Source: an uncultured bacterium (GTDB taxonomy: Bacteria > Patescibacteriota > Minisyncoccia > Phycocordibacterales > CAIRYW01). From it: a DNA stretch of 57,089 bases. This document shows positions 1 to 57,089 of this stretch, one piece after another. The position numbers were made by a program, and so were the translations under genes. The notes beneath the pieces were generated by a model. The model was not told where the DNA came from, made no database searches, and saw nothing but the letters and a program-made list of their open reading frames with translations. The stretch spans positions 115,117 to 172,205 of the forward strand of contig CAIRYW010000004.1 of NCBI GenBank assembly GCA_903882905.1, written 5' to 3'. Within the stretch, counting starts at the first letter, position 1. Every line of letters begins with the position of its first letter.

Positions 1-284
1 TGTTTTACAAATTCTTCTAAATCTTTTTGTAGATGGTTTCGAACTTTATTTGCATAAGCTTTTCCAGAACCTGTGTCATCTCCGTATGAAAATCCCCCAG
101 GAAAAGCAAGAATTTGATAATTTTTTATTTTCTTTGTGCTGTCAATTAAATCATTAATGTGAACAATATCTGCCTGCCCTCCAGCCAATTCAAAAGCATA
201 TTTTGTTTCTTCTTCGCAGTTTAGTCCGTAGCCAGAGAAAACGAGGACTTTCACTTTATTCTTTTTTGCTTTTTGTTTTTTCAT
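1..284 (-). CDS. purQ: FGAM synthase glutaminase subunit PurQ (5' part only; gene runs off the window start)
   Basis: Not in ORF track (truncated). My translation from ATG at 284-282: MKKQKAKKNKVKVLVFSGYGLNCEEETKYAFELAGGQADIVHINDL...ILAFPGGFSYGDD. This is a PurQ/class-I amidotransferase-like N-terminus. It lies immediately downstream of purL on the same strand. Confidence 0.75.
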   Translation of the reverse strand, partial: MKKQKAKKNKVKVLVFSGYGLNCEEETKYAFELAGGQADIVHINDLIDSTKKIKNYQILAFPGGFSYGDDTGSGKAYANKVRNHLQKDLEEFVK

Positions 285-323
285 TTTGTTTTCTTGAACT
301 TGGGAGCGAAGCTCCCAAGTCAA

Positions 324-3293
324 TTAAAAATCTTTGAATGTTGACTTGTAAGATTTCAGAGCATCTGCAACATTGATATTCACAATTTCATTTTTATTCT
401 TACCAACTATTTTAATTTTTTCATCTTTACTTACTTTGCCAATTAATGTGAACGAATTCCCTTTTAAGGTTTTCTCAAATTTATCTTTATTTTTTGGATT
501 AACACTTGCTAAAATTCTTCCTTGGCTTTCTGAAAACAATGTAAAGTTGTCTGATGTTGTGCTTTTGATTTTTTCAAGAGAAATTTCTGCTCCAAGTTTT
601 CCTGAAATTGAGGATTTAGAAAGTGCTACAACAAGTCCACCTCTACCAATACTAATTGCACTTGCAATAATTCCAGATTCAGTACATTTACTAAACGCTT
701 TGTATAATTTTTTATTTTTTTCTCCATCTACTGCAGGAACATTATTTCCAACATATTCTTTTTTGTCTTCCTCACTAAGCAGTGCAAAATATTCAGAACC
801 GCCCAATTCATTATATGTATCTCCAAGAATATAAATTAAATCGCGAGCAAATTTAAAATCAATTGAAATAGCTTTTGTTGCATCTTTCATAACTCCAATC
901 GATGAAATTAAAAGTGTTGGTGGAATAGAAATTAAAAGAGGTTTTCCATCTTTATCAAAACCTTTAAAGTCATTAAACATGCTGTCTTTTCCTGATATAA
1001 GGGGTGTTCCATAGAGTATAGAGTAGTCAAAACATGCTTTTACAGCCTTTTTGAGCTGATTTAGGCGCACAGGATCAGTAGAACTACACCAACAGAAGTT
1101 ATCAAGCAAAGCTAGATTTTCGATGTCTCCGCCAGCAGCAATTGCTGTTCTAATTGAAGTATCAATACTTGCTGCAGCCATTTTATAACTATCAATTTCA
1201 GAATATGTTGGTGCAAGAGCTGCTGATAAAACAATACCTCTTTTTGAATCTAGTACTGGCTTAAGAACTGCTGCATCTGCATTTACTAATCCTCGTCCTT
1301 GTAAAGGTTTAAGAACTGAACTTGCTTGAACTTCGTGATCGTATTGATTTGAAATGAATTCATAACTTGCAATGTTTAATCTCTTCAACATCGAAATTAA
1401 AGTTTTTGAAAGATTTGAATTATTTTGAACCGGTGGTTCTACAAAAACTTTTTTCTCTTCCATTGTCGTAAGTTGTTTTTTAGGAAGTCCGTTATGCAAA
1501 AATTCTAGTTCAACATCCATAATTACTTTTTTATCGAAAGTCACTTTGCACTTTCCAGAATTATTAAATGTTCCAATTACAGTTGCTTCAACACCACGTC
1601 TTTTCATTAATTCATTAAATTTTTCCCATTTACTTTTTGGAACAGACAAAGTCATTCTTTCTTGTGATTCAGAAATCCAAATTTTCCATGGCTCAAGTCC
1701 AGGATATTTAAGTGGAACTTTTTCTAACTCTACAGAGCACCCATTACATTCTTTTGCCATTTCAGCCACAGAACAAGAAATTCCTCCTGCACCGTTGTCT
1801 GTGATACTTGTATAAAGTCCAAGATCACGAGCTTCTTTTACGATTGCATCGCTTAACTTTTTTTGTGTTATTGGATCACCGATTTGAACGGCTGTTGCCG
1901 GACTTCCAGAATCCATTTCTTCAGAAGAAAAAGTTGCGCCATGGATTCCGTCTTGCCCTACACGTCCACCAACCATCACAATGTAATCTCCATTTTTTGC
2001 TTCTTTTTCGGTTGAATCTTTTCCTTTAATTATTCTTGGAATTAAACCAACTGTTCCAGCAAAAACTAAAGGCTTTCCTCTGTAACGGTCGTTAAAGTAA
2101 ACAAAACCCTGTGCAGTTGGAATTCCAGAACAGTTTCCCCCAACGTTAACTCCTGCTATAACTCCATCCATTATTCTTCTTGGAGGAAGCATTTTTTGAG
2201 TTAAATTTTTATCTTTAAAAAGTGGTCGAGTATCTTTTGGGTCTGCCAAACAAAAACCATAAACGTTTGCTATTGGCTTTGCTCCCATTCCAAATCCAAT
2301 TTCATCTCTATTCACACCGACGATTCCTGTAATTGCTCCTCCGAATGGATCTAACGCTGATGGGCTATTGTGGGTTTCAACTTTGTGACTTACTAAATAT
2401 TTATCATCAAAAATAATTGCTCCTGCGTTGTCAGAAAAAACAGAAACACAAAAATCTTTCTTACCTTTTTTCTTTCTTATAATATTTGTAGCTTCCTTTA
2501 TATATGATTTGTATAAACCTTTTTGTATATCATCAATTGGATTTGCAAAAATTGTATGTTTACAATGCTCTGACCAAGTCTGCGCAATTGATTCGAGCTC
2601 AACGTCAGTTGGATTTCTCTTTGTAGATTTAAAATAGGCTTGTATTGCCTTCATAAAATCAAGGTCAAGAGCTAGCGGACCTCGAGACGTTCCATCTTTA
2701 TCGATAATTCCCTGTTTACCAAGTTTTGCTAATTCTTCGTCTGTTATATTTAAATTTATTTCCGTAACTGTAGATTTCGATTCGAGTTTCACTTTTGGTA
2801 CTAGAATTTCTAGTCCATTTTTTTTGAATTCCGTCTCAGGCAGAATGCGTGATTTTTGAATTAGAGGATTGTGAAGCGAGTATGCAATTTTTTCAACTTC
2901 TTCTTTTTTTATTTCTCCAGTTACAAAAAAAATCTGTGAGCTGTATACAGACTCGCCAGATTTAAATTTTTTCTTTAGTAGATCTTCTATTGTTTCTTTG
3001 GTTGTATTTCCAACGTTGTCGGTTACTCCGGGCAAATAACTTACTTCGATAAGCCAATCAAATTTTTTAGGAGCTTCAATCTTATTTACAGAATATTTCT
3101 CAAGAAGTGGATTCGCTAAAATTTCACCTACTTTTTCTAAGTCTTTTTTATTAAGACTGGCATCAATAGTATAAGCATCAGCAATGGAAACACTTTTGTT
3201 TTTTCCTTTCAGTCCAAAACTCTCAAATTGTTTTTCTTTCACCGTCGCTCTGGCGTCTGGTACTTTATAGGAAATCGTTATACGTGAAGGCAT
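324..3293 (-). CDS. purL: Phosphoribosylformylglycinamidine synthase II (PurL) with about 180-aa N-terminal extension resembling two PurS-like repeats
   Basis: 989-aa ORF. The PurL core starts near WSEHCKHTIF, with AIR-synthase-like repeats (GGNCSGIPT, DNGAGGIS, GKDSM). N-terminal residues 1-180 look like 2x PurS (e.g. LPGVTDNVGNTTKETIEDLL...HNPLIQ). Confidence 0.9.
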   Translation of the reverse strand: MPSRITISYKVPDARATVKEKQFESFGLKGKNKSVSIADAYTIDASLNKKDLEKVGEILANPLLEKYSVNKIEAPKKFDWLIEVSYLPGVTDNVGNTTKETIEDLLKKKFKSGESVYSSQIFFVTGEIKKEEVEKIAYSLHNPLIQKSRILPETEFKKNGLEILVPKVKLESKSTVTEINLNITDEELAKLGKQGIIDKDGTSRGPLALDLDFMKAIQAYFKSTKRNPTDVELESIAQTWSEHCKHTIFANPIDDIQKGLYKSYIKEATNIIRKKKGKKDFCVSVFSDNAGAIIFDDKYLVSHKVETHNSPSALDPFGGAITGIVGVNRDEIGFGMGAKPIANVYGFCLADPKDTRPLFKDKNLTQKMLPPRRIMDGVIAGVNVGGNCSGIPTAQGFVYFNDRYRGKPLVFAGTVGLIPRIIKGKDSTEKEAKNGDYIVMVGGRVGQDGIHGATFSSEEMDSGSPATAVQIGDPITQKKLSDAIVKEARDLGLYTSITDNGAGGISCSVAEMAKECNGCSVELEKVPLKYPGLEPWKIWISESQERMTLSVPKSKWEKFNELMKRRGVEATVIGTFNNSGKCKVTFDKKVIMDVELEFLHNGLPKKQLTTMEEKKVFVEPPVQNNSNLSKTLISMLKRLNIASYEFISNQYDHEVQASSVLKPLQGRGLVNADAAVLKPVLDSKRGIVLSAALAPTYSEIDSYKMAAASIDTSIRTAIAAGGDIENLALLDNFCWCSSTDPVRLNQLKKAVKACFDYSILYGTPLISGKDSMFNDFKGFDKDGKPLLISIPPTLLISSIGVMKDATKAISIDFKFARDLIYILGDTYNELGGSEYFALLSEEDKKEYVGNNVPAVDGEKNKKLYKAFSKCTESGIIASAISIGRGGLVVALSKSSISGKLGAEISLEKIKSTTSDNFTLFSESQGRILASVNPKNKDKFEKTLKGNSFTLIGKVSKDEKIKIVGKNKNEIVNINVADALKSYKSTFKDF

Positions 3294-3296
3294 AGT

Positions 3297-3530
3297 TTAC
3301 TCAACATTTGTATTATTCATCTCATCAAGTATTTTCTTTGCTTCAGCAACATCTTTTTCCTCGACAAATACCCCATACTGAACATTGGGATTACTTCCAC
3401 CTCCATATTGTGGATTGGTGTTAAGATTTCCAGCCGGACCAGTGGTTGATTTAATTCCGCTATTTTCAAGACTGCCTTTTATAATAGCAGCCTCAATTTC
3501 GTTTTTTACTAAACTAACCAGAATTCTCAT
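3297..3530 (-). CDS. Small DUF2007-like protein (putative signal-transducing fold)
   Basis: 77-aa ORF with a beta-alpha-beta pattern, MRILVSL..NEIEAAIIKGSLENSGI...VFVEEKDVAEAKKILDE. Packed between purL and the SPFH gene. Confidence 0.45.
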   Translation of the reverse strand: MRILVSLVKNEIEAAIIKGSLENSGIKSTTGPAGNLNTNPQYGGGSNPNVQYGVFVEEKDVAEAKKILDEMNNTNVE

Positions 3531-3542
3531 AAGGTTTTTAAA

Positions 3543-4298
3543 TTAACTCTTTTTATTATCGCTACTAATCATTTTTATTGCTTCACTAACAGTTGGCATA
3601 AATTGTGCTGGGAAAATAATTGTTGAATTTTTTTCTGCACTGATTTCTGCCATTGTCTGAAGAGTTCTCAATTGTAGAGCAACTGGATGAGCAGAAATTA
3701 TATCTGCTGCTTCACCTAGTTTTACCGCTGCCTGAAATTCCCCTTCTGCTGCAACAATTTTTGCTCGTCTCTCTCTTTCTGCCTCGGCCTCTTTTGCCAT
3801 AGCTCTCTGCATATTATCTGGAAGTGTTATGTCTTTAATTTCAACAGCTGTTACCTGAACTCCCCATGGTTCTGTGTGAGAATCTATAACATTTTTTATT
3901 TGCTGATTTATATCAATCGTTTGTGACAAAAGTTGGTCAAGTTGAAATTGTCCAATAACATTTCTAACCGTTGTTTGGCTAATTTGATTTACTGCATTAT
4001 AAACATCCTCAACTGCAACAACTGATTTTTGTGGATCAACGATGTGATAGTAAGCCACTGCAGCGATATCAATTGAGACATTATCTTTAGTAATAATTTT
4101 TTGTGACGGAATAGCCATGGTAACTGTTCGCAAAGTTACTTTTGTCATCATTTCTAAAAGTGGGATAAGAAGGATTAAACCAGGACCCCTAACACCTGTA
4201 CACTTTCCAAGAAAGAAAATAACTCCTCTGTCATATTCTTTTACGACACGGAGTGAGAGTAAAACCAAAACAACAGCTACAATGATGATATAAGCCAT
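3543..4298 (-). CDS. SPFH/band-7 (stomatin/HflC-like) membrane protein
   Basis: 251 aa. N-terminal TM, then [16 protein letters not shown]...[21 protein letters not shown]...[16 protein letters not shown], typical of the SPFH domain. Confidence 0.85.
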
Positions 4299-4347
4299 GG
4301 TGTTTAATATTAATTAGTACCTAACCAGTATAGCAAAAATGTAAAAA

Positions 4348-4965
4348 TTACTGCAATTTTGAAAGATAATCAATTATTACTTCTGGGTACAAAACTCTTT
4401 CAACCTCTTTGATTCTTTCGTGGAGAGTTTCTGCAGTGTCACCAGGTAAAATTGGTACTTGTTCCTGAGCCAAAAAATCTCCATCATCGAGCCTTTCTGT
4501 CGCAACATGGATTGTTGTACCAGTAACAGAGTTTCCACTTGCAAGTGCATCTGCGACAGCGTTATCTCCTTTAAATAAAGGTAAAAGTGAGGGGTGAGAA
4601 TTTAAAATTCTATTTTTGTATTTTTCAAAAATTGGAGCAGAAAGAATCGTCATAAAACCAGCCATTGCAACTAAATCTATTTTGTTTTTTTCTAAAACTT
4701 CAATAATTTTATTTGTATACTTTTCGCGATTAAATTTTGAATTGGAGCCGAGAGGAGAGACCTCCAAGAAGGAGGACTCACCTCCTGTCTCCCTAAAATC
4801 AGTTCGTAATACAAGTTCAGTTGGAACATTAAATTTTTTAGCTACCTCATCAATTCCACGACAATGTCTATCAGCCAAAACTAAATCCACTTTAAGACCC
4901 TGCTCAAGCATTGCTTCTAGGAGTGATCCTGTACCAGAAACAAAAACTGCTAGTTTTTTATTCAT
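4348..4965 (-). CDS. purN: Phosphoribosylglycinamide formyltransferase (PurN) with an about 20-aa in-frame insertion
   Basis: The ORF extends to 5001, but MNKKLAVFVSGTGS (ATG 4965) is the canonical PurN start. Contains AGFMTILS...NSHPSLLP...TGTTIHVATERLDDG. The insertion RETGGESSFLEVSPLGSNSK is encoded by a GC-rich repeat (see findings). Confidence 0.85.
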   Translation of the reverse strand: MNKKLAVFVSGTGSLLEAMLEQGLKVDLVLADRHCRGIDEVAKKFNVPTELVLRTDFRETGGESSFLEVSPLGSNSKFNREKYTNKIIEVLEKNKIDLVAMAGFMTILSAPIFEKYKNRILNSHPSLLPLFKGDNAVADALASGNSVTGTTIHVATERLDDGDFLAQEQVPILPGDTAETLHERIKEVERVLYPEVIIDYLSKLQ

Positions 4966-6487
4966 ATTCAATAGTTGAAGGTGGTTTTTGGGTGATATCA
5001 AAAAGCACTCTATTTATTCCTCTAACTTTTCCAACTATGTTGGAAGAAATTTTTTCTAGCAACTCAGTTGGGATTTTGTGCCAATCAGCACTCATTCCAT
5101 CAACTGAATCAACAGCACGAAGAGAAACCATATAATCATAAGTTCGCGAATCACCCATAACTCCAACAGATCTAAGCGGAAGTAAAACTACAAAGGCTTG
5201 CCAAATTTTTTCGTATTCACCGGCTTTCTTAAGTTCTTCAATATAAATTGAATCCGCTTCTCTTAAAATATTTAATCTATCCTCTGTTATATCTCCGACA
5301 ATTCTAATCGCGAGTCCTGGACCTGGGAATGGATGCCGCCAGAGCATGTCATGAGGTAAATTTAAAACAGCTCCAATTTTTCTAACTTCATCTTTATATA
5401 GATCTCTAATTGGTTCAATAATTTTGAATCCAAATTTATCAGGAAGTGTTAAGTTGTGATGGCTTTTAATTTTTGATGCATGTTTTGTTGGTTCTGCAGA
5501 TTCAATTCGGTCTGGATAAATTGTTCCTTGCGCCAAATATTTTATATCGTATTGTTTTAATTGTTTTTTAATTGTATCTTCAAAGACCTCGATAAATGTG
5601 TGGCCAATTATTTTTCTTTTTTGTTCGGGGTCAGTTACACCAGCAAGTCGTCCTAAAAATAATTTGGAAGCATCAACTACATGCAAATCAAATTTTTGTT
5701 TTTTTAGTAACGTTGCAACGCTTGTGACTTCGTTTTTTCTAAGCAGTCCTGGGTCAACAAAAACAGCATGCAGTTGTTTACCGATTGCTTTGTGGAGCAG
5801 TGTAGCAGCCACTAGTGAATCAACACCTCCTGAAATACCCACCAAGACATGGTCTTTTCCGACTTTTTGTTTAATTTCGGTAATAATATTTTTTGAAATA
5901 TCCTCAATTTTCCAATCTTTTGAAACTTTACAAATTCCAAGGACGAAATTTGAAATAATCTTTTTACCATTTTTTGTGTGAGTAACTTCAGGATGAAATT
6001 GGATTGCAAAAAAGTTTTTTGCTTTATGTTTGTATGCTGCAACTTTACACCCAGGAGTTGTAGCAGTTACGATAAAATCTTTTGGTAACTTTTCAACCTG
6101 GTCACCGTGGGAAAACCAAACAATTTCTTCGTCCTTTAATCCTTTAAAAATATTTTCTTTCTGTAAAACACTAAGAATTTCTTTTCCGAATTCCCTGCTT
6201 TTTCCTTTTACAACTTTACCACCAAGCATTTCGGTCATTACTTGGTGTCCATAACAAATTCCTAAAATTGGAATATTCAAATTAAAAATTTCTTTTGCTG
6301 GGCGAGGGCTACCCTTGCTCAAAACTGATGAAGGACCCCCAGAAAAAATGATTCCTTCTGGATTGATTTCTTTTATTCTTTCAGCGGTTACATCGAACGG
6401 CAAAATTTCTGCCTTCACTCCAAGATCTCGCACTCTTCTTGCTATTAAGTGAGCAAATTGGCTTCCAAAATTCAAAATTATTATCAT
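4958..6487 (-). CDS. guaA: GMP synthase (glutamine-hydrolysing)
   Basis: 509 aa. GATase domain (GICYGHQ, FHPE), ATP-PPase motif SGGVDS, and a C-terminal dimerisation domain ending PPSTIEYE. Confidence 0.95.
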   Translation of the reverse strand: MIIILNFGSQFAHLIARRVRDLGVKAEILPFDVTAERIKEINPEGIIFSGGPSSVLSKGSPRPAKEIFNLNIPILGICYGHQVMTEMLGGKVVKGKSREFGKEILSVLQKENIFKGLKDEEIVWFSHGDQVEKLPKDFIVTATTPGCKVAAYKHKAKNFFAIQFHPEVTHTKNGKKIISNFVLGICKVSKDWKIEDISKNIITEIKQKVGKDHVLVGISGGVDSLVAATLLHKAIGKQLHAVFVDPGLLRKNEVTSVATLLKKQKFDLHVVDASKLFLGRLAGVTDPEQKRKIIGHTFIEVFEDTIKKQLKQYDIKYLAQGTIYPDRIESAEPTKHASKIKSHHNLTLPDKFGFKIIEPIRDLYKDEVRKIGAVLNLPHDMLWRHPFPGPGLAIRIVGDITEDRLNILREADSIYIEELKKAGEYEKIWQAFVVLLPLRSVGVMGDSRTYDYMVSLRAVDSVDGMSADWHKIPTELLEKISSNIVGKVRGINRVLFDITQKPPSTIEYE

Positions 6488-6544
6488 ATGGGTTATTAAG
6501 TTTTTCTTAATTTGAGAAACGACTTCTCAAGAGGAAGTCCTTCC

Positions 6545-8047
6545 TCAAATTATTATTGTTTCATCTCTATCTGGTCCGACTGATACAATTCTTGCCTTGC
6601 AATCTGTTTCAGATTCGATAAATGAAATCACAGCTTTTAATTCTTCCGGAAATTGGTTAACCTCTCGCATTTCTCGAATTGATGTAAGCCAACCCTTAAA
6701 TGTTTTGTAAACTGGTTTGCAATATTTTAAAACCTCAAGATCTGGAATAGCAATTTTTATTTGTATTCCCTTTTTTAAAATTTTATTTCCTAAATTAAAA
6801 TCTGGTCCTTCGTATGTGTAAGCATTGCAAATCAAAATATTTTCGCACTCGTCCATCACATCAAGTTTTGTAATAATCAAATCTTTGCTACTAAACTGTG
6901 TTGTGTATCTTAAAAACGGCAAATCAAGCCAACCTGTACGCCTTGGGCGCCCAGTTGTTGCTCCATATTCAAAACCTGCTTTTCTAATTCCAACTCCTTG
7001 AACAAATTCATCTGTTTCATTTACAGACGCATTTGGAAATTTTTCTTTTTCAATATCTTTTGTAATTCCTGCTGTACCACACCACTCTGCTGATTTTGTT
7101 CCTCCGAGTTCTGTTGGAAATGGTCCTTCGCCAACCCTTGTCATATAAGGAGCTTTTACAATTCCCAAAGTTAAATCAACGTCAGACACCTTAAGTCCAA
7201 CTCCCTTTGCAAGTCCTCCGATTGTGCAATCTGAAGCTGTAACGTACGGATATGTTCCGTAATCAATACTAAGTCCTGCACCTTGTGCTCCCTCTAAAAG
7301 AATTTTCTTTTTTCCGAGCGCCTCACGAAGAAATGAATCTGTATCTGTAATCTGGTTTTCCAAAATTTTTCCATATTCCATATAGGCATCAACAATCGCA
7401 TCAAAATTAAAAATTTCTTTTGCATCAAAAAATTTTCCACTACCCAAATGTTTGTGCTTCATAATTTCCTCAATCTGAGCTATATCGTACCCGCGAAGCA
7501 AAGTAGTTTTATCATTCAAATTTTTCTTGAGTTTACGCACAAAAATTTCCTTATTTAAAATATCATTAACTACAAGCCCATTTCGAGAATAGTAGTCAAC
7601 ATAAACTGGACCAATTCCCCTTCCTGTTGTTCCAATTTTACCGTCTGATTTACTTTCTTTAATTCTGTCCATCAGGAGGTGCTGAGGCATAACCAAATGA
7701 GCATTGCGAGAAATCAAAAGATTTTTGTATGTATAACCAGTAGATTTTAGAAGTTCAATTTCTTCCATTATTACTGCTGGATCAAAAGCTGCCCCTGTGC
7801 CAATTATATTTATTTTACCTTCCTTGTCGTAAAGAATTCCTGATGGGATTAAGTGAAAAATATGTTCAGTGTCGCCAAGTTTAATTGTGTGACCAGCATT
7901 TGCTCCTCCAGTTCCTCGAGCAATAATATCTGCCCATGATGCAAAAATATCTACAAATTTTCCTTTGCCAGTGTCACCAAATTGATTACACACAATTCCT
8001 AGTGTATTCACTCCTTCGAGTAATTTATCAATTTGTATTTTATTCAT
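6545..8047 (-). CDS. purA: Adenylosuccinate synthetase (longer than usual, about 500 aa)
   Basis: GDTGKGKFVD, ANAGHT, TTGRGIGP and GATTGRPRR motifs. Extra segment of roughly 35 aa before GATTGRPRR. Confidence 0.92.
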   Translation of the reverse strand: MNKIQIDKLLEGVNTLGIVCNQFGDTGKGKFVDIFASWADIIARGTGGANAGHTIKLGDTEHIFHLIPSGILYDKEGKINIIGTGAAFDPAVIMEEIELLKSTGYTYKNLLISRNAHLVMPQHLLMDRIKESKSDGKIGTTGRGIGPVYVDYYSRNGLVVNDILNKEIFVRKLKKNLNDKTTLLRGYDIAQIEEIMKHKHLGSGKFFDAKEIFNFDAIVDAYMEYGKILENQITDTDSFLREALGKKKILLEGAQGAGLSIDYGTYPYVTASDCTIGGLAKGVGLKVSDVDLTLGIVKAPYMTRVGEGPFPTELGGTKSAEWCGTAGITKDIEKEKFPNASVNETDEFVQGVGIRKAGFEYGATTGRPRRTGWLDLPFLRYTTQFSSKDLIITKLDVMDECENILICNAYTYEGPDFNLGNKILKKGIQIKIAIPDLEVLKYCKPVYKTFKGWLTSIREMREVNQFPEELKAVISFIESETDCKARIVSVGPDRDETIII

Positions 8048-8063
8048 CCAGTTTAAAATTTAT

Positions 8064-9554
8064 TTATTGTAAAATATCGTGAGGATGTGATTCGCGAAGA
8101 CCAGAATGCGTTATTCTGTGAAAATCTGCTTTTTCTTGTAAAGTAGAAACTGAATCTGCTCCAACATACCCCATGCCACTTCGGAGACCTCCAATATATT
8201 TGTGCAACACATCAGAAACTTTTCCTTGATATGTGACAAATCCTTCAACTCCTTCTGGAACTAATTTATCAATGGCAGCATCTCCTTGGCGATATCTTTC
8301 TCGAGAAGCTCTGCTTGATTGCATTGCGCCAAGTGAACCCATCCCTCGATACATTTTTATTCTTCCGTCAGGTGTATCACGAACTTCTCCGGGAGTTTCT
8401 TCTGTTCCTGCAAGCATTCGTCCAAGCATTACACAATCGGCACCCGCACCAAGGGCAATTGGAATATCTCCAGAGGTTGTAATACCCCCATCAGCACAAA
8501 CTGGAATTCCTGTACCTCTAAGTGCTTTTGCACAATTGTAAACTGCAGTGACTTGAGGACATCCGATTCCAGCAACAATTCGCGTTGTGCAAATTGAGCC
8601 TGGACCTTGTCCAACTTTTACTCCATCTGCTCCAGCATCAACTAATCTTTTTGCTGATTCACCCTCTGAAACATTTCCAACAACTACATCAATTTTTGGA
8701 TATTTTTCTTTAATAGTTTTTAGCGTAGTGTAAACATTTTTTGAATCACCATGTGCTGTGTCTATTACCAAAACATCACAACCGGCTTCAGATAAAAGGC
8801 CAGCGCGAACTAATGCGTCGTCGCCAGTACCAATTGCGGCACCAACTCGAAGATGTCCATCTTTGTCTGTGTTGTAAAGTGAAGCTGTGCCTTTTAATAA
8901 TCTTGAAACGTCTGCAAATGTATAAACACCAGCAAGTTCATTTTTCTCATTGATTAAAGGGAGGACTCCCTTTTTTGCATCATTCATTATTTTGTGAGCT
9001 TGCTCCAAAGTAGTTCCAGCAGGTGCTGTCAAAATTTTTCCGATTGGTGTCATGACATCTTTTGCGAGTGATGTATTATCACTACAATGCAAGAAATCAG
9101 TGCGAGTTAAAATTCCCGCAAGTTTTCCATCACTATTTACAACCGGAAAAGTATGAAATCTATAATTTTTTTCGTTTCTTAATTTTTCAATTGCTCCAAT
9201 ACTGTCTTCTTCATTAACAAAAATTGGTTTATCAATTAAACCATTTAAATGTAATTTAACTCTTCGAACTTGTGAGGCTTGAACCTCAGGTGTAAGCGCT
9301 TTATGAATTATTCCCAAGCCACCAAGTTTTGCCATTGCGATTGCCATTTCTTCTTCTGTGACTGTATCCATTGCAGCACTAACAACTGGGCAATTTAAAG
9401 TTATATTTTTTGAAAATTTAGTTTTTATTGAAACGAGTCCTGGGTCAACCTCTGAAAAACCTGACTTTAAGCGAACGTCATCATAAGTAAGGGCAAGACC
9501 AGCGACTTCCATTTTTACAAAAAAGTCGTCTTTTTTTAGTTTCTTATCGTTCAT
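8064..9554 (-). CDS. guaB: IMP dehydrogenase
   Basis: 496 aa. CBS pair inserted in a TIM barrel, catalytic loop [17 protein letters not shown]. Confidence 0.95.
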
Positions 9555-9610
9555 AAAAATAGTTTACATTATTTTAGGAATTTTGGAAACATTTCAGCCT
9601 AATTATTTCA

Positions 9611-11446
9611 TTAAGTGGCCGATTCCAGTTCAGACATTTTTTTCTTTATTTCTATAGGTATATCAGATTCTAATACTTTAAAATCTCCTTTATCATCAAC
9701 TCTTCTTTCTATAAAAGATTTACAGTCGTCAAAAGATCCAAATTTATTAATCAAATTTTTTGCTCTTTCAAAAATAACCATATCTCCTTCTTCCTGTGCG
9801 TCTAGAGCAAAGCCATATAAAGACATCTGGTTATTTTTCATAGTATTTTTCCAAAATATTTCTTGTTCTTTTGAAGAAGCATTTTTAATACTATTTTTTG
9901 CTTCTTCGAGTCTTGCTTCTGCTTTATTGAGAAGTAATTCTGGAGTAATTGGAACAGCCTCTTTGATGCCGGCCTTTACTCTCAATTGATGAAAATGTAA
10001 ATGAAATTTAAGACTTTTATAACCATCTCTACCAAGACTTGGATATATATCTGTACTTCCTTTTTTATAAGCAGAGTAAAGAATACTTTCTCCAGTATCC
10101 GAAATTTTAAATGGTTTTTTTTCTACAACACTGGTAGCTAATCTAATTTTTTCTTCACTGGAAACATCTCTCTGTCCAGATAGAACAGTATCAATTGAAA
10201 GTTTCTCACCATCTGGTTCAAAAGCATTTTCTTTCTGTCGTTTTTTTCCGTTCTCTCCAATTTCAATTTTATTTAGAACATCAAAAGGATACAATTTGCC
10301 ATCCTTCAGTGCATAAATCGGTAAGTTAAATTCTTTGGCATATTTTTGCAATTCGGAAATATCAATCGTTTCAAAATCTGGATTAAATTGTGAGATATTA
10401 ATATATAGGCCAGCAACTTTTGGTTTCTCCACTACAATCTCATTATAACTGCCATATCGTCTTTCTTCTGCTGGAGTACCAATCGCCTTATTTAAATGTT
10501 TTGATATATTTTTTTGTATACTTGTTCTTTGAATTTGTTTAGTTTCTTTATCGTATTTTGCACTTCGGCTATACAATCCTTCGGCAACAGTTCCTGAATC
10601 CTCAGCATACGCACTTAAAACTGTACCTCCACCCAAAATAACACCAAAGGTATAGAAAGTTTCTACGTCATGCTGACCCTCTCTAATTACCGAAGCTGAA
10701 ATAGTTGGTTCTAAACCCATTATTAAGGATAATTTATCTTCAGTACTAAGTGATTCAGTATTAAAGGTTGGATTATTCATAGAGGTATTTCTGTTGGCTC
10801 TATATTTTGTTGGAACACCATGTAAAAAAATATCTCCATTTTCTCTAGACAAGGTTTCAACGTCTCTGATTTCGCTTTCGCCTTCAAAAGTAGATTTCAA
10901 ATCAGATTGCTCTGTATAGAATTTTTTTAATTTATCTTTTGCGTCTTCAAGAGACGATATATCCAAAATAACACTCTCGGTTTCACCGATAATTTTTAGT
11001 CTTTCCGCAATATCTTTTTCTAAGTCTTCTAATTTCTTTTTTTCTGGACTAATACCTAATTCCTGTTCAACTTCATTTCTACGAAACAAAGAAGAAATTC
11101 TAGACCATAATTGAGCTTTTTGTTTTTCAGCTTCAACTTCCCCCGCTTTAATTTTTTCTTCAATTTGTTCTTTTTCTTGTCTAAGGGTTTCGATTGTTTT
11201 CTCTTGTTCGGCAATTAAATTTTGACGGTCAGGATTCCCTTTTTCTTTTTTAAAATACTGAAAACGCAATTCTCTGATTTCATCAGCAATTTTTTGACGT
11301 CCTGATAAAGAATATCGCTTAGAAAATTCAACTAAGTCAGAATGGGTATCCTGTGACGAAAGATTTTCATTTTCTGGAGTTGGCTCAGTATTTGAATCTA
11401 TCTCCTCATATTCGCCCTCAATTAATGTAGAATCTAGATTTTTCAT
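9611..11446 (-). CDS. Hypothetical 611-aa protein, N-terminal coiled coil plus unknown globular C-terminal region
   Basis: Long uninterrupted ORF in the operon between guaB and prs. E/K-rich heptad-like N-terminal 190 aa. No motif I recognise. Confidence 0.7.
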   Translation of the reverse strand: MKNLDSTLIEGEYEEIDSNTEPTPENENLSSQDTHSDLVEFSKRYSLSGRQKIADEIRELRFQYFKKEKGNPDRQNLIAEQEKTIETLRQEKEQIEEKIKAGEVEAEKQKAQLWSRISSLFRRNEVEQELGISPEKKKLEDLEKDIAERLKIIGETESVILDISSLEDAKDKLKKFYTEQSDLKSTFEGESEIRDVETLSRENGDIFLHGVPTKYRANRNTSMNNPTFNTESLSTEDKLSLIMGLEPTISASVIREGQHDVETFYTFGVILGGGTVLSAYAEDSGTVAEGLYSRSAKYDKETKQIQRTSIQKNISKHLNKAIGTPAEERRYGSYNEIVVEKPKVAGLYINISQFNPDFETIDISELQKYAKEFNLPIYALKDGKLYPFDVLNKIEIGENGKKRQKENAFEPDGEKLSIDTVLSGQRDVSSEEKIRLATSVVEKKPFKISDTGESILYSAYKKGSTDIYPSLGRDGYKSLKFHLHFHQLRVKAGIKEAVPITPELLLNKAEARLEEAKNSIKNASSKEQEIFWKNTMKNNQMSLYGFALDAQEEGDMVIFERAKNLINKFGSFDDCKSFIERRVDDKGDFKVLESDIPIEIKKKMSELESAT

Positions 11447-11476
11447 GCATTTACATTATAGCAATGTATCAATGTT

Positions 11477-12349
11477 TTACCCTTTTACAATTGCATCCAA
11501 AATAAGGCCAGAAACATCCACGTTTGAGTCTTCTCTTTTTATACTGTTAGTTAAATATAATGATGAGTAAACAGTTAAAAGTCTTTTTATTCCTGAGACC
11601 AATACTCCGTGACTAATTAGAGCTATCACATCAGTTGCACCAAATTTTTTACATTCATCTGCAAACTTTGAGACAGTACCTCCAGTTTCAACGAGATCAT
11701 CAACTACACCAACAACTTTTCCTTTTACAACATTCTTAAAATCATCGTCACATTCAATACATATATCAAAAGAATTTTTTCTTTTCTTTTGTGTACCTTT
11801 TAAATTTGCTCTTCTTTGTGATCCAGCATCAGGAGCTAGAAAAACTGCATCTGGATATTTTGCCTGTGCTGCTTTTTTCAAAACTTCTACTGCAGAAACA
11901 TTCGTAATCGGATATTTCTCCACCCAATCTCGGCCAAAAAAATGTGCGTCTATTGCATAGATTCGCTTGACCTTATAATAATTACATAATTTTGAAACAA
12001 GATCTTCAGCTGCGTTTGTTTCGCCTGGATTACTTGCATGATCTTGCATACTGTATGGAAAATATGAAAAAAATACTTCAACTGTGGCCTTGGTTCTCGC
12101 TAAAACACTTAAAACCATCTGGAGTTCAACTAAACCCTTACTTGGACCAGACTGTCCTGAATGAACAACAACGACTCTCCAATCAATTTCTTTTACAGAA
12201 TCCGGCAAACGTACATAAACTTCGTCATCTGGAAAAAATCTTTGACCTTCTTTGTTTCCGAGTGGATATAAAATATCGTAATCATTTGGTAGTTTCATCA
12301 ACTTCACTAAGTGCTCGGCTCTGATGGTCGGAATGATTGTTGTTTTCAT
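11477..12349 (-). CDS. prs: Ribose-phosphate pyrophosphokinase (PRPP synthetase)
   Basis: 290 aa. FPDDEVYVRL, FFSYFPYSMQD and PRPP-binding loop VVGVVDDLVETGGT. Confidence 0.8.
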   Translation of the reverse strand: MKTTIIPTIRAEHLVKLMKLPNDYDILYPLGNKEGQRFFPDDEVYVRLPDSVKEIDWRVVVVHSGQSGPSKGLVELQMVLSVLARTKATVEVFFSYFPYSMQDHASNPGETNAAEDLVSKLCNYYKVKRIYAIDAHFFGRDWVEKYPITNVSAVEVLKKAAQAKYPDAVFLAPDAGSQRRANLKGTQKKRKNSFDICIECDDDFKNVVKGKVVGVVDDLVETGGTVSKFADECKKFGATDVIALISHGVLVSGIKRLLTVYSSLYLTNSIKREDSNVDVSGLILDAIVKG

Positions 12350-12460
12350 TTTTAATTTTTATTTATTTATTAAAATTATATTATCACGGTTCGAGAGCAT
12401 GACGAAATTATTTTGATTTTTTCTCAAAAAAAAGCTACAGTTATGAAGTTTTAAATACAT

Positions 12461-12531
12461 TGCGGGATCGTCTAATGGTAGGACTGCGGCTTTTGGAGCC
12501 GCGTATATTGTTTCGAGTCCAAGTCCCGCAG
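12461..12531 (+). tRNA. tRNA-Gln (anticodon TTG), T-stem imperfect
   Basis: Hand-folded. Acceptor tgcggga/tcccgca, D-arm gtct-aatggta-ggac, anticodon arm gcggc-ttTTGga-gccgc, T-loop ttcgagt. The T-stem attgt/ccaag has only 3 Watson-Crick pairs (53-61 is T-C), so it may be partly decayed. Confidence 0.6.
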
Positions 12532-12720
12532 TTTTTGAACGCAGTGAAAAACTGCGGGAAAGAAGCAAATAATTTTGCTTCTTTCATGGACTCGAAGCCC
12601 GATTGAGATAATTTATGAGGGACGAAATAAATTATCCAATTGCGGGTATTGAAGCTGTAAGCTTCGAGATTCCAAGTCCAGTATGAAAATTTTTAGTCGA
12701 GGAAGAGACTCCAAGTCCTA
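12525..12720 (+). repeat. tRNA-Gln 3' hairpin plus variant tRNA-linked element with T-arm-complementary and T-arm-like segments
   Basis: Hairpin cccgcagttttt/aaaaactgcggg starts inside the acceptor 3' strand. ggactcgaa (rc of T-loop ttcgagtcc) lies at 12588-12596. An 18-bp hairpin spans 12598-12646. Partial tRNA 3' copies are cttcgagattccaagtcc (12662-12679) and gactccaagtcc (12707-12718). Confidence 0.45.
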
Positions 12721-12798
12721 TAAAATTTTTATAAAAAATGCGATACCCTATTCGAGTATCGCTGTTAACGAACATTTACTTTGCAGAGACAGAGCGGG

Positions 12799-14736
12799 TC
12801 AGATTACACCCGCTTTTTGCAGCCTTGCTGCGAGCTTGACCATGACTCCGACGCTTCCGCCGTTTCGGATCTGTTCCTTCTGATGATCGGAGAGTTCGAA
12901 TTTCCAACCACAATCCTCACCGGCCCACTTCACTGCACCGTTTTCCCAGTCGATATTGACCGACCGCAGTTTCGAAGCAAAGAGGACGTTGATATGATTT
13001 TTTGGCATAACCACACAGAGCAGGCCGTTCGCGAACATGCTGTTGTAGAAGATGCGAGCAAAACTCGGTGCGATGACGCACCGAATGCCCGCGCCCTCAA
13101 GCGCCCAAGGCGCGTGTTCGCGTGAAGAGCCTGTGCCGAAGTTTTCTCCCGCCACTAGAATTTGGGAGCTGAAGAGCTTCGGTTTATCCTCCGGCGAAAC
13201 CGAAGAATCTTCCAAGCAGTGCTTACCGAACTCCGACTTCCTGGTCTCGTTCAGATACTTGGCTGGAATGATTTGGTCAGTGTCCACATTGGCATCTGGC
13301 AGGTAAAAAACGCTGCCTGAAAAATCCTTCACCTCGCCAACACTAAAAAGATGAAGAAGATTGCTGTAGTCAGGTTTTTGCGAAGGGATATCCTTCCAGT
13401 CACTACCGCAGGTTTGACCCCACGACGACACGCCGCCGATTTCATCAGCAACGTCCTTGCAAAGGCTGACTGATGGTTCCGATACCACTCCGTTGATCGC
13501 GGTATAGGCCGCAGTCGCAGGAGACACCAAATGAACCATACCGCTTTCGCCCATGCGTCCCGGGAAGTTTCGGTTTGTCGTCGAAACGCAAACCTCCCCC
13601 GGAGCGATGACACCGCAACTCATCCCAAGACAGGCCCCGCAATTCGGACCACTCACGAAACACCCCGCCTTGACGAAGGTTTCGAGGAGTCCTCTTTTGA
13701 GAGCCATCTCGTAGATATGCTGGGTAGCTGGAACAACAATGCAGCGGACACCGTCCGCAACCTTGCCGCCCTTCAGACGAAATACTGCTTCCGCGATGCG
13801 CAAATCTTCCAACCGGCCGTTTGTGCACGAACCGATGTAAACCTGATCGACGGGCTTTCCCGCCATTTTCGAAACAGGAACAACATCGCCCGGAGAATAG
13901 TTGTCAGTGATGACCGGAACCATTTCCGAAACGTCGATCTCGACCACCTGGTCATAAACCGCGCCTTCATCACTGTTCCAACGTTTCCAGTCGATGTTTT
14001 GATTCGGGGACAAGGATTTCATGTAATTGATCGTGGTTTGATCCACCATCATCATCCCCGACGTTGCACCTGCCTCGACTGCCATGTTGCTGATTGGCAT
14101 CCGAGCTTCCATGCTCATACCTTCGATGACTGAGCCACCGAATTCGAGCACTGCGTTGGCGGCACCTTTCACGCCGATTCTGTTGATCAAGGTGAGGATG
14201 AGGTCCTTCGAATAAACGTTTGCCGGCAGGGTGCCAACGAAATTTACGCGAATGACTTTTTGGGGAGGACAAATCCAAAGCCCGGTAATGATACCGTTCT
14301 CGAGGTCTGTTGTGCCAACCCCTGCCGCCAGAGCGCAGAAAGCGCCGTGTGTGCAAGTATGACTGTCTCCCATAATTCCCACCTCACCTGGACGAATCCA
14401 GCCCTTTTCTGGAATGATCGCATGGCAAATTCCGTTGCGTCCGACGTCGAGGAACTCGATTCCGTGTTTCTTACTCCAGTCACGGATGATTTTTCCTTGA
14501 ACCGCCGATGCCGTGTCTTTGGCCGGGTTGACATGATCGATCATGGCTTTGATTTTGTTAGGATCGAAAACTACGTCGACCCCGCGACCTTGTGCGTCGA
14601 GAATTGCGTTGGGAGTGGTGATTTCGTGGCACCAAACCCTGTCCAATCCGAGAACCACACCGCCGTCCGGCATGACCATTTTGCAATGGCTGTCGAGAAT
14701 TTTCTGAAACGCTGTTTTTGGATTTTTTTCTTTCAT
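12799..14736 (-). CDS. Aconitase-family dehydratase, fused LeuC-like large plus LeuD-like small subunit (3-isopropylmalate/homoaconitate dehydratase-like)
   Basis: 645 aa. GDSHTCTHGAF, GSCTNGRLEDL and STTNRNFPGRMG (Fe-S ligand regions), then the swivel domain GENFGTGSSREHAPWAL. The DNA is conspicuously GC-rich relative to the rest of the window. Confidence 0.85.
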   Translation of the reverse strand: MKEKNPKTAFQKILDSHCKMVMPDGGVVLGLDRVWCHEITTPNAILDAQGRGVDVVFDPNKIKAMIDHVNPAKDTASAVQGKIIRDWSKKHGIEFLDVGRNGICHAIIPEKGWIRPGEVGIMGDSHTCTHGAFCALAAGVGTTDLENGIITGLWICPPQKVIRVNFVGTLPANVYSKDLILTLINRIGVKGAANAVLEFGGSVIEGMSMEARMPISNMAVEAGATSGMMMVDQTTINYMKSLSPNQNIDWKRWNSDEGAVYDQVVEIDVSEMVPVITDNYSPGDVVPVSKMAGKPVDQVYIGSCTNGRLEDLRIAEAVFRLKGGKVADGVRCIVVPATQHIYEMALKRGLLETFVKAGCFVSGPNCGACLGMSCGVIAPGEVCVSTTNRNFPGRMGESGMVHLVSPATAAYTAINGVVSEPSVSLCKDVADEIGGVSSWGQTCGSDWKDIPSQKPDYSNLLHLFSVGEVKDFSGSVFYLPDANVDTDQIIPAKYLNETRKSEFGKHCLEDSSVSPEDKPKLFSSQILVAGENFGTGSSREHAPWALEGAGIRCVIAPSFARIFYNSMFANGLLCVVMPKNHINVLFASKLRSVNIDWENGAVKWAGEDCGWKFELSDHQKEQIRNGGSVGVMVKLAARLQKAGVI

Positions 14737-14928
14737 CTTAGTCTTTCTGTGTTTTGGCTCTGCTGAGCCGTTGTTATGTCAATGAGTAAAACCTAGGAAT
14801 TTCCCAAATTTTTTCTCTATTTCCGTTAGCTACATTACAAGGAATCTAATATTCCGTCAATTATAAAAGCAAAGTATTTATTACCCATTAATATGCTTTT
14901 GATGTAGAATGAGACAAACAGGTCCAAA

Positions 14929-15219
14929 ATGTTCGATAAAAAACATGCGCAGTATGCAGATATTATTCACCGCCTAATCAGGGACAAGTTTCAGGAAAAC
15001 ATGAGACAAGTTTTCTTTGATGATGAATCTCCATGGGCAGGTGAAACTCAACATTTCAGTGGGATCACAGATCCAGGAACAGATTTTTCGGGTGGCATGG
15101 TTTTAGCTGAGGACGACACAGCTCGGATCATCACGACCATTCAAATTGTGGTCGGAAAACGAAAAGGTTCCTTTGAGTATCGCCCGGGGTTATTAGTGGA
15201 AAATTTTTTCCCTTACTGA
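14929..15219 (+). CDS. Hypothetical 96-aa protein (part of GC-elevated island)
   Basis: Only an ORF with intermediate GC. No recognisable motif. Confidence 0.35.
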   Translation: MFDKKHAQYADIIHRLIRDKFQENMRQVFFDDESPWAGETQHFSGITDPGTDFSGGMVLAEDDTARIITTIQIVVGKRKGSFEYRPGLLVENFFPY

Positions 15220-15280
15220 CCCCATTTTTTATATAGATTTAAACTAAGCTAATCGCAAAAAAATCAAAATTTATATGAGA

Positions 15281-16063
15281 CTAAAATTCAAAGCCAGTTT
15301 CTACCTCGTTTGGCCTCCACGCAGGTTTTTCATCATCAATGTTATTTTGTGTAAATGGTTTAACTCCTGTAGACGTTCCAGTTGGTCCCACTAAATACAA
15401 TCTTCGATTTTCATTATTAAAAAAAACTTTTTCCTCACCATTAAGCATTTTGGGTCCGGAAATTACAACTGGTTCAAATCCAAAAACAGACCTTACTTGT
15501 TCTGAAAGAACTTTTATTGATTCCTCGTACTCGTCTTGTACAACCCCGTCACGATATGTATTATTGTTAATTTTTATTACTCTGATTATGTAGCTCCCAC
15601 CCACAATAACTATATCAATTGTTCCTTCTGTGCATCTGGATTTTAATTCGTCAAGTGACTCAACTAGCGCACGTGAGGTGCTTTCTTTATATTGTTTTAA
15701 GGATCTAGGATTTTGATGTGTGAGAAATGAAATATTTTTTCCAGTTTCTTTCTCCATACCAACTGCAACAACACCAGTACAATTGGCATATTCAAAAGAT
15801 TTTTTGTTTCTGTCATCAATTGGGGAAATAATACAAATACCGGATGCAATAACTTTAAATCCTTTCTTTTCTAATTCATCACTATACTCACCATACTTAA
15901 CATCAAGAGAATTGGAAGGGTCTTCAAATTCCTTAACAAAATCATTTTGTAATAACCCAAACTCTTCATCAGAAATTACACATCCTATTATAGGCTGCAC
16001 ACCTTCATTTAAATGCTCAGATTTTAAAGAGTTTATTTCTTCTTTCGGATTTTCTAGATTCAT
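15281..16063 (-). CDS. Hypothetical 260-aa protein
   Basis: The ORF starts 4 nt downstream of the dnaX stop, so it is probably co-transcribed. No secure motif. Confidence 0.6.
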   Translation of the reverse strand: MNLENPKEEINSLKSEHLNEGVQPIIGCVISDEEFGLLQNDFVKEFEDPSNSLDVKYGEYSDELEKKGFKVIASGICIISPIDDRNKKSFEYANCTGVVAVGMEKETGKNISFLTHQNPRSLKQYKESTSRALVESLDELKSRCTEGTIDIVIVGGSYIIRVIKINNNTYRDGVVQDEYEESIKVLSEQVRSVFGFEPVVISGPKMLNGEEKVFFNNENRRLYLVGPTGTSTGVKPFTQNNIDDEKPAWRPNEVETGFEF

Positions 16064-16066
16064 ATA

Positions 16067-17092
16067 TTAACTGAGGTTTATAGCAAACAATTCTAAAGAA
16101 AGTTCCGGAATAAACGAGCGTTCTGATTCCATCACTGCTAAAAGCAATTTTCGGAGGACTTCACTGTTCCATTGCATTTCTTTTGAACCAGCACATTCTT
16201 TTATAAATTTAATTCTTTCTTCTGAATAACGATGATTTAAATTTTGCTCATACGTTGGAGAAAATTTTATCAAAACAATATCTCTAATTTTTTCAAGCGC
16301 TAGCTTTCCAAAAAGTTCCATATTCATATTGCTTTCTTTTGCCTCATTTAAAACCTTAAGAGTATTATCAACTTCCTTCTTCCCTACTGAAACAATAAAT
16401 TTTTCAATTAAGGATTCTTTTGGAGTTCCTAAGGATTTTTCAGTGTCACCGAGTTTTATTACTTTTGTGGAAATTGAGCTGATTATTTTTTGAAGTGCTC
16501 CAATTGCATCGCGAAATGAACCGCCTGCAATAAGTGAAATTAAATCAGCTGAATCTTCCTCTATTTCAAAACCTTCTTTTTTTGCAATTTTACTAACGAC
16601 TTTTGAAAGAATAATTCTTGTTGGTTTTTTGAATTCACATATCTGACAACGCGACTGAATTGTTTCAGGAATTTTTTCTAGTTCAGTTGTAGCTAAAATA
16701 AAAATGACATGCTTTGGTGGCTCCTCTAAAGTCTTCAAAAGTGCGTTCCACGCTTCACGAGTAAGCATGTGAGCTTCATCAATTAAATAAACTTTTTTTG
16801 GTGAAGAAAAAGGCAGTGTTTCAATTGTTTCTCGAAGCGCTCTAATATCATCAATTCCTCTGTTTGAGGCAGCATCTATTTCATACAAATCATCATCAGT
16901 TGTGCCTAATTCCCTCGCAAAAATTCTAGCAACTGAAGTTTTGCCCGTTCCACGAGAACCTGCAAAAATATATGCATGCGAAATTCTTTCTTCTGAAATT
17001 GAATTTGTAAGTAGCGAAACAACTTCGTCTTGATTAATTACTTCACTAAATTTTTGCGGTCGATATTTTCGATAAAGTGTTTCGTGGTTCAT
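16067..17092 (-). CDS. dnaX: DNA polymerase III gamma/tau subunit (short form)
   Basis: 341 aa. Walker A GSRGTGKTS, Walker B/DEAH-like IDEAHML, sensor SRCQ. Confidence 0.92.
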   Translation of the reverse strand: MNHETLYRKYRPQKFSEVINQDEVVSLLTNSISEERISHAYIFAGSRGTGKTSVARIFARELGTTDDDLYEIDAASNRGIDDIRALRETIETLPFSSPKKVYLIDEAHMLTREAWNALLKTLEEPPKHVIFILATTELEKIPETIQSRCQICEFKKPTRIILSKVVSKIAKKEGFEIEEDSADLISLIAGGSFRDAIGALQKIISSISTKVIKLGDTEKSLGTPKESLIEKFIVSVGKKEVDNTLKVLNEAKESNMNMELFGKLALEKIRDIVLIKFSPTYEQNLNHRYSEERIKFIKECAGSKEMQWNSEVLRKLLLAVMESERSFIPELSLELFAINLS

Positions 17093-17146
17093 ATCTGAAT
17101 TATAGCTTAATTGGAGTATAAATAAAAAAATATTTTTGGGTAGATT

Positions 17147-17413
17147 AAAAGGCGGAATCCGAAGTGGACACCGCCTTTTGAGAAAATTTTGGCCATACCT
17201 GGGCGCTAGTATTTCGGTAAAACACTAACCGAACTAGCGCCCAGGCTCTCCTTGGCCGAAACAAAACAAAAAAAGTCTAGCGACTCAAACCTATAGATCA
17301 AGTCTAAAGAAGGTAAGATCATAGAAAGTAGAACGATCTGGGATGCCCTAATGGGGGTTAGCTACCCCCAGATCGCCCCTCGGGAGGGAAATTTGGGACT
17401 TTTTTGTTTTGTT
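17147..17413. ncRNA. Unclassified structured intergenic region (candidate ncRNA) between dus and dnaX
   Basis: The 368-nt non-coding gap is much larger than other gaps here. It contains:
- a terminator-like hairpin 17147-17179 (aaaaggcgg...ccgcctttt);
- a 67-nt imperfect long hairpin 17191-17257 (ggccatacctgggcgctag.../...ctagcgcccagg..ttggcc);
- a 17-bp long-range helix 17260-17277/17397-17413 enclosing GC-rich hairpins (tgggggttagctaccccca, ccctcgggaggg). Confidence 0.4.
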
Positions 17414-17460
17414 GAAGAACAACTTGTTTTTTCAACATACTATACAAAATTATAAAAATG

Positions 17461-18483
17461 TCAATTACCTTTATTTATGAAATCCTTAATTATTTTTTCA
17501 ACCTCCTTAGAGTTCTCTGTTTGCATGAGTTTTTCTCGTAGTTCCTTTGCATTTTCAAAATCTGAAACATAGGCCTTAAAATGCTTCTTCATCACTGCAA
17601 AATTTTTAAAACCGGTTAATTTTTTTTCAAATAGTTTTGTGTGCTCAATGAGAATCATAAGACGATGTCTTATGATTGAGTTTCGAGTTATGAGTTTCGA
17701 GTTATGAGATTTAATTCCTAGATCCTCTTCTTTTTGCTTCGTAAAAAGAAGAGGATTTCCAAAAATCGCACGCCCGAGCATTACTCCGTCACAACCTGTT
17801 TGGTTTACTTTTTCTTTTGCTTCGTCTAAATCTTTTACATCTCCATTACCAAAAATTAAAGTTTCATATTTTCCTTCGTCTCTTATTTCAACTGCCCTTT
17901 TTACAAATTCCCATCTTGCGGGCACATCAGACATTTCCTTTCTAGTTCTTGCATGAACGGTAATTAGAGCAGGTTTTTCTTCTAAAAGAATTGGTAACCA
18001 AGTTTCAAGCTCAACTTTGTTGTAACCGATTCTCGTCTTAACTGATACTGGAATTTTTCCAGCTCCTCTTTTTGCTGCACGAATAATTTCTCTTGCTAAT
18101 TCAGGGTTCTTCATCATTGCAGCACCAGCTTTTTGCTTTTCGATACTCTTGTCTGGACAACCCATATTTATATCTACTCCATCAAAACCAAGTTTTGCAC
18201 AAAGTCGAGATGCTTCCTCAATATACTCAGGCTTTGATCCGAAAATTTGAGCCACGATTGGATGTTCTTTTTTTTCAAACTCCAAATCTTTTAAAAGCTT
18301 TTTTTTACCTTTTTCAGGTGCAAGACAAAGTCCGTCCGCAGAAACAAATTCTGTCCACATAACATCGGGTTTGCTGTATTTTGCAATTAGCGCTCTGAAT
18401 GCACTATCAGTAACATCAGCCATCGGTGCCAATACAAAAATAGGCTTTTTGAGTTCTTTCCAAAAATTCTGTGTTTTTTTCAT
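17461..18483 (-). CDS. dus: tRNA-dihydrouridine synthase
   Basis: 340 aa. LAPMADVTDSAFR, DINMGCP, and a TIM-barrel FMN site plus C-terminal helical domain. Confidence 0.9.
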   Translation of the reverse strand: MKKTQNFWKELKKPIFVLAPMADVTDSAFRALIAKYSKPDVMWTEFVSADGLCLAPEKGKKKLLKDLEFEKKEHPIVAQIFGSKPEYIEEASRLCAKLGFDGVDINMGCPDKSIEKQKAGAAMMKNPELAREIIRAAKRGAGKIPVSVKTRIGYNKVELETWLPILLEEKPALITVHARTRKEMSDVPARWEFVKRAVEIRDEGKYETLIFGNGDVKDLDEAKEKVNQTGCDGVMLGRAIFGNPLLFTKQKEEDLGIKSHNSKLITRNSIIRHRLMILIEHTKLFEKKLTGFKNFAVMKKHFKAYVSDFENAKELREKLMQTENSKEVEKIIKDFINKGN

Positions 18484-18522
18484 TATTATGAATCTACACT
18501 ATTTTTGCTAAACAAGAAACAG

Positions 18523-18562
18523 GAGGACCGACCTCCTTAAATCTTCAAGGAGGTCGGTCCTC
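18523..18562 (-). terminator. GC-rich perfect 16-bp hairpin downstream of the dac gene
   Basis: gaggaccgacctcctt / aaggaggtcggtcctc inverted repeat in the 90-nt gap after the stop at 18574. Confidence 0.6.
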
Positions 18563-18573
18563 ATCCGCATTTC

Positions 18574-19713
18574 TTACTGATCAGGATTTCCTGATTCAGA
18601 GTAGCTCATATTATTTTCAATAAATCGGAGGATTATATCTGCATCAGCCTTCCTGTCTGGGCTTTCCAGAATTGATATAACTATATTCCTTTTTACTTTT
18701 CCAATTTGAATATTGAGAAATGTTAGAGTTGTCTCTCCAGCAACCTCGGTATAACCATTTTTACCTCCTATAAAAGTTTTTAAGAGCATCATATGGTTAC
18801 CATTGAGCCAAATATGTCCGCTTATCGCATATTGTTTTACACGAGTTATATCTAATATTTCTTGATGGTTTTTGTAAATATATTCACCTAATTTTAATAA
18901 ATCATTTGCAGTTGTGAAGTTGTCATGAGAAACACCACTTGGCTCAACGAAACCTGAACTTGTCATACCAATCTCTTTTGCTTTTTTATTTATTTTTGCA
19001 ATAAAAGCACTTCTACCTTCTTTATAATTTTGAGCAATAACTTCAGCAGCATCATTTGATGATTCCATTAAAAGTGGATACAAAATATCCGTTAGCAAAA
19101 GTTTTTGTCCGGGACTTAATTCACCTTCAGTATTTATCGGTGACAGAGCAGAAGCATTTACGGTAAGCATTTGATGCAAACTAATATTTTCTTTTGCAAC
19201 AGCTGAGGTCAAAAGTTTTGTAACCGATGCAGGGGGTAAAACCATATCAGGATTTTTACTAATTATTGTCTTACCTGTATCTAAATCAGCGACAGCATAT
19301 GCAAGAGCTGAAACTCTGGGAGCTTTGTTGCTCTCATCCAAAAAATAATATTGACCAGTTGATGTTGCTGTCTCTTCTGTAGCAATCGCTCTATCTGCAG
19401 TAGAAATATTTGCTGAATCATTTGAACCTCCTTGAACATCTGAGGAATCTCCTGCCAAAGCAAGCTCACTTTGATTTTTAACTGGTTCTCCGACTATCAA
19501 AGATTTAGCTTGGTCGGCAAAAGAAAAAAGGAAATTCATAGAGGAGACACCAACTACAATAGAAGCAATTCCCCAAATTAAAGCTCTTTTTGTTGAACTT
19601 CCATGATAAGGTGATTCTGAAATAACCACTACCCTTTCTCCATGTGGACCCAGTTCAACTTTTTTTATGTATATTGGATCTTTTTTTTCTTGTTTAAAAT
19701 CTTGATTATCCAT
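18574..19713 (-). CDS. D-alanyl-D-alanine carboxypeptidase (S11/PBP5-like), membrane anchored
   Basis: 379 aa. N-terminal TM, SVTKLLT (SxxK), ESSND (SxN). Confidence 0.75.
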   Translation of the reverse strand: MDNQDFKQEKKDPIYIKKVELGPHGERVVVISESPYHGSSTKRALIWGIASIVVGVSSMNFLFSFADQAKSLIVGEPVKNQSELALAGDSSDVQGGSNDSANISTADRAIATEETATSTGQYYFLDESNKAPRVSALAYAVADLDTGKTIISKNPDMVLPPASVTKLLTSAVAKENISLHQMLTVNASALSPINTEGELSPGQKLLLTDILYPLLMESSNDAAEVIAQNYKEGRSAFIAKINKKAKEIGMTSSGFVEPSGVSHDNFTTANDLLKLGEYIYKNHQEILDITRVKQYAISGHIWLNGNHMMLLKTFIGGKNGYTEVAGETTLTFLNIQIGKVKRNIVISILESPDRKADADIILRFIENNMSYSESGNPDQ

Positions 19714-22087
19714 TTGATCTTAGTTTAACAGAATCATCATCTGTCTCAAAATCCGCAGTCATTCCTGATTTTAAATCTCCTCTTATAATTGCCTCTGCAA
19801 CTTTTTCTTCAATATCTTCTTCGATTTCTCTTCTCATTGGTCTAGCTCCAAATTTTGGATCAGTGCCTTTTTTTATAAGAAAATTCAAAAGCTCAGGAGT
19901 TATTTTTAAGCTGATTGATTTTTCCTCGAGACGTTTGTTCAAGGAATTGAGCATAAGTGTTGCAACTTGTCTTAATTCAGATTCCTCGAGTGGATGAAAC
20001 AGAATTACTCCATCAAAACGGTTTATAAGTTCAGGGGCAAATATTTGTTGCTTAATGATTTGATTAATTATTTCGTCTTTCGAATTATAAAGATCTCCAC
20101 CTGATTTAACAATATCCCATATCAAATCACTACCTGCATTTGATGTGGCAATAAACATACTTGTTCGTGCATTTATTTTTTTTGCTCCACCGTCAGTAAA
20201 AAATCCTTCATCTAAAACTTGCAGGAATAAATTGTGAATTTCTGAAGTGGCTTTTTCAAACTCATCAAGAAGTACAACTCCGTATGGATTATCGCGAAGA
20301 AGATTAGAAAGTGAACCTTGTTTCTGATTTGCATATGAACCAATAAGTCTTGGCAATGCGTCTACCCCTTGATATTCAAACATATCAAGACGTGACATTT
20401 TTTTATCACTTTTAAACATCACCTCAGCTAGAGCTTTTGCGGTTTCAGTTTTTCCAACTCCAGTAGGCCCAAGAAATAGAAAAGATCCAATAGGACGATC
20501 TTTACTTGAAATACCTGCCCTGGATCTTCGCAGAGCTGAAGAAATAGATTTTATTGCTTCGTCCTGTCCGATAATTCTTTTATGAAGAATTGTTTCCAAA
20601 TCCAAAAGCTTTGTTTTTTCTTCTTCGTTTGGAATTGAATTTGGTACACCGGTTTTCTGTTCAACAATTCTTAAAACATCATCTTTTAAAATAATTCTTC
20701 GTCTTTTTTCAATAACATAAGGAACAGTTTCAATCAAAATATTTCTAGACTCATCTAAAGCACTGTGGTCGGTAAAATTTCTTTTCGCCTCAAGCCCGGC
20801 TGCAAGAATCGCTGGATATGTTACATATACTCCATTAAGTTTCTCAAGATTTCTCGCCTCTTTTTCTAGCATCGAAATTCCAGCCTGTCCGCCACTAATT
20901 TCAACACGCACAACTTCAGTTGAATGAGCGATATTTGAATACTCCGACTGCCCTTCATCATATGTATTTATGTCATCAATTAAGACAAGATTTATTTGAG
21001 GAGAATCAAGAAATGGTTTAATCGCAGAAAGAATATCCGCTCCACTCATACTTTGACTTCTAACAAAAGAAAGAAATCTCGGAAAAACAATAATTGTATT
21101 CTTTGCATCAACAGCTTCTGCTAAGGCACTAAAAAGTATTCCTTGTGATTCTTTTCCGTTTACTGAATTCTCAATAATCATTTCGGGTTCTATCAAATAT
21201 ACTTTTTTATGTTTTAAAAGAGGAAAAATTCTTCCGCTTTGAATTTTTTCTGCAAGTAGACTCACAATATCAACTCCTTCTTCTTCGTTTTCACATACCA
21301 AAATTGCATTCGCCCCTCTACCCTTTGAAAGAACTCTCTCGACTCTTAGTAAAGTATCGTCGTAAAGTAATTTGAATCCATCCAAGTGCCCAATCTCTGC
21401 ATCCGACAAATTTCGAGCAATTTTTTCCAAAAGATAAGTCCTTTTGAACGCCCAATCGTTTCCTATTGCAGGAATTCTTGATAGAGATTCTTCTGACCAA
21501 AACTTTTCACTTAAAATATCCTCTTTATACATTGAAATAACCCACGAGAAACAACCTTTGAATTCTTCTGTCGTGACTGAATTCGCGAGCAAAAATTTCT
21601 TCAAAGAATCCACTTTAGCTATCTCGTCAGCAAAATTTTCATCTGTAAGATTTCCCTCTATAACCTCAGTCCCATCTTTTGGCCTAGATCTTAAATATTC
21701 AATTATTGCATTCTCAGAGATACCCAGTCTTATCATCACTTCATCACCCAAATCAGAAAAGAAAAATCCCCGAATAATATCAGAATCATTAGAATTTAAT
21801 AAAATTTCTGCCAGTGGAAAGGAAAGAATATTCTCGTTATCAAACGATTCAGAAAAATTTGAATAATAAAATGACTCAATTGCCACGTGAATCATGATAA
21901 TTCCTAAAATAAACAAAAATATTCCTCGAGAAAAATCATCCTCTAAAAACAGAAATGCGCAAAGTGATATTAAACCAACAACTAATATAACTTTGAAAAT
22001 CTTTTTTCTTTTTCTGTGAGAAATCAAATCTTCAAGCAAAAGGCTTGGAATTATATTTGGAGCATATTTTTTTATAAGTGGATTCAT
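19706..22087 (-). CDS. Membrane-anchored Clp/Hsp100-like AAA+ ATPase with degenerate first nucleotide-binding domain
   Basis: 793 aa. Two N-terminal TM helices. The D1 position reads ILVCENEEEGVD instead of a GxxGxGKT Walker A. D2 is intact ([26 protein letters not shown]). Confidence 0.8.
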   Translation of the reverse strand: MNPLIKKYAPNIIPSLLLEDLISHRKRKKIFKVILVVGLISLCAFLFLEDDFSRGIFLFILGIIMIHVAIESFYYSNFSESFDNENILSFPLAEILLNSNDSDIIRGFFFSDLGDEVMIRLGISENAIIEYLRSRPKDGTEVIEGNLTDENFADEIAKVDSLKKFLLANSVTTEEFKGCFSWVISMYKEDILSEKFWSEESLSRIPAIGNDWAFKRTYLLEKIARNLSDAEIGHLDGFKLLYDDTLLRVERVLSKGRGANAILVCENEEEGVDIVSLLAEKIQSGRIFPLLKHKKVYLIEPEMIIENSVNGKESQGILFSALAEAVDAKNTIIVFPRFLSFVRSQSMSGADILSAIKPFLDSPQINLVLIDDINTYDEGQSEYSNIAHSTEVVRVEISGGQAGISMLEKEARNLEKLNGVYVTYPAILAAGLEAKRNFTDHSALDESRNILIETVPYVIEKRRRIILKDDVLRIVEQKTGVPNSIPNEEEKTKLLDLETILHKRIIGQDEAIKSISSALRRSRAGISSKDRPIGSFLFLGPTGVGKTETAKALAEVMFKSDKKMSRLDMFEYQGVDALPRLIGSYANQKQGSLSNLLRDNPYGVVLLDEFEKATSEIHNLFLQVLDEGFFTDGGAKKINARTSMFIATSNAGSDLIWDIVKSGGDLYNSKDEIINQIIKQQIFAPELINRFDGVILFHPLEESELRQVATLMLNSLNKRLEEKSISLKITPELLNFLIKKGTDPKFGARPMRREIEEDIEEKVAEAIIRGDLKSGMTADFETDDDSVKLRSNG

Positions 22088-22095
22088 TTTGAAAA

Positions 22096-22485
22096 TTATT
22101 TAAACATTAATCTAAGCCCAGAAAACAAAACTAAAATTATTAAGGCTGGGTATAAAATCCACAAAACCATAACCAAAATACCAATTACTGCGCCGCAAAG
22201 CATTGCTATAAGTCCAACCAAAATTACAAAAGTTCTTACAAATACTCCAATAAGTCTCATCATTGAATTAACAAAAAAAGAGCTCAAGTGATCTGCAAAA
22301 TCTAAAGGAGCGTTTTCTTTGTACCTTTCTCCAAGACCAAGCCACGGTGAAAAAAAAGTTAGACTAAGAGTTCTAATCGAAAAGAAACTATATAAAAAGC
22401 CGAGAAAATTTTTTATGTTGGCAAATAGCTCAAGTATTGCCCTTGTGTAATGCCAACGTATATATCCAAAAAATATTTTAAGCAT
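22096..22485 (-). CDS. Small integral membrane protein
   Basis: 129 aa with 3-4 hydrophobic helices. Tightly packed after the Clp-like gene's upstream neighbour. Confidence 0.6.
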   Translation of the reverse strand: MLKIFFGYIRWHYTRAILELFANIKNFLGFLYSFFSIRTLSLTFFSPWLGLGERYKENAPLDFADHLSSFFVNSMMRLIGVFVRTFVILVGLIAMLCGAVIGILVMVLWILYPALIILVLFSGLRLMFK

Positions 22486-22509
22486 TAAAGTTTAGGTATT
22501 AATTATAAC

Positions 22510-22914
22510 CTAACTATTCAAAATTGAAGTATCCATAACTTCAATCACAGAATTTATAAAAATATCTGGAAGATCAAAAAATAACTCTATTTCAGACCAA
22601 CCTCCATGTCTAAATTTGAAACCTTTGTTCTCTGCCCATAATTGAACTTTCTTAATTAAATCTTTTGGATTATTTGAAATAAAGGCAATGTGAGTCTGTT
22701 TTTTTATATTAATATTTAAAATAGGTGTATCTGAAACTTCAGCTATTTGAATAGCAAAATCTAATTGTTTCTGACCTACCATAATCCAGCCAGCATTTTT
22801 TCCTGGATTATAGACAATTCCAAAATTTAGTAGTTTATATAACTCAACTACATCATTTAGATGGCCTTTGACAATATTCTGACAGCAGTGATGAAGTCTT
22901 GGTTCAATCTTCAT
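22510..22914 (-). CDS. Hypothetical protein, possibly VOC/glyoxalase-fold
   Basis: 134 aa. The weak beta-alpha-beta-beta-beta pattern (HHCCQNV..., THIAFIS...) is only suggestive. Confidence 0.4.
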   Translation of the reverse strand: MKIEPRLHHCCQNIVKGHLNDVVELYKLLNFGIVYNPGKNAGWIMVGQKQLDFAIQIAEVSDTPILNINIKKQTHIAFISNNPKDLIKKVQLWAENKGFKFRHGGWSEIELFFDLPDIFINSVIEVMDTSILNS

Positions 22915-22922
22915 ATCGAATT

Positions 22923-23726
22923 TTAATTAACACCCTTTCTTTTCAATAAAACTTTATTACCGAAACGTAAATCTAAGTATTCAATACTGCTCTTATCAAG
23001 ATTTTTTAATTGGTCTGATGATAAAACCTCTTTGAGATAATAAGTAGAACTAGCGGCGCTATTGTCCAAATCAAATTTAATATACATACCTGTGGAATCG
23101 TAAATATTTGCTTCTCTATTTGCTGCGTCAAATTTTACAATTGAAAAACCTAAGGACTTTGAGGAATCAATCATGGTAGAAATAGTATTTACATCTTGTT
23201 TTGAAAGTGCAGAGACACCAACTTGAGGATTATTTCCGTCAACAAAAACCACATAAGCACTACCTTGAATTTGTGGTGCAACAGAAAAAGAGATTCCATC
23301 TTGATCTAAATAATCACAGACACTGTTGTCGGTATTACACCAAAGAAGAATAGCGTGCCTTTCGGTAATATTAATATTCAAAATATTATTAGTTACTGAT
23401 ATTTGAATATCCTTAATATCTGGGTCTTGAAATTTTTCGAGTAGCTCTTTTTTTGGATAAAAGAAAACACTATCTTTTGGAATTAATCCAAAATAATATG
23501 ATCCAGAAATTGTTGATGAAGCCGTCGTTTGGTATGCATCATTATCGGCATAGGATAACTCAGTAATATATATTTGATTTATACGAAATTGCTTAAGATT
23601 GAAAAAATAATGTGTTCCAAAAAGCAATCCTATGATAAGCAAAATAAAAATTATAAAAAATAAGTAGCCTTTGCCACTTTTTTTTTGCTTCTTTTTTTGA
23701 GTATGAAGTTGAATTCTAGATTTCAT
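22923..23726 (-). CDS. FtsQ/DivIB-like cell-division protein (TM + POTRA-like)
   Basis: 267 aa. Basic N-terminus, single TM, then FRINQIYITE..., as at the start of a POTRA domain. Confidence 0.45.
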   Translation of the reverse strand: MKSRIQLHTQKKKQKKSGKGYLFFIIFILLIIGLLFGTHYFFNLKQFRINQIYITELSYADNDAYQTTASSTISGSYYFGLIPKDSVFFYPKKELLEKFQDPDIKDIQISVTNNILNINITERHAILLWCNTDNSVCDYLDQDGISFSVAPQIQGSAYVVFVDGNNPQVGVSALSKQDVNTISTMIDSSKSLGFSIVKFDAANREANIYDSTGMYIKFDLDNSAASSTYYLKEVLSSDQLKNLDKSSIEYLDLRFGNKVLLKRKGVN

Positions 23727-23755
23727 TTTTCAAATTTCAAAACTTTTGATCTAGT

Positions 23756-23783
23756 AAACTTAGCGGCAAGGCCGCTAAGTTTT
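23756..23783 (-). terminator. Hairpin after serS
   Basis: aaacttagcgg/ccgctaagttt inverted repeat 10 nt after the serS stop. Confidence 0.45.
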
Positions 23784-23792
23784 ATTTAATTG

Positions 23793-25085
23793 TTAAAGAA
23801 TAGAAAGTTTATCAATCAAAGTTTTTCCAAGCATGTATTTCTGCAAAACTTTTGGAACTTCTATTTTTCCATCCATTGTTTGATAATTTTCAATAATAGC
23901 AATCATAATTCTTCCCAAAGCAACTACAGTGGCATCATTCATATAAACATATTCAGTCTTGCCATCTTTTCTTTTAACCCTACTGTTCAATCTTCTTGAT
24001 TGGAAGCTCGCCATATTATCCGAACTATGTGTCTCTCTATATTTATCTTGCCCTGGCATCCAAGCCTCAAGATCAATATGCCTATAATCAGGATCACCCA
24101 TGTCCCCCGAACAACAAATCACCGCTTGGTAAGGAATATTAAGTGCTTGCAGGATATATTCCTGAATAGCTATCAAAAAATTCTGCTCTTGCATACCATT
24201 TTCTGGTAATGAAAAAACTTCCATTTCCAATTTATCAAACTGATGCACTCGCAAAATTCCTTTTGTATCTTTTCCGTACGTACCCGCTTCTCTTCTAAAT
24301 GAAGTCGAATATCCAACATATCTAATTGGCAAATCTTTTTCTTCAAAAATTTCATCCATGTGCAAGGGGCCGAGAGTGTGCTCAGCACTTCCAATAAGCA
24401 TTGTTCCATCTTCTGGAAAAATATAATGATCCTCTGGCTTCATAAATCGCGCCATTCTATTTTGAACAGCAGTCTTAACAAGCATTGGTACGAGTACTGG
24501 AATAAAAGCATCTACAGAAATACTTAAATTTGCTTCCTTAGCAATCTTATAAAGTGTCTCTCTTGAAGTTAAAACTTCTAAACAGAATTGAATAATAGCG
24601 AACTGAAGAAAAACTAAATCTCCTTTCAAGTATGTAAATCTTGGTCCAGTAACTTCTGTAGCAGTTTCAGTATCAATTATCCCGAGCTCGGCTCCAATTT
24701 CAAAATGTTCTTTTGGTTTAAAAGAAAATTGTCTTTTTTCTCCCCATTGTCGCAACACTTTATTTTCGTCTTCGTTTTTTCCTACTGGAGTATCTGGTGA
24801 ATAAATATTTGGAACCTTTAACATCAAAGCTAAAAATTCTTTATCCTTTTCAGCAAAATTTTTCTCAGCTTCTTCTAGTTCTAATTTGAGCTTTTGACCC
24901 TCTTCTATATTGCGAGTCTTTTGCGCCTCGTTTCGTTTTTGGTTGATATTATCAACTTCGGTTCTCAAAGTCTTTTTCTCTTCGTATAGAGAAATAAGCT
25001 TATCAAAATCAATTTGCTTGTTTTTGTTTTTTGCAGCAGTTTCAACAATTTCTCGGTTTTCTTTTATAAATTTTATGTCTAACAT
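23793..25085 (-). CDS. serS: Seryl-tRNA synthetase
   Basis: 430 aa. N-terminal coiled-coil arm and class II motifs (FRREAG, GSAEHTL, long C-terminal core). Confidence 0.93.
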   Translation of the reverse strand: MLDIKFIKENREIVETAAKNKNKQIDFDKLISLYEEKKTLRTEVDNINQKRNEAQKTRNIEEGQKLKLELEEAEKNFAEKDKEFLALMLKVPNIYSPDTPVGKNEDENKVLRQWGEKRQFSFKPKEHFEIGAELGIIDTETATEVTGPRFTYLKGDLVFLQFAIIQFCLEVLTSRETLYKIAKEANLSISVDAFIPVLVPMLVKTAVQNRMARFMKPEDHYIFPEDGTMLIGSAEHTLGPLHMDEIFEEKDLPIRYVGYSTSFRREAGTYGKDTKGILRVHQFDKLEMEVFSLPENGMQEQNFLIAIQEYILQALNIPYQAVICCSGDMGDPDYRHIDLEAWMPGQDKYRETHSSDNMASFQSRRLNSRVKRKDGKTEYVYMNDATVVALGRIMIAIIENYQTMDGKIEVPKVLQKYMLGKTLIDKLSIL

Positions 25086-25135
25086 GTAGAAAATATGATA
25101 ACATATTTTAGTATTTTCAAAATACTAAGATCGGT

Positions 25136-26014
25136 ATGTTAGAAAATTACCCAATAAAACAGATTGTTGTTAAAGAATGTTTTCCTGCACTTGCAGAAAT
25201 TCCTTCTCCACCTAAAAGACTTTTCATAAGAGGAAATTTGCCTCTGAAAGATTTTATCCTGCTTACCGTAGTCGGTTCAAGAAAAATCAGTCCTTACGGT
25301 AAAGAAGCAATTAGAAAAATTATTTCCGGTTTGAAAGGATACCCAATAATAATAGTCTCTGGTTTAGCGCTCGGAGTTGACAGCGTTGCTCATGAGGAAG
25401 CCTTAAGCACAGGAATTCCAACAATTGCTATTCCTGGCTCCGGCTTAGATGAATCGGTCATTTACCCGAGAACACATTTAAATTTAGCAAAAAGAATAAT
25501 AGAGGCAGGAGGGTGTCTTCTATCTGAATTTGATCCAAATGAAAAAGCTGCAATTTGGACTTTTCCAAAGCGAAACAGAATCATGGCTGGGATCTCAAAA
25601 GCTACATTAGTAATAGAAGCGGAAAAACCTTCTGGCACTTTAATTACATCAAAACTTGCTACAGATTTTGGAAGAGATGTTTTTGCCGTACCTGGTTCAA
25701 TTTTTTCAAAAAACTCAGAAGGTCCACACATGTTGATAAAACTCGGAGCAACACCAATTGAAAATAGCGAAGACGTTTTGGAAGCGCTTGGTTTTGATAT
25801 TTCAAAAAAAGATAACCTGCCTGCCGGCAGGCAGGTTCTACTCGAACTATCTGATGAAGAAAAAACACTTCTCGCGATTTTGGCTACGCCAAAATCGCGA
25901 GATGAAATTATCTGCGAATTAAATTGGGAAATTTCTAAAGTTTCAGAAATTTTAACTCTACTTGAAATCAAAGGTTTAATAAGGGAAAGTGTTGGGAAAA
26001 TATTTTTAGTTTGA
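25136..26014 (+). CDS. dprA: DNA-processing protein DprA/Smf
   Basis: 292 aa. VVGSRKISPYG, SGLALGVDSVAHEEAL, and a C-terminal winged-helix-like tail. Confidence 0.88.
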   Translation: MLENYPIKQIVVKECFPALAEIPSPPKRLFIRGNLPLKDFILLTVVGSRKISPYGKEAIRKIISGLKGYPIIIVSGLALGVDSVAHEEALSTGIPTIAIPGSGLDESVIYPRTHLNLAKRIIEAGGCLLSEFDPNEKAAIWTFPKRNRIMAGISKATLVIEAEKPSGTLITSKLATDFGRDVFAVPGSIFSKNSEGPHMLIKLGATPIENSEDVLEALGFDISKKDNLPAGRQVLLELSDEEKTLLAILATPKSRDEIICELNWEISKVSEILTLLEIKGLIRESVGKIFLV

Positions 26015-26049
26015 AAATTTAATCTTTCATTATATTATCTAGTCCGAAC

Positions 26050-26442
26050 ATGAACACCACAAACAACTCTCCGACGTTGGAACAACATCTCCTGGAAAGA
26101 ATGGAATTGCTGCACAAGAAAGCTGAAGTTCCAAAACCAGGCGAATTAACCCTTGATCCAAGCATCAGAAGCGTTCGCTTGGATAAAACTGACATCAAGC
26201 GTAATTTTCCTGAATACAACCTTACAAAAAGAATGATTCAGGGATTGGTTCGGGAATTCTTCGGGCCATTCAAGTGTGAAGTTGAATTCACTCCTGGAGA
26301 AATCCAGGTAACAAACGTCAAGATCACCAAAACGGACGAGGAAAATTTCCCTGTAGCGCTCGGGGAGATAACTTTGATCCGGTTCACATTCCTTTACATG
26401 GTCATTCGACCAAGAACCAAAGGTCTGATATTGTCTCGCTGA
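26050..26442 (+). CDS. Hypothetical 130-aa protein, GC-elevated orphan
   Basis: The ORF is followed by a clean terminator. Its composition is visibly richer in G+C than dprA/topA. No motif recognised. Confidence 0.5.
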   Translation: MNTTNNSPTLEQHLLERMELLHKKAEVPKPGELTLDPSIRSVRLDKTDIKRNFPEYNLTKRMIQGLVREFFGPFKCEVEFTPGEIQVTNVKITKTDEENFPVALGEITLIRFTFLYMVIRPRTKGLILSR

Positions 26443-26455
26443 CAATTCTTTCCTA

Positions 26456-26482
26456 ACCGGTAATCGTATACCGGTGTTTTTT
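26456..26482 (+). terminator. Rho-independent terminator
   Basis: accggta-atcgta-taccggt followed by gtttttt. Confidence 0.7.
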
Positions 26483-26598
26483 ATATTATTTACTATAAAT
26501 TTTCATAATTTATTTATTAACCTATTGAAATTGTTTTTAAGATTTTTTTGTTTGTAAATTTGCAAAAAAAACTATTTTAGTTTTTACTTACGCTATAT

Positions 26599-28878
26599 AT
26601 GAAATTAGTAATAGTAGAATCACCAGCAAAAGCAAAGACTATTGGTAAATACCTAGGAAAAGATTTTGAGGTAAAAGCCTCAGTCGGACACGTAAGGGAT
26701 TTACCTAAATCAAATAAAAAAGCCATCGATATCGAAGGTGGGTATATTCCTCATTACGAAATATCTATCGGTAAAGAACACGTCATTGATGAAATAAAAA
26801 AACTGGCAAAAAAAGCTGACGAAGTCTTACTTGCAACTGACCCAGACCGTGAAGGAGAAGCTATCGCTTGGCATATTTCAGAATTAATTTCAGATAAAAA
26901 AAGTGCAAAACCAATTAAAAGAATTTCATATACTGAGATCACTAAAGAAGCCATAACTGAAGCTTTAAATAATCCTAGAGAAATCGACCAAGATTTAAGA
27001 AAAGCTCAGGAGGCAAGACGTGTTTTAGACCGTCTTGTTGGATACGACCTTTCTGGAATTATTTGGAAAAAAGTTAGATACGGACTTTCTGCAGGCCGAG
27101 TTCAATCCCCTGCGCTAAGAATAATAATGGAACGTGAAAGAGAAATTCGCGCTTTTAAACCTGAAGAATATTTTGTAATCGGCGGAGAATTTAATACACA
27201 AACCAATGACACTATATTATTAGAATGTGAAAAAAAACCAAAGGACAGAACTGAATCTGAAAAAATTGTTGAATTAGGAAATAAAGAAAAGTGGCACGTT
27301 AAGAGTATTGAAAAAACCGAAGTAAAAAGATCTGCGCGTGCACCTTTTATTACTTCAACTCTCCAGCAAACAGCCTCCACTCGGCTTGGATTTTCTCCAT
27401 CAAACACGATGCGTATTGCCCAAAAACTTTACGAGGGTGGATTCATCACATACATGAGAACAGATAGTCCAAACCTAAGTACATATGCAATAGAACACAT
27501 TGCTGAAAAAATCAAAAAATCTTATGGGGAAAAATATTTAGATTCCAAAAACTTTGCCTCAAAATCAAAGAGTGCTCAAGAAGCTCACGAAGCAATTCGT
27601 CCATCAGATATTTTCAAAGAAAACGCTGGTGCAAACGATGATGAGAAAAAACTTTACAGATTGATCTGGCAAAGAACTATTGCAAGCCAAATGTCTCCTG
27701 CGCTAACTGAGAGAACAAAAATTTCTGCAAATGTTGAATCTGATTCAATTCCAGATTTTTCTATTACTGGCTCAATAATTATTTTTGATGGATGGTTAAA
27801 GGCTGATCCAGAGGGTGCGGGTGAAGATAGAATTTTACCTAAAGTAAAAGAAAAGGATCCACTCAAATTAATTAAACTTAATATGGATGAAAAATGGACA
27901 GAACCGCCTGGAAGATATTCAGAGGCCGGACTCATTAAGGAGCTTGAAAAAAGAGGTATCGGACGCCCTTCTACCTACGCTTCTATAATAAGGACACTTG
28001 AGACCAGGGAATACGTTATAAAGGAAAATAAGGCCCTTAAGCCAACAGATACTGGGGATGTGGTATCAACCTTCCTCGAGGCTAATTTTGCAGACTATAT
28101 AAGTGATGGCTTCACAGCTGAGATGGAAGAAAAGCTAGATGAAATTGCAGAAGGAAAAGCAGAATATGCAAAAACTCTCGAGCATTATTATGTTCCTTTG
28201 CATAAAGAAGTTATCGAAAAAGAAAAATTAGATAAAGCTACAACTTTTGGCGAAGCAGATCCAAAACATAAATGTCCAAAGTGTGGCAGTTCAATGTTAG
28301 TAAAACTTTCACGAGGTGGAAAATTTTTAAGCTGTTCAAGATATCCTGATTGTGATGGCGCCCTTTCTGTTGATGGTTTAGAAATAAAAAAAGATGAACC
28401 AATTGGACTACACCCTGACACAGGTTTACCGATTTTTGTAAAAACAGGAAGATTTGGACCATATGTTCAACACGGAGAAATGGCTCCAAAGAAAGTTAAA
28501 AGTCCTAAGTTGAAAGTTCCAAAGGCAAAGAAAACCAAGGAGGAAAAGGAGCAGGCTAAACTTGAAACTGAAAACTTAAAACTTAAAACTATTCAGAAGC
28601 CACGTATGGCCTCAATACCAAAAGAGCACGATCCTTCAAATGTTACATTACAAGATGCTCTTAAATTTCTTTCAATCCCAAAAGTGTTAGGAAAACATCC
28701 AACAACTGGACTAGATGTAGTTGCAAACAACGGACGCTTTGGACCTTATGTATCTCATGATGGAAATTTCAGATCAATTAAGGCACCATTAAATGTTTTT
28801 GATATTACATTTGATGAAGCTCTCGCTCTTTTGGCACAAGAAAAGAAGCCAAGAGGTTTTCAGAAAAAGAAGAAATAA
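26599..28878 (+). CDS. topA: DNA topoisomerase I
   Basis: 759 aa. TOPRIM MKLVIVESPAKAKTI, active-site region GFITYMRTDS, one C4 zinc ribbon (CPKCGS...CSRYPDC), basic tail. Confidence 0.95.
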   Translation: MKLVIVESPAKAKTIGKYLGKDFEVKASVGHVRDLPKSNKKAIDIEGGYIPHYEISIGKEHVIDEIKKLAKKADEVLLATDPDREGEAIAWHISELISDKKSAKPIKRISYTEITKEAITEALNNPREIDQDLRKAQEARRVLDRLVGYDLSGIIWKKVRYGLSAGRVQSPALRIIMEREREIRAFKPEEYFVIGGEFNTQTNDTILLECEKKPKDRTESEKIVELGNKEKWHVKSIEKTEVKRSARAPFITSTLQQTASTRLGFSPSNTMRIAQKLYEGGFITYMRTDSPNLSTYAIEHIAEKIKKSYGEKYLDSKNFASKSKSAQEAHEAIRPSDIFKENAGANDDEKKLYRLIWQRTIASQMSPALTERTKISANVESDSIPDFSITGSIIIFDGWLKADPEGAGEDRILPKVKEKDPLKLIKLNMDEKWTEPPGRYSEAGLIKELEKRGIGRPSTYASIIRTLETREYVIKENKALKPTDTGDVVSTFLEANFADYISDGFTAEMEEKLDEIAEGKAEYAKTLEHYYVPLHKEVIEKEKLDKATTFGEADPKHKCPKCGSSMLVKLSRGGKFLSCSRYPDCDGALSVDGLEIKKDEPIGLHPDTGLPIFVKTGRFGPYVQHGEMAPKKVKSPKLKVPKAKKTKEEKEQAKLETENLKLKTIQKPRMASIPKEHDPSNVTLQDALKFLSIPKVLGKHPTTGLDVVANNGRFGPYVSHDGNFRSIKAPLNVFDITFDEALALLAQEKKPRGFQKKKK

Positions 28879-28882
28879 AAAA

Positions 28883-28925
28883 ACTTGGAGGTGAGTCCTC
28901 CTATTGAGAGGTCTCTCCTCCAAGT
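28883..28925. terminator. Bidirectional GC-rich hairpin between convergent topA and parB; member of the GGAGG..CCTCC repeat type
   Basis: Outer stem acttggagg...cctccaagt encloses ggaggtgagtcctcc-tattga-gaggtctctcctc. Confidence 0.6.
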
Positions 28926-28935
28926 TTGTAAGTCC

Positions 28936-29877
28936 TTATACAGAAAAGTTATCTAAATTATAACTCTCATCTTCTTCCTGCTTTGGAATATCTTCAATAG
29001 AAATCTTTGCCTCGTCAGGAGAAAGTTCCGCTACAATTCCATTTGCTTTGTTGTAAAAATTTTTCTGCATAAGTTCCAGAATACTTTTTAGATCTTCGCC
29101 AGAAAAGAAATCAATATGGATTTTTCCGCCATTTTCTTTTTGTTCAATTTGAACTCTTGTTCCAAGACTCTCAGTAAGCTTTTCTTCCATTTCAATTATT
29201 TCTGGATCAATTAGAAGTTCCTTCTTTCGAACTTTATCAAACGCAACACGACGAGCCAAACCTTCCGACTCACGCACAGTCATCTTCTTCATCATAATTT
29301 CCTTAAACAAATTCATCTGCTGTACTGGATGATCCGAAAGCATCAATATTGGCCTTGTGTGGCCTTCTGCAATTTTTCCTTCTTCCAAGGCCTGCAATAC
29401 TTCATCAGGCAAGAGTAAAAGGCGAATTGTGTTTGAAACATATTCCCTACTCTTGCCAACTTTTTCTGCAATTTCTGTATGCTTAAGCGCAAACTCATCA
29501 ACAAGCTGCTTGAAAGCTCTGGCTCGTTCAACAGGATTTAGATCCTCTCTTTGAAGATTTTCAATAATAGCTAATTCAAGTTTTGCCTTATTTGTATCTG
29601 TTCCTTCACGAATTAAGGCAGGAACTTCTTTTAGTCCGGCTAATTTTGAAGCACGTAAACGTCGTTCTCCAGAGATAAGTTCGTATTCAGTAAAAAGTCC
29701 ACCATCTGGTCTTTCAACTTCTCTTCTCGTTACCACAATTGGTTGCAACATTCCATACTGGCGCAAAGAAAGAGCTAAATCATTTAATCGAGCCGGATCA
29801 AATTCTTTTCTAGGCTGAAAAGGATTTGGTTTAACTTTATCTACTTCTATCCAAAAAATTGAGTTGTTGTAAAACAT
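28936..29877 (-). CDS. parB: ParB/Spo0J chromosome partitioning protein
   Basis: 313 aa. NPFQPRK, GERRLRA, and HTH region. Confidence 0.9.
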   Translation of the reverse strand: MFYNNSIFWIEVDKVKPNPFQPRKEFDPARLNDLALSLRQYGMLQPIVVTRREVERPDGGLFTEYELISGERRLRASKLAGLKEVPALIREGTDTNKAKLELAIIENLQREDLNPVERARAFKQLVDEFALKHTEIAEKVGKSREYVSNTIRLLLLPDEVLQALEEGKIAEGHTRPILMLSDHPVQQMNLFKEIMMKKMTVRESEGLARRVAFDKVRKKELLIDPEIIEMEEKLTESLGTRVQIEQKENGGKIHIDFFSGEDLKSILELMQKNFYNKANGIVAELSPDEAKISIEDIPKQEEDESYNLDNFSV

Positions 29878-29957
29878 GAAAAGATTTTATCAGAAAACTG
29901 GGAAAATAGAAATTGAAATTTATCGATTTATATAGTAATCTTCGTTCGTAAGTATTT

Positions 29958-30044
29958 GCCCAGGTGGCGGAATTGGTAGACGCAATAGACTCAAAATCTA
30001 TCGATCGCAAGGTCATGGGAGTTCGATTCTCCCCTTGGGCACCA
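29958..30044 (+). tRNA. tRNA-Leu (anticodon CAA), CCA encoded
   Basis: Hand-folded. Acceptor gcccagg/cttgggc, anticodon arm ataga-ctCAAaa-tctat, long variable arm, T-arm gggag-ttcgatt-ctccc, ending ACCA. Confidence 0.9.
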
Positions 30045-30180
30045 TAATAAAAAGCTGGTATATTAATACCAGCTTTTTATTATGGTTTCGGGAGAATCGA
30101 AAGACGGAGCACGACTGGCGCGAGTCGGGGTCGCAGAAATTTTCAGCAGAAAATTATCTGTGACCGATTCCCTCCTGGAC
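30041..30180 (+). ncRNA. tRNA-3'-linked structured element, A-type (hairpin + three-way-junction domain)
   Basis: Hairpin 30041-30086. Then gggagaatcgaa / core AGACGGAGCACGACTGGCGCGAGTCGGGGTCGCAG / AT hairpin / CTGTGAC / cgattccc(tcctggac). The core is shared with 3 other copies, with compensatory changes. Confidence 0.5.
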
Positions 30181-30211
30181 TTATGACTCTATTTATATTT
30201 ATATAGTAATA

Positions 30212-31033
30212 ATGAAACCAAAAATTATAGTAATCTGTGGCCCAACAGCTACAGGTAAAAGTGATTACGCCGTAAAACTAGCCAAGAAAATTGGTGGTGA
30301 AATTATTTCCGCAGACTCAAGACAAGTCTACAAAGGTATGGATATTGGAAGTGGAAAAATTACTAAAAAGGAGATGAAAAATGTTCCTCATCATTTACTT
30401 GATGTCGTCTCTCCAAAAACTAGATACACAGTTGCGCAATTTAAGATCGCAGCCGACAAAATAATTGAAGATATTTTAAAAAGAAAAAAAGTACCAATTC
30501 TCTGTGGTGGAACTGGATTTTATATCGATGCTGTTGTAAAAAATATTACCTTTCCTGAAGTCAAACCAAATCAGAAATTAAGAAATGATTTAGAGAAAAA
30601 AAGTTTACTACAACTTATAAAAATGCTGGAAAAATTAGATCCAGAGAGATTAAAAACAATTGATATAGATAATAAAGTCCGTTTAATTCGAGCAATTGAA
30701 ATTGTAAAAGCTTTGGGTAAAGTCCCTAAATTAATATCAAAACCTAAATATAACGCAAAAATAATCTATCTAGATTTTAAAAATGAAATTCTCAAGAAAA
30801 GAATTCATACTCGCCTACTTAAACGCATAAGACAAGGAATGATTAATGAAGTAGAAAATTTACATAAAAATAGAGTTACATGGAAAAGACTTTTTGAATT
30901 TGGGCTTGAATATAGATATGTTTCCTTGTTCCTTCAAAAGAAAATAACAAAGGAAAAAATGATTTTGGAACTAGAAACAGCAATTTGGCACTTTGTAAGA
31001 AGGCAAAGGATGTGGTTTAAGAGGTATAAATAA
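30212..31033 (+). CDS. miaA: tRNA dimethylallyltransferase
   Basis: 273 aa. P-loop GPTATGKS, DSRQVYKGMDIGSGK. Confidence 0.9.
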   Translation: MKPKIIVICGPTATGKSDYAVKLAKKIGGEIISADSRQVYKGMDIGSGKITKKEMKNVPHHLLDVVSPKTRYTVAQFKIAADKIIEDILKRKKVPILCGGTGFYIDAVVKNITFPEVKPNQKLRNDLEKKSLLQLIKMLEKLDPERLKTIDIDNKVRLIRAIEIVKALGKVPKLISKPKYNAKIIYLDFKNEILKKRIHTRLLKRIRQGMINEVENLHKNRVTWKRLFEFGLEYRYVSLFLQKKITKEKMILELETAIWHFVRRQRMWFKRYK

Positions 31034-31034
31034 T

Positions 31035-31109
31035 TGGCGGGCTCGCCGCGACTCGAACGCGGAACCTTCCTTTTGGAGAGGAATGTTTTACCATTGAAAC
31101 TACAAGCCC
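31035..31109 (-). tRNA. tRNA-Trp (anticodon CCA), CCA encoded
   Basis: rc folds as acceptor gggcttg/cgagccc, anticodon arm ttcct-ctCCAaa-aggaa, T-arm ccgcg-ttcgagt-cgcgg. The 3' end lies 1 nt from the miaA stop. Confidence 0.9.
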
Positions 31110-31756
31110 TTTTTAAACAACGATTTAGCTACTGCTAAAAGTTTTTTTGAATATTCACTTTTATAGTATCTTACTCTAACACAACCTCGGTACCCAGCTT
31201 TCGAATATAAACCTTTATTTTTTTTATGAAAGGTTTTATGAAATTGGGATGCAGGTATTCTAAGTGTCTTTGACCAAAATTTCAACTCGTCAACCTCATT
31301 ATGATAAGAATGCAAATGCATACTGGCTCTCCATCCACTATCATCCAAATTAAAAATTTTCTTACATCCTTCAACAAAATAACTAAGAAGTCCTGGATCA
31401 GAATTTGTAAAAGAGATACCAGACATTTCATCCTTCGCTCCTTCGCAATAATAAATTAATGCAATTGCTAATAGTAAAGATTCATTTGAAAATTTATAGT
31501 CTTTGACAAGATTATCAGCAAATAAATTAGTTTCTGTTCTACGTTTTTCTCTTAATTTCGCCATTACCAACCTTCCTTTTTCAAGACCCTTTTTACCTTT
31601 TATTTTCAATAAAAATTTAGCGTCAAAATCTAATTCAACATTCCTAACCCAAAGTGAAGCAGTGCTTTTTGCAATATTTAAACTTTTACTTATTTCTAAA
31701 AGTGATAAACCTTCCGTTCTTAGCTTAATTGCCTTTTGCTTTAAATCAGGCTTCAT
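31100..31756 (-). CDS. HTH protein with possible LAGLIDADG-like endonuclease-type C-terminal domain
   Basis: 218 aa. N-terminal HTH (LSLLEISKSLNIAKSTASLWV). LAIALIYYCEGAKD weakly resembles a LAGLIDADG block. The last 3 codons overlap the 5' end of tRNA-Trp. Confidence 0.35.
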   Translation of the reverse strand: MKPDLKQKAIKLRTEGLSLLEISKSLNIAKSTASLWVRNVELDFDAKFLLKIKGKKGLEKGRLVMAKLREKRRTETNLFADNLVKDYKFSNESLLLAIALIYYCEGAKDEMSGISFTNSDPGLLSYFVEGCKKIFNLDDSGWRASMHLHSYHNEVDELKFWSKTLRIPASQFHKTFHKKNKGLYSKAGYRGCVRVRYYKSEYSKKLLAVAKSLFKKGL

Positions 31757-31837
31757 AACCTATATTATATCATATAGTATTTATCAAAAAAACTAACCCT
31801 TTCGGGCTAGTTTTTAACTTTAAATTTTAGGAAAGAA

Positions 31838-31993
31838 TTATTTCTTAGCTTCCTTGAAGACAACATGCTTTCTAAGCTTTGCAGAATACTTCTTAAGCTC
31901 AACTTTTCTAGTAACAAGCTTCTTATTCTTGCGTGTCCAGTAAGTCTCGCCTGTTCCCTTGTTCTTTAATTGTATTAAACTGTCTTGTGACAT
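31838..31993 (-). CDS. rpmG: 50S ribosomal protein L33
   Basis: Below the ORF-track size cutoff. My translation is MSQDSLIQLKNKGTGETYWTRKNKKLVTRKVELKKYSAKLRKHVVFKEAKK (51 aa), a typical L33. Confidence 0.85.
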   Translation of the reverse strand: MSQDSLIQLKNKGTGETYWTRKNKKLVTRKVELKKYSAKLRKHVVFKEAKK

Positions 31994-32080
31994 AGTTCGG
32001 ATATACTAACATATTGGCTTTTTAAAGGCAAAAGCGTAGCATTTATTCCCAAAATATGTTATTTTTTTGTAAGTATTTTT

Positions 32081-32166
32081 GCGCCGATCGCATAGTGGCA
32101 ATTGCAGCGGGCTGTAAACTCGCCGACCTATGGTCTACGGGGGTTCGAGTCCCTCTCGGCGCACCA
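32081..32166 (+). tRNA. tRNA-Tyr (anticodon GTA), long variable arm, CCA encoded
   Basis: Acceptor gcgccga/tcggcgc, anticodon arm gcggg-ctGTAaa-ctcgc, T-arm ggggg-ttcgagt-ccctc, ACCA. Confidence 0.88.
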
Positions 32167-32342
32167 ATAAAAAATACCGGATTCAGTCCGGTATTTTTTA
32201 TTGCCTGTGCTGTTCGAGAGGGACACGAAAGCCGGAGTGCGACGGCGCGAGGCGGGATCGCGAGATTTTTCAACAGAAAAATACTTGTGACCGAGTCCCT
32301 TAAAAAGGTACTGACCCTGTAAGGGTCGAGATTCCATCTCAG
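32165..32342 (+). ncRNA. tRNA-3'-linked structured element, A-type + B-type domains
   Basis: Hairpin 32165-32203. cgagagggacacgaa (rc of the tRNA-Tyr T-arm). A core AGCCGGAGTGCGACGGCGCGAGGCGGGATCGCGAG...CTTGTGAC-cgagtccct. B part cctt-aaa-aagg GTACTGA ccc-tgtaa-ggg tcgagattccatctc. Confidence 0.5.
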
Positions 32343-32421
32343 AAAATATTTACGGTTAACTTAGTTATAGAGTAGCTTTTACAAACTTGTTTAATGTAAA
32401 AGATAGAGTTTTTAAATACTT

Positions 32422-32973
32422 TTAAACATTTCGAATTAAACGCAAAGGTGCTTTCCTTAAAGGATCTGCTACAAAAGATTTTTGCACTTCTCTTACGCTA
32501 AAAAAACTTCCTGTACCATTGCCATTTGAATCAATGCCCCCGTCATTTTGCAACCAATAATAATCATGCTCTAAGCCATGTTTTTTTTTAATATCTTGAA
32601 TAATTTGTTCTAATAACTCTTTCGGTAAACAAGCTTTTTCTGCAACTTTATATGCTTTAAAAACTTCTAACCAATCATATTCGCTTGGAAATCTCCAACG
32701 ATTCTCGCCTGTACCCATACGCTCATTTAAATCATTCTTCTTTAGTATTGCTCCATACCAATCTTCCTTCCCTAATTCATGTCCAAACTCAAATGATAAT
32801 TTATCTAATTTAATTTCTCTGGCTTCTTGATATTCTTCTGTTTCTTGTTTTGCAGCTAAATATCCTTGTGCTTTTGATTTTGCAATTTCAGGATTTTTTT
32901 GGTCAGAATTTCTAATCTTTTTTAATTTATCTGCTAAATCATCTCGATATTCTTGATGTGGTTGTTTTTCCAT
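32422..32973 (-). CDS. Hypothetical protein with DUF1566/Lcl-C-terminal-like domain
   Basis: 183 aa. WRFPSEYDWLEVF...YYWLQNDG...APLRLIRN resembles the DUF1566 pattern (W-R-L-P...YWSS...VR-VR). Confidence 0.4.
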   Translation of the reverse strand: MEKQPHQEYRDDLADKLKKIRNSDQKNPEIAKSKAQGYLAAKQETEEYQEAREIKLDKLSFEFGHELGKEDWYGAILKKNDLNERMGTGENRWRFPSEYDWLEVFKAYKVAEKACLPKELLEQIIQDIKKKHGLEHDYYWLQNDGGIDSNGNGTGSFFSVREVQKSFVADPLRKAPLRLIRNV

Positions 32974-33073
32974 AATGTCTACATTGTATCAAAACTACCT
33001 AACCCTTGACAACACTACATCTAAAGTTCCAACGTTAAAACATATAGGGAAGTCCTTCCTCATTTTTTTTATC

Positions 33074-35767
33074 TTACTTCTTCACAACCTCTGAATTAGT
33101 TATTCCAGAAATTATATCTTGTCCGATAATCGCGCCTCTCTTTCCCTTCTTAACTTCAAAAAATAGTTCACCATCTTTAATGCTAACAAATATTTCGCCG
33201 CCCTTAAGAACTCCTTTGCTAATAATTAAATTCGCAACAGGATTAAGAATTTTATTTTGAATCAATCTCTTTAAAGGTCGTGCACCGTATTGTGGGTTGT
33301 AACCTTCTTTTGCCAGATAATCATAAGTTTCTGAAGAAATTGAAAGTTCAATTTCTTTTGTAAGTAATCTTTCACGCACAAGTCCTACTTGTATATCAAC
33401 AATCTTTCTAATATTTTCTTTAGACAAAATATCAAAAATAATAATATCGTCTAAACGGTTAAGAAATTCCGGCCTGAAGTATTCTCGAAGTGAATCTGTG
33501 ATTTTTGATTTTGCATTGTTGTAATCTTCTGTTTCTCCGCTCTCAGCATGGAATCCCATTTTTTGCATTCGATCAATATATTGAGCACCAATATTTGAAG
33601 TAAGAATAATGACGGTGTTTTTAAAATTCACCAATCTTCCCTTCGCATCAGTTAATCTTCCGTTATCTAGCACCTGAAGCAAAATGTTAAATACTTCTGG
33701 ATGAGCTTTTTCAATTTCATCAAAAAGTACAACTGAATATGGTCTGTGTCGAACTTGTTCTGTAAGTTGTCCACCTTCTTCATATCCAACATAACCTGCA
33801 GGAGCGCCAATAATTTTTGAAACTGAATGCTTTTCCATATATTCAGACATATCAACACGAATAAGGGCTTTTTCGTCGTCAAAAAGAAATTCTGCCAAAG
33901 CTTTGGTTAACTCCGTTTTTCCAACTCCCGTTGGACCAAGTAGTAAAAATGAGCCAATGGGACGATTTGGGTCGGCTACACCTGCTCTACTTCTTTTAAT
34001 TGTGTCAGAAATTTTTTGGACAGCTTCATCTTGTCCAACAACTCGTTTTGTTAGCTCTTCCTCCATCCTTACAAGTTTTGTAGCTTCGCCCTCAAGCATT
34101 CTCATAGCAGGAACTCCTGTCCACCTTGAAACAACTCCAGCGACTTCATTTTCTCCAACCTCTTCTTTAAGAATTCTTCTTGTGGACTGAAGTTTTTTTA
34201 ATTTTTTTGCTTTTATTTCAAGTTCTTTTTGTGCTGCTGGAATTTTGCCGTATCTGATTTCTGCGGCTTTTGAAAGATCGGCACGAGAAACAGCTTGATC
34301 TGATTCAATTTTGAATTCTTCGAGATTTTTCTTGAGAGTCTTTATTTCTGTAAGAATTTCTTTTTCGTTTTTCCAACGAAGCTCAACTTCATGTGTTTGT
34401 TCCTTCAGATCGGCAACTTCTTTTTCAATTTCTTTGATTCGAGTTTTATTACGCTTGGTTTCTTTTTCATTTTTTAATGCTTCTCTTTCAATTTCCAGGC
34501 GCATAATTTTTCGATGTGCATCATCAAGCACCTGTGGTTTATTCTCAAGAGAAATTTTTAATTCAGATGCAGCTTCATCAATGAGGTCAACAGCTTTATC
34601 AGGCAAAAATCTTTCAGTAATATATCTTGAAGAAAGACTTACAGCTGAAACAATTGCTTCATCAGTAATTCTAACTCCGTGGTAAAGTTCGTATTTATCT
34701 TTTAGTCCACGAAGAATAGCTACGGCATCTTCTACTGACGGCTCAGAAACATACACCGGCTGAAATCGCCTTGTTAAAGCTGGATCTTTTTCAATATGTT
34801 TTTGGTATTCACGAAGCGTTGTGGCACCAATCGCTTTAAGTTCTCCGCGAGAAAGTGCAGGCTTCAACATATTTGAAGCGTCAAGCGAACCTTCGGCGGC
34901 GCCTGCTCCAACGATTGTATGAATCTCATCAATAAAAAGAATTATCCTTCCTTCAGAACGCTCAATATCTTTTATTATATTTTTTAATCTTTCTTCAAAT
35001 TCTCCTCTGTATTTTGTTCCAGCTACAAGAGAACCTAAATCGAGTGAAACGAGTTCTTTATCTTTTAAAGATTCTGGAACATCTCCGTTTGCAATTCTTC
35101 CGGCCAATCCTTCGATGATTGCAGTTTTTCCAACTCCAGCCTCACCAATTAAAATAGGATTATTTTTTGTGCGTCTCGAAAGAATTTGAATTACTCTTGC
35201 GATTTCATTATCGCGTCCAATTACTGGATCAAGCTTATTTTCAAGTGCAAGTTTTGTTAAGTTTCTTGTGTATTTTGAAATAGCTTTTAATTTTTTTGGA
35301 TTATGGCTCTCAATTCCTTTTCCTTGTCTGATTTCTTCAACAATTTTTAAGACTGCAACTTTTGTAATCTTAAATTTTGTAAGCATGTCATTAGCTGCAT
35401 TGTTTCCTTCGCACATTGCAAGAAAAAGATGTTCGGTCGAAATAAATTCATCTTTAAGTGAAGCCGCAACTTTTGCAGCGTTTTCAATAATCTGTGCAAG
35501 TTCTGGAGTAAGATAAATCTGATACGAAGATGAAAGAACCTGAGAAGATTCAGGGCTCTCGATTGAATCCAAAAGTGAATCAGTTAAAAGAGCAACATCT
35601 ACCTCAAGTTTCTCCAATATTAATGAGACAGAATTATCGTCTTGGAGAAGCAAGGCAGCTAAAAGGTGGAGTGGTCCAACGTGGTTTTGGGCACGCTCAA
35701 TAGCCAATTCGTGGGCTTTTTTAATGGTTTCTTTTGCTTTTGTTGTGAAATTTCCGAATGGTGGCAT
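33074..35767 (-). CDS. clpB: Chaperone ClpB
   Basis: 897 aa. Clp-N repeats, D1 [17 protein letters not shown], long middle coiled coil, D2 [26 protein letters not shown]. Confidence 0.95.
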
Positions 35768-35850
35768 ATATGTTGATTTATCTTATTATTCCTATTATAT
35801 AACAAAACTCCTTACTCTTATATACGAAGAGACGAGGCCAAAAGTTCTAT

Positions 35851-36666
35851 CTATTTGACGAGACTTACTACTCCATCTGCGCCTATAAAAGACCCTTCAT
35901 CAACACCAACCGTTGTCGCAGAAGGAGCGTAGAAACCAATCAAATTTGCATTTGTATCAAGTAAAATTAATGACGCAGTAGAATTTGTCGGCTTAAAATC
36001 AGTAGTAAGTGCTAAAGTTTTTACACCATTTATCAAGACTGGGGAAATTTGTTTAATAATGCCAGTCGAGACAACGTTACCTGATTCATCTCCTCCAATA
36101 GCAATGACGTTAAAGCCAATTTTTAATTTCGCTGAAGGAATAATTTTTATTGTTTGAATAGTCTTGGCAGCTTTATCATCTGTCAATTTATAAAGAGCCA
36201 GTCCTGTTCCCAATTCTTTTACATAATTAATTTGATATTGCTTTTGATCTGACAAAACTGTCACATAATTGTAGGTCGCTGAAGTATCGGTTGCATCAGC
36301 TGCAATTATATTATTCCCAGAAACCATAACACCAAGTGTTGTAAATTCTGGTGTTGTTGTACCTGCAATTGTCCTATATATTCTTATCAAACTTCCACTA
36401 GTTTTATCCGCAATATCAGAAATACTTAAAGCTTGTGGTTGTTGATTTGAAGTATCTTGAGTTATATCTGGAATAATTTTTCTAACAGGAGAATCAGATG
36501 CAACTTGAGAAATAGTTTTTTCTATAACCCTATACGCTATTTGTTGAACACCAGGATTTGTAGAATTATCAGCCAAGGAAAAAATAGTTATACCAGTTGC
36601 AACGGCTGTTGCAAAGCTTACGAGAAGCGCCAAGAGAATTACTTGCTGTTTAGTTAGATGATCCAT
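35851..36666 (-). CDS. Membrane-anchored trypsin-fold (HtrA-like) domain protein, catalytic serine motif not evident
   Basis: 271 aa with an N-terminal TM. The layout GSLIRIY...VIAIGGDESGNVVSTGIIKQIS...LILLDTNANLIGF parallels HtrA blocks, but there is no GNSGG-type motif. Confidence 0.4.
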   Translation of the reverse strand: MDHLTKQQVILLALLVSFATAVATGITIFSLADNSTNPGVQQIAYRVIEKTISQVASDSPVRKIIPDITQDTSNQQPQALSISDIADKTSGSLIRIYRTIAGTTTPEFTTLGVMVSGNNIIAADATDTSATYNYVTVLSDQKQYQINYVKELGTGLALYKLTDDKAAKTIQTIKIIPSAKLKIGFNVIAIGGDESGNVVSTGIIKQISPVLINGVKTLALTTDFKPTNSTASLILLDTNANLIGFYAPSATTVGVDEGSFIGADGVVSLVK

Positions 36667-37852
36667 AATTTAATTGATTCAATAATATAACAGAAAGCGC
36701 CTTCAGGCAAAAATCAATATCTCCTTTTGTTGTACTCCTTCCAAACGAAAAACGAAGTGTTGAATTTTTTTTGTAAATATCTCCAGTTGTTCTATTAATC
36801 GCATCAATTACGTACGAACCTTTTTCTTCATTGATACTATTCAATGTTAGGCATGCACTAGCTGAAGCACACATAATTCCCTCTTTATCTAATTGAAAGA
36901 CTGCAAATTCTGAATCTAAGCCTTTAATCGAAACACTTGAGATACCAGGAATTCTTAACACATTTTTTGCATTTATTTCAGAACCTTTTATTTGTGCAAT
37001 AATTTTATTTTCAAAATAATCTCTAATTTTTGCTAGTCTGATTGATTCTTTGTTGCGAATTTTTACTGACTCTTCTAATGCGACAGAAAAACCAACGATA
37101 GCAGGCAAGTTTTCTGTTCCAGCTCTTAAACCTTTTTCTTGTCCGCCTCCTAAAGTTACTGGAGAAATTTCTAATTTTGATTTCTTAAATAACACTCCAG
37201 CTTTTGGTCCATAAAATTTTGAGGAATCGAGAGTCAAAAGATCAATGCCGAGAGTAACAACATCAATATCTAAAAAACCAGGTGCCTGACTAGCATCGGT
37301 ATGAAAATAAGGAAACTCAGATTGAAATATTTTTCTTGCGTGTCTAATTTCTTTTGCAATTTCTTTGATCGGTTCGATAACCCCTATCTCATTATTAGCA
37401 AGCATAACTGAAACAAAAACAGTTTCCTTGCGAATTTTTTTTCTGATTTCTTTTGCACTTATTACTCCATTTTGGTCTGGAATAATTTCTTCTACATCAA
37501 AGCCCCAATTTCGAAGCGATCGTGCTGGCTCAAGAACTGATGAATGCTCAATAGCAGAAATTAAGATATGTGGTTTATTAATTTTATTTTTGACTATTTT
37601 TGAAATCCCAAAAATTGCTAAATTATTTGCTTCCGTACCTGAAGAAGTAAAAATTATTTCATCTTTTCTTGCATTAATTAATTTTGCAACTTTAATGCGA
37701 CTTTCTTCCAAAATCTTCTGAGCTTTTTTTCCAGATTCATATAATGAGGCAGGATTATAAAAAACATCCATTGTTTTTAGGACAGCTAATTTCACCCTAG
37801 GCGATATCGGAGTCCCTGACGCAAAATCCATATATACTTTTCGGTTTTTCAT
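36650..37852 (-). CDS. Cysteine desulfurase (class V aminotransferase, NifS/IscS-like)
   Basis: 400 aa. FTSSGTEANN, PLP-Lys region DSSKFYGPK, active-site loop ASASAC. Confidence 0.85.
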   Translation of the reverse strand: MKNRKVYMDFASGTPISPRVKLAVLKTMDVFYNPASLYESGKKAQKILEESRIKVAKLINARKDEIIFTSSGTEANNLAIFGISKIVKNKINKPHILISAIEHSSVLEPARSLRNWGFDVEEIIPDQNGVISAKEIRKKIRKETVFVSVMLANNEIGVIEPIKEIAKEIRHARKIFQSEFPYFHTDASQAPGFLDIDVVTLGIDLLTLDSSKFYGPKAGVLFKKSKLEISPVTLGGGQEKGLRAGTENLPAIVGFSVALEESVKIRNKESIRLAKIRDYFENKIIAQIKGSEINAKNVLRIPGISSVSIKGLDSEFAVFQLDKEGIMCASASACLTLNSINEEKGSYVIDAINRTTGDIYKKNSTLRFSFGRSTTKGDIDFCLKALSVILLNQLNYGSSN

Positions 37853-37945
37853 TGTTTGGTGATAATAGCAAAATATTCATATTTTATAAAGTAAATTTTG
37901 CCTTTCGAGTTTTGAATTTTGGCATTTTAAGGTATAATCGCCCTT

Positions 37946-39457
37946 ATGTCTGTCACTCAAATAAAAAAAAATACAAAACGACCTCCTGTAGTATCCGTTA
38001 TGGGTCATATTGACCATGGAAAATCAACACTTCTTGATTACATAAGAAAAACAAAAGTAACAGAAACTGAGGTCGGAGGAATCACTCAAAAAATGAGTGC
38101 CTATAAAATTCTGCGTGATGAAGGCGGTGAAAAAAGATCAATTACCTTTTTAGATACTCCTGGACACGAAGCATTTAAAGAATTAAGAAACAGAGGGGCG
38201 CAAGTTGCAGATATTGCCATTCTTGTTGTAGCGGCTGATGAAGGAGTCAAACCTCAAACAGTTGAGGCAATTAAAGCAATTAAACTCGCAAATCTTCCAC
38301 TCATTGTTGCGATAAACAAAATTGACAAGCCAAATGCAAATCCAGACAAGGTAAAAAACGGACTTCTTGAACACGAAGTTTTTGTTGAAGGATATGGAGG
38401 TGATACTCCTGTTATTGAAGTCTCCGCTATTACTGGACAAGGAGTTGATGAACTTCTAGATATGATTGTTCTTCTTGCTGATATTCTAGATCTCAAGCAA
38501 AATTTAAATATAAATGCGGAAGGAATTGTAATCGAAGCACAAAATGACAAAAACAAAGGTGTCAGCGCAACAGTCATAATCAAAGATGGAGTACTAAAAA
38601 ACGGACAATTTATTGTTTGTGAATCTTCCCTAGCACCCGTAAGAATGATGGAGGATTTTCTCGGCAAAAAAATTACTGAAGCTAGCGCAAGTGATCCAGT
38701 AAAAATTATTGGGTTTTCTTCTGTTCCTCCAGTTGGTAGTATTTTTCAAACATTGAGCTCTAAAAAAGATGCGGAAGCTTTAGTTGAAGAAAGTAAATTA
38801 AATAATTCAAAATTAAAAGAAGCAATACAAATTGGAGGAGAAAGCGAAAATCCATTCATAATTCCAGTCATTATTAAAGCTTCGACAACTGATGTAATTG
38901 AAGCAATCATTCATGAAATTAGAAAAATAAAAAACGATAGAGTTGGTATAAAAATAATTTCTACTGGCGTCGGTTTTATTTCTGAGGGTGACGTTAAAGG
39001 TGCCCTTGGAAATCCAGAAACGATTGTTTTAGGGTTTGAAGTAAAGACTGATGCTTCAGCAAAAATACTTGCAGAAAGAGCTCAGGTAGTCATTCAATCA
39101 TTTAATATAATTTACAAACTTTCAGAATGGCTTCTAGAATACATTAAAGAGAAAACACCAAAATTAATGATTGAGGAGATGACAGGTAGAGCAAAGATTT
39201 TGAAATTTTTTAGTAAAACAAAAGACAAGCAAGTTATCGGGGCTCGCGTTGAAGAAGGTTTCATAAAAAAAGATTCAGATGTAAAAATAATGCGAAGAGA
39301 TACCTTAATTGCGACTGGGAAAATTCGCGAACTTCAACAATCAAGAGCAAAAGCAAACGAAGTAACAGAAGGTCAAGAATTTGGAGCAATGATTGAATCA
39401 AAAATGGATTTAGCACCAGGAGACAAAATCGAATGTTATCAAACAATTGAAAAGTAA
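37946..39457 (+). CDS. infB: Translation initiation factor IF-2 (short form lacking long N-terminal region)
   Basis: 503 aa. [25 protein letters not shown], and C-terminal beta-barrels. Confidence 0.93.
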
Positions 39458-39471
39458 TTCACCCCCAAAAT

Positions 39472-39810
39472 ATGTCAGACATAAGGCACAACGAGCATAG
39501 AACTGAAAAAATTGAAAGTATCCTAGTGGAACTTGCTTCAAAATATTTTGCTATTGAAGCTGGCCCAGGAAGTTTACTTACAGTTACAAAAGCTGAAGTT
39601 GATGATTCATCCAAAAATGCAACAATTTTTTTTACTGTATTTCCTGATAGCAAGGAAAGTTCTGCTTTGGATTTTGTTAAGAGAAAAAGAAGTGAATTTA
39701 GAGATTTCATAAAAGACCAGTCTCGTCTATCTATGATTCCCTTCATTGATTTTGAAATAGATTTGGGAGAAAAAAACAGACAAAGGATTGATACCCTATC
39801 GCAAATCTAG
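39472..39810 (+). CDS. rbfA: Ribosome-binding factor A
   Basis: 112 aa, directly after infB (conserved infB-rbfA order). KH-like pattern LLTVTKAEVDDSSKNATIFFTVF. Confidence 0.7.
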   Translation: MSDIRHNEHRTEKIESILVELASKYFAIEAGPGSLLTVTKAEVDDSSKNATIFFTVFPDSKESSALDFVKRKRSEFRDFIKDQSRLSMIPFIDFEIDLGEKNRQRIDTLSQI

Positions 39811-39847
39811 TAAAAATTTGCTAAATTAGTAGAGTTCTTTTGAAAAT

Positions 39848-39924
39848 GGCGTAGTGGCGAAGTTGGTTAACGCTGCAGTTTGCAAAACTGCCATTCGCCG
39901 GTTCGAACCCGGCCTACGCCTCCA
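39848..39924 (+). tRNA. tRNA-Cys (anticodon GCA), CCA encoded
   Basis: Acceptor ggcgtag/ctacgcc, anticodon arm gcagt-ttGCAaa-actgc, T-arm gccgg-ttcgaac-ccggc, TCCA. Confidence 0.9.
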
Positions 39925-39946
39925 AATAGCTTTCAGCTATTTGTTC

Positions 39947-40030
39947 GCCCGAGTGATGAAATTGGTATACATAGAGGACTTAAAATTCTCAGGCCTAAAG
40001 GCCGTGTGGGTTCGACTCCCACCTCGGGCA
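39947..40030 (+). tRNA. tRNA-Leu (anticodon TAA)
   Basis: Acceptor gcccgag/ctcgggc, anticodon arm gagga-ctTAAaa-ttctc, long variable arm, T-arm gtggg-ttcgact-cccac. No encoded CCA (ACCC). Confidence 0.88.
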
Positions 40031-40208
40031 CCCATATTAAAAGCCGTCTTTAAAGACGGCTTTTAATATGGGTTGTGGGAGTCGAAGGTCGGAGCGCGTC
40101 GGCGCGAGACGGGGTCGCGCAAAATTTTAGCAAAAATTTATGCGTGACCGATTCCCTTTTACAAAATATCCAAAAGGTGTACTGATCCTGTAAGGGTCGA
40201 GTTCCCAC
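40031..40208 (+). ncRNA. tRNA-3'-linked structured element, A-type + B-type domains
   Basis: Hairpin 40031-40072. gtgggagtcgaa (exact rc of the tRNA T-loop + 3' T-stem). A core GGTCGGAGCGCGTCGGCGCGAGACGGGGTCGCGC...GCGTGAC-cgattccc. B part cctttt...aaaagg TGTACTGA tcc-tgtaa-ggg tcgagttcccac. Confidence 0.5.
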
Positions 40209-40240
40209 CTGTAATTTGATATAATTAACAAATCAAAATT

Positions 40241-40429
40241 ATGGATAAAAACACAAAATTTAAATGCGAAAAATGTAAAAAGATTTTTAATTATATAGAA
40301 ATTGAGGCCAATCTCGATCTAGGTGTGCAAACTGAAAAAAAATTAATGGCGGTAGACTTTCCCTATGTTCACAAAGATTGTGGAGGTATTATTTTTCAAT
40401 TAAACACAGCAAATGAAAAAATTTACTAA
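40241..40429 (+). CDS. Small zinc-ribbon-like protein
   Basis: 62 aa. FKCEKCKK...HKDCGG (CxxC...C). Confidence 0.45.
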   Translation: MDKNTKFKCEKCKKIFNYIEIEANLDLGVQTEKKLMAVDFPYVHKDCGGIIFQLNTANEKIY

Positions 40430-40889
40430 AGAAAATTGGTTTAAAATTTTAATAGGTTTATTCCTATTATTTATCTGTATTTTTCTTATTTATTACTTTT
40501 TATTTTTTATTCCCTTAAATAGGAAAATTGAAGACCAAAGAAAGGTTGCTGATTACAATTTAGTGCAAAATCAGAAATGTGCTGACGATGGATTAATTTA
40601 TTTTAACAATTACAAAAAAGATTTAGAGTCTAAAACAAAAAGTAATGTTTCTGGGACTGCTGAATATCATTTTAATAACACTCTTAAAACATGTTTAGTC
40701 AAAATGGCTTTTCCAGATTCAAAAGAGTCAATATATTTAATAAAAGATATATACAGTAACAAAATAATTATTAGTAGTTATATGACATTTCAGATCCAAA
40801 ATGCCATAGCTATTACTAATTTTCCGTTTCCAAACGAGATTCCCTATAGTGACTACACAACTCAAGCCGATAAATTAATGAGCGAATAA
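40413..40889 (+). CDS. Membrane-anchored hypothetical protein
   Basis: 158 aa. One N-terminal TM (ILIGLFLLFICIFLIYYFLFFI). Overlaps the previous ORF by 17 nt. Confidence 0.55.
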   Translation: MKKFTKENWFKILIGLFLLFICIFLIYYFLFFIPLNRKIEDQRKVADYNLVQNQKCADDGLIYFNNYKKDLESKTKSNVSGTAEYHFNNTLKTCLVKMAFPDSKESIYLIKDIYSNKIIISSYMTFQIQNAIAITNFPFPNEIPYSDYTTQADKLMSE

Positions 40890-40893
40890 ATTA

Positions 40894-41067
40894 ATGAGAA
40901 AATTTTATTGTCCAAAATGTAAATTAGAATTAAACGAATCTGATATAAAATTAGAAATTAATTCTGACGTGGAGGATAAAGGTAACGGTTCACCAACTTT
41001 CTACAAAAAATTTATTTACTACTGCGTTAAACATAACCCTCCTCAAATAGTTGAGGAAGTAAAATAA
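40894..41067 (+). CDS. Small zinc-ribbon-like protein, paralogue-like of 40241..40429
   Basis: Below the ORF-track cutoff. My translation is MRKFYCPKCKLELNESDIKLEINSDVEDKGNGSPTFYKKFIYYCVKHNPPQIVEEVK (57 aa). It has the same F-x-C-x-K-C-K start as the first small ORF. Confidence 0.4.
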   Translation: MRKFYCPKCKLELNESDIKLEINSDVEDKGNGSPTFYKKFIYYCVKHNPPQIVEEVK

Positions 41068-41082
41068 TAATTAATCCTCCTC

Positions 41083-42057
41083 CTAATTCGCATTCTTACT
41101 AATGAGCAGCTTCATATCTCCAAATCTATCATCAGAACTTAAAACAGTATCAATATAATATCCCTCATCACCATTTTTTGCTCTAAGAATTATTAAATTT
41201 TGTTTTGCTCTGCCTGTGTATCCAGTTTTTCCACCAACCATAAAATTGACTGCAAACTCATCAATTAATTTATCAGTTGAATTTGCAACATGATGTAAAT
41301 TTCCAGAAGCATCCATTATTTTGTATGAACTTAAAGCACTAACAGCAAAAATATTTGGATATTTTAATTCTAAATATTCTGCTAGTTTTGTTAAATCACT
41401 AACTGTAGATAAGTTATCTTGAGAAAGATTAGGAGAATCTAATCCTGATGGATTGTAGTATTTTGTATTTGTCATACCCAAGCTCAGAGCTTGGGTGTTC
41501 ATTGCTTGAATGAATTTTGCTAGTCCATAATGATCAGCAATCGCTTGTGCTGCTTCATTATCTGACTCAATCAAAAGTGAATACAAAAGTTGATCAAGTG
41601 TTAATTTATCTCCAACCTTATACCTACTTAAAGTACCCTCAACCAAATCACCCTCTGAAATTTGAATTACATCATTTTTATTCATAAGGCTCGTCGCAAC
41701 CAAAGCAGTCATAAGTTTTGTGATACTTGCAATTCGAAGAGGTGTATCAAGATTTTGCCCAATAAGATTTTTAGTTTGACTATTTGAGCTAACATAATAA
41801 GTTCCATACGCCAAAGCAGAAATTGTTGTTCTCTGTGGAGGTACAACACTTTCTGCAGGTGAATTTTGTCCAAAACTTAGTGACTCAATACTTTTAACAA
41901 TTGGGTTATTTGTTATTACAGGAATAATATAATCCAGAGTAGATATTGGATTTTGAGCTGAATCATTTTTTATTACGACTTGGTTTTGAAAACCAATAAT
42001 ACATCCAGCACAAATTGCAATAATTGATCCCCAAAATAAAATTTTATTTTTTTGCAT
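41083..42057 (-). CDS. D-alanyl-D-alanine carboxypeptidase (S11)
   Basis: 324 aa. SITKLMT (SxxK), ESDN (SxN), KTGYT (KTG). Confidence 0.8.
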   Translation of the reverse strand: MQKNKILFWGSIIAICAGCIIGFQNQVVIKNDSAQNPISTLDYIIPVITNNPIVKSIESLSFGQNSPAESVVPPQRTTISALAYGTYYVSSNSQTKNLIGQNLDTPLRIASITKLMTALVATSLMNKNDVIQISEGDLVEGTLSRYKVGDKLTLDQLLYSLLIESDNEAAQAIADHYGLAKFIQAMNTQALSLGMTNTKYYNPSGLDSPNLSQDNLSTVSDLTKLAEYLELKYPNIFAVSALSSYKIMDASGNLHHVANSTDKLIDEFAVNFMVGGKTGYTGRAKQNLIILRAKNGDEGYYIDTVLSSDDRFGDMKLLISKNAN

Positions 42058-43357
42058 CCTCGATTTTTTTTATTTCTTCAAGCACAACTTCCCTGTCATC
42101 CCAAGGGATAGTTTTGCCTCCTATAATCATTGACTGTTCAGCCCCCTTTCCAGTAAACATTATGACGTCCCCAAGGCCTGCTAGTGACAAAGCCTTTTTT
42201 ATACCTTCTCTACGATCAAGAATTACAAAAAGATTCTCTTCTCTTTTTTTCCCAACACTTTCAGCGGCAAGCGCAATATCATCTGCGATCGGTAATGGAT
42301 CATCCTCATATGGATCAACATTAGAGCAAATAACATAATCTGCACCTCGTCCCACGATTTCTCCCATATCTTTTCTCTTTACTTTATCTCTTCCACCCCC
42401 TTCTGCTCCCAAAAGAATAATCACTTTATTTTGCAAAGCTAAATTTCTAGAGGTCTTTACTGCCCAAGTCATACTATTTTTTTCGTGAGCATAATCTACA
42501 AAAACTCGGAAACCTAAATTACAAGGAATCTCTTCCATTCTACCTGGAATTTTTGTTATCTTTTTAATTCCTTCAATTGCTTGATTCATATCTAAATTCA
42601 AAACTTTAGCAACCGCAATAGCAGGCAGAGCATTCCAAATATTAAATTGACCTGGAATTGAAATCTCAACTTTTTTATCATCCAAAACAAAACTAACTTT
42701 TCCGTCTACCTCAGAAGAATTCTTTGCTTGCATGTCAGAATCCTCCTTTACGCTATATGTTATTTTTTGATCTGCTTTAGATGCTAAATAGTAATCAGCG
42801 TTTTCATCGTCAGCATTTGCAATAATAGTCTTGAGAACTTTTTTTCCTTTGAAAAACTTTTGTTTTGATTTTGAAAGTGTATCAAACAAAATTGATTTGG
42901 CTTTTTTATAATTCTCAAAATTTCCATGGCTTTCTATGTGTTCGGGAGAAAGATTAGTAAAAACAGCAATATCAAAATCAATTCCTATGTGTCTACTTTG
43001 AACAAGTCCTTGTGAAGTAATCTCTACAATTACACATTCACACTTCTCACGAAGCATTTTCCTCAAAAACTTTTGAATTGAAAATCTCCCAGGCATTGTC
43101 ATATGGAAATCGTTCACTTGTTCAAAATCACCTATTCGAATATTAGCAGTTGAAATAATTCCTGTTTTAACTCCACAATTACTTAACGCTGACCAAATAA
43201 AATTTGCCGTTGATGTCTTACCTTTTGTGCCCGTAACACCAATTACTATTATTTTTTTAGAAGGAAAATGGTAAAAAATTGTTGCAAGGTATGCAAAAGT
43301 TAAATGATATAAATGTAAAACTTTTCTGCCAAATATTTTTTTTAAGAATGATTTCAT
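42044..43357 (-). CDS. Mur ligase family protein (MurE-like, lacking the usual N-terminal domain)
   Basis: 437 aa. P-loop GVTGTKGKTST and DYAHEKNS. Overlaps neighbours on both sides (operon with femX-like and dac). Confidence 0.7.
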   Translation of the reverse strand: MKSFLKKIFGRKVLHLYHLTFAYLATIFYHFPSKKIIVIGVTGTKGKTSTANFIWSALSNCGVKTGIISTANIRIGDFEQVNDFHMTMPGRFSIQKFLRKMLREKCECVIVEITSQGLVQSRHIGIDFDIAVFTNLSPEHIESHGNFENYKKAKSILFDTLSKSKQKFFKGKKVLKTIIANADDENADYYLASKADQKITYSVKEDSDMQAKNSSEVDGKVSFVLDDKKVEISIPGQFNIWNALPAIAVAKVLNLDMNQAIEGIKKITKIPGRMEEIPCNLGFRVFVDYAHEKNSMTWAVKTSRNLALQNKVIILLGAEGGGRDKVKRKDMGEIVGRGADYVICSNVDPYEDDPLPIADDIALAAESVGKKREENLFVILDRREGIKKALSLAGLGDVIMFTGKGAEQSMIIGGKTIPWDDREVVLEEIKKIEDAKK

Positions 43358-44373
43358 TATCTAAATCTTTTTGCCCAAGCAATAGCTTTATACCAAAATT
43401 TACTTTTGATCATATCAAGAAGCTCAGCGTGTCTAATAGTTTCCCCACCAAATTTTTTCTTAAAGGTTGTGATACCTTGCCATGAGCCATCTTTTTCCTT
43501 TGCCTCTTCAATTCCACCAAAATTATAAAATTTCATCTCATCTTTTTTAGCTCTAAGAATTCCTGCCCAATGAGCCATATATGGTCCACACAGGTTCTTT
43601 TTTTCATCAGAAGTACCTCCAAAAAGATAATAAGCAGTATTTCCAAATACTACAATAAGGTGAGCAGCTAAAAAGTCTTCTTGATGTTTTGCTAGAACTA
43701 AATAACCTCCTTTATTTACAGTTATGTATTCAAAAATGTTTTCATAATATTTTTTAGAATGAAGTGAAAAATGATTTCGGCTTGCAGTCAAAACCATCAG
43801 TGAATAAAAGACATCAAAATATTTCATAAAATTCTCATCCTCAATAATTATTTCGACTCCCTTTTTTTCAGCAAGTTTAATTGAGTACCTTGTTTTTTCA
43901 TGCATTTTTGCCAAAAGTTCTTTGGAGTTTTTTTCAACATTTAATGTCCATTCAAATCTAGGTTGAATTGGTGACATAAACTTTAATTTCGGAAGTGGCT
44001 GCGCCAAATTTGGCGGAAAAAAACTATTTGCTTTATCAAAAGGAGTCGCATCAATACGTAAAAAAACTCCACCTTTTTCGTCTAAAATTTTTTGGCAAAT
44101 CTCAGAAAAAAAATCATTAAGCCCATTTTGATTTTTTACAATCACAGGTCCATATGGAGCGTACCAAATATATTTACCAAACGGCAATTTATATTTTATA
44201 AACTGACAAAAAAGTACAGGTTTGCCTGAAAAATCAACTCTTATCCTAAAGACCTCATCGCCGTTTTTTTCCTGCCATTCTCCATAACTAAAGGATTGGG
44301 TCAAAGGAGCTCCTACAACGAGTGATTCCAAATCCCAATGAATCTTATTTTTTACTTCTTTGGCCTCGAACAT
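43357..44373 (-). CDS. FemAB-family peptidoglycan aminoacyltransferase (FemX-like)
   Basis: 338 aa. PLTQSFSYGEWQEKNG, duplicated GNAT-like halves, LFGGTSDE. Confidence 0.7.
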   Translation of the reverse strand: MFEAKEVKNKIHWDLESLVVGAPLTQSFSYGEWQEKNGDEVFRIRVDFSGKPVLFCQFIKYKLPFGKYIWYAPYGPVIVKNQNGLNDFFSEICQKILDEKGGVFLRIDATPFDKANSFFPPNLAQPLPKLKFMSPIQPRFEWTLNVEKNSKELLAKMHEKTRYSIKLAEKKGVEIIIEDENFMKYFDVFYSLMVLTASRNHFSLHSKKYYENIFEYITVNKGGYLVLAKHQEDFLAAHLIVVFGNTAYYLFGGTSDEKKNLCGPYMAHWAGILRAKKDEMKFYNFGGIEEAKEKDGSWQGITTFKKKFGGETIRHAELLDMIKSKFWYKAIAWAKRFR

Positions 44374-44479
44374 AAATGAGATTATAACATAGGGTTACTT
44401 CTTGTTTGGAATAATTGCTTTGATTTATTTAACTTTTCTGGTATATTTTTGTAATTCAATTGAGAATTTGAAGATATAT

Positions 44480-44552
44480 CCACCCATAGCTCAGTCGGTA
44501 GAGCAGCTCCCTTTTAAGGAGAGGGTCGTAGGTTCGATTCCTACTGGGTGGA
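44480..44552 (+). tRNA. tRNA-Lys (anticodon TTT)
   Basis: Acceptor ccaccca/tgggtgg, D-arm gctc-agtcggta-gagc, anticodon loop ctTTTaa, T-arm gtagg-ttcgatt-cctac. No encoded CCA. Confidence 0.85.
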
Positions 44553-44588
44553 CAATTTAACAGCGAAGCTGGTAAATTATCCGCCCAA

Positions 44589-44724
44589 GCAAGTGCTACT
44601 AGCACTTGCGAGTAGGAATCGAACGCCTCCGCTATATTTTTTCAGCAGAAAAAATAGCGAGGCGCGTTTTGAGAAATTTTTTTGACGAAAAAAAATTTCT
44701 CAAAAAGATACTCCTACTGGGTTG
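44589..44724 (+). ncRNA. tRNA-3'-linked structured element, variant (after tRNA-Lys)
   Basis: Hairpin gcaagtgct/agcacttgc. gtaggaatcgaac (exact rc of the tRNA-Lys T-arm). Hairpin gcctccgctatatttttt-cagcag-aaaaaatagcgaggc. Hairpin ttttgagaaattttttt-gacg-aaaaaaaatttctcaaaa. Then ctcctactgggt (copy of the tRNA 3' end). Confidence 0.45.
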
Positions 44725-44761
44725 ATTTGAATTTCGTCGAAAAAATTTGCGATTATGAATC

Positions 44762-44843
44762 GGGCGAGTGGCGGAATTGGTATACGCGCTAGTCTTAGGA
44801 ACTAGTTCCGAAAGGATTGGGGGTTCGAGTCCCCCCTCGCCCA
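44762..44843 (+). tRNA. tRNA-Leu (anticodon TAG)
   Basis: Acceptor gggcgag/ctcgccc, anticodon arm ctagt-ctTAGga-actag, variable arm, T-arm ggggg-ttcgagt-ccccc. No encoded CCA. Confidence 0.88.
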
Positions 44844-45013
44844 CATTTAAAAAAAACGCTTTTGAGCGTTTTTTTTGTGGTCGAGAGAAACTGCCGGGTG
44901 GCAGTTTCGTGGGGAACTCGAAAACCTTTTGAGATTTTTCTAAAAGAAAATCCAAAAGGTGTACTGACCCTGTAGGGGTCGAGATTCCCCCTTCACCTGT
45001 GAACATCGTGAAC
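44841..45013 (+). ncRNA. tRNA-3'-linked structured element, B-type with leader hairpin
   Basis: Hairpin 44841-44880. Leader hairpin gaaactgcc-gggt-ggcagtttc. ggggaactcgaa / ccttttg...caaaagg / TGTACTGA / ccc-tgta-ggg / tcgagattccccc. Tail cacctgtgaacatcgtgaac. Confidence 0.5.
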
Positions 45014-45032
45014 TTTGTAGTAAACTTTTGGT

Positions 45033-46220
45033 ATGAAAGAACCAATGAAATTTGAACTTCCACCAGATGACGATAATGGTCAGGTGGAACAAGTCTCTGA
45101 AGCAAACAGAAGCCATAAAATTGAGACACCAAGCATCGAAGGACATAATAAAATTCAGTATGCAATGCTTACTGAATTGCGAGCCAAATATCCATACGAA
45201 AACTTATTAAGTGAAGAAAGACTTTTTAGAACTAGAAATACAAGTAGATACTATACTCAAATAAATGAAAAATTAGCTCAACAGAGATATGAAAACGCCC
45301 TGTCGTGTGGAGCGGAAATCCATTCTACTTTTATAGAATTTGGTGACAAAATTAAAGATAGCGATTGGATTAATTGTCTTAAAAATTACCCAATGAATGG
45401 TATTAATAGGATTTTCGATAAAAACGAAACTCCTTTTGCTGGTTTCTTTGATGAGAATCGAATTATGGAAGCTGAAAGTCTAATGAGTCCTTATTCATAC
45501 TTCTTAGAGGGTCAATTTGGTAGAGCTGTAGAATTTAAACCAGATATAGTAGCAGTGACACCTAAAAGTGGGATTATGCCATCAATAATCGTAAAACAGT
45601 TTTTCAGGACATATTCTGAGGAAACTGGAGATAATATAGATCCACAGTTTTTTATACCTCAAAGTAAATTTTTTAGTGGTTTCAAGAGTACAGATAATGG
45701 GAGAAAATATATCAAAGATATTCTCTCAACAAATCTAGGTTCTATAGAAGATTATCAGAAATATCTGGAAAATAGCGGAGAGATTTTGACTGGTAAATCA
45801 GTATCAGAAAAAGATCTAGCTAAAATCCAAAGATATAAGAAAACTTTTGAAGCTATTAAAAATATTATTATTTCCCATACAGAAGAAAAAGAAATAAAAG
45901 TATTAGTTTTTGACGAAGTAATTAATGAAGGAAAATCCTCAAAAGGAATGCAAGAACTTTTTGAAGTAATACTAGATATTTTAAAAGAAGGTGGTGAAAT
46001 CCCCAAAGACACCGTCATCAAGTCTCAAGTTTTAACAATGGGAAGTTTAGGAACTTCTTATAATTCTCCTGGTAAGGATTTTATTATGGACGAAGGTGGA
46101 AATAACTACAATTACGGATTAAAAGGTAGTTCAAAAGCAAAACATCATTTGACGCGCAAAGTATTTAAAATAATAGGCGAGAGTTTGGCAAAAGAGTTTA
46201 TTCTTGTCAGAAATTCTTAA
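45033..46220 (+). CDS. Hypothetical 395-aa protein with weak phosphoribosyltransferase-like motif
   Basis: Long ORF starting 20 nt after the element. KVLVFDEVINEGKSS loosely resembles the PRTase PRPP loop. Otherwise unknown. Confidence 0.55.
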   Translation: MKEPMKFELPPDDDNGQVEQVSEANRSHKIETPSIEGHNKIQYAMLTELRAKYPYENLLSEERLFRTRNTSRYYTQINEKLAQQRYENALSCGAEIHSTFIEFGDKIKDSDWINCLKNYPMNGINRIFDKNETPFAGFFDENRIMEAESLMSPYSYFLEGQFGRAVEFKPDIVAVTPKSGIMPSIIVKQFFRTYSEETGDNIDPQFFIPQSKFFSGFKSTDNGRKYIKDILSTNLGSIEDYQKYLENSGEILTGKSVSEKDLAKIQRYKKTFEAIKNIIISHTEEKEIKVLVFDEVINEGKSSKGMQELFEVILDILKEGGEIPKDTVIKSQVLTMGSLGTSYNSPGKDFIMDEGGNNYNYGLKGSSKAKHHLTRKVFKIIGESLAKEFILVRNS

Positions 46221-46311
46221 TCAGTATGTATAGCTCTTCAATAGCCTTTTTGATTTAATCTCCCTCATTTACAATTCAACACCTCCAACTCCCCTATACT
46301 TATTTTCACAT

Positions 46312-46540
46312 CATCAGCATACCTAACTAGTTCTGAAAGCCAGCCCATCTGTCCACATTAAAAAAACACCCTCTGGGTGTTTTTTGTTGGGCGGGGAGAA
46401 ACTGCTGGATGGCAGTTTCGCGGGGGACTCGAAAACCTTTTGAGATTATTTTGTGAGTTAGCGAAACAAAATATCCAAAAGGTGTACTGCTCCTGTAAGG
46501 AGAGAGATTTTCCTCTCGCCCACCTGTGAACGTTGTGAAT
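46312..46540 (+). ncRNA. Decayed tRNA-Leu-like 3' remnant (R1) + hairpin + B-type structured element
   Basis: R1 shares aactagttcYgaaag and gYccaca with tRNA-Leu(TAG). Hairpin 46353-46390. Leader hairpin gaaactgc/gcagtttc. gggggactcgaa (exact rc of the tRNA-Leu(TAG) T-arm). ccttttg...caaaagg, TGTACTG, ctcc-tgtaa-ggag, then ttttcctctcgcccac and cacctgtgaacgttgtgaa. Confidence 0.5.
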
Positions 46541-46631
46541 GTTATTACGATATAACAGACTACTTGACTAGAAATAATTTTAGTGTTTATATTGAACCTG
46601 AACAATTTACCTCTTTGAAAGGTCTAATTTT

Positions 46632-46805
46632 ATGACACAACACATCGTAATTGGAATACTCCTTTGTTGGACTATTCTGGGTTTAATCATTGACCCTCTG
46701 TTGCTTGGCAGTTCCTGGATAACTTCTTCACGGACGCGCGAAGTTGCAGTGCTAATACTTGGAGGACCAGTAACTTGGTTCCTTGCATTTGCTCAATGGT
46801 TTTAA
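46632..46805 (+). CDS. Small membrane protein (57 aa)
   Basis: Below the ORF-track cutoff. My translation is MTQHIVIGILLCWTILGLIIDPLLLGSSWITSSRTREVAVLILGGPVTWFLAFAQWF, with two hydrophobic helices. gaaagg lies 12 nt upstream. Confidence 0.4.
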   Translation: MTQHIVIGILLCWTILGLIIDPLLLGSSWITSSRTREVAVLILGGPVTWFLAFAQWF

Positions 46806-46908
46806 AACAAGACAACTCTAAAGTTCGACCTCGTTGCTTACGCGATGAGGTCATTTTTATAACAGACAAGTTTTAATATTTTCTAAATCTTTTATACTAA
46901 TTCTTACC

Positions 46909-47167
46909 GCATCAGCATACCCAACAAGTTCTGAAAGCCAGCCCAACGGTCCACATTAAAAAAACACCCTCTGGGTGTTTTTTTTGTGAGCGAGGAGAAA
47001 GCTCTGGGAGAGCTTTCGTGGGGACTCGAAGGCCGGAGCGCGACGGCGCGAGGCGGGCGAGTAGCAACGAGTGTCGGAGTAGGCTTCGCAGAAATTTTTA
47101 CCACAAGGGTACTTCTGTTTTTTGTAAACAAAAACAAGTCGCGCAAAAAATTATCTGTGACCGAGTC
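46909..47167 (+). ncRNA. Decayed tRNA-Leu-like 3' remnant (R2) + hairpin + A-type structured element (expanded)
   Basis: R2 is about 90% identical to R1 over about 45 nt. Hairpin 46951-46988. Leader hairpin gaaagctc/gagctttc (compensated relative to the other copies). ggggactcgaa + GGCCGGAGCGCGACGGCGCGAGGCGGG core with extra internal hairpins, ending CTGTGAC-cgagtc. Confidence 0.5.
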
Positions 47168-47207
47168 TTTTTTTGCAAAATTTATTTAGGACTGGATTAT
47201 TTTTCAC

Positions 47208-47241
47208 CCTGTGGATAAACACCTATAGGTCGGTCCTTGGG
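47208..47241 (+). repeat. 34-nt direct repeat copy 1 containing a perfect DnaA box (tgtggataa) and palindrome ataggtcggtcc
   Basis: cctgtggataaacacctataggtcggtccttggg is identical to 48325-48358. Confidence 0.8.
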
Positions 47242-47247
47242 TATTTT

Positions 47248-48126
47248 TTATTTCTCCGCTACAACTGAAAGCCCCATAACGTTAACTCCTTGTACATTTA
47301 TTTTTTTGCTGACTTGTGTGACAACTATACTAGATGTAATAGCTGCATTTGTTCGAGTGATACTGAAACTACCTCCATCAAAACCAAGTGTAGAGGTAAT
47401 AGCAAGTGGCTGGTTTGAATAATTAAGCATACTGATAGGCTGACCTCCAAGTTGCTCTATAGTTTTTTTATTACCATTCACAATTGCCCAAGAATTAATA
47501 AAGGATACTGTACCAAAATTATCTAGAGGTACAAACGCATTTGTGCTATTACTAAATGGCATTTCTTGAATCCATTCCGCTGAAGACATTGAGGATACAT
47601 AGTAGACAGAAGTCTTGTAATTCTGATTTGTCGTAACATTATTAAATGAAATAATCCACGAATTTGCTGACTGCTCTAATATTGAAACCGTAATTGAATC
47701 TCCGGGTTTAATTGCTATAGGAATAATTACTGGGACACTTGGAAGAATTTCATACCATGCTTTATATGTAAAATTTGTTTCTGTTTTATTCAAACCTGTA
47801 TTGTCTGTTAAAGCATGAGTACCTACTTGTATGAGATCGGTTTTACCCATACCACTAATCCCAACCCATGTAGCATCAGCTGAATAAACAGTACTAGTGG
47901 CTTTGGGTACTATCCAACTCGCACCAATTCCGCTATATGAACCAGCCGCAGAGCTAACATACCCAGACCAATTACGCGAAGTAATTGCATTAACGTTTGC
48001 AAACGTTATACACGGGACAGCATATAAAGTAAAAAAGATAAACATAGAACTGAGAAAAAACACAACTCCCAGTGGAGTTTTTTTTGAATTTTTTTGATTA
48101 AATTTTTGTGAGTTGGCAAACAACAT
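47248..48126 (-). CDS. Secreted glutamic peptidase, G1 (eqolisin/scytalidoglutamic)-like
   Basis: 292 aa with a signal peptide. NWSGYV...GASWIVP...ATWVGISG...IQVGT...YKAWYEILP...SAEWIQE matches the G1-family block order (catalytic Q/E context). Confidence 0.55.
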   Translation of the reverse strand: MLFANSQKFNQKNSKKTPLGVVFFLSSMFIFFTLYAVPCITFANVNAITSRNWSGYVSSAAGSYSGIGASWIVPKATSTVYSADATWVGISGMGKTDLIQVGTHALTDNTGLNKTETNFTYKAWYEILPSVPVIIPIAIKPGDSITVSILEQSANSWIISFNNVTTNQNYKTSVYYVSSMSSAEWIQEMPFSNSTNAFVPLDNFGTVSFINSWAIVNGNKKTIEQLGGQPISMLNYSNQPLAITSTLGFDGGSFSITRTNAAITSSIVVTQVSKKINVQGVNVMGLSVVAEK

Positions 48127-48224
48127 AACTTTCCGTATCTGGGATTATAGCAGTAATATTTATTTACATTACAGTGTAAATGTGGTGAAATGAAGATTTT
48201 CTAAATCCCTAGATGCACTTTCAC

Positions 48225-48317
48225 AGCATTAGCATACCCAACAAGTTCTGAAAACTAGCCCAACTGCCCACACATAAAAAATACTTTACAAATTTGTAAA
48301 GTATTTTTTATGTGTGG
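48225..48317 (+). repeat. Decayed tRNA-Leu-like remnant (R3) + long A/T hairpin, without downstream structured domain
   Basis: cagcattagcatacccaacaagttctgaaaactagcccaactgcccaca aligns with R1/R2. Hairpin ccacacataaaaaatactttaca/tgtaaagtattttttatgtgtgg. Confidence 0.5.
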
Positions 48318-48324
48318 ACCAAAA

Positions 48325-48358
48325 CCTGTGGATAAACACCTATAGGTCGGTCCTTGGG
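48325..48358 (+). repeat. 34-nt direct repeat copy 2 containing a perfect DnaA box
   Basis: Identical to 47208-47241. Confidence 0.8.
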
Positions 48359-48370
48359 GTTTCAGTTATT

Positions 48371-48682
48371 CTAATTTCCAATTACGGTCTGAACAGCTTG
48401 TTCGGTCTTTTGGTCTGCATTCAAACCAAATGAATTAACAATTATCTTCATGATCGTAAAAGTCGAAATCATTATCATCATTCCAACAAATCCCCAAAGC
48501 ATATGCATAGTTCCTTTTGCTCTTACCTCTTGATCATCAGCATGGACAATATAGTCTTTAACTCCCCAAAGAAAACCAACCAAAGCAAAAGCGAACATCA
48601 AAATAATCAAAGGATTAACAATCAAAGCATTCGCTTTAAGAATGATTGAATCGAAAGATACAGCCGATGCAAGTTGATCCAT
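48371..48682 (-). CDS. VirB2/TrbC-like (T4SS-pilin-like) two-TM mini-protein, paralogue 7
   Basis: 103 aa. Core FALVGFLWGVKDYIVHADDQEVRAKGTMHMLWGFVGMMIMI has the same helix / charged loop / helix pattern as the six ORFs upstream. Confidence 0.5.
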   Translation of the reverse strand: MDQLASAVSFDSIILKANALIVNPLIILMFAFALVGFLWGVKDYIVHADDQEVRAKGTMHMLWGFVGMMIMISTFTIMKIIVNSFGLNADQKTEQAVQTVIGN

Positions 48683-48700
48683 TTTTGAGTTTTCGAGAGA

Positions 48701-49045
48701 TTAAATTGTTGGTCCGTGAACCGGTGATGTAACGTCTGTTCCGTTGAAGAATGTTGTATTGAGAATTCTTACAAAACCCCAAACAGCTGTCATAACAAAG
48801 ATGATGATAATTCCGTAAATAATAATTCCTCTTGCAGCTGCTTTTTTCTCTTCATCTGCACCTGCTGTAACATACTGAACCAAACCCCAAAGAAATACCA
48901 AAACAGCAATACCGATAACAAGTGGGATTATTGAGTTGATAAGATCTCTAATTGATAGAATCGCATTCTGTGCATTGTTAAAATTTTGTGCAAATGCAAG
49001 TAATGGACCCAATACGACAACACCTGAAATTAATACTTTTTTCAT
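48701..49045 (-). CDS. VirB2/TrbC-like two-TM mini-protein, paralogue 6
   Basis: 114 aa. Signal peptide, then VLVFLWGLVQYVTAGADEEKKAAARGIIIYGIIIIFVMTAVWG. Confidence 0.55.
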   Translation of the reverse strand: MKKVLISGVVVLGPLLAFAQNFNNAQNAILSIRDLINSIIPLVIGIAVLVFLWGLVQYVTAGADEEKKAAARGIIIYGIIIIFVMTAVWGFVRILNTTFFNGTDVTSPVHGPTI

Positions 49046-49235
49046 TTTTATAATTTTGCGAAATTATGTCGCGCAATCGTCTTTATGACGCGACGCTTAT
49101 TTTAATAATTAAATTGACCTTATTAATTTGTTTGTCCCTGACAAACCCTTTAATTTACTTAAATTGTAGCACAAACCCATCTTAAAAGTGCAAGATAAAA
49201 GTGGAAAACATAACCAAACAAAATCCACACAGGTA

Positions 49236-49622
49236 TTATTGGAATACGTTTGCACAAGAACTTGTGTTAATAGGGTTTGTACCCGAGCTTTTGAATTGAG
49301 GAATACCAAAACTTACATTAAAAGTCGAAGTAAAAATTCTTAATACTCCCCAAATTCCAACAATAACGAAAAAACCGATCATTCCGTAAATCATAAATTT
49401 GGTACCCTCACTTCTTTTTTCTTCATTATCTCCAGCAGAAACATACTTTATAAGTCCTCTAAGAAATTCTACAAAAGCAATCAATATTATTATAGGGACA
49501 AGATCTAGGGCTAGACAAATAATAATATTTACTAAACCAGCAAAACTTGTTGGCGCTGTTAATGCAAAAGCAAAAACTGGTGGTGTTAGTGTTAAAACAA
49601 AAATATAAATGAATTTTTTCAT
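49236..49622 (-). CDS. VirB2/TrbC-like two-TM mini-protein, paralogue 5
   Basis: 128 aa. Signal peptide, then FVEFLRGLIKYVSAGDNEEKRSEGTKFMIYGMIGFFVIVGIWG. Confidence 0.55.
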   Translation of the reverse strand: MKKFIYIFVLTLTPPVFAFALTAPTSFAGLVNIIICLALDLVPIIILIAFVEFLRGLIKYVSAGDNEEKRSEGTKFMIYGMIGFFVIVGIWGVLRIFTSTFNVSFGIPQFKSSGTNPINTSSCANVFQ

Positions 49623-49630
49623 CGTTTTGT

Positions 49631-50014
49631 TTAATTTGGTGTAATTGTTGTTGGTAATTGAGTTGGCAAGTAAACAGCTCCATCAAAAAAAGAACTGTAC
49701 AAAAGTTTTACAATCCCCCAAACACTTATCATTACAAAAAGTACAATAATTCCAAAAATCATTACGTTCCTGCCAGATAATCTCGCTTCTTCATTGTCAC
49801 CTGCTCCAACAAATCTCACAACTCCAATTAAAAATATAACTAATGCAATAGATATAAGAAAAGGAACATATGACTGCATTTTAAATTGAATGTAGCAACT
49901 AAGTAGAGTATGCAGATCACTTGGAGTTGTACTGCAATCATTTGTTGCCGCAAAAACTGGCACAGAAACAAACCATAGACTAGTCGACAATAAAATATTT
50001 AATATTTTTTTCAT
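49631..50014 (-). CDS. VirB2/TrbC-like two-TM mini-protein, paralogue 4
   Basis: 127 aa. Signal peptide, then VIFLIGVVRFVGAGDNEEARLSGRNVMIFGIIVLFVMISVWG. Confidence 0.55.
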   Translation of the reverse strand: MKKILNILLSTSLWFVSVPVFAATNDCSTTPSDLHTLLSCYIQFKMQSYVPFLISIALVIFLIGVVRFVGAGDNEEARLSGRNVMIFGIIVLFVMISVWGIVKLLYSSFFDGAVYLPTQLPTTITPN

Positions 50015-50016
50015 TT

Positions 50017-50475
50017 TTATGGATTTGTTGTTGCAGATGGAGGTAATGATGGCATTGTGTAATCAAATCCAAAGGTCGTACTAAGTATTTTTACGATTCC
50101 CCAAACCGAAACCATCACGAAAATTGCAATTATTCCATATATCATCATATTTCTACTTGCTTCTCTTTGTTCTTCATTATCACCAGAAGAAACATATTGA
50201 ACAACTCCAATTAGAAACAATAAAACTCCAAGCCCGATAACAAACGGAATTATACTGCTGCTGATGACACATCTTGCGTAATCAAAAAGTTTAGGGATGT
50301 CTTTTGGTGCAATACAGGTTGTTGCTGCGTTTGATGATGAAGTGCCAGCATTAGCACCAACTACCGCTCCAGTTACTGCTCCGTCGGCCTTTGCCAGATT
50401 AGGGAAATAAAGGCAAACTACAAAAGACAAAACTATAAATAAAGGAATTATTTTTTTGACTTTTATTTTTGACAT
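50017..50475 (-). CDS. VirB2/TrbC-like two-TM mini-protein, paralogue 3
   Basis: 152 aa. Signal peptide, then LLFLIGVVQYVSSGDNEEQREASRNMMIYGIIAIFVMVSVWG. Confidence 0.55.
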   Translation of the reverse strand: MSKIKVKKIIPLFIVLSFVVCLYFPNLAKADGAVTGAVVGANAGTSSSNAATTCIAPKDIPKLFDYARCVISSSIIPFVIGLGVLLFLIGVVQYVSSGDNEEQREASRNMMIYGIIAIFVMVSVWGIVKILSTTFGFDYTMPSLPPSATTNP

Positions 50476-50508
50476 TTTTTTTAAAAATATTAAATTTACA
50501 AATAAATT

Positions 50509-50883
50509 TTAACTAATAACTCCCCCGACTGTATTTACAACTGCTGTAATTATAACTTGCGCACCAATGAGCACTGCTGTTCCAACCAAAGCCCAAGTAA
50601 CAGTTGTTTTAGCTTTCTTGAGCTTTTCTTCATCTCCTTGAGCGGTTGCATAAAGATATCCTCCATACATTATTGAAAGTGCTCCAACAATTGCACCAAT
50701 TTCAGTAGCGGCAGTAATTATTGATTTCAGAAATTCTGGAATACTATTTGCACTTACAGGATTTTGCAGACCATTTGTTGAACCTATTGCTTGTCCGGTA
50801 ATTCCACCAAAAACAACCACAGCAATAACGAAAAATGTTACAACAAAAAAATAATTTTTACTCTTCTTTAATATGTTTTTCAT
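50509..50883 (-). CDS. VirB2/TrbC-like two-TM mini-protein, paralogue 2 (divergent)
   Basis: 124 aa. SIMYGGYLYATAQGDEEKLKKAKTTVTWALVGTAVLIG. Overlaps the next ORF by 4 nt. Confidence 0.5.
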   Translation of the reverse strand: MKNILKKSKNYFFVVTFFVIAVVVFGGITGQAIGSTNGLQNPVSANSIPEFLKSIITAATEIGAIVGALSIMYGGYLYATAQGDEEKLKKAKTTVTWALVGTAVLIGAQVIITAVVNTVGGVIS

Positions 50884-51470
50884 TTTGTAGTTGTTGAATT
50901 AACTGGTACAACACTTGAATTGTTTACTAAACTAAATGCGTCATTTACACCTAACGTTTTCATTATAGTTGCCACAAGCAACCATCCTCCCCACAAAAAC
51001 AGTAGACCTACAGCTACTGTGGTAAAAACCTGATGAGCCTTTTCAATTTTACCACTATTTCCTGCAGAAGTTGCATACATAAAACCTGCATAAGCTACAG
51101 AAATAGCTGCTAATGTTGTTCCAATAAAAATCATATAAACCATTAATTTTTTTGCCAATATTACTAAATCACTCCAACCACATTCAGCAACACCGTTATT
51201 TTTGGTATAACAATCAGGAGTAATATGAAAACTTGCTTGAGAAGCACTCTGAACTGTTGGGTCAGACTGTGATGTACCCTGAAGGATCATCTGAGCATTG
51301 TTTGGATTCGTAAGGTCAATAGATGTCACTTTGTTGGTTGGAGATAACGGATTTGAGTTATCTACCTGACCAGGTGGTGTCAAAGTCACCGATTGAGCAA
51401 AAGAAAATACTGGTACAAACAAAACTAGAATATTTAAAACAATTATTCCAATTTTTGCCTTTATTTTCAT
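50880..51470 (-). CDS. VirB2/TrbC-like two-TM protein with extended N-terminal domain, paralogue 1
   Basis: 196 aa. Signal peptide, an about 90-aa S/T/N/Q-rich region with 2 Cys, then ISVAYAGFMYATSAGNSGKIEKAHQVFTTVAVGLLFLWG. Confidence 0.5.
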   Translation of the reverse strand: MKIKAKIGIIVLNILVLFVPVFSFAQSVTLTPPGQVDNSNPLSPTNKVTSIDLTNPNNAQMILQGTSQSDPTVQSASQASFHITPDCYTKNNGVAECGWSDLVILAKKLMVYMIFIGTTLAAISVAYAGFMYATSAGNSGKIEKAHQVFTTVAVGLLFLWGGWLLVATIMKTLGVNDAFSLVNNSSVVPVNSTTTK

Positions 51471-51512
51471 TTTTTTTATTTTGCTATCAACTGTAAACTT
51501 TTAACTATAAAA

Positions 51513-52817
51513 TTACTTGAGCAACTCTTTTATTTGTAAATCAAAAGTCTTAACAGCGTCTGGCACACTTGCGGAACCGTTATTTACAGATTCAATCATA
51601 GTCTGAAAATAATTTTCAGTTAGACTTGAATCTGGGTCAAGCCAATCACGCCCAATCAAAACAGAACGTCTAAAAACTTCTCCAGATGAACTTTGGCTTT
51701 CACTACCCAATTGATCAACTCTAACTGACGGAAGATTTGTATCTTGAGAAAAATAACTCATAAAACTATCTCCCGATAACGCTGCGGCGTTTTTAAGAGC
51801 GGATTGTTGATTTTTTGAAGCATTTACGATAGCAATTCCATAAACTTTGGCATATGTTAGAGAGGTTTTAGCATCCTGTGCTTGTGGTATTACACTTACA
51901 TCAAAATTTAGATTAGGATTTCCAGACATGAGATCAGTATATTCACTTGCAAAACCAACATAGGTTGCTGATTTTCCTCTTAGAAATTGTTCATCTGAAT
52001 TAGGTAAAGATCTGTTCCATGAATATGCAACAGAAGATGGGTTAGAAAATTGAGTATAAAAACTCAAAGCTGCTTCAACTGGATTAGCTTCGGTACTTGC
52101 GCTGTAATTATAAATAGAACTAATTAGAAAACCATTTTGATATTGAGTAATAGCATTACCAGCTTGAAAGAAAAGAGTTGAGAGTATTTCCTTGGCATTT
52201 TTAACGTTTTGATATTCACCTAAAGGTAAAGCGCTTTGAAGAATAGTTTTACTCGTAGTTATATTTGAAATTTTAGGGATCAAACTGACCAAATCCTTCC
52301 AAGAAGCAGGTGGTGTTGGAACGCCAGCTGTCAAAAAAATGTCTCTATTCCAATACATTACTAATGGGTCAATTAAAATCGGCAATGCAGTAACACCACT
52401 ACTAGATAAAAAGATATTTGCTGGAGCTGCAAAAGCATCTTGGAATGTTCTTTGTGAAATAGTTGAGTATGGAATTACAGCAAATAATTTACTATTTTTA
52501 AATAAATGACCCTCTGGCATAATTACCATATCAGGACCATTACCTTGTGCTATCGCATTTGCTAAATCGTTATCAAAAGTTTCAATAGGATGCTCAGAAT
52601 AAAGGATATTAATAGAACCAGGTGTCTTTGAATTTACTTTATCAATGGCATCATTGATTGCTGTTTTTGATAAAACTCCCCAAACTGTTACCTGAACAGA
52701 ACTACCTGTACCAGTATTATTTCCTCCAGTAAAGCCGGCAAATACTACTATTCCAATAATAATAAATACAACAAAAACTCCAATGACGATGTACTGAAAT
52801 GTTGATGTGTTTTGCAT
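51513..52817 (-). CDS. Extracellular solute-binding protein (ABC SBP family 1-like), TM-anchored, no adjacent permease/ATPase
   Basis: 434 aa. N-terminal TM. GPDMVIMPEG...LPILIDPLVMYWNRDIF..AGVPTPPASWKDL is typical of sugar-type SBPs. Confidence 0.7.
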   Translation of the reverse strand: MQNTSTFQYIVIGVFVVFIIIGIVVFAGFTGGNNTGTGSSVQVTVWGVLSKTAINDAIDKVNSKTPGSINILYSEHPIETFDNDLANAIAQGNGPDMVIMPEGHLFKNSKLFAVIPYSTISQRTFQDAFAAPANIFLSSSGVTALPILIDPLVMYWNRDIFLTAGVPTPPASWKDLVSLIPKISNITTSKTILQSALPLGEYQNVKNAKEILSTLFFQAGNAITQYQNGFLISSIYNYSASTEANPVEAALSFYTQFSNPSSVAYSWNRSLPNSDEQFLRGKSATYVGFASEYTDLMSGNPNLNFDVSVIPQAQDAKTSLTYAKVYGIAIVNASKNQQSALKNAAALSGDSFMSYFSQDTNLPSVRVDQLGSESQSSSGEVFRRSVLIGRDWLDPDSSLTENYFQTMIESVNNGSASVPDAVKTFDLQIKELLK

Positions 52818-52880
52818 AACCTTTAGTTACTAATATTTTAGAACATCTTGGAAAATATAGCCAACGGTAACTGTGGAGGA

Positions 52881-52925
52881 AACTTAGAGACCCGACCTTC
52901 TCTTGAGAGGTCGGGTCTCTAAGTT
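52881..52925 (-). terminator. GC-rich long hairpin after the methyltransferase gene
   Basis: aacttagagacccgacct.ctc / gagaggtcgggtctctaagtt, directly after the stop at 52927. Confidence 0.6.
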
Positions 52926-52926
52926 G

Positions 52927-53454
52927 TTAAACTTTCCTCCAAATTATTCCGTAATGATGTTCTCCTGCGTCAATTTTTTGAACCATTTCAAATCCAGCTA
53001 GCAAAAAAATCTCAAGACCTTCAGATTCTTTAAAAACATGGTCTTTATGTGGACCAATTCCACCAAACGAATCACTCCATTCAATAAATAAAATTCTTCC
53101 TTTCTTTTTGACAATTCTTTTTGCTTCAAGAACTGCTTCTTTTTTATTTTCCAAGGAAAAAACAGAATTTGCCATTATTACCAAATCAACCGATTCGTCT
53201 GCAAGACTTGTACCTCCCTTTTTTTCTATATCACCATGAATTGGACGAATATTTTTTAGTCCTTCTCCTTTAGCTTCTTTTGCTATTTTGGAAATAAAAT
53301 CAGGATTAATATCAATTGCATAAACAACCCCTTCGTCGCCAACCATGTATCCCGCAAGAATTGAGTAATACCCAACTCCGCACCCAAGATCAGCAATAAC
53401 TGTACCTTTTGAGATTCCCGTTTGAAGTAAATTTTTTTGAGGATTTGAGAACAT
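52927..53454 (-). CDS. Class I SAM-dependent methyltransferase
   Basis: 175 aa. Motif I VIADLGCGVGYYS, motif II YAIDIN, post-II DLVIMANS. Confidence 0.8.
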   Translation of the reverse strand: MFSNPQKNLLQTGISKGTVIADLGCGVGYYSILAGYMVGDEGVVYAIDINPDFISKIAKEAKGEGLKNIRPIHGDIEKKGGTSLADESVDLVIMANSVFSLENKKEAVLEAKRIVKKKGRILFIEWSDSFGGIGPHKDHVFKESEGLEIFLLAGFEMVQKIDAGEHHYGIIWRKV

Positions 53455-53530
53455 TTTTTTTAGTTAAAAGTTTATAGTTGATAGTTTACAGGAAATTTTG
53501 TAATTTGTTTTCCACTGTCAACTGTAAACT

Positions 53531-56008
53531 CTAAAGACAAATAACAGAAGCTAATGAATCACCTTCGCGAAGTCGCATAATGCGAACTCCCTGAGTATCA
53601 CGTCCGAGTGTTGGGATTTCTTCAAGTGAACATCTAATCACTTGGCTCTTTTTTGAAATTGCTACCGCTTCTTCAAAATCTTCTGTAACAACTTTTGCAG
53701 AAATTAACGAGCCAGTTTTTTCTGTGACTTTGACGGTCTTCATTCCAGATCCTCCGCGTCCCTGAGTTTTGTATTCCTTAATGCTTGTCTTTTTTCCAAA
53801 ACCATTTGCAGAAACTACAAATATTTTTGCGTCTTTTGCATCTTTTTTAATGACATCACTTCCAACAACAGAAACTCCTTTGTCCAATTTCATAACGCGA
53901 ACTCCTGCAGCATTTCTTCCCATTTCTCTAACATCATTTTCTTTAAATCTTATTGATTGTCCGTCTGAAGCAACAACCAAGACGTTGTCATCTTTTTCTA
54001 CAAAAATTGCAGAAACAAGTTCGTCCCCTTTGTCCAATCTTATTGCAATAATTCCACTTCTGCGAACATCTTTGAAGCTTTCTGCTGAGACTCTCTTTCC
54101 TGTTCCTTGTTTTGTCACAAGCATAGTCGAAAGATCACTGCCTTTTTTAATTTCTTTTGGCATAGGAAGAATAGATGTAACTTTTTCATCGCCTGAAAGT
54201 GAAAGGAAGTTCATAATCGACTTACCTTTTGTAGCACGCTTTCCTTCAGGAATTTCATACATTTTTATTTGATAAACTTTTCCCATATCAGTGAAGAAAA
54301 GTAAATCGCTGTGGTTTGTTGTGGTAACAAGATGTGTTATGAAGTCTTCTTCTTTTGTATCAAGATCAACAACTCCAACACCACCTCTTTTTTGTTTTCG
54401 GTATTCATCTGGATGTGTTCTCTTGATGTATCCTCCTGCGGTGTAAACCAAAACACTTTCATCGTTAGGGACTAAATCCTCCATTGAAAGCGCCTTAGCC
54501 TCATGACTAAATACTTTTGTTCTTCTCTCATCTGCGTATTTTTCTCTTACTTCCTTTATCTCATTTTTGATGATTGCAGGAATTCTTTTTGGATTAGCCA
54601 AAATATCTTCGAGATCTTTTATAAGAAGTCTGACAGCAGCAAGTTCATCCTCAATTTTCTGTCTTTCAAGTGAAGCAAGTCTTGAAAGCTTCATTTCCAA
54701 AATTGCATTTGCTTGGCGCTCTGAAAACTTAAATGTTTTCATCAAACCCGCACGAGCTTCATCAACAGTCTTTGATTTTTTAATCAGCTTGATAATTTCA
54801 TCAATATGATCGAGTGCTTTTTTTAGTCCTGCCAAAATGTGTTCACGGTCGAGTGCTTTTGCCAAATCAAATTCTGTTCGTCTCTTTATGACATCTTTTC
54901 TATGTGCAATAAAACATTCAAGAATAGTTTTTAGTGAAAGGGTTTTTGGAATTCCATCAACAAGAGCAACTACGTTAAAGTGGAAAGGTTCTTCCAAGCG
55001 TGTGTGCTTATACAAAAAGTTCAAAACTGCTTGCGGATGACTTGCTTTTTTTAGTTCGATAACAATTCTAATATCTTTTGCGGATTCATCTCGGATATCT
55101 CTGATACCGTCAATTTTTTTATCGCGCACCATGTCAGCGATGGTGATAATAAGTTCTGCTTTGTTAACTCTGTATGGAAGTGAAGTAATGATGATTGATG
55201 AACCAGTTTTGTCTTCAATAATTTCAGCCTCACCTCTTACAACCACACCTCCTCTACCAGTTGTGTATGCTTGAACTAAATCTTTTTTACCAAAAAGCAT
55301 TCCGCCTGTTGGGAAGTCTGGACCTTTCACAAATTGCAACAAATCTTCTGATGTTGCATCTTTGTTATCTATCAAATAAGTCGTAGCATCAGAAATTTCT
55401 CCAAGATTGTGTGGAGGAATATTTGTTGCCATACCAACAGCAATACCAAGTGTTCCATTTAAAATAAGATTAGGTACAAGAGTTGGTAAAACAGCCGGTT
55501 CCTTTCTTGTGTTTTCATAGTTTGGTCTCCAGTCAACAGATTGCTTTTCGATATCACGAATCATTTCAACTGCAATTTTTGACATTTTTGCTTCGGTATA
55601 TCTATCAGCCGCTGGCGGATCTCCATCAACAGAACCAAAGTTTCCTTGGCCAATTACAAGTGGATAACGCATAGAAAAATCTTGTGCAAGTTTTACCAAA
55701 GCTTCATAGGCAGCTACAGTTCCGTGCGGATGATAGTTACCAGTTACGTCTCCAATAATTTTTGCAGACTTTCTTGTCTTGCCACCTGGATTAAGACCAA
55801 GTTCATACATTGTGTAAATTATTCTTCGGTGAACTGGTTTTAATCCGTCGCGAACATCAGGAAGAGCACGGTCAGTAATAACTGACATCGCATAGTCAAT
55901 GTAGCTTTCTCGCATTTCAGCAACCAAATTTTTTGCAACAACGTTTTTAGCAGGAATATTTTCCAAAACTTTTTCTTCTTTATTATTTTTGTCTTTTTTG
56001 TCTGGCAT
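53531..56008 (-). CDS. gyrA: DNA gyrase subunit A
   Basis: 825 aa. [15 protein letters not shown], active-site [10 protein letters not shown]-terminal beta-pinwheel repeats. Confidence 0.96.
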
Positions 56009-56012
56009 GTGA

Positions 56013-56345
56013 TTAATTATTTATTTCTGTTGTAGTACTTATCGTTGTGGTTGCTGATATATCTCCAGTCGTTGTGCTTATTTCGCTTTGAGTTGAGCTT
56101 CCAACAAATTTTTCAGGAATCGTTTTAAATTGATTAACAAAATTATCTGCGAATTTTCCAATATTGTCCTCGAATACGTTAAAAAGCGCAACTCTATTTT
56201 CTGACGTCTTATCAAGTTCCTTTTTTGCATCGCCTATAAAATAAAAAATCCAACCTATGAAAATTAAAAATGTAATCAACCCTGCAAAAATCAACGCCAA
56301 CTTTTTCTTTTCTTCGTCTGGTGTTTTTTCAGGTTTTGTTTGCAT
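56013..56345 (-). CDS. Small membrane-anchored hypothetical protein
   Basis: 110 aa. Basic N-terminus, one TM ([22 protein letters not shown]), S/T-rich tail. Confidence 0.55.
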
Positions 56346-56381
56346 TTTACTATCAACTGTAAACTGTTGCCTGTAAACTAT

Positions 56382-56990
56382 TTAAATGAACGCTACTGCA
56401 TTTGACTTTCCTTCTAAATCTTTTCTTTTCAATGTCAGTTTGTCTGTTTCTTCTGCTTTTGCTCCGACCTCTTTTGCAAATTTTTTTTGATCTTCAACAC
56501 TTCCAATTGGAATGATTAATTTTGCCTCCAGAAAAACAGCAAGTTTAGCCGCTTGAGCTGGAGTCAACATATTTTCGCCTAACTGAATCATTAAAATATC
56601 AATATCGTCAACAGCTTCAAGTGCTTCTTCAGATAATTTTTCTTCGGAAAGCGCACCGAGGTGAACTATTTTCATTCCGTCCATCGAAAGTACATATATA
56701 GTATTTATTTTTTCTTTCTTACTTTCGTAATCACTTCTCGAACCAAAGCCCTTTATGAAAACACCCTTAACTTCGTATTCACCTGGACCAGAAATAACGA
56801 ATGGCTTTTTGTCTCCAAAAGCTAACATATCAACTCCGTCATAATCCTTGTGATTCAAGGAAACAAGAGCAATATTTGCCCCGAACTTTCCTCCTTTCAA
56901 TTTTGAGTCTTTTGAGGGCGGATTAATACCTGCGATTGTGTCACCTGCCTGAAGTTTTATTTCCAAATCTCCCTGTCTTGTAATTATCAT
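56382..56990 (-). CDS. MBL-fold (Lactamase_B_3-like) protein with degenerate metal motif
   Basis: 202 aa. Layout MIITRQGD...ALVSLNHKDYDG...HLGAL...TPAQAAKLAVFLEAKLIIPIG parallels the UPF0173/MBL fold, but HxHxDH is not intact. Confidence 0.45.
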   Translation of the reverse strand: MIITRQGDLEIKLQAGDTIAGINPPSKDSKLKGGKFGANIALVSLNHKDYDGVDMLAFGDKKPFVISGPGEYEVKGVFIKGFGSRSDYESKKEKINTIYVLSMDGMKIVHLGALSEEKLSEEALEAVDDIDILMIQLGENMLTPAQAAKLAVFLEAKLIIPIGSVEDQKKFAKEVGAKAEETDKLTLKRKDLEGKSNAVAFI

Positions 56991-57050
56991 TTTGACATTA
57001 TATCACAAGGTTTTTTATTTTTTAAATAATTTTAAACTTTCTATTTTTAT

Positions 57051-57088
57051 AGGACCGACCTATGGCACTTTATCCACACTGTGGATAA
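57051..57088. promoter_or_regulatory. Two perfect, convergent DnaA boxes plus the ggaccgacctat palindrome; possible edge of oriC/dnaA control region
   Basis: ttatccaca (57070-57078) and tgtggataa (57080-57088) are separated by 1 nt. They are preceded by aggaccgacctat with the same 6-nt spacing as in the 34-nt repeat, and by a long A/T-only tract (about 57008-57050). Confidence 0.5.
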
Positions 57089-57089
57089 A

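What the first reader, a model, noticed from the sequence alone, without database searches (positions are those of the whole stretch)
12780..15230. GC-rich foreign island next to tRNA-Gln carrying a lone fused LeuC-LeuD-type dehydratase
The composition switches abruptly from the AT-rich background to clearly GC-rich DNA across 12.8-14.8 kb. As a by-product, all six frames show long spurious ORFs there.

The single real gene encodes an aconitase-family dehydratase with large and small subunits fused in one 645-aa chain. No other leucine/lysine/TCA pathway genes are nearby.

A second ORF of intermediate GC (14929-15219) follows. The position beside a tRNA carrying repeat debris fits horizontal acquisition. 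A chimeric assembly is the alternative explanation.
Basis: partly seen in the sequence, partly recalled or inferred. Interest (0 to 1): 0.6.

Follow-up and report, generated by a model that had tools for sequence, protein, structure and literature searches.

The report
Lone GC-rich fused leuCD gene
A tiny AT-rich Patescibacteria (CPR) genome carries one intact, strongly GC-rich gene for a fused leucine-pathway isomerase (LeuC+LeuD) with no pathway partners; the gene is real and accessory, but its odd composition is a long-kept trait of this gene family in such genomes, so it does not prove a fresh foreign import.

Summary
Observation confirmed. Window 12.78-14.79 kb is the most GC-rich kilobase of the 746-kb genome (0.54 vs 0.348). 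It equals one gene, 12799-14736(-), 645 aa, GC3 0.593 against a genome mean of 0.237.

The protein is a fused LeuC-LeuD isopropylmalate-isomerase-type enzyme with all catalytic and Fe-S residues intact. Basal clade members sit in full leuA-leuCD-leuB-ilv operons. 19 of 21 other loci have leuB directly downstream. Here leuB is missing, and I found no leu/ilv, citrate synthase, SufBD or radical-SAM genes in the genome.

Misassembly is very unlikely: a separate 3.4-kb scaffold is 100% identical across both junctions.

The gene is accessory. It was not found in 40 relatives or 400 phylum genomes, and it lies in a hypervariable dnaX/tRNA-Gln segment. It is not foreign to the phylum: it belongs to a Patescibacteria-specific fused clade and is sister to a congener's copy with core-like divergence.

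GC-richness is confined to the coding sequence. In four syntenic genomes the cassette stays GC-rich although neutral sites of the flanks are saturated. A second, unrelated gene of this genome behaves the same way. GC is therefore a poor clock here.

The scan had noted this cassette and 'persistently GC-rich' Patescibacteria genes on other DNA before; I reached the same reading independently.

The parts
12460..12532 (+). tRNA-Gln (anticodon UUG)
   Evidence: ARAGORN and Rfam tRNA at 44.4 bits. In congeners G001 and G003, and in the distant loci L054 and L026, the same tRNA follows dnaX in tandem. Here and in G002 it is convergent with dnaX.
12533..12720 (+). tRNA-linked repeat element ('debris'). 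It has a hairpin made of the tRNA acceptor 3' strand and its complement (12524-12536 / 12547-12559), a second hairpin (12558-12585), a conserved core (about 12588-12667) and two T-arm copies (12668-12679, 12707-12718).
   Evidence: the repeat finder families D2, D8, I7 and I11. The core matches four other places in congener G001. The one of these checked lies ~330 nt downstream of tRNA-Val. No copy lies on the far side of the gene.
12740..12762 (-). Intrinsic terminator directly after the leuCD stop codon (9-bp stem, T-run)
   Evidence: Terminator scan. A hairpin sits at the same position after the leuCD stop in L004, L005, L026, L052 and L054.
12799..14736 (-). Fused leuCD gene: 645-aa LeuC-type large domain (residues 1-~425), ~45-aa linker, LeuD-type swivel domain (~470-630). 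GC 0.525, GC3 0.593.
   Evidence: Residues invariant across the clade are present in this protein: D124-S125-H126, C304, C366, C369, N388-R389-N390, R394 and G536-S-S-R-E-H541. The start at 14736 is supported because homologues align from residue 2-7.
14737..14928 (-). AT-rich upstream region of leuCD (GC 0.34) with a small hairpin at 14755-14770. No consensus promoter and no Shine-Dalgarno motif.
   Evidence: By eye there is only a weak TTGACG-17-TAATGT at 14860-14832(-); this is an inference.
14929..15219 (+). Orphan 96-aa ORF of intermediate GC (0.426; GC3 0.40), divergent from leuCD. Coding status unproven.
   Evidence: No Pfam or NCBIfam hit. No homologue other than itself. It is present in the independent scaffold L045 and was not detected in the related loci compared (L048-L051, L023-L025).
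15281..16063 (-). Native 260-aa gene next to dnaX; this is the island's boundary (GC3 0.222).
   Evidence: A 63%-identical homologue sits in the same position after dnaX in L048 and L049.
16067..17092 (-). dnaX, the conserved anchor of the region
   Evidence: NCBIfam TIGR02397, 315 bits. It is 74-91% identical in congeners.

Best explanation
The island is one intact gene for a single-chain isopropylmalate-isomerase-type [4Fe-4S] dehydratase, a LeuC domain fused to a LeuD domain.

It belongs to a fused-LeuCD clade specific to Patescibacteria. The clade's original setting is a complete leu/ilv operon in moderately GC-rich (~0.47) members. In AT-rich Patescibacteria it survives, or spreads, as a two-gene leuCD-leuB cassette.

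In this lineage the cassette is an accessory element of some age. It was probably present before the split from a congener that still has leuCD-leuB at another locus. It now lies in the hypervariable segment between dnaX/h260 and tRNA-Gln. A rearrangement just behind its terminator has removed leuB.

Its GC-rich codons are a property of the coding sequence. They have been kept over long vertical descent, by selection on base composition or by GC-biased repair tied to exchange between lineages. They are not the scar of a fresh import.

Biochemically it should catalyse the reversible 2-alkylmalate / 3-alkylmalate isomerisation through its C304/C366/C369-bound cluster. With no LeuA, LeuB or IlvE in the genome its physiological substrate and use are unknown. 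It may be a still-constrained remnant, or an enzyme fed by host-derived intermediates.

Shown: gene identity, intactness, phyletic pattern, synteny, CDS-confined GC, and persistence of GC in syntenic relatives.
Inferred: age in this lineage, cause of the GC bias, activity and substrate.
For: Identity:
- Pfam Aconitase plus Aconitase_C.
- NCBIfam NF001614 at 493.6 bits (cut-off 385) and TIGR01343 at 451.6 (cut-off 385.7); the C-terminal part matches the LeuD models.
- The best solved structures are the M. jannaschii isopropylmalate/citramalate isomerase large subunit 4NQY/4KP1 (E 8e-101) and LeuD small subunits.
- Catalytic and cluster residues are invariant.
- dN/dS is 0.07-0.14 against relatives.

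Pathway role of the clade:
- L053 and L066 carry leuA-leuCD-leuB-...-ilvE-ilvD-ilvB-ilvC on contigs whose GC equals that of the gene.
- leuB lies directly downstream in 19 of 21 metagenome loci, and also in L004, L005, L026, L027, L052 and L054.

Clade and relatives:
- The fused clade is monophyletic (SH-aLRT 98). Its sister group is the unfused LeuC of Lentisphaeria, Desulfosporosinus and Treponema.
- The window's protein is sister to P0006 (SH-aLRT 96).
- P0006 comes from assembly GCA_964964325.1. Core proteins of that assembly are 61-89% identical to ours, and the leuCD proteins are 73% identical.
- Synonymous within-class identity is 0.68-0.76 for leuCD and 0.62 for core genes.

Accessory status:
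- No copy in 3 congeners, 20 family genomes and 20 order genomes.
- No close copy in 400 genomes sampled across the phylum.
- The close relative L048 (GMP synthase 95% identical) has DUF3750 plus adh_short in this slot.

Assembly: scaffold L045 is 100% identical to window 12429-15810.

Composition:
- The 150 nt up- and downstream are AT-rich (0.21-0.43) in all loci.
- In the four syntenic genomes L005, L026, L054 and L060, the S/W state at 4-fold sites of the flanks is saturated (0.41-0.49 observed against 0.44-0.48 expected). The cassette's GC4 is 0.42-0.68 against 0.28-0.42 for the flanks.
- On the window's branch, S>W and W>S changes are balanced (12-14 each).
- A second GC-rich gene (G000:C10:39425-40780) is syntenic and GC-rich in four genomes of three genera at 37-77% identity.
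Against: - The gene is absent from the closest species representative, G001, and sits at a different locus in the carrier congener. Two independent imports from related donors would fit as well as one old gain plus a loss.
- Within the clade GC3 ranges from 0.23 to 0.62. Some copies (L004, L054) are clearly decaying. Maintenance is therefore not universal.
- In all six pairs the cassette is less diverged at synonymous sites than its flanks. That could mean later exchange between lineages and not constraint.
- The tree is a 'quick' IQ-TREE run without bootstraps.
- The parsimony and 4-fold-site counts are crude and come from near-saturated data.
- No reads could be inspected.
- Enzyme activity is untested.
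- No SufBD or radical-SAM genes were found, so it is not shown how the cluster would be built.
Confidence: 0.55

Rival explanations
1. Recent horizontal import. A ~2-kb piece from a GC-richer donor, most likely another Patescibacteria carrying the cassette, was inserted next to tRNA-Gln after this lineage split from its nearest relatives. It has had no time to drift towards the host's composition. leuB was never brought in, or was deleted at once.
For: - GC3 is 0.593 against 0.237, nearly 6 sd out, with donor-like codon choice: CGC/CGG, CTC/CTG, ATC, TCG.
- The gene is absent from G001-G003 and from the close relative L048 at this site.
- The slot is hypervariable, with different cargo in each relative.
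- S>W and W>S changes on the window's branch are balanced.
- The cassette lies within 300 nt of a tRNA gene in 4 of about 22 distinct contexts. A rough binomial gives p = 0.007.
- The closest homologue, P0003, lies beside a large serine recombinase.
Against: - No sequence above 75% identity exists among 5.8 billion proteins apart from the genome's own copy.
- The window's gene is sister to a congener's copy, with divergence like that of core genes.
- GC-richness stops exactly at the CDS ends here and in all other loci.
- The same contrast persists in syntenic, long-diverged genomes and in another gene of this genome. Composition therefore gives no date.
- No integrase lies nearby and no direct repeats bracket the gene.
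Confidence: 0.3
2. Deep vertical inheritance. leuCD-leuB has been linked to dnaX/tRNA-Gln since an early Paceibacteria ancestor and has been lost in nearly all descendants.
For: In the distant loci L054 and L026 the cassette lies 3.7-3.9 kb downstream of the same dnaX-tRNA-Gln(UUG) pair. In the window it lies between dnaX and tRNA-Gln. Chance linkage within 5 kb of a given point in a 750-kb genome is about 1%.
Against: - 0 of 20 family genomes and 0 of 20 order genomes carry the fused gene; one order genome has only a 38% LeuC-only hit. 0 of 400 phylum genomes carry it. That would need very many losses.
- The congener carries it at an unrelated locus.
- tRNA genes in general are enriched beside the cassette, which points to tRNA-linked hot spots and not to an inherited neighbourhood.
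Confidence: 0.1
3. Assembly or binning chimera: a GC-rich fragment from another organism was spliced into an AT-rich contig.
For: The composition break is abrupt.
Against: - A separate ENA scaffold, seen in two samples, is 100% identical over 3382 bp and spans both junctions.
- The breaks coincide with the start codon and the terminator of one intact gene.
- The same CDS-sized contrast recurs in at least 15 independent assemblies made with different assemblers.
- Both flanks are syntenic with relatives on a 172-kb contig.
Confidence: 0.02

Closest known systems
Isopropylmalate/citramalate isomerase LeuC-LeuD of Methanocaldococcus jannaschii (PDB 4KP1/4NQY large subunit, 3VBA small subunit) and the PRK00402 / TIGR01343 'HacA family'
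   Same: It is the best sequence match to a solved structure: E 8e-101 over residues 11-421. The protein passes both subfamily cut-offs. The [4Fe-4S] ligands and the GDSH, NRN..R and GSSREH motifs are the same.
   Different: Here the two subunits form one 645-aa chain with a ~45-aa linker. The small domain scores best with the bacterial-type LeuD model PRK01641, at 144.8 bits against a cut-off of 167. The equivalog cut-offs for LeuC are not reached.
Fungal Leu1 (single-chain isopropylmalate isomerase) and the fused 'putative aconitase' families TIGR01342 / PRK07229
   Same: Large-then-small domain order in a single polypeptide of about 650-770 aa. The comparison with Leu1 rests on general knowledge of that enzyme.
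   Different: An independent fusion. The nearest relatives, in Lentisphaeria, Desulfosporosinus and Treponema (46-56% identical), have two separate genes. Scores for TIGR01342 and PRK07229 are far below their cut-offs (285.7 against 719; 342 against 612).
Compositionally atypical, horizontally acquired islets beside tRNA genes, read with the amelioration model of Lawrence and Ochman 1997 (cited in PMC12455944)
   Same: Sharp GC and codon-usage contrast, patchy phyletic distribution, tRNA-adjacent hypervariable slot.
   Different: There is no integrase and there are no bracketing direct repeats. The contrast is confined to the CDS. It persists in syntenic genomes whose neutral sites are saturated, which the amelioration model does not predict.
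'Large G+C-rich genes' (lgr) of Protochlamydia amoebophila (PMC2216083; abstract read only)
   Same: Individual genes that are much more GC-rich than their host chromosome.
   Different: These are unrelated proteins (LRR proteins), recent paralogues within a single genome. They are not a conserved metabolic enzyme shared across many genomes.

Membership tests
Aconitase superfamily (Pfam PF00330 + PF00694) | Both domains match above the gathering score | tested here: met
   353.8 bits (cut-off 28.7) and 77.7 bits (cut-off 22.8).
Aconitase superfamily | Three cysteine ligands of the [4Fe-4S] cluster and the catalytic Asp-Ser-His, Asn-Arg-Asn..Arg and Ser-Arg motifs | tested here: met
   C304, C366, C369; D124-S125-H126; N388-R389-N390, R394; S537-S538-R539. 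All are invariant in 17 clade members, this protein included. The assignment of roles rests on general knowledge of aconitase and IPMI.
LeuC/HacA-type large subunit (NF001614 / TIGR01343) | Score above the curated subfamily cut-off | tested here: met
   493.6 against 385, and 451.6 against 385.7.
LeuC equivalogs (TIGR02083, TIGR00170) and HacA equivalog (NF040615) | Score above the equivalog cut-off | tested here: not met
   406.1 against 610.65; 306.1 against 560.25; 363.3 against 550. Substrate specificity therefore cannot be read from these models.
LeuD small subunit | C-terminal domain matches LeuD models above the cut-off | tested here: inconclusive
   TIGR02087 scores 110.8 against 108.95 (just met). 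PRK01641 scores 144.8 against 167 and TIGR00171 scores 113.2 against 116.25 (not met).
Leucine biosynthesis isomerase (functional LeuCD) | Operon or genome context with leuA and leuB | tested here: not met
   This genome has no Iso_dh, no HMGL-like and no Aminotran_4 gene, and no tblastn match to Patescibacteria LeuA, LeuB, IlvB, IlvC, IlvD or IlvE. The feature is met for other clade members.
Leucine biosynthesis isomerase (functional LeuCD) | Isomerase activity on 2-isopropylmalate | not testable with these tools
   Needs enzymology or complementation.
tRNA-integrated genomic island | Integrase gene, plus direct repeats of the tRNA 3' end bracketing the insert | tested here: not met
   No recombinase was found among the genes at 8-17 kb. 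All three T-arm copies lie on the tRNA side of the gene, and none lies at 14.7-15.3 kb.
Recently transferred gene (amelioration framework) | Atypical composition together with absence from close relatives | tested here: met
Recently transferred gene (amelioration framework) | Composition decays with residence time, so the contrast implies recency | tested here: not met
   The contrast persists at a shared site in L005, L026, L054 and L060 although the flanks are saturated. It also persists in the 451-aa gene across three genera.

The most novel reading that the evidence does not exclude
The GC-rich coding sequence of leuCD, and of a handful of other patchily distributed genes in the same genome, is actively held far above the genome's mutational equilibrium (GC3 about 0.6 against 0.24) for longer than it takes neutral sites to saturate.

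The cause would be gene-specific selection on base composition (for example AU-poor, stable mRNA) or GC-biased gene conversion tied to repeated exchange of these accessory genes between lineages. If so, composition-based detection of horizontal transfer misleads systematically in Patescibacteria, and an undescribed force shapes a special gene class there.
Probability: 0.45. Interest if true: 0.7.

Novelty: new variant of a known kind. Interest (0 to 1): 0.45.

Why it matters
There are three points.

1. Annotation. The gene is a real, intact, single-chain LeuCD in an organism that has no other step of the pathway. Metabolic reconstructions should not score 'leucine biosynthesis' from it. It is a candidate for cross-feeding with a host, or for a non-canonical use.

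2. Method. In these ultra-small genomes a sharp GC island is not a reliable sign of recent transfer or misassembly. Binning and HGT detectors that rely on composition will misjudge such genes, and may drop them from MAGs.

3. Biology. If the GC bias is maintained, the leuCD-leuB cassette is a tractable case for finding out what maintains it. It is conserved, alignable and present in many genomes, with both 'kept' and 'decaying' copies.

Tried and rejected
- Misassembly: rejected on the independent scaffold and on recurrence in other assemblies.
- Phage-borne auxiliary gene: no relative in IMG/VR viral contigs. Only one locus (L046/L047) has a serine recombinase and a weak DUF5049 next to the cassette, and those genes are less GC-rich than the cassette.
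- Integrative island bracketed by tRNA repeats: no far-side repeat here. None bracket the cassette in other tRNA-adjacent loci.
- leuB pseudogene remnant downstream: none, even at E = 10.
- Riboswitch, T-box or other known RNA in 12.3-15.4 kb: only the tRNA.
- Translational selection for host-optimal codons: EF-Tu has GC3 0.275, and RpoB, RpoC and enolase about 0.21.
- 'Shine-Dalgarno-led gene class' (a lead from earlier notes): no SD-like motif precedes leuCD. Only 3 of 18 GC-rich ORFs have one, against 3% of backbone ORFs.
- Antisense ORFs as real genes: not pursued. Long shadow ORFs follow from G/C-rich third positions.
- Simple 'excess identity at 4-fold sites' as a clock: abandoned because a shift in composition itself lowers identity. 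It was replaced by within-class and S/W-class counts.
- Literature: no paper was found describing this cassette in Patescibacteria.
Full report

Yes. GC climbs from 0.30-0.38 to 0.52-0.57 between about 12.78 and 14.79 kb and falls back. The window is G000:C4:115117-172205 of a 745,831-bp, 29-contig genome with GC 0.348, rated 92% complete.

Names given to close DnaX homologues place the genome in Candidatus Paceibacterota, part of the Patescibacteria/CPR.

The 1-kb window centred near window position 13.4 kb is the most GC-rich of the whole genome: 0.54 against a mean of 0.348, sd 0.032. The only comparable stretches are the rRNA genes and a few other single genes.

The island equals one ORF, 12799-14736(-), 645 aa. 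Its GC1/2/3 are 0.559/0.423/0.593. The genome means are 0.455/0.350/0.237, and the sd of GC3 is 0.060.

Codon choice differs throughout: Arg CGC/CGG instead of AGA, Leu CTC/CTG instead of TTA/CTT, Ile ATC 0.70 with no ATA, Ser TCG 0.35 against 0.05.

The many shadow ORFs on both strands follow from G/C-rich third positions.

tRNA-Gln(UUG) lies at 12460-12532. Behind it are two further copies of its T-arm and a hairpin built from its acceptor end.

**2. What is the gene?**

- Pfam finds Aconitase plus Aconitase_C.
- NCBIfam places the first ~420 residues in the LeuC/HacA subfamilies above their cut-offs (NF001614, TIGR01343). The last ~170 residues match LeuD models. All equivalog models stay below their cut-offs.
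- The nearest solved structures are the M. jannaschii isopropylmalate/citramalate isomerase large subunit (4NQY/4KP1, E 8e-101) and LeuD small subunits.
- In an alignment of 17 clade members the cluster ligands (C304, C366, C369) and the catalytic motifs (D124-S-H126, N388-R-N390, R394, G536-SSREH-541) are invariant, and all are present in the window's protein.
- Pairwise dN/dS is 0.07-0.14.

The gene is therefore intact and has been under purifying selection.

**3. What do relatives tell about function?**

More than a hundred homologues at 63-75% identity exist. The few with source names are Patescibacteria.

In a tree the fused proteins form one clade (SH-aLRT 98). The sister group is the unfused LeuC of Lentisphaeria, Desulfosporosinus and Treponema, where large and small subunits are separate genes whose GC equals that of their flanks.

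A basal member (L053) and L066 lie in full operons: leuA - fused leuCD - leuB - (PALP/LeuA_dimer protein) - ilvE - ilvD - ilvB - ilvC. Those contigs have GC 0.45-0.51, the same as the gene. The clade is thus a genuine isopropylmalate isomerase.

In most other genomes only a two-gene unit remains: leuCD plus a LeuB-like Iso_dh gene. That partner scores best with TIGR00169, at 234-247 bits against a cut-off of 353. It lies directly downstream in 19 of 21 metagenome loci and in six of the loci fetched earlier.

The window, and L007, lack the partner. There is no leuB remnant.

None of the following was found in the genome: Iso_dh, HMGL-like (LeuA/CimA), citrate synthase, Aminotran_4, SufBD or radical-SAM genes. 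One class-V aminotransferase (cysteine-desulfurase type) is present.

The enzyme is a metabolic orphan here, and its physiological use cannot be inferred.

**4. Is it a misassembly?**

Very unlikely.

- An ENA scaffold from another assembly (L045, 3382 bp, recorded in two samples) is 100% identical to window 12429-15810 and spans both junctions.
- The compositional breaks coincide with the start codon and with a canonical terminator at 12762-12740(-).
- The same gene-sized contrast recurs in many independent assemblies.

**5. Is it an acquired island?**

The gene is accessory. It was not found in 3 same-genus, 20 same-family and 20 same-order genomes; one 38% LeuC-only hit turned up. It was not found in 400 genomes spread over the phylum; two 45-49% LeuC-only hits turned up.

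The region is hypervariable:

| Genome | Arrangement |
|---|---|
| G001, G003 | dnaX followed directly by tRNA-Gln |
| G003 (continued) | then GmrSD and an isochorismatase before IMPDH |
| G002 | a 978-aa cadherin-like/PG-binding protein and a 234-aa ORF between tRNA-Gln and dnaX |
| L048 (GMP synthase 95% identical) | dnaX - h260 - DUF3750 - adh_short - IMPDH |
| This window | dnaX - h260 - ORF96 - leuCD - element - tRNA-Gln - prs-like - h611 - IMPDH |

The 260-aa gene is therefore native. The island proper is leuCD plus the orphan ORF96.

No integrase is present. The T-arm copies all lie between the tRNA and the gene, so they do not bracket it. Their conserved core recurs in four other places in congener G001; the one of these I checked lies behind tRNA-Val. 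This matches the tRNA-linked element family described in earlier notes of this scan.

Across loci, the cassette lies within 300 nt of a tRNA gene (Gln, Glu, Thr, Leu/Cys) in 4 of about 22 distinct contexts. A rough binomial gives p = 0.007. tRNA-linked hot spots therefore seem to be where it lands or survives.

**6. The gene is not foreign to the clade, and GC does not date it.**

The window's protein is sister (SH-aLRT 96) to P0006. P0006 comes from GCA_964964325.1, an assembly whose DnaX falls in the same 90% cluster as ours.

- Core proteins of the two genomes are 61-89% identical; the leuCD proteins are 73% identical.
- Within-class identity at 4-fold sites is 0.68-0.76 for leuCD and 0.62 for pooled core genes.
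- That congener carries leuCD-leuB at an unrelated locus.

The divergence fits co-divergence with the genomes. It also fits two gains from related donors.

The contrast is confined to the CDS everywhere. The 150 nt up- and downstream have GC 0.21-0.43 in all loci, and the leuCD-leuB spacers are AT-rich apart from a hairpin.

The strongest test comes from four genomes that hold the cassette at the same site, with shared S24 peptidase, PAP2, ClpB-like, CAP and other flanking genes: L005, L026, L054 and L060.

- In the flanks, the strong/weak (S/W) state of 4-fold sites is saturated in all six pairs: 0.41-0.49 observed against 0.44-0.48 at independence.
- The cassette nevertheless has GC4 of 0.42-0.68, against 0.28-0.42 for the flanks.
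- It is also less diverged within base classes: 0.73-0.83 against 0.60-0.66.
- Polarised changes show two regimes. L004 and L054 are decaying (S>W 16-39 against W>S 2-9). The window and L005 are balanced (12-14 against 12-14; 7 against 7-19).

A second, unrelated GC-rich gene of this genome (G000:C10:39425-40780, 451 aa, no Pfam hit) sits at the same syntenic site in G001, G012 and G008. It is 77%, 41% and 37% identical there. In all four genomes it is a CDS-sized island of GC 0.50-0.54 in flanks of 0.31-0.41.

Highly expressed genes are AT-rich at third positions (EF-Tu 0.275, RpoB 0.21), so the bias is not the host's codon optimum. No Shine-Dalgarno motif precedes leuCD.

I conclude that GC-richness is a long-lived property of these coding sequences. 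It may be maintained by selection on composition, by GC-biased conversion during exchange between lineages, or by repeated allelic replacement. I cannot tell these apart.

**7. Verdict**

The reading 'horizontally acquired island' is partly supported. The gene is accessory and sits in a hot spot. It is native to the phylum's gene pool, probably not a fresh arrival, and its composition cannot be used as evidence of recency. Chimeric assembly is effectively excluded.

The enzyme is an ordinary family member in an unusual single-chain form, stranded without its pathway.

After reaching this reading I found that earlier notes of this scan describe the same leuCD-leuB cassette and 'persistently GC-rich' Patescibacteria genes on other DNA. 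One of those notes was later marked as partly failed. I count them as agreeing leads, not as support.

No published description of the cassette turned up. General HGT and genomic islands in Patescibacteria are documented (PMC12455944).

Noticed in passing
G000:C10:39425-40780 (outside the window); L136, L140, L141, L142: A 451-aa orphan gene (no Pfam hit) with GC3 0.588. It sits at the same syntenic site in four genomes of three genera at 37-77% identity. In each it is a CDS-sized GC island of 0.50-0.54 in flanks of 0.31-0.41.
   Followed up: yes
G000: C8:7426-8208(-), C10:29981-31150(-), C4:43822-44406(+), and ORFs on C28, C27, C11, C19, C21 and C24: About a dozen further ORFs with GC3 above 0.45 lie scattered in a genome whose mean GC3 is 0.24. 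The two scanned have no Pfam hit.
   Followed up: partly
window 44480-44553: ARAGORN calls a tRNA with anticodon UUA ('tRNA-Stop', which would read UAA). Long ORFs under table 11 argue against a recoded genome.
   Followed up: no
window 9611-15220 compared with L048, L023, L024, L025, L050 and L051: The whole segment between h260/dnaX and IMPDH is replaced in close relatives by different cargo: DUF3750 plus adh_short; GmrSD plus isochorismatase; a 978-aa cadherin-like/PG-binding protein. tRNA-Gln is inverted relative to dnaX in two of the genomes.
   Followed up: partly
L047:13-1338(-) and L047:1466-1660(-): The closest homologue of the window's gene (P0003, 75%) lies next to a large serine recombinase and a weak DUF5049 ORF. 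Both are less GC-rich (0.39-0.46) than the cassette (0.53).
   Followed up: partly
L028:7638-9569(-): The Falkowbacteria-labelled contig carries a second fused LeuCD-like paralogue, 52% identical to the window's protein. It lies divergently next to the leuCD-leuB pair.
   Followed up: no
L026 (CAZSCE010000001.1): This contig is labelled 'Candidatus Saccharibacteria', yet it is syntenic over more than 10 kb with L005, L054 and L060 and has the dnaX-type tRNA-Gln upstream. Either the label is loose or all four belong to one lineage.
   Followed up: partly
G000, whole genome: No radical-SAM and no SufBD genes were detected in a 92%-complete genome; only one class-V aminotransferase is present at window 36650-37852. 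The fused LeuCD may be one of very few Fe-S proteins of this organism.
   Followed up: partly
G000:C19:46-817: A partial second 16S rRNA copy lies at a contig start, besides the full copy on C2.
   Followed up: no
L056, L061, L063, L068, L058, L059: The leuCD-leuB cassette often lies within 50-300 nt of tRNA genes of different identity (Glu, Thr, Leu, Cys). In L061 and L056 a copy of a tRNA-Ser tail lies between tRNA-Glu and the cassette.
   Followed up: partly

What the first reader, a model, noticed from the sequence alone, without database searches (positions are those of the whole stretch)
30041..30180. Unrecognised structured element attached to tRNA 3' ends (A-type domain): four copies with compensatory substitutions
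Directly after tRNA-Leu(CAA) comes a 20-bp A/T hairpin whose 5' arm begins inside the ACCA end (accataataaaaagctggta / taccagctttttattatggt). It is followed by gggagaatcgaa-AGACGGAGCACGACTGGCGCGAGTCGGGGTCGCAG-[A/T hairpin]-CTGTGAC-cgattccc.

The same core recurs after tRNA-Tyr (32213-32300), after tRNA-Leu(TAA) (40075-40156) and at 47020-47167.

Between copies:
- A short helix gNc...gN'c reads gAc/gTc, gCc/gGc, gTc/gAc, gCc/gGc.
- A second helix reads gtcgcAG/CTgtgac, gtcgcGC/GCgtgac, tcgcgAG/CTtgtga.
- The distal A/T hairpin (loops cagcag, caacag, tagc) varies freely.
- The joints (GGAG, GAG, GGGG) stay fixed.

Fixed joints plus covarying helices suggest a selected fold (RNA or folded ssDNA) rather than decaying junk. 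I cannot place it in any class I know (tRNA, tmRNA, RNase P, SRP, 6S, group I/II cores, small ribozymes).
Basis: seen in the sequence. Interest (0 to 1): 0.85.

Follow-up and report, generated by a model that had tools for sequence, protein, structure and literature searches.

The report
New folded RNA module behind tRNAs
A previously undescribed, highly conserved ~66-nucleotide three-armed RNA fold sits just behind tRNA genes in many Patescibacteria (CPR bacteria). It is held in a stem copied from the neighbouring tRNA's own 3' half, and it is gained, lost and swapped like a mobile cassette.

Summary
The core occurs four times in the window: 30099-30165, 32227-32292, 40084-40149, and 47028-47161 with a large insertion. 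No Rfam family matches it.

The same core, almost letter for letter, occurs in more than 100 low-G+C contigs. Every named one is Patescibacteria.

Across 56 distinct copies:
- 97% of cells pair.
- Nine P3 pairs and one P2 pair show double-sided changes.
- One G·U pair and one bulged A are invariant.
- G·U outnumbers A·C by 90 to 10, so the + strand fold is what is selected.

New anatomy found here:
- The closing stem P1 has a 5' arm ("antiX") that is a Watson-Crick inverted copy of the adjacent tRNA's T-loop, T-stem and acceptor 3' strand.
- Its 3' arm (X2) is a direct repeat that starts exactly at T-loop C56.
- 45 of 83 well-flanked copies lie less than 160 nt behind a same-strand tRNA, and none lies behind an antisense one.
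- Copies also follow tmRNA and lie next to 5S rRNA.
- Orthologous loci differ: empty, A head or B head.

Best reading: a new structured RNA module carried in tRNA trailers that behaves like a mobile cassette. Its biochemical role (ribozyme, ligand or protein binder, or tRNA-maturation switch) is unresolved.

The parts
29958..30044 (+). tRNA-Leu(CAA). Its 3' half X1 (T-loop to CCA, 30022-30044) is the template of the flanks of copy 1.
   Evidence: ARAGORN and Rfam tRNA; sequence.
30041..30086 (+). A/T-rich hairpin with a T run (terminator-like). Its 5' arm starts in the ACCA end of the tRNA: 30041-30060 pairs with 30067-30086.
   Evidence: Read from the sequence. The simple terminator scan did not flag it.
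30090..30101 (+). antiX of copy 1. gggagaatcgaa is the exact reverse complement of tRNA 30022-30033 (T-loop plus T-stem 3' strand). It forms the 5' arm of closing stem P1.
   Evidence: 12/12 complementary.
30099..30165 (+). A-type core, copy 1: J1/2 GAAAG; P2a gac/gtc; internal loop GGAG/A; P2b with ACUGG loop; J2/3 GGG; P3 with invariant G·U, bulged A30156 and loop CAGCAG; ends GUGAC.
   Evidence: Covariance model R1, 76.7 bits; MFE fold, z = -3.47.
30165..30175 (+). X2 of copy 1. cgattccctcc is a decayed direct repeat of the tRNA from T-loop C56 onward. It forms the 3' arm of P1.
32081..32166 (+). tRNA-Tyr(GTA), host of copy 2.
32216..32229 (+). antiX of copy 2. gagagggacacgaa is complementary at 13/14 positions to the tRNA-Tyr segment ttcgagtccctctc.
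32227..32292 (+). A-type core, copy 2.
   Evidence: R1, 82.3 bits; fold z = -4.62.
32292..32299 (+). X2 of copy 2 (cgagtccc). It is followed by a B-type head and a second tRNA-like 3' piece (32307-32340).
39947..40032 (+). tRNA-Leu(TAA), host of copy 3.
40075..40086 (+). antiX of copy 3. gtgggagtcgaa is complementary at 12/12 positions to the tRNA segment ttcgactcccac.
40084..40149 (+). A-type core, copy 3.
   Evidence: R1, 86.5 bits; fold z = -4.70.
40149..40156 (+). X2 of copy 3 (cgattccc). It is followed by a B-type head and a second 3' piece, tcgagttcccacc (40176-40209).
46995..47030 (+). H0 hairpin (46995-47017) plus the antiX-like segment ggggactcgaa of copy 4. No tRNA body lies upstream, only a decayed copy of a tRNA-Leu(TAG)-like 3' end plus terminator (46910-46987).
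47028..47167 (+). A-type core, copy 4. P2 is canonical. P3 is interrupted by about 70 nt of extra hairpins and ends GUGAC at 47157-47161. X2 (cgagtc, 47162-47167) is followed by a T run.
   Evidence: R1, 38 bits over the 5' half; sequence; the fold is not better than shuffles.

Best explanation
**What it is.** A new family of structured RNA. The unit is a ~66-nt three-way-junction 'head':
- P2 is a GC clamp capped by an NCGG loop.
- P3 is a long stem with an invariant G·U, a bulged A and an ANYA loop.
- The joints GGAG/A and GGG are purine-rich and fixed.

The head sits at the tip of a stem (P1) that is not part of the module. P1 is copied from the host gene. Its 5' arm (antiX) is a Watson-Crick inverted copy of the neighbouring tRNA's 3' half. 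Its 3' arm (X2) is a direct repeat of that 3' half, starting at T-loop C56 immediately after GUGAC.

**How I think it works.**
1. It is transcribed on the tRNA strand as part of the tRNA (or tmRNA) trailer. This is inferred from strict strand and position bias.
2. The + strand RNA folds into the junction. This is shown by covariation and G·U bias.
3. The two conserved tips and the purine joints form a compact fold that binds a partner or catalyses a reaction. This is inferred. Tip-swapped variants support a tip-to-tip contact.
4. antiX can pair either with X2 (closing the head) or with the live tRNA 3' half X1 (extending the trailer hairpin into the tRNA). The module is therefore physically coupled to the fate of the tRNA precursor. 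The complementarity is shown; any consequence is inferred.
5. Over evolutionary time heads are gained, lost, swapped, nested and tandemly repeated at stable-RNA genes without any enzyme gene nearby. The module thus behaves as a non-autonomous mobile cassette. It probably spreads by recombination or template switching at the palindromic T-loop (TTCGAA), and hairpin-templated correction keeps antiX matched to the tRNA. The turnover is shown; the mechanism is inferred.
For: **Fold**
- 97.2% of cells pair. Ten pairs show double-sided changes. 0/500 shuffles reach the covariation score, and pairing collapses when partners are slid.
- The G·U at columns 34-62 is present in 56/56 copies and A57 is invariant.
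- G·U:A·C is 90:10. An extra closing pair covaries: CG 40, UA 10, UG 5.
- MFE folds give the same junction, z = -3.5 to -4.7, and the + strand is more stable.
- Tip-swapped variants exist, with ACGG on P3 and AGCA on P2.

**Spread**
- 114 pattern matches lie in low-G+C contigs. The named ones are Saccharibacteria, Parcubacteria, Paceibacterota and Nomurabacteria.
- None was found in the phage or plasmid collections.

**Link to tRNA**
- 45/83 well-flanked copies have a same-strand tRNA ending less than 160 nt upstream, and 0 have an antisense one. Fourteen amino-acid specificities are represented.
- One copy follows tmRNA (L183), and copies lie next to 5S rRNA (L004, L076).

**Flanks**
- At positions where the tRNA stems hold G·U or a mismatch, antiX equals the complement of the tRNA 3' strand at 22 of 26 positions. 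It equals the tRNA 5' strand at 2 of 26.
- Where X1 and X2 differ, antiX follows X1 in 21/24 cases.
- X2 starts at C56 and usually stops at the tRNA 3' end.

**Turnover**
- The tRNA-Leu(CAA)-miaA locus carries A in the window, L085 and L148, and is empty in L152. tRNA-Trp shows the reverse pattern.
- In genomes whose MiaA is 77-80% identical, the same locus carries a B head (L243, L245), a tip-swapped A (L244) or a degenerate A-like unit (L242).
- Nested, tandem and truncated copies occur.
- No neighbouring protein recurs.
Against: - There is no direct evidence of transcription or processing.
- About half of the trailer hairpins look like intrinsic terminators that would stop RNA polymerase before antiX, and no convincing promoter was found.
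- The two 5S-linked copies are antisense to 5S.
- Some copies sit in partial host-gene copies upstream of the intact gene (L213, L200, L211, L193), and one follows topA (L153). The link to tRNA trailers is therefore not absolute.
- Three paralogues in one genome differ by compensatory changes. One locus may have kept the head across about 60% protein identity. This fits long-term host-level selection better than a purely selfish element.
- No partner, ligand or catalytic activity is identified.
Confidence: 0.45

Rival explanations
1. Host-beneficial switch on tRNA maturation. The head is an aptamer-like sensor. When it is folded or liganded, P1 (antiX:X2) forms and the tRNA 3' half X1 is free. 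Otherwise antiX zips onto X1 from the trailer hairpin, unfolds the acceptor and T arms, and diverts the precursor to RNase III or decay. X2 acts as the anti-anti-sequence.
For: - The three-segment logic X1 / antiX / X2 is present at dozens of different tRNAs.
- antiX is kept complementary to the live tRNA: 91% WC over the inner 10 nt, and 21/24 at sites that discriminate X1 from X2.
- The palindrome X1-trailer-hairpin-antiX stays perfect in L244 and L245 although the arm sequences differ, including presence or absence of CCA.
- The head has aptamer-like features: a variable P1, fixed junction purines and two interacting tips.
- Occupancy is high, with 6 of 8 tRNAs in the window carrying a tail.
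Against: - In L245-type loci the acceptor part of antiX has no partner in X2, so X2 cannot release it.
- Many copies have terminator-like hairpins before antiX.
- Some copies lack any tRNA (L012, L153, H0-type copies) or are antisense to 5S.
- Orthologous loci are empty or carry another head. That would be odd for an essential regulator.
- antiX tracking X1 is equally explained by quasi-palindrome correction without any function.
Confidence: 0.2
2. Ribozyme-based mobile RNA. The head is a new small self-cleaving/ligating ribozyme. antiX acts as a guide that pairs with the 3' half of a tRNA. Transesterification at U55|C56 joins GUGAC-3' to C56...CCA, capturing the tRNA 3' fragment as X2. Reverse transcription and recombination then fix the chimera next to the tRNA gene.
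For: - The size, the roughly 30 invariant nucleotides, the variable stems, the tip-to-tip contact and the permuted or tip-swapped variants are the hallmarks of small ribozymes.
- The junction is always exactly GUGAC|C56.
- X2 stops at the mature tRNA 3' end in 14 of 16 long repeats. In four tRNA-Ser loci X2 carries N-C-C after the discriminator where the gene copy does not.
- Partial 5' copies end at U33/G34, a classical anticodon-nuclease site (L213, L200).
- Copies behind tRNAs are on the tRNA strand without exception upstream (45 same-strand against 0 antisense).
Against: - There is no cleavage assay, and no reverse transcriptase gene nearby.
- How antiX is re-templated for each new tRNA is unexplained.
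- Repeats extend past the tRNA end into the trailer in L148 and L204.
- The copy with a repeat of the protein gene's 3' end (L153) and the antisense-5S cases point to DNA-level events.
Confidence: 0.15
3. Single-stranded-DNA element, comparable to REP/REPIN or the ends of IS200/IS605. The + strand DNA hairpins are recognition and cleavage sites for a trans-acting HUH/Y1 transposase or a hairpin-specific recombinase. The inverted and direct target copies are by-products of ssDNA integration, as in CTX-phi or integron attC.
For: - The element has no ORF, occurs in many copies, is intergenic and strand-specific, and has conserved mismatches and bulges.
- The layout X1 - spacer - inverted copy - cargo - X2 is what integration of a folded ssDNA hairpin produces. 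This comparison is from my knowledge of CTX-phi and attC, not a test.
- Antisense-5S and protein-gene contexts fit a DNA event.
- REPIN-like elements can persist with covariation (from memory).
Against: - A three-way junction with swapped tips, an invariant G·U, and a 3.4-9-fold excess of G·U over A·C are more typical of RNA tertiary folds.
- No transposase or recombinase gene was seen among recurrent neighbours or among the ten window ORFs scanned.
- The target would have to be re-copied into the element at each site.
Confidence: 0.1
4. Scars of integrase-mediated islands. X1/X2 are attL/attR of elements that integrated into the tRNA T-loop, and the head is a conserved arm or small RNA at the island edge. 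Most of each island has since been deleted.
For: A direct repeat of the tRNA 3' end, running from the T-loop to the end of the gene, is the classical signature of integration into tRNA genes. X2 sometimes looks like an older version of the 3' end, with CCA.
Against: - The whole 'island' is only 100-250 nt at dozens of loci, and no integrase gene is nearby.
- The inverted copy antiX is not part of att architecture.
- The core shows RNA-type covariation and is near-identical across phylum-level CPR groups.
Confidence: 0.05

Closest known systems
rtT / tyrT-linked repeats of E. coli (Rfam RF00391)
   Same: Units in a tRNA trailer each carry a copy of the 3' end of the upstream tRNA. They are released from the tRNA precursor (from memory).
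   Different: No sequence or structure match. rtT has no inverted copy of the tRNA and no conserved junction fold. It is confined to one locus in enterobacteria. The element here occurs at many tRNAs across Patescibacteria.
Small self-cleaving ribozymes (hammerhead, twister, twister-sister, pistol, hatchet)
   Same: Size of 50-70 nt. A three-way junction with a fixed purine-rich core. Variable stems built from local sequence. Tertiary contact between two arms. Multi-copy in variable genomic contexts, often with other small motifs next to it (here the B head).
   Different: No Rfam match at E <= 10. My attempt to thread the hammerhead core failed: CUGUGAC is not CUGANGA, there is no A15.1-U16.1 pair, and the junction lengths differ. 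No cleavage has been shown.
Three-way-junction riboswitch aptamers (purine type); ACGR-loop hairpins of guanidine-II (mini-ykkC)
   Same: P1 of free sequence closes a junction with two parallel hairpins whose tips appear to touch. P2 is a GC clamp with an ACGG loop, like one mini-ykkC hairpin (from memory).
   Different: It is not upstream of a regulated ORF. It lies behind tRNAs, often facing a convergent gene. It has only one ACGR hairpin per unit. No Rfam hit.
REP/REPIN and other bacterial MITEs
   Same: No ORF, many copies, intergenic, hairpin-forming, gained and lost between relatives, with nested and tandem copies.
   Different: The terminal 'inverted repeats' are not element sequence but copies of the host tRNA, different at every site. 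The core is a branched fold with RNA-type covariation. No RAYT-like gene was seen.
attL/attR duplications of tRNA-integrating islands; folded-ssDNA integration (CTX-phi, integron attC)
   Same: A direct repeat of the tRNA 3' end starts in the T-loop. The layout X1 - spacer - inverted copy - cargo - X2 formally matches integration of a hairpin-folded ssDNA site (from memory).
   Different: The cargo is only a 66-nt RNA-like fold. There is no integrase or Xer-type site. The target differs at each locus.
tRNA-like structures and tRNA scaffolds (mascRNA, viral TLS, YrlA Y RNAs)
   Same: In full-length copies P1 equals acceptor (7 bp) plus T stem (5 bp) of a real tRNA. It has a side hairpin (H0) where the D and anticodon arms branch, and sometimes a CCA end.
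   Different: The T loop, which defines the tRNA elbow, is replaced by the head. The acceptor part is often missing from X2 (window copies). There is no Rfam YrlA or tRNA hit on the tail.

Membership tests
Any Rfam 15 family (incl. tRNA, tmRNA, hammerhead, twister, pistol, hatchet, HDV-like, group II D5/D6, mini-ykkC, rtT, YrlA, GOLLD/ROOL) | Covariance-model match at or near the family's gathering score | tested here: not met
   No match over 30090-30175, 32216-32300, 40075-40156 or 47020-47167 at gathering score. At E <= 10 there are only chance miRNA/sRNA hits on the A/T hairpin.
Hammerhead ribozyme | Three stems joined by CUGANGA, GAAA (A15.1-U16.1) and UH | tested here: not met
   By eye, the junction strands are GAAAG, GGG and none. 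CUGUGAC lacks one core base, and the base after P2 is G, not U.
Group II intron (class IIC, inserted after terminators) | 5' GUGYG, domain V with catalytic triad and GNRA loop, domain VI bulged A 7-8 nt from 3' AY | tested here: not met
   In 'type 2' copies the element starts GUGCGAG, ends GAC and has a bulged A 8 nt from the end. However, GUGC varies with the tRNA end (GUCC after ...GGAC in L212), so it is a copy of the host sequence. There is no D5 and no Rfam Intron_gpII hit.
Decayed tandem copy of the tRNA gene interrupted in its T loop | The 5' arm should be the tRNA's own acceptor and T-stem 5' strands, including its G·U and mismatch positions | tested here: not met
   At 26 diagnostic positions the 5' arm equals the Watson-Crick complement of the 3' strand 22 times and the tRNA 5' strand 2 times. 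It also contains the complement of the T loop and of the discriminator.
Riboswitch / cis-regulatory leader | Located in the 5' UTR of a recurrent class of genes, on the gene's strand | tested here: not met
   Two of the four window copies face a convergent gene. No neighbouring gene family recurs in 114 loci.
Riboswitch / cis-regulatory leader | Conserved aptamer-like junction with a P1 of free sequence | tested here: met
Integrase att duplication at a tRNA gene | Direct repeat of the tRNA 3' end flanking the insert | tested here: met
   X2 repeats X1 from C56. Repeats of 19-38 nt with at most one mismatch occur in 15 loci.
Integrase att duplication at a tRNA gene | Integrase gene and island-sized cargo between the repeats | tested here: not met
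   The insert is 100-250 nt, and no recurrent neighbouring protein was found.
MITE / REPIN-type non-autonomous DNA element | Element-borne terminal inverted repeats and a fixed-length target-site duplication | tested here: not met
   The arms are host-derived and differ at each tRNA. The repeat length ranges from 6 to more than 38 nt.
MITE / REPIN-type non-autonomous DNA element | Multi-copy, with presence/absence polymorphism at orthologous sites | tested here: met
MITE / REPIN-type non-autonomous DNA element | A cognate transposase (for example a RAYT) elsewhere in the genome | not testable with these tools
   No complete genome of a carrier was available to me.
Retron ncRNA | a1/a2 closing stem plus msr/msd hairpins next to a reverse transcriptase gene | tested here: not met
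   The closing-stem-plus-two-hairpin shape is similar, but no RT gene or any other recurrent gene is adjacent.
Guide RNA of an RNA-guided nuclease (IscB/TnpB omega-RNA type) | Guide next to a scaffold, encoded beside the nuclease gene, matching a target elsewhere | tested here: not met
   The flanks match the adjacent gene rather than a distant target. There is no nuclease gene, and the scaffold is only about 55 nt.

The most novel reading that the evidence does not exclude
The A head, and by analogy the neighbouring B head, is a new class of small catalytic RNA that moves at the RNA level. Its 5' flank guides it onto the 3' half of a tRNA or tmRNA. It then transesterifies at U55|C56 and captures the tRNA 3' fragment, ending at the mature CCA end. 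The chimera is copied back into DNA beside the tRNA gene. That would be an RNA-guided 'transposon without a protein' that lives on tRNAs in CPR bacteria. A weaker form of the same reading is a riboswitch-like sensor that decides whether a tRNA precursor folds or is destroyed.
Probability: 0.15. Interest if true: 0.95.

Novelty: categorically new. Interest (0 to 1): 0.82.

Why it matters
- **Gap in knowledge.** Patescibacteria/CPR make up a large share of bacterial diversity, have tiny genomes, and have almost no described non-coding RNAs.
- **Scale of conservation.** This fold has about 30 invariant nucleotides. It is conserved from Saccharibacteria to Paceibacterota, is present several times per tens of kilobases, and is tied to tRNA, tmRNA and 5S genes.
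- **Likely classes.** That degree of conservation in a 66-nt RNA is usually seen only in ribozymes, riboswitch aptamers or protein-recognition sites. Any of the three would be a new class.
- **Unprecedented architecture.** A head carried on a stem made of an inverted plus a direct copy of the host tRNA's 3' half has no precedent that I could find. It raises a concrete, testable question: how is a sequence complementary to each different tRNA generated and then kept matched to it?
- **Annotation.** These tails explain many 'empty' intergenic regions behind CPR tRNAs. They can mislead tRNA, terminator and ORF callers; for example, spurious ORFs of 66-88 aa overlap copies 2 and 4.

Tried and rejected
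1. **Rfam.** Searches at gathering score and at E <= 10 found nothing.
2. **Threading known ribozyme cores.** Hammerhead and HDV-like cores threaded by eye do not fit.
3. **Group II class C intron.** The features (sits after terminators, 5' GUGCG, bulged A, 3' AC) are attractive, but the 5' GUGC simply mirrors the tRNA end. Rejected.
4. **Decayed interrupted tRNA copy.** Rejected by the 22:2 test.
5. **tmRNA, permuted tmRNA or tRNA-like gene.** ARAGORN and Rfam call nothing on the tails.
6. **Riboswitch leader.** There is no gene association.
7. **Retron, guide RNA and integrase island.** There is no enzyme gene.
8. **Promoter and terminator scans around copies 1-3.** Hits are no more frequent than in shuffles, so the scans are uninformative.
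9. **Phage and plasmid collections.** No match. The single viral-contig hit lies in a contig with G+C 0.69. Like the 22 high-G+C metagenome hits, none of which has a tRNA nearby, it looks like a chance match.
10. **Literature.** Four full-text searches ran (minus one that errored), including one on a core sequence string. Nothing relevant was found; one search failed on a term-length error.
11. **Exact-protein look-up of the window's MiaA.** Not on record.
12. **Circular permutation (H0 hairpin replacing P1).** I first thought this explained H0-type copies. I dropped it as a general rule, because many copies have both H0 and P1.
13. **Anticorrelation between long antiX and long X2.** It weakens once gaps or H0 are allowed.
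Full report
**1.

The window carries eight tRNA genes. Immediately behind tRNA-Leu(CAA) (29958-30044) comes an A/T hairpin whose 5' arm begins in the ACCA end (30041-30060 pairs with 30067-30086).

The conserved stretch CGGAG-N6-8-GGCGCGAG-N-CGGG occurs four times, all on the + strand, at 30105, 32233, 40090 and 47034. None is expected in shuffles. Three copies follow tRNA-Leu(CAA), tRNA-Tyr and tRNA-Leu(TAA). The fourth follows a decayed copy of a tRNA 3' end plus terminator and has about 70 nt of extra hairpins inside P3.

Rfam 15 gives nothing over these coordinates at gathering threshold, or at E <= 10.

**2. It is a widespread, strongly selected fold**

One scan of species-representative genomes found the same core, nearly letter for letter. 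The hosts were MAGs named Candidatus Saccharibacteria, Parcubacteria, Paceibacterota, Nomurabacteria and 'Patescibacteria group'. The many high-G+C hits of that GC-rich pattern were chance matches without the rest of the motif.

It produced one hit in viral contigs, in a G+C 0.69 contig. It found nothing in the phage or plasmid collections.

An alignment of 56 distinct cores (66 columns) has 24 invariant columns. On the structure P2a-(GGAG/A loop)-P2b-GGG-P3a-(bulged A)-P3b:
- 97.2% of cells pair.
- Ten pairs have changes on both sides.
- No shuffle out of 500 reaches the observed covariation score.
- Pairing falls to 31-54% when the 3' partners are slid.

The middle pair of P2a is C-G, A-U or U-A. 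The distal half of P3 is A/U-rich in low-G+C genomes and G/C-rich in higher-G+C ones, with the same geometry. A G·U at columns 34-62 is present in 56/56 copies, and A57 is always bulged.

The 'hexaloop' is really a covarying closing pair (C-G 40, U-A 10, U·G 5) around an ANYA tetraloop, AGCA in 35. The P2 loop is NCGG, ACGG in 40.

G·U/U·G pairs outnumber A·C/C·A by 90:10, or 34:10 without the invariant pair. The + strand folds 4-11 kcal/mol better than the - strand, and independent MFE prediction gives the same three-way junction at z = -3.5 to -4.7. The selected object is therefore the + strand single strand, most simply RNA.

A relaxed motif search also found variants in which the two tips are exchanged. 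In these the GC clamp with ACGG sits on P3 and the AGCA loop sits on a long P2 (L085:221, L156:301, L173:5538). This is what one expects if the two tips touch.

A covariance model built from foreign copies recovers exactly the four window copies. In 326 kb of related contigs it finds 31 canonical copies (66-93 bits) and about 20 variant or partial ones.

**3.

The flanks are not element sequence. The 12 nt before the core of copy 1 (gggagaatcgaa) are the exact reverse complement of the neighbouring tRNA's T-loop plus T-stem 3' strand. The same holds for copy 3 (12/12) and copy 2 (13/14).

Across 53 tRNA-linked copies the general layout is as follows:
- tRNA ... X1
- a hairpin, terminator-like in about half the cases
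- antiX
- GAAAG
- the core, ending in GUGAC
- X2

X1 is the tRNA 3' half. antiX is its inverted copy, 10-21 nt long. X2 is a direct repeat of X1 that begins exactly at T-loop C56.

A second layout ('type 2') uses the last bases of the tRNA plus trailer instead: ...GCAC-AAUUG-hairpin-CAAUU-GUGC-GAG-core-CAC-AAU.

An optional hairpin, H0, sits between the acceptor part and the T part of antiX. That is where the D and anticodon arms branch in a tRNA.

Three tests define the flanks.
- **Source of antiX.** At positions where a tRNA stem holds G·U or a mismatch, antiX equals the Watson-Crick complement of the 3' strand 22 times out of 26. It equals the tRNA's own 5' strand twice. antiX is therefore an inverted copy, not the remnant of a second tRNA gene.
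- **Which copy antiX follows.** Where X1 and X2 differ, antiX pairs with X1, the live tRNA, in 21 of 24 cases. Over the inner 10 nt it is 91% Watson-Crick to X1 and 71% to X2.
- **Extent of X2.** X2 stops within 0-5 nt of the tRNA 3' end in 14 of the 16 longest repeats. Two run 12 and 18 nt further. In four tRNA-Ser loci whose gene lacks CCA, X2 nevertheless carries N-C-C after the discriminator.

**4. Genomic behaviour**

Of 83 low-G+C copies with at least 200 nt on each side:
- 45 have a same-strand tRNA ending less than 160 nt upstream, and none has an antisense one.
- 14 amino-acid specificities are represented.

Other hosts and contexts:
- One copy follows tmRNA (L183).
- Copies lie next to 5S rRNA, with the core antisense to 5S (L004, L076).
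- A few copies lie inside partial 5' copies of a tRNA, in the D loop or T loop, upstream of the intact gene. Two of these partial copies end at U33/G34.
- One copy follows topA, with a repeat of at least 41 nt of the gene's end.
- Units can be tandem (L051, L202), nested (L140, L170) or truncated (L062).

No protein family recurs within 2.5 kb. The window neighbours are housekeeping genes: ParB, MiaA, ClpB, IF-2 and FemAB.

Orthologous loci differ:
- tRNA-Leu(CAA)-miaA carries an A head in the window, L085 and L148. In L152 the tRNA is followed after 3 nt by the miaA start codon.
- tRNA-Trp has an A head in L152, L172 and L190 but not in the window or L085.
- In four genomes whose MiaA is 77-80% identical to the window's, the Leu(CAA) locus keeps the scaffold (hairpin, antiX acceptor part, H0, antiX T part). 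The head differs: B type (L243, L245), tip-swapped A plus other hairpins (L244), or a degenerate A-like unit (L242).

Heads are thus interchangeable cassettes on a tRNA-derived scaffold. Between L244 and L245 the long palindrome X1-trailer-hairpin-antiX stays perfect although both arms changed, including presence or absence of CCA.

**5. What it most likely is**

*Shown.* This is a new + strand RNA-type fold under strong purifying selection. It is specific to Patescibacteria and multi-copy. It is tied by strand and position to stable-RNA genes. It is closed by host-derived inverted and direct repeats, and it turns over like a mobile cassette.

*Inferred.*
- It is transcribed with the tRNA.
- The head binds a partner or is catalytic.
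- antiX can switch between X2 and the live tRNA 3' half.
- Spread and maintenance use recombination or template switching at the palindromic T-loop, together with hairpin-templated correction.

I give this composite reading 0.45.

*Rivals.*
- A host switch on tRNA maturation (0.2). It explains the three-segment logic. It is weakened by empty orthologous sites, by copies without a tRNA, and by antiX acceptor parts that have no X2 partner.
- A ribozyme-based mobile RNA that captures tRNA 3' halves (0.15). It explains the exact GUGAC|C56 junction and the repeat ending at the mature 3' end. It has no direct support, and the DNA-type contexts count against it.
- An ssDNA element of the REPIN, IS200 or attC type (0.1).
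- Integrase scars (0.05).

**6. Comparison with known systems**

The nearest analogies are listed below. Each shares one or two features, and each fails on at least one defining feature that I could test (see the membership table).
- rtT repeats behind E. coli tyrT
- small self-cleaving ribozymes
- three-way-junction aptamers
- REPINs and MITEs
- att duplications
- tRNA-like scaffolds

I found no description in Rfam or in the searchable literature.

**7. Limits**

There are no expression data, no complete carrier genome and no biochemical test. The seed alignment was gathered with patterns that fix parts of P2b and the P3 base, so conservation there is partly ascertainment. The covariation evidence rests on the free positions and on the relaxed search. 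Tests that align antiX to X1 lean slightly towards X1.

Noticed in passing
window 32307-32340, 40176-40209, 44957-44990, 46478-46520; related tail at 12533-12735: A second conserved head ('B type', GGUGUACUGAYCCUGUAAGGRUCGAG followed by a T-stem-like piece) sits on the same kind of tRNA-derived scaffold. It occurs alone (behind tRNA-Leu(TAG) and tRNA-Gln) or after an A head (copies 2 and 3). It replaces the A head at the orthologous Leu(CAA) locus in L243 and L245.
   Followed up: partly
window 44480-44553: ARAGORN calls a suppressor tRNA, 'Stop(tta)'. The anticodon loop reads CUUUUAA, so it looks like an ordinary tRNA-Lys(UUU) with a G·A at the top of the anticodon stem, read one base out of register.
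   Followed up: no
window 44554-44725: The trailer of that tRNA holds several parts in order. First comes an inverted copy of its T-loop and T-stem (gagtaggaatcgaa). Then a hairpin with the same AUUUUUUCAGCAGAAAAAAU tip as A-type P3 but without P2, then a second A/T hairpin. Last comes a copy of the tRNA 3' end (ctcctactgggttga). This is a third kind of head on the same scaffold.
   Followed up: partly
window 44820-45000, 46312-46530, 46910-47170: One block occurs three times within 2.5 kb. It consists of a tRNA-Leu(TAG)-like 3' end, a terminator, an H0 hairpin, g(g)gggactcgaa and a head. Only the first copy is attached to a real tRNA. The heads differ (B, B, A with insertion).
   Followed up: partly
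window 46540-46900: About 360 nt between two tail blocks have no ORF of 100 aa or more and no Rfam hit. A short + strand reading frame starting near 46633 is possible. Not examined.
   Followed up: no
L140 and L170 (metagenome loci), about 150 nt before and after the core: Nested double units inside a single P1. The order is antiX, a P2-like hairpin (GGAA...GAG), GGG, an H0 hairpin with loop GAAYACAUGRA, AAGG, a canonical A core, a second P3-like hairpin, then X2.
   Followed up: no
L153 (metagenome locus), around the core: An A core lies directly after the stop codon of a topoisomerase I gene. It is followed by a repeat of at least 41 nt of the gene's 3' end. P1 is made of aguuuucg/cgaaaacu. 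The same flank logic therefore applies to a protein gene.
   Followed up: no
L004 and L076 (genome loci), 5S rRNA 3' flank: The A core with an H0 hairpin lies antisense to 5S rRNA at the end of the rRNA operon, inside a partial duplicate of the (antisense) 5S sequence. The 23S gene of L076 spans 3.9 kb against a 2.9 kb model, so it carries about 1 kb of insertions.
   Followed up: partly
L001, L071, L152, L166, L167, L172, L190 (tRNA-Ser and tRNA-Trp trailers): Trailers of different tRNAs in different lineages share one design, (G)CAAUGAUC-hairpin-GAUCAUU-GCG-antiX. Part of the 'trailer' may therefore travel with the element rather than belong to the tRNA locus.
   Followed up: no
window 32056-32322 (+), 46986-47189 (+), 47018-47218 (+): Mechanical ORFs of 66-88 aa run through copies 2 and 4. 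They are almost certainly artefacts of the G+C-rich core in an A/T-rich genome and could be mis-annotated as genes.
   Followed up: no

What the first reader, a model, noticed from the sequence alone, without database searches (positions are those of the whole stretch)
32135..32342. Each element's outer helix is custom-built from the T-arm of its own tRNA (X - hairpin - X' - cargo - X'')
In every case the element's 5' strand is the reverse complement of the adjacent tRNA's T-loop plus 3' T-stem. Its 3' strand is a decayed direct copy of the same tRNA segment, often running into the acceptor 3' strand.

- Leu(CAA): ttcgattctccc -> gggagaatcgaa ... cgattccctcctggac.
- Tyr: ttcgagtccctctcg -> cgagagggacAcgaa ... 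ccgagtccct and tcgagattccatctc.
- Leu(TAA): ttcgactcccac -> gtgggagtcgaa ... cgattccc and tcgagttcccacct.
- Lys: gttcgattcctac -> gtaggaatcgaac ... ctcctactgggt.
- Leu(TAG): ttcgagtcccc -> ggggaActcgaa ... tcgagattccccc.
- Gln: ttcgagtcc -> ggactcgaa ... cttcgagattccaagtcc.

Together with the hairpin, the tRNA 3' third and the downstream DNA form a near 100-nt imperfect palindrome.

X' can pair with the tRNA itself (X) or with X''. That is the geometry of an alternative-pairing switch.

The direct X/X'' repeat is also what site-specific integration into a tRNA T-loop leaves behind. However, the 'cargo' is only 100-190 nt and no integrase is present.
Basis: partly seen in the sequence, partly recalled or inferred. 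Interest (0 to 1): 0.85.

Follow-up and report, generated by a model that had tools for sequence, protein, structure and literature searches.

The report
Tiny cassettes that copy gene ends
The hairpin and repeats after this tRNA belong to a gene-less insertion cassette of about 200 bases, common in Patescibacteria, that carries its own copy of the tRNA's last 20 bases plus the complement of that copy, so the tRNA stays intact while its original end is pushed downstream; I found no published description of such a family.

Summary
The sequence relationships are real. In 6 of 6 cases the segment X' is the reverse complement of the adjacent tRNA's T-loop and 3' T-stem. It is specific to that tRNA (own score 9-13, other tRNAs 5-9). 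A decayed direct copy, X'', lies downstream.

The interpretation needs reversing. Comparison with more than 130 loci from other Patescibacteria shows one inserted block: X (the tRNA from T54 to its end), a loop or terminator, X', and a conserved structured core. X'' is the displaced original gene end.

Main evidence:
- Relatives have empty sites, with tRNA-Leu(CAA) 3-24 nt from miaA against 167 nt here.
- The same cores sit at the 3' ends of lepA and rplL. There X and X'' encode the same C-terminal residues with synonymous codons. At lepA each X also has its own compensating X', and up to three units are stacked.
- There X' cannot pair with X'', so the alternative-pairing switch is not general.
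- Core A is a covariation-supported three-helix fold with an invariant G.U on the gene-sense strand.
- It is restricted to Patescibacteria, absent from Rfam and from viral contigs, and has no linked protein gene.

Best reading: a non-autonomous miniature integrative cassette whose hairpin mimics its target. The enzyme and the intermediate are unknown.

The parts
32081..32166 (+). tRNA-Tyr(GTA) with encoded CCA. Positions 32144-32166 (T54 to the end) are X, inferred to be supplied by the inserted unit.
   Evidence: ARAGORN and Rfam tRNA at 52.5 bits. That X is element-borne is inferred from the lepA and rplL cases.
32166..32202 (+). Apical part of hairpin H1. It is an A-tract, GC stem, T-tract palindrome that looks like a bidirectional terminator.
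   Evidence: Sequence. Fully paired in the RNA and DNA folds. The equivalent hairpin is absent from the empty tRNA-Leu(CAA)-miaA sites of relatives.
32215..32229 (+). X', the reverse complement of tRNA positions 54-68 (14 of 15 bases). It forms the 3' strand of hairpin H1.
   Evidence: It ends exactly 3 nt before CGGAG, as in 12 or more other loci. It covaries with the tRNA across 33 loci.
32230..32291 (+). Core A. It comprises the linker AGC, hairpin P2 (CGGAG..GCGCGAG, with tandem G.A-type flanks and a 2-bp covarying clamp), GG, and the long hairpin P3 (GGATCGC...GTGAC).
   Evidence: Pattern match with 0 expected by chance. Covariance model R1 scores it 81.8 bits, E = 5e-18. Covariation and the invariant G.U are shown.
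32292..32300 (+). First X'' (cgagtccct). It is a direct copy of tRNA positions 56-64 and starts immediately after GTGAC. It is read as a decayed displaced tRNA end.
   Evidence: Homologs carry perfect 19-21-nt copies at this position.
32301..32340 (+). Remnant of an older module-B unit (aaaaaGGTACTGaccCTGTAAGggtc), followed by a second decayed tRNA-end copy (gagattccatctc).
   Evidence: Module-B motif found 4 times in the window against 0.01 expected. Complete B units and stacked arrays occur in other genomes.
30022..30180 (+). Leu(CAA) unit: X 30022-30044, hairpin 30044-30083, X' 30090-30101, core A 30102-30164, X'' 30165-30180.
   Evidence: The whole block is absent from the orthologous site in 7 relatives.
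40011..40210 (+). Leu(TAA) stack: X 40011-40032, hairpin 40033-40070, X' 40075-40086, core A 40087-40148, X'' 40149-40156, half of a B unit 40157-40198, second X'' 40199-40210.
   Evidence: (88.3 bits).
44533..44722 (+). Lys(TTT) unit: X 44533-44552, X'a 44580-44589, extra arm 44589-44609, X'b 44610-44623, divergent A-like cargo of two long hairpins 44624-44710, X'' 44711-44722.
   Evidence: R1 gives only a weak hit at 44654-44704 (15.9 bits).
44824..44997 (+). Leu(TAG) module-B unit: X 44824-44844, hairpin 44845-44878, X'a 44877-44885, arm 44887-44908, X'b 44909-44922, core B 44923-44980, X'' 44981-44997.
   Evidence: A paralogous copy lies at 46358-46520.
12512..12718 (+). Gln(TTG) module-B stack: X 12512-12531, X'a 12552-12559, arm 12562-12581, X'b 12587-12596, core B 12597-12665, X'' 12666-12679, second X'' 12697-12718.
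46284..46523 (+). Orphan module-B unit with no intact tRNA upstream. It is preceded by a 102-nt repeat that ends like a degenerate tRNA 3' end (..gtccac).
46882..47167 (+). Orphan core-A unit. It has the same 102-nt leader repeat, and its P3 hairpin is split by a nested insertion of about 80 nt.
   Evidence: R1 scores it 38.2 bits. Sequence, repeat.

Best explanation
The feature is one member of a family of miniature, gene-less integrative cassettes found in Patescibacteria.

A unit runs, on the sense strand of its host gene:
- X, a copy of the host gene's 3' end from the crossover point onward. For tRNAs this is T54/C56 to the end, sometimes only the last few bases.
- A loop, often a terminator-like hairpin.
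- X', the complement of X.
- A 2-3-nt linker.
- A conserved structured core: type A, type B or divergent forms.

The unit is inserted inside the end of the gene. The gene now finishes in the unit's own X, and the original end is displaced to just after the core as X''. Repeated insertion at the same gene stacks units and leaves several X'' remnants.

X and X' form hairpin H1. With P2 and P3 it makes three helices. If the unit is closed into a circle these form a three-way junction, with no unpaired bases between P3 (..GTGAC) and X.

I infer that H1 is the element's attachment site. It is a duplex copy of the target, rebuilt on one strand. Integration would be a recombination within X between a free copy of the unit and the gene end. 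The free copy is probably circular and possibly single-stranded. A factor acting in trans would catalyse this.

Shown: the insertion status, the anatomy, that X and X' are element-borne, the stacking, the fold and strand of core A, and the lack of a linked gene.

Inferred: the circular or single-stranded intermediate, the recombination mechanism, and the enzyme.
For: (1) Insertion status. tRNA-Leu(CAA) abuts miaA with a 3-24-nt gap in L122, L124, L127, L128, L129, L161 and L170. The gap is 167 nt in the window, filled by hairpin, X', core and X''.

(2) Family. Core A occurs in at least 118 genome stretches. Nearly all are Saccharibacteria, Paceibacterota or other Patescibacteria. Pattern hits outside this group score below 19 bits with the model, against 75-88 bits for real copies. 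56 of 124 copies lie less than 200 nt downstream of a same-strand tRNA. In an unbiased 419-kb sample, 5 of 7 do.

(3) Constant geometry. X' ends 3 nt before CGGAG. The 5' strand of H1 starts at T54. X'' starts at C56, directly after GTGAC.

(4) X' and X'' are specific to their own tRNA. Mean scores are 8.5 against 5.3 for X' and 10.6 against 5.0 for X''. H1 covaries.

(5) Protein-gene targets.
- At lepA ends, X and X'' encode the same tripeptide and stop with different codons. Each X has its own compensating X'.
- L200 carries three stacked ends.
- The second copy in L209 lacks X' and so is the native end.
- L204 shows a hybrid junction.
- rplL in L014 reads gtt acg ctc aag taa against gta aca ctg aag taa.
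- L112 reads gtg aca taa against gtg act tga.

(6) Direct repeats can include the whole hairpin: L016 23 nt, L125 57 nt, L203 about 50 nt.

(7) Core A fold. 97.7% of cells are paired, 12 pairs covary, and a G.U is invariant in 52 of 52 sequences on the + strand. The unit 32144-32291 folds as H1 + P2 + P3 with z = -9.4.

(8) No recurrent protein family lies in the up to 8-kb stretches held around 112 elements. No integrase, transposase or reverse transcriptase domain is present in the roughly 47 large ORFs of the window.

(9) The principle that an element regenerates its target gene and leaves a displaced fragment, with crossovers at the T-loop or anticodon loop, is the known signature of integration into tRNA genes (PMC4383910).
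Against: - Mobility itself was not observed. No excised form and no strain-level presence/absence polymorphism were seen. The only near-identical contig, L199, carries the element too.
- No recombinase was identified.
- One conserved core serving many different targets is not how protein-specified integrases behave.
- The roughly 30 near-invariant core nucleotides across very distant Patescibacteria could indicate a cellular RNA function rather than a selfish element. So could the RNA-like features: G.U, tandem G.A, and sense-strand orientation.
- Perfect 19-21-nt X'' copies persist next to elements whose X' looks old and imperfect (the Ser-tRNA set). This may mean X'' is under selection.
- Elements with a fixed 5' hairpin (H1/H2 types) sit inside partial gene copies next to an intact copy (L013, L038, L055, L057, L116, L117, L034). 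The model explains these only by assuming that circles carry flanking gene fragments.
- All comparison sequences are metagenome-assembled genomes.
Confidence: 0.7

Rival explanations
1. RNA alternative-pairing switch. In a tRNA-plus-trailer transcript, X' pairs either with the tRNA T-arm (X), blocking tRNA folding, or with X'', releasing it. The conserved core would act as a sensor.
For: - The whole tRNA-Tyr plus trailer RNA folds best with X:X', which destroys the tRNA (-129.5 kcal/mol, z = -9.6).
- Core A has the look of an aptamer: a three-helix junction with about 30 near-invariant nucleotides, a variable closing helix, and a G.U on the sense strand.
- Many loci keep a perfect X''.
Against: - At lepA targets X' complements only X, not X''.
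- The native end in L209 has no X'.
- At this locus X':X'' is not in the minimum-energy fold (z = -2.4).
- Long X' goes with decayed X'', so the two pairings are not co-maintained.
- A terminator-like hairpin usually separates the tRNA from X', so most transcripts would end before X' is made.
- Elements occur antisense to 5S rRNA (L002, L034, L059), as orphans (46284-47167 in the window; L003, L046, L106), and as stacks.
- Relatives do without the element at the same tRNA.
Confidence: 0.06
2. Functional 3'-end RNA module. The hairpin-plus-core unit would be a beneficial RNA element, for example a stabiliser, a processing signal, or a small RNA made from the trailers of highly expressed genes. 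It would spread between Patescibacteria as 'gene end plus module' fragments, by natural transformation and short-homology recombination rather than by a dedicated transposition mechanism.
For: - Hosts are highly expressed genes: tRNAs, lepA, rplL and an rplK-like gene.
- Orientation is nearly always sense.
- Core conservation is extreme and the covariation is RNA-like.
- The window encodes DprA, consistent with competence.
- No element-linked enzyme was found.
Against: - Stacks of two or three units at one gene end and orphan or nested copies look like accretion at an attachment site, not like a tuned function.
- Terminators between gene and core argue against co-transcription in many loci.
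- Direct repeats of 5-12 nt are too short for RecA-type recombination.
- The distribution among close relatives is patchy.
- This rival is partly compatible with the best explanation. It differs on what is selected.
Confidence: 0.15
3. Scars of ordinary integrase-borne islands or prophages. Each locus would once have held a kilobase-sized element integrated in the tRNA T-loop. Internal deletion would then have left only the two ends.
For: The regenerated tRNA plus displaced 3' fragment is exactly the island signature (PMC4383910). Deletion bias is strong in small genomes.
Against: - More than 100 independent loci share the same compact architecture at constant single-nucleotide spacing: X' then 3 nt then core, and core then 0 nt then X''. 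None has a long interior.
- No integrase remnant was found in the up to 8-kb stretches held around the elements.
- The core pattern is absent from 2.9 million viral contigs, apart from one chance hit.
- X', the inverted copy of the attachment sequence, has no role in a double-stranded attP.
Confidence: 0.05
4. Intron-like or retro-element. The unit would be an RNA that enters exposed loops of RNAs by reverse splicing. Alternatively it would be a 5'-truncated class C group II intron inserted after terminators, later copied into DNA.
For: - Insertions are seen in the D-, anticodon- and T-loop regions of tRNA copies (L013, L035, L038, L055, L116, L117).
- H-type ends read GUGAG...AC.
- The position just after terminator hairpins recalls class C group II introns (from memory).
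Against: - No Rfam intron or ribozyme family matched, even at E <= 10.
- The size, 65-110 nt, is far below that of any self-splicing intron.
- X'' extends 1-4 nt past the tRNA end with genomic rather than CCA sequence, so it derives from DNA, not from mature RNA.
- Copies lie antisense to 5S rRNA.
- No reverse transcriptase is nearby.
Confidence: 0.04

Closest known systems
Genomic islands and prophages integrated into tRNA/tmRNA genes by tyrosine integrases (the 'Islander' principle)
   Same: Insertion splits the gene, and the element carries a replacement for the split-off part. The regenerated gene and a displaced fragment, forming a direct repeat, mark the ends. Crossovers cluster at the T-loop and anticodon loop. 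Tandem accretion occurs at one gene. Fragments may be 3' or, more rarely, 5' (PMC4383910).
   Different: These units are 120-250 nt, not kilobases, and carry no integrase or any other gene. They include an inverted copy (X') of the attachment sequence. One conserved core is associated with more than 15 tRNA species plus lepA, rplL and other genes, which a protein-specified att site would not allow.
Folded single-stranded attachment sites: CTXphi attP(+) and integron attC
   Same: Two inverted segments on one strand fold back to rebuild a duplex recombination site. In CTXphi, attP1 and attP2 form the stem of a hairpin that recombines with the chromosomal site by exchange of a single strand pair, completed by replication (PMC3442271). 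The strand-specific structure with covariation and G.T/G.U pairs seen here fits that logic. So does the predicted product order: gene, X, loop, X', core, X''.
   Different: No Xer/dif or IntI sites are recognisable, and the attC R'/R'' consensus (from memory) is absent. There is no cargo ORF and no phage genome. The target here is the end of whichever gene the hairpin copies. The single-stranded nature is an inference, not a result.
MITEs and other non-autonomous bacterial repeats (Correia elements, REP/BIME, and PATEs of IS200/IS605)
   Same: They are small, gene-less, structured, multi-copy, mostly intergenic, and presumably mobilised in trans.
   Different: These units have no terminal inverted repeats at both ends and no fixed short target duplication. 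The repeat here is 5-57 nt of host gene end. The units insert inside gene ends and repair them. No parent IS was found.
Riboswitch or attenuator type alternative-pairing elements
   Same: There is a conserved junction with a sequence-variable closing helix. At tRNAs, X' has two possible partners.
   Different: The second pairing is not conserved at non-tRNA targets. The element lies 3' of genes. It is often cut off from transcription by a terminator.

Membership tests
tRNA-gene-targeting integrative islands (tyrosine integrase) | A regenerated target gene plus a displaced gene fragment as a direct repeat at the far end of the insert | tested here: met
   X and X'' in the window. Perfect 19-21-nt copies in L024, L025, L027, L029, L040, L043, L044, L052, L087, L114 and L117. 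Empty sites in relatives.
tRNA-gene-targeting integrative islands (tyrosine integrase) | An integrase gene inside the element | tested here: not met
   The insert is 136-186 nt and contains no ORF. No integrase domain in the window. No recurrent protein near 112 elements.
tRNA-gene-targeting integrative islands (tyrosine integrase) | Crossover at the anticodon loop, the T-loop or the T/acceptor junction | tested here: inconclusive
   Most X'' copies start at C56, in the T-loop. Partial copies in L055, L057, L116 and L117 end at the anticodon loop. A further class starts near position 72 (L045, L058, L066, L110), which is not one of the three published subsites.
Folded single-strand att sites (CTXphi attP(+), integron attC) | Inverted segments on one strand that fold to rebuild the duplex recombination site | tested here: met
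   The X:X' hairpin covaries with the target. The + strand folds as H1 + P2 + P3 with z = -9.4. A G.U/G.T is invariant on the + strand.
Folded single-strand att sites (CTXphi attP(+), integron attC) | Recognised by XerCD or IntI; dif-like or R'/R'' (GTTRRRY) core sequences | tested here: not met
   No GTTRRRY/RYYYAAC pair flanks the units, judged by reading against the consensus from memory. Enzyme dependence is not testable with these tools.
Folded single-strand att sites (CTXphi attP(+), integron attC) | A single-stranded DNA intermediate | not testable with these tools
   Needs detection of excised single-stranded circles or in vitro recombination.
MITE | Terminal inverted repeats at both ends and a short fixed-length target-site duplication | tested here: not met
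   The only inverted repeat, X/X', lies at one side and includes host gene sequence. The direct repeat varies from 5 to 57 nt.
Riboswitch / RNA switch | Two mutually exclusive pairings, both conserved across the family | tested here: not met
   X':X'' pairing is impossible at lepA loci and absent from the fold of this locus.
Any Rfam 15 family, including group I/II introns, small ribozymes and tmRNA | A match to the family covariance model | tested here: not met
   Only tRNAs reach the gathering score in the window. Nothing credible at E <= 10 or E <= 1 over two element regions.
IS200/IS605-derived PATE | Subterminal hairpins at both ends, insertion 3' of a fixed tetra- or pentanucleotide, no target duplication, and TnpA/TnpB in the genome | tested here: inconclusive
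   Hairpins at both ends exist (H1, P3). However, the left flanks show no common short motif (TAGAG, ACGGT, CTTAG, CCAGG), and long direct repeats are present. No TnpA or TnpB is seen in the window. Whole genomes were not examined.

The most novel reading that the evidence does not exclude
Target choice would be programmed by nucleic acid rather than by protein. A conserved three-helix module of about 65 nt (core A or B) would combine with a freely exchangeable hairpin that simply copies the end of the chosen gene. Together they would form a complete attachment site for a host-encoded, structure-specific recombination activity. The same module could then be retargeted to any gene end: more than 15 tRNA species, lepA, rplL, an rplK-like gene, a transketolase-like gene and 5S rDNA are seen here. 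This would be a new class of mobile DNA. It would be a hairpin-guided miniature integrative cassette, possibly moving as a small single-stranded circle. In principle it would be a programmable insertion system.
Probability: 0.25. Interest if true: 0.9.

Novelty: new variant of a known kind. Interest (0 to 1): 0.74.

Why it matters
If this reading is right, the last 20 or so bases of six of the eight tRNA genes in this window come from inserted cassettes. The same would hold for many tRNA, lepA and ribosomal-protein genes across Patescibacteria.

It would define a widespread and apparently undescribed family of the smallest known integrative elements. They have no gene of their own, a conserved structured core, and an attachment site that is a hairpin copy of the target.

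It also raises a directly testable question: which host activity recombines a folded hairpin with a gene end, and is target choice set only by the hairpin sequence?

In practice, these units explain much of the 'structured' GC-rich intergenic DNA in these AT-rich genomes. They can also mislead tRNA-end, terminator and non-coding RNA annotation.

Tried and rejected
- Rfam, at the gathering score on the whole window and at E <= 10 or E <= 1 on two element regions, gave only tRNAs and noise.
- A metagenome scan with the exact tRNA-Leu(CAA) 3' half found no hits.
- Exact-protein look-ups to find sister strains failed for MiaA, which is not on record. L33 gave only one 519-nt contig identical to the window. 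So there is no strain-level presence/absence information.
- A viral-contig scan with the core pattern gave one GC-rich coding chance hit.
- A search for a linked mobility gene, by all-against-all BLAST of 749 ORFs around 112 elements, recovered only housekeeping families such as LepA and RuvX-like proteins.
- Seven literature searches found no description of these elements. They did supply the CTXphi and Islander references. One further query was malformed.
- The promoter/terminator consensus scan was uninformative.

Ideas considered and dropped:
- Hammerhead, twister or HDV-type ribozyme: no model match, and the cleavage-site rules are not met.
- Group II intron domain V/VI remnant: no match, and the size is wrong.
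- Archaeal bulge-helix-bulge intron: the splice points would lie inside a helix.
- tmRNA- or Y-RNA-like tRNA mimic.
- DNA uptake sequence.
- TnpB/IscB guide RNA: it would target the cell's own intact tRNA gene.
- Retro-copy of mature tRNA: X'' continues with genomic trailer bases, not CCA.
- Simple staggered-cut target duplication: it does not explain partial copies with the element embedded in them.
Full report
**1. What is at the coordinates**

The window is AT-rich (about 35% GC) and densely coding. By its gene content and nearest relatives it comes from a Patescibacteria (CPR) genome. The best MiaA match is 64% identical, in Nomurabacteria- and Paceibacteria-type genomes.

ARAGORN finds eight tRNAs. 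At tRNA-Tyr (32081-32166) the order is:
- X, from T54 to the encoded CCA: 32144-32166.
- An A-tract/T-tract palindromic hairpin: 32166-32202.
- X': 32215-32229. It is the reverse complement of X positions 1-15 with one mismatch.
- A conserved GC-rich core: 32230-32291.
- A 9-nt direct copy of tRNA positions 56-64: 32292-32300.
- A second conserved motif: 32301-32327.
- A second decayed copy of the tRNA end: 32328-32340.

**2. Is it more than chance?**

All six quoted X' segments exist. In a cross matrix each scores 9-13 against its own tRNA and 5-9 against the others. Leu-TAG is the weakest, with one tie. Shuffled sequence averages about 5.5.

The X'' copies inside the window are weak (scores 6-11). 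Two of them would not stand on their own.

The core motif 'CGGAG...GGCGCGAG..GGG.TCGC' occurs three times against 0.00 expected. The 'CTGTARGGGTCGAG.TTCC' motif occurs four times against 0.01 expected. A covariance model later found a fourth, interrupted core at 47029-47089.

**3. The family**

The core-A pattern hits at least 118 stretches in the species-level genome collection. Nearly all are Saccharibacteria, Paceibacterota or other Patescibacteria. The few GC-rich hits outside this group score below 19 bits with the model, against 75-88 bits for real copies.

An alignment of 52 cores supports three helices:
- a 2-bp clamp that covaries (GC/GC, GA/TC, GT/AC, AC/GT);
- a short GC hairpin flanked by G-A/A-G;
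- a 16-bp hairpin with 10 covarying pairs.

Overall 97.7% of cells are paired, and no shuffle of 500 reaches the observed covariation. One G.U is invariant in 52 of 52 sequences. This fixes the folded strand as the sense strand of the host gene.

Rfam has no match. The pattern is absent from 2.9 million viral contigs except for one chance hit.

In an unbiased 419-kb sample of Patescibacteria DNA there are 7 copies. That is about one per 60 kb, and 5 of them lie directly after a same-strand tRNA.

**4. The X / X' / X'' rule is general and geometrically exact**

Of 124 copies, 56 lie less than 200 nt downstream of a same-strand tRNA. For these:
- X' matches the reverse complement of its own tRNA end better than those of other tRNAs (8.5 against 5.3).
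- X'' matches its own tRNA better than others (10.6 against 5.0).

In many genomes X'' is a perfect 19-21-nt copy. It runs from C56 to 1-4 nt beyond the tRNA end and continues with genomic trailer bases, not CCA.

The spacing is constant. X' ends 3 nt before CGGAG, the hairpin starts at T54, and X'' starts at C56 immediately after GTGAC.

Across 33 such loci the tRNA T-loop and T-stem covary with X'. Position 57 G/A pairs with C/U, and position 59 A/G/U pairs with U/C/A. There are 48 double-change cells against 18.3 in shuffles (0 of 500 shuffles as high).

**5. Which part is insert and which is host?**

Three lines of evidence bear on this.

(a) *Empty sites.* In seven relatives tRNA-Leu(CAA) is 3-24 nt from the miaA start codon. 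In the window the gap is 167 nt and consists of hairpin, X', core and X''. The 'terminator' hairpin is therefore part of the insert.

(b) *Protein-gene targets.* Module-B units sit at the 3' end of lepA in L200, L204, L207, L208 and L209.
- The current gene end and a downstream copy encode the same last three residues and stop, with synonymous codons. In L207 these are aaa tca gac taa and aag agt gac tag.
- Each copy is followed by its own complement: gtctgattt and gtcactct.
- L200 has three such ends in a row.
- In L209 the downstream copy has no complement, so it is the native end.
- In L204 the downstream copy is a hybrid whose right part matches a different X'.
- Core-A units do the same at rplL. 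In L014, gtt acg ctc aag taa faces gta aca ctg aag taa, followed by the original terminator.
- They also do so at an rplK-like gene. In L112, gtg aca taa faces gtg act tga.

Hence X and X' travel together with the core, and X'' is the displaced host end.

(c) *Repeats that include the hairpin.* The direct repeat can include the entire hairpin: L016 23 nt, L125 57 nt, L203 about 50 nt. This is what stacking of a new unit in front of an older one produces. It also explains why the Tyr, Leu-TAA and Gln loci of the window each show two X'' remnants and mixed A/B modules.

**6. Consequence for the 'switch' idea**

At tRNAs X' can pair with X or with X'' only because both are copies of one constrained sequence.
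- At lepA X' cannot pair with X''.
- At the Tyr locus the minimum-energy fold of the X'-to-X'' segment lacks that helix (z = -2.4). The unit X, loop, X', core folds cleanly as H1 + P2 + P3 (z = -9.4).
- A read-through tRNA-plus-trailer RNA would indeed prefer X:X' and lose the tRNA fold. However, a terminator-like hairpin lies between them.
- Long, perfect X' goes with decayed X'' (the window, L012, L037, L076, L109). Short X' goes with perfect X''. This is a pattern of age, not of a maintained two-state device.

**7. Mechanism: shown and inferred**

*Shown:*
- The units are insertions inside gene ends, and they regenerate the gene.
- They accrete in tandem.
- They carry a hairpin copy of their target plus a conserved folded core on the sense strand.
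- They have no gene of their own. No recurrent protein family is found around 112 elements. No integrase, transposase or reverse transcriptase domain occurs in about 47 ORFs of the window.

*Inferred:*
- If the unit is closed on itself, GTGAC joins X with no intervening base. H1, P2 and P3 then form a three-way junction, with P3 stacked on H1.
- Recombination within X between such a free unit and the gene end gives exactly the observed order: gene body, X, loop, X', core, X''.
- The hairpin rebuilding a duplex copy of the target on one strand is the logic of the CTXphi attP(+) site. That site recombines with the chromosome by one pair of strand exchanges and is fixed by replication (PMC3442271).
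- The principle of regenerated gene plus displaced fragment, with T-loop and anticodon-loop crossovers, is that of islands integrated into tRNA genes (PMC4383910).

*Unknown:* the enzyme, whether the intermediate is DNA or RNA, and how X and X' are re-made for a new target.

One conserved core is combined with more than 15 tRNA species and several protein genes. This suggests the target is specified by the hairpin itself. That is the most novel reading, which I rate at about 0.25.

**8. What the model does not explain well**

- Elements with a fixed 5' hairpin lie inside partial gene copies next to an intact copy. The hairpin types are 'GGTGAGaagcGAATACttGGAGCttCGCAAGG' and 'TGAGcttggg..cccaagCGCAAG'. 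Examples are tRNA D-loop or T-loop fragments in L013, L038, L055, L057, L116 and L117, and 5S rDNA in L034. They fit only if free units can carry flanking gene fragments and integrate through them.
- In L055 the pseudo T-stem around the element is compensated (GAAGG/CCTTC against GTAAG/CTTAC in the real tRNA). So the enclosing helix is itself under selection.
- The near-invariance of about 30 core nucleotides across very distant lineages, together with the RNA-like features, keeps a cellular RNA function in play (rival, 0.15).

**9. Novelty and limits**

I found no description in Rfam or in seven full-text searches. This is absence of evidence within those resources only.

All comparison sequences are metagenome-assembled genomes. 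The recurrence of the same single-nucleotide geometry in more than 100 independent assemblies argues against artefact. So does an identical independent contig for the Tyr locus (L199).

I class the finding as a new variant of a known kind: integrative elements that repair their target gene. It would move to a new category if hairpin-programmed targeting is demonstrated.

Noticed in passing
window 44480-44553: ARAGORN calls this 'tRNA-Stop, anticodon tta'. The anticodon loop reads c-t-TTT-a-a with U33 and A37 in place, so it is an ordinary tRNA-Lys(UUU), not a suppressor. Rfam scores it 69.9 bits.
   Followed up: partly
window 12460-12532: tRNA-Gln(TTG) has a defective T-stem. The 5' strand attgt faces ccaag, so only 3 pairs form and position 53 is T rather than G. 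It has the lowest Rfam score of the eight tRNAs (44.4 bits). The Gln tRNA of L210 has a normal cttgg/ccaag stem. This could be a chimaera of a host 5' part with an element-borne 3' part.
   Followed up: partly
window 12799-14736 (- strand), GC 0.41-0.47 over 12-16 kb: An aconitase-family gene lies in a block much richer in GC than the 0.33-0.36 background, directly after the tRNA-Gln element stack. It may be horizontally acquired DNA. No further tRNA-Gln fragment was found beyond it.
   Followed up: partly
window 46284-46385 and 46882-46983: A 102-nt direct repeat (86% identical) precedes each of the two orphan elements. It ends in '..agttctgaaagccagccca..gtccac' plus a terminator and looks like a degenerate tRNA 3' end. 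The core at 47029-47167 also has a nested insertion of about 80 nt in its P3 hairpin.
   Followed up: partly
L200 5300-5900; L204, L207, L208, L209, L211: The 3' end of lepA is a hot spot for module-B units in several Patescibacteria. Two or three successive copies of the last codons are stacked there. LepA was also the second most frequent neighbour of core-A elements (8 loci).
   Followed up: yes
L002, L034, L059: Core-A elements lie antisense inside partial 5S rRNA gene copies, each next to an intact 5S gene. The insertion point shares GGGTG with the element's 5' hairpin.
   Followed up: partly
L070, L056, L102: Tandem arrays of complete units (X'', spacer, X', core) occur with periods of 116-260 nt. 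This is consistent with repeated integration or with unequal recombination between the direct repeats.
   Followed up: no
L098, L115, L017: In these units X' and X'' match each other but not the tRNA immediately upstream. L003 and L115 share an X'' from the same unidentified tRNA. So units can end up next to a non-cognate tRNA.
   Followed up: partly
window 48371-50883 (- strand): A run of five small genes matches the T4SS pilin family (PF18895).
   Followed up: no
window 25136-28878: DprA (DNA-processing protein A, a competence-related recombination mediator) lies upstream of topoisomerase I. Both act on single-stranded DNA. They are mentioned only as possible host factors for the elements.
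   Followed up: no
window 32164-32166 and 30042-30044: tRNA-Tyr and tRNA-Leu(CAA) encode their CCA end, while the other six tRNAs of the window do not. In both cases the CCA lies in the segment X inferred to be element-borne.
   Followed up: no
L015, L022, L026, L076, L125: A short motif GTGTACTCAC, a miniature of the module-B 'GGTGTACTG..CTGTAAG' signature, sits between core A and X'' or at duplication junctions. It may be a footprint of a lost B unit.
   Followed up: no
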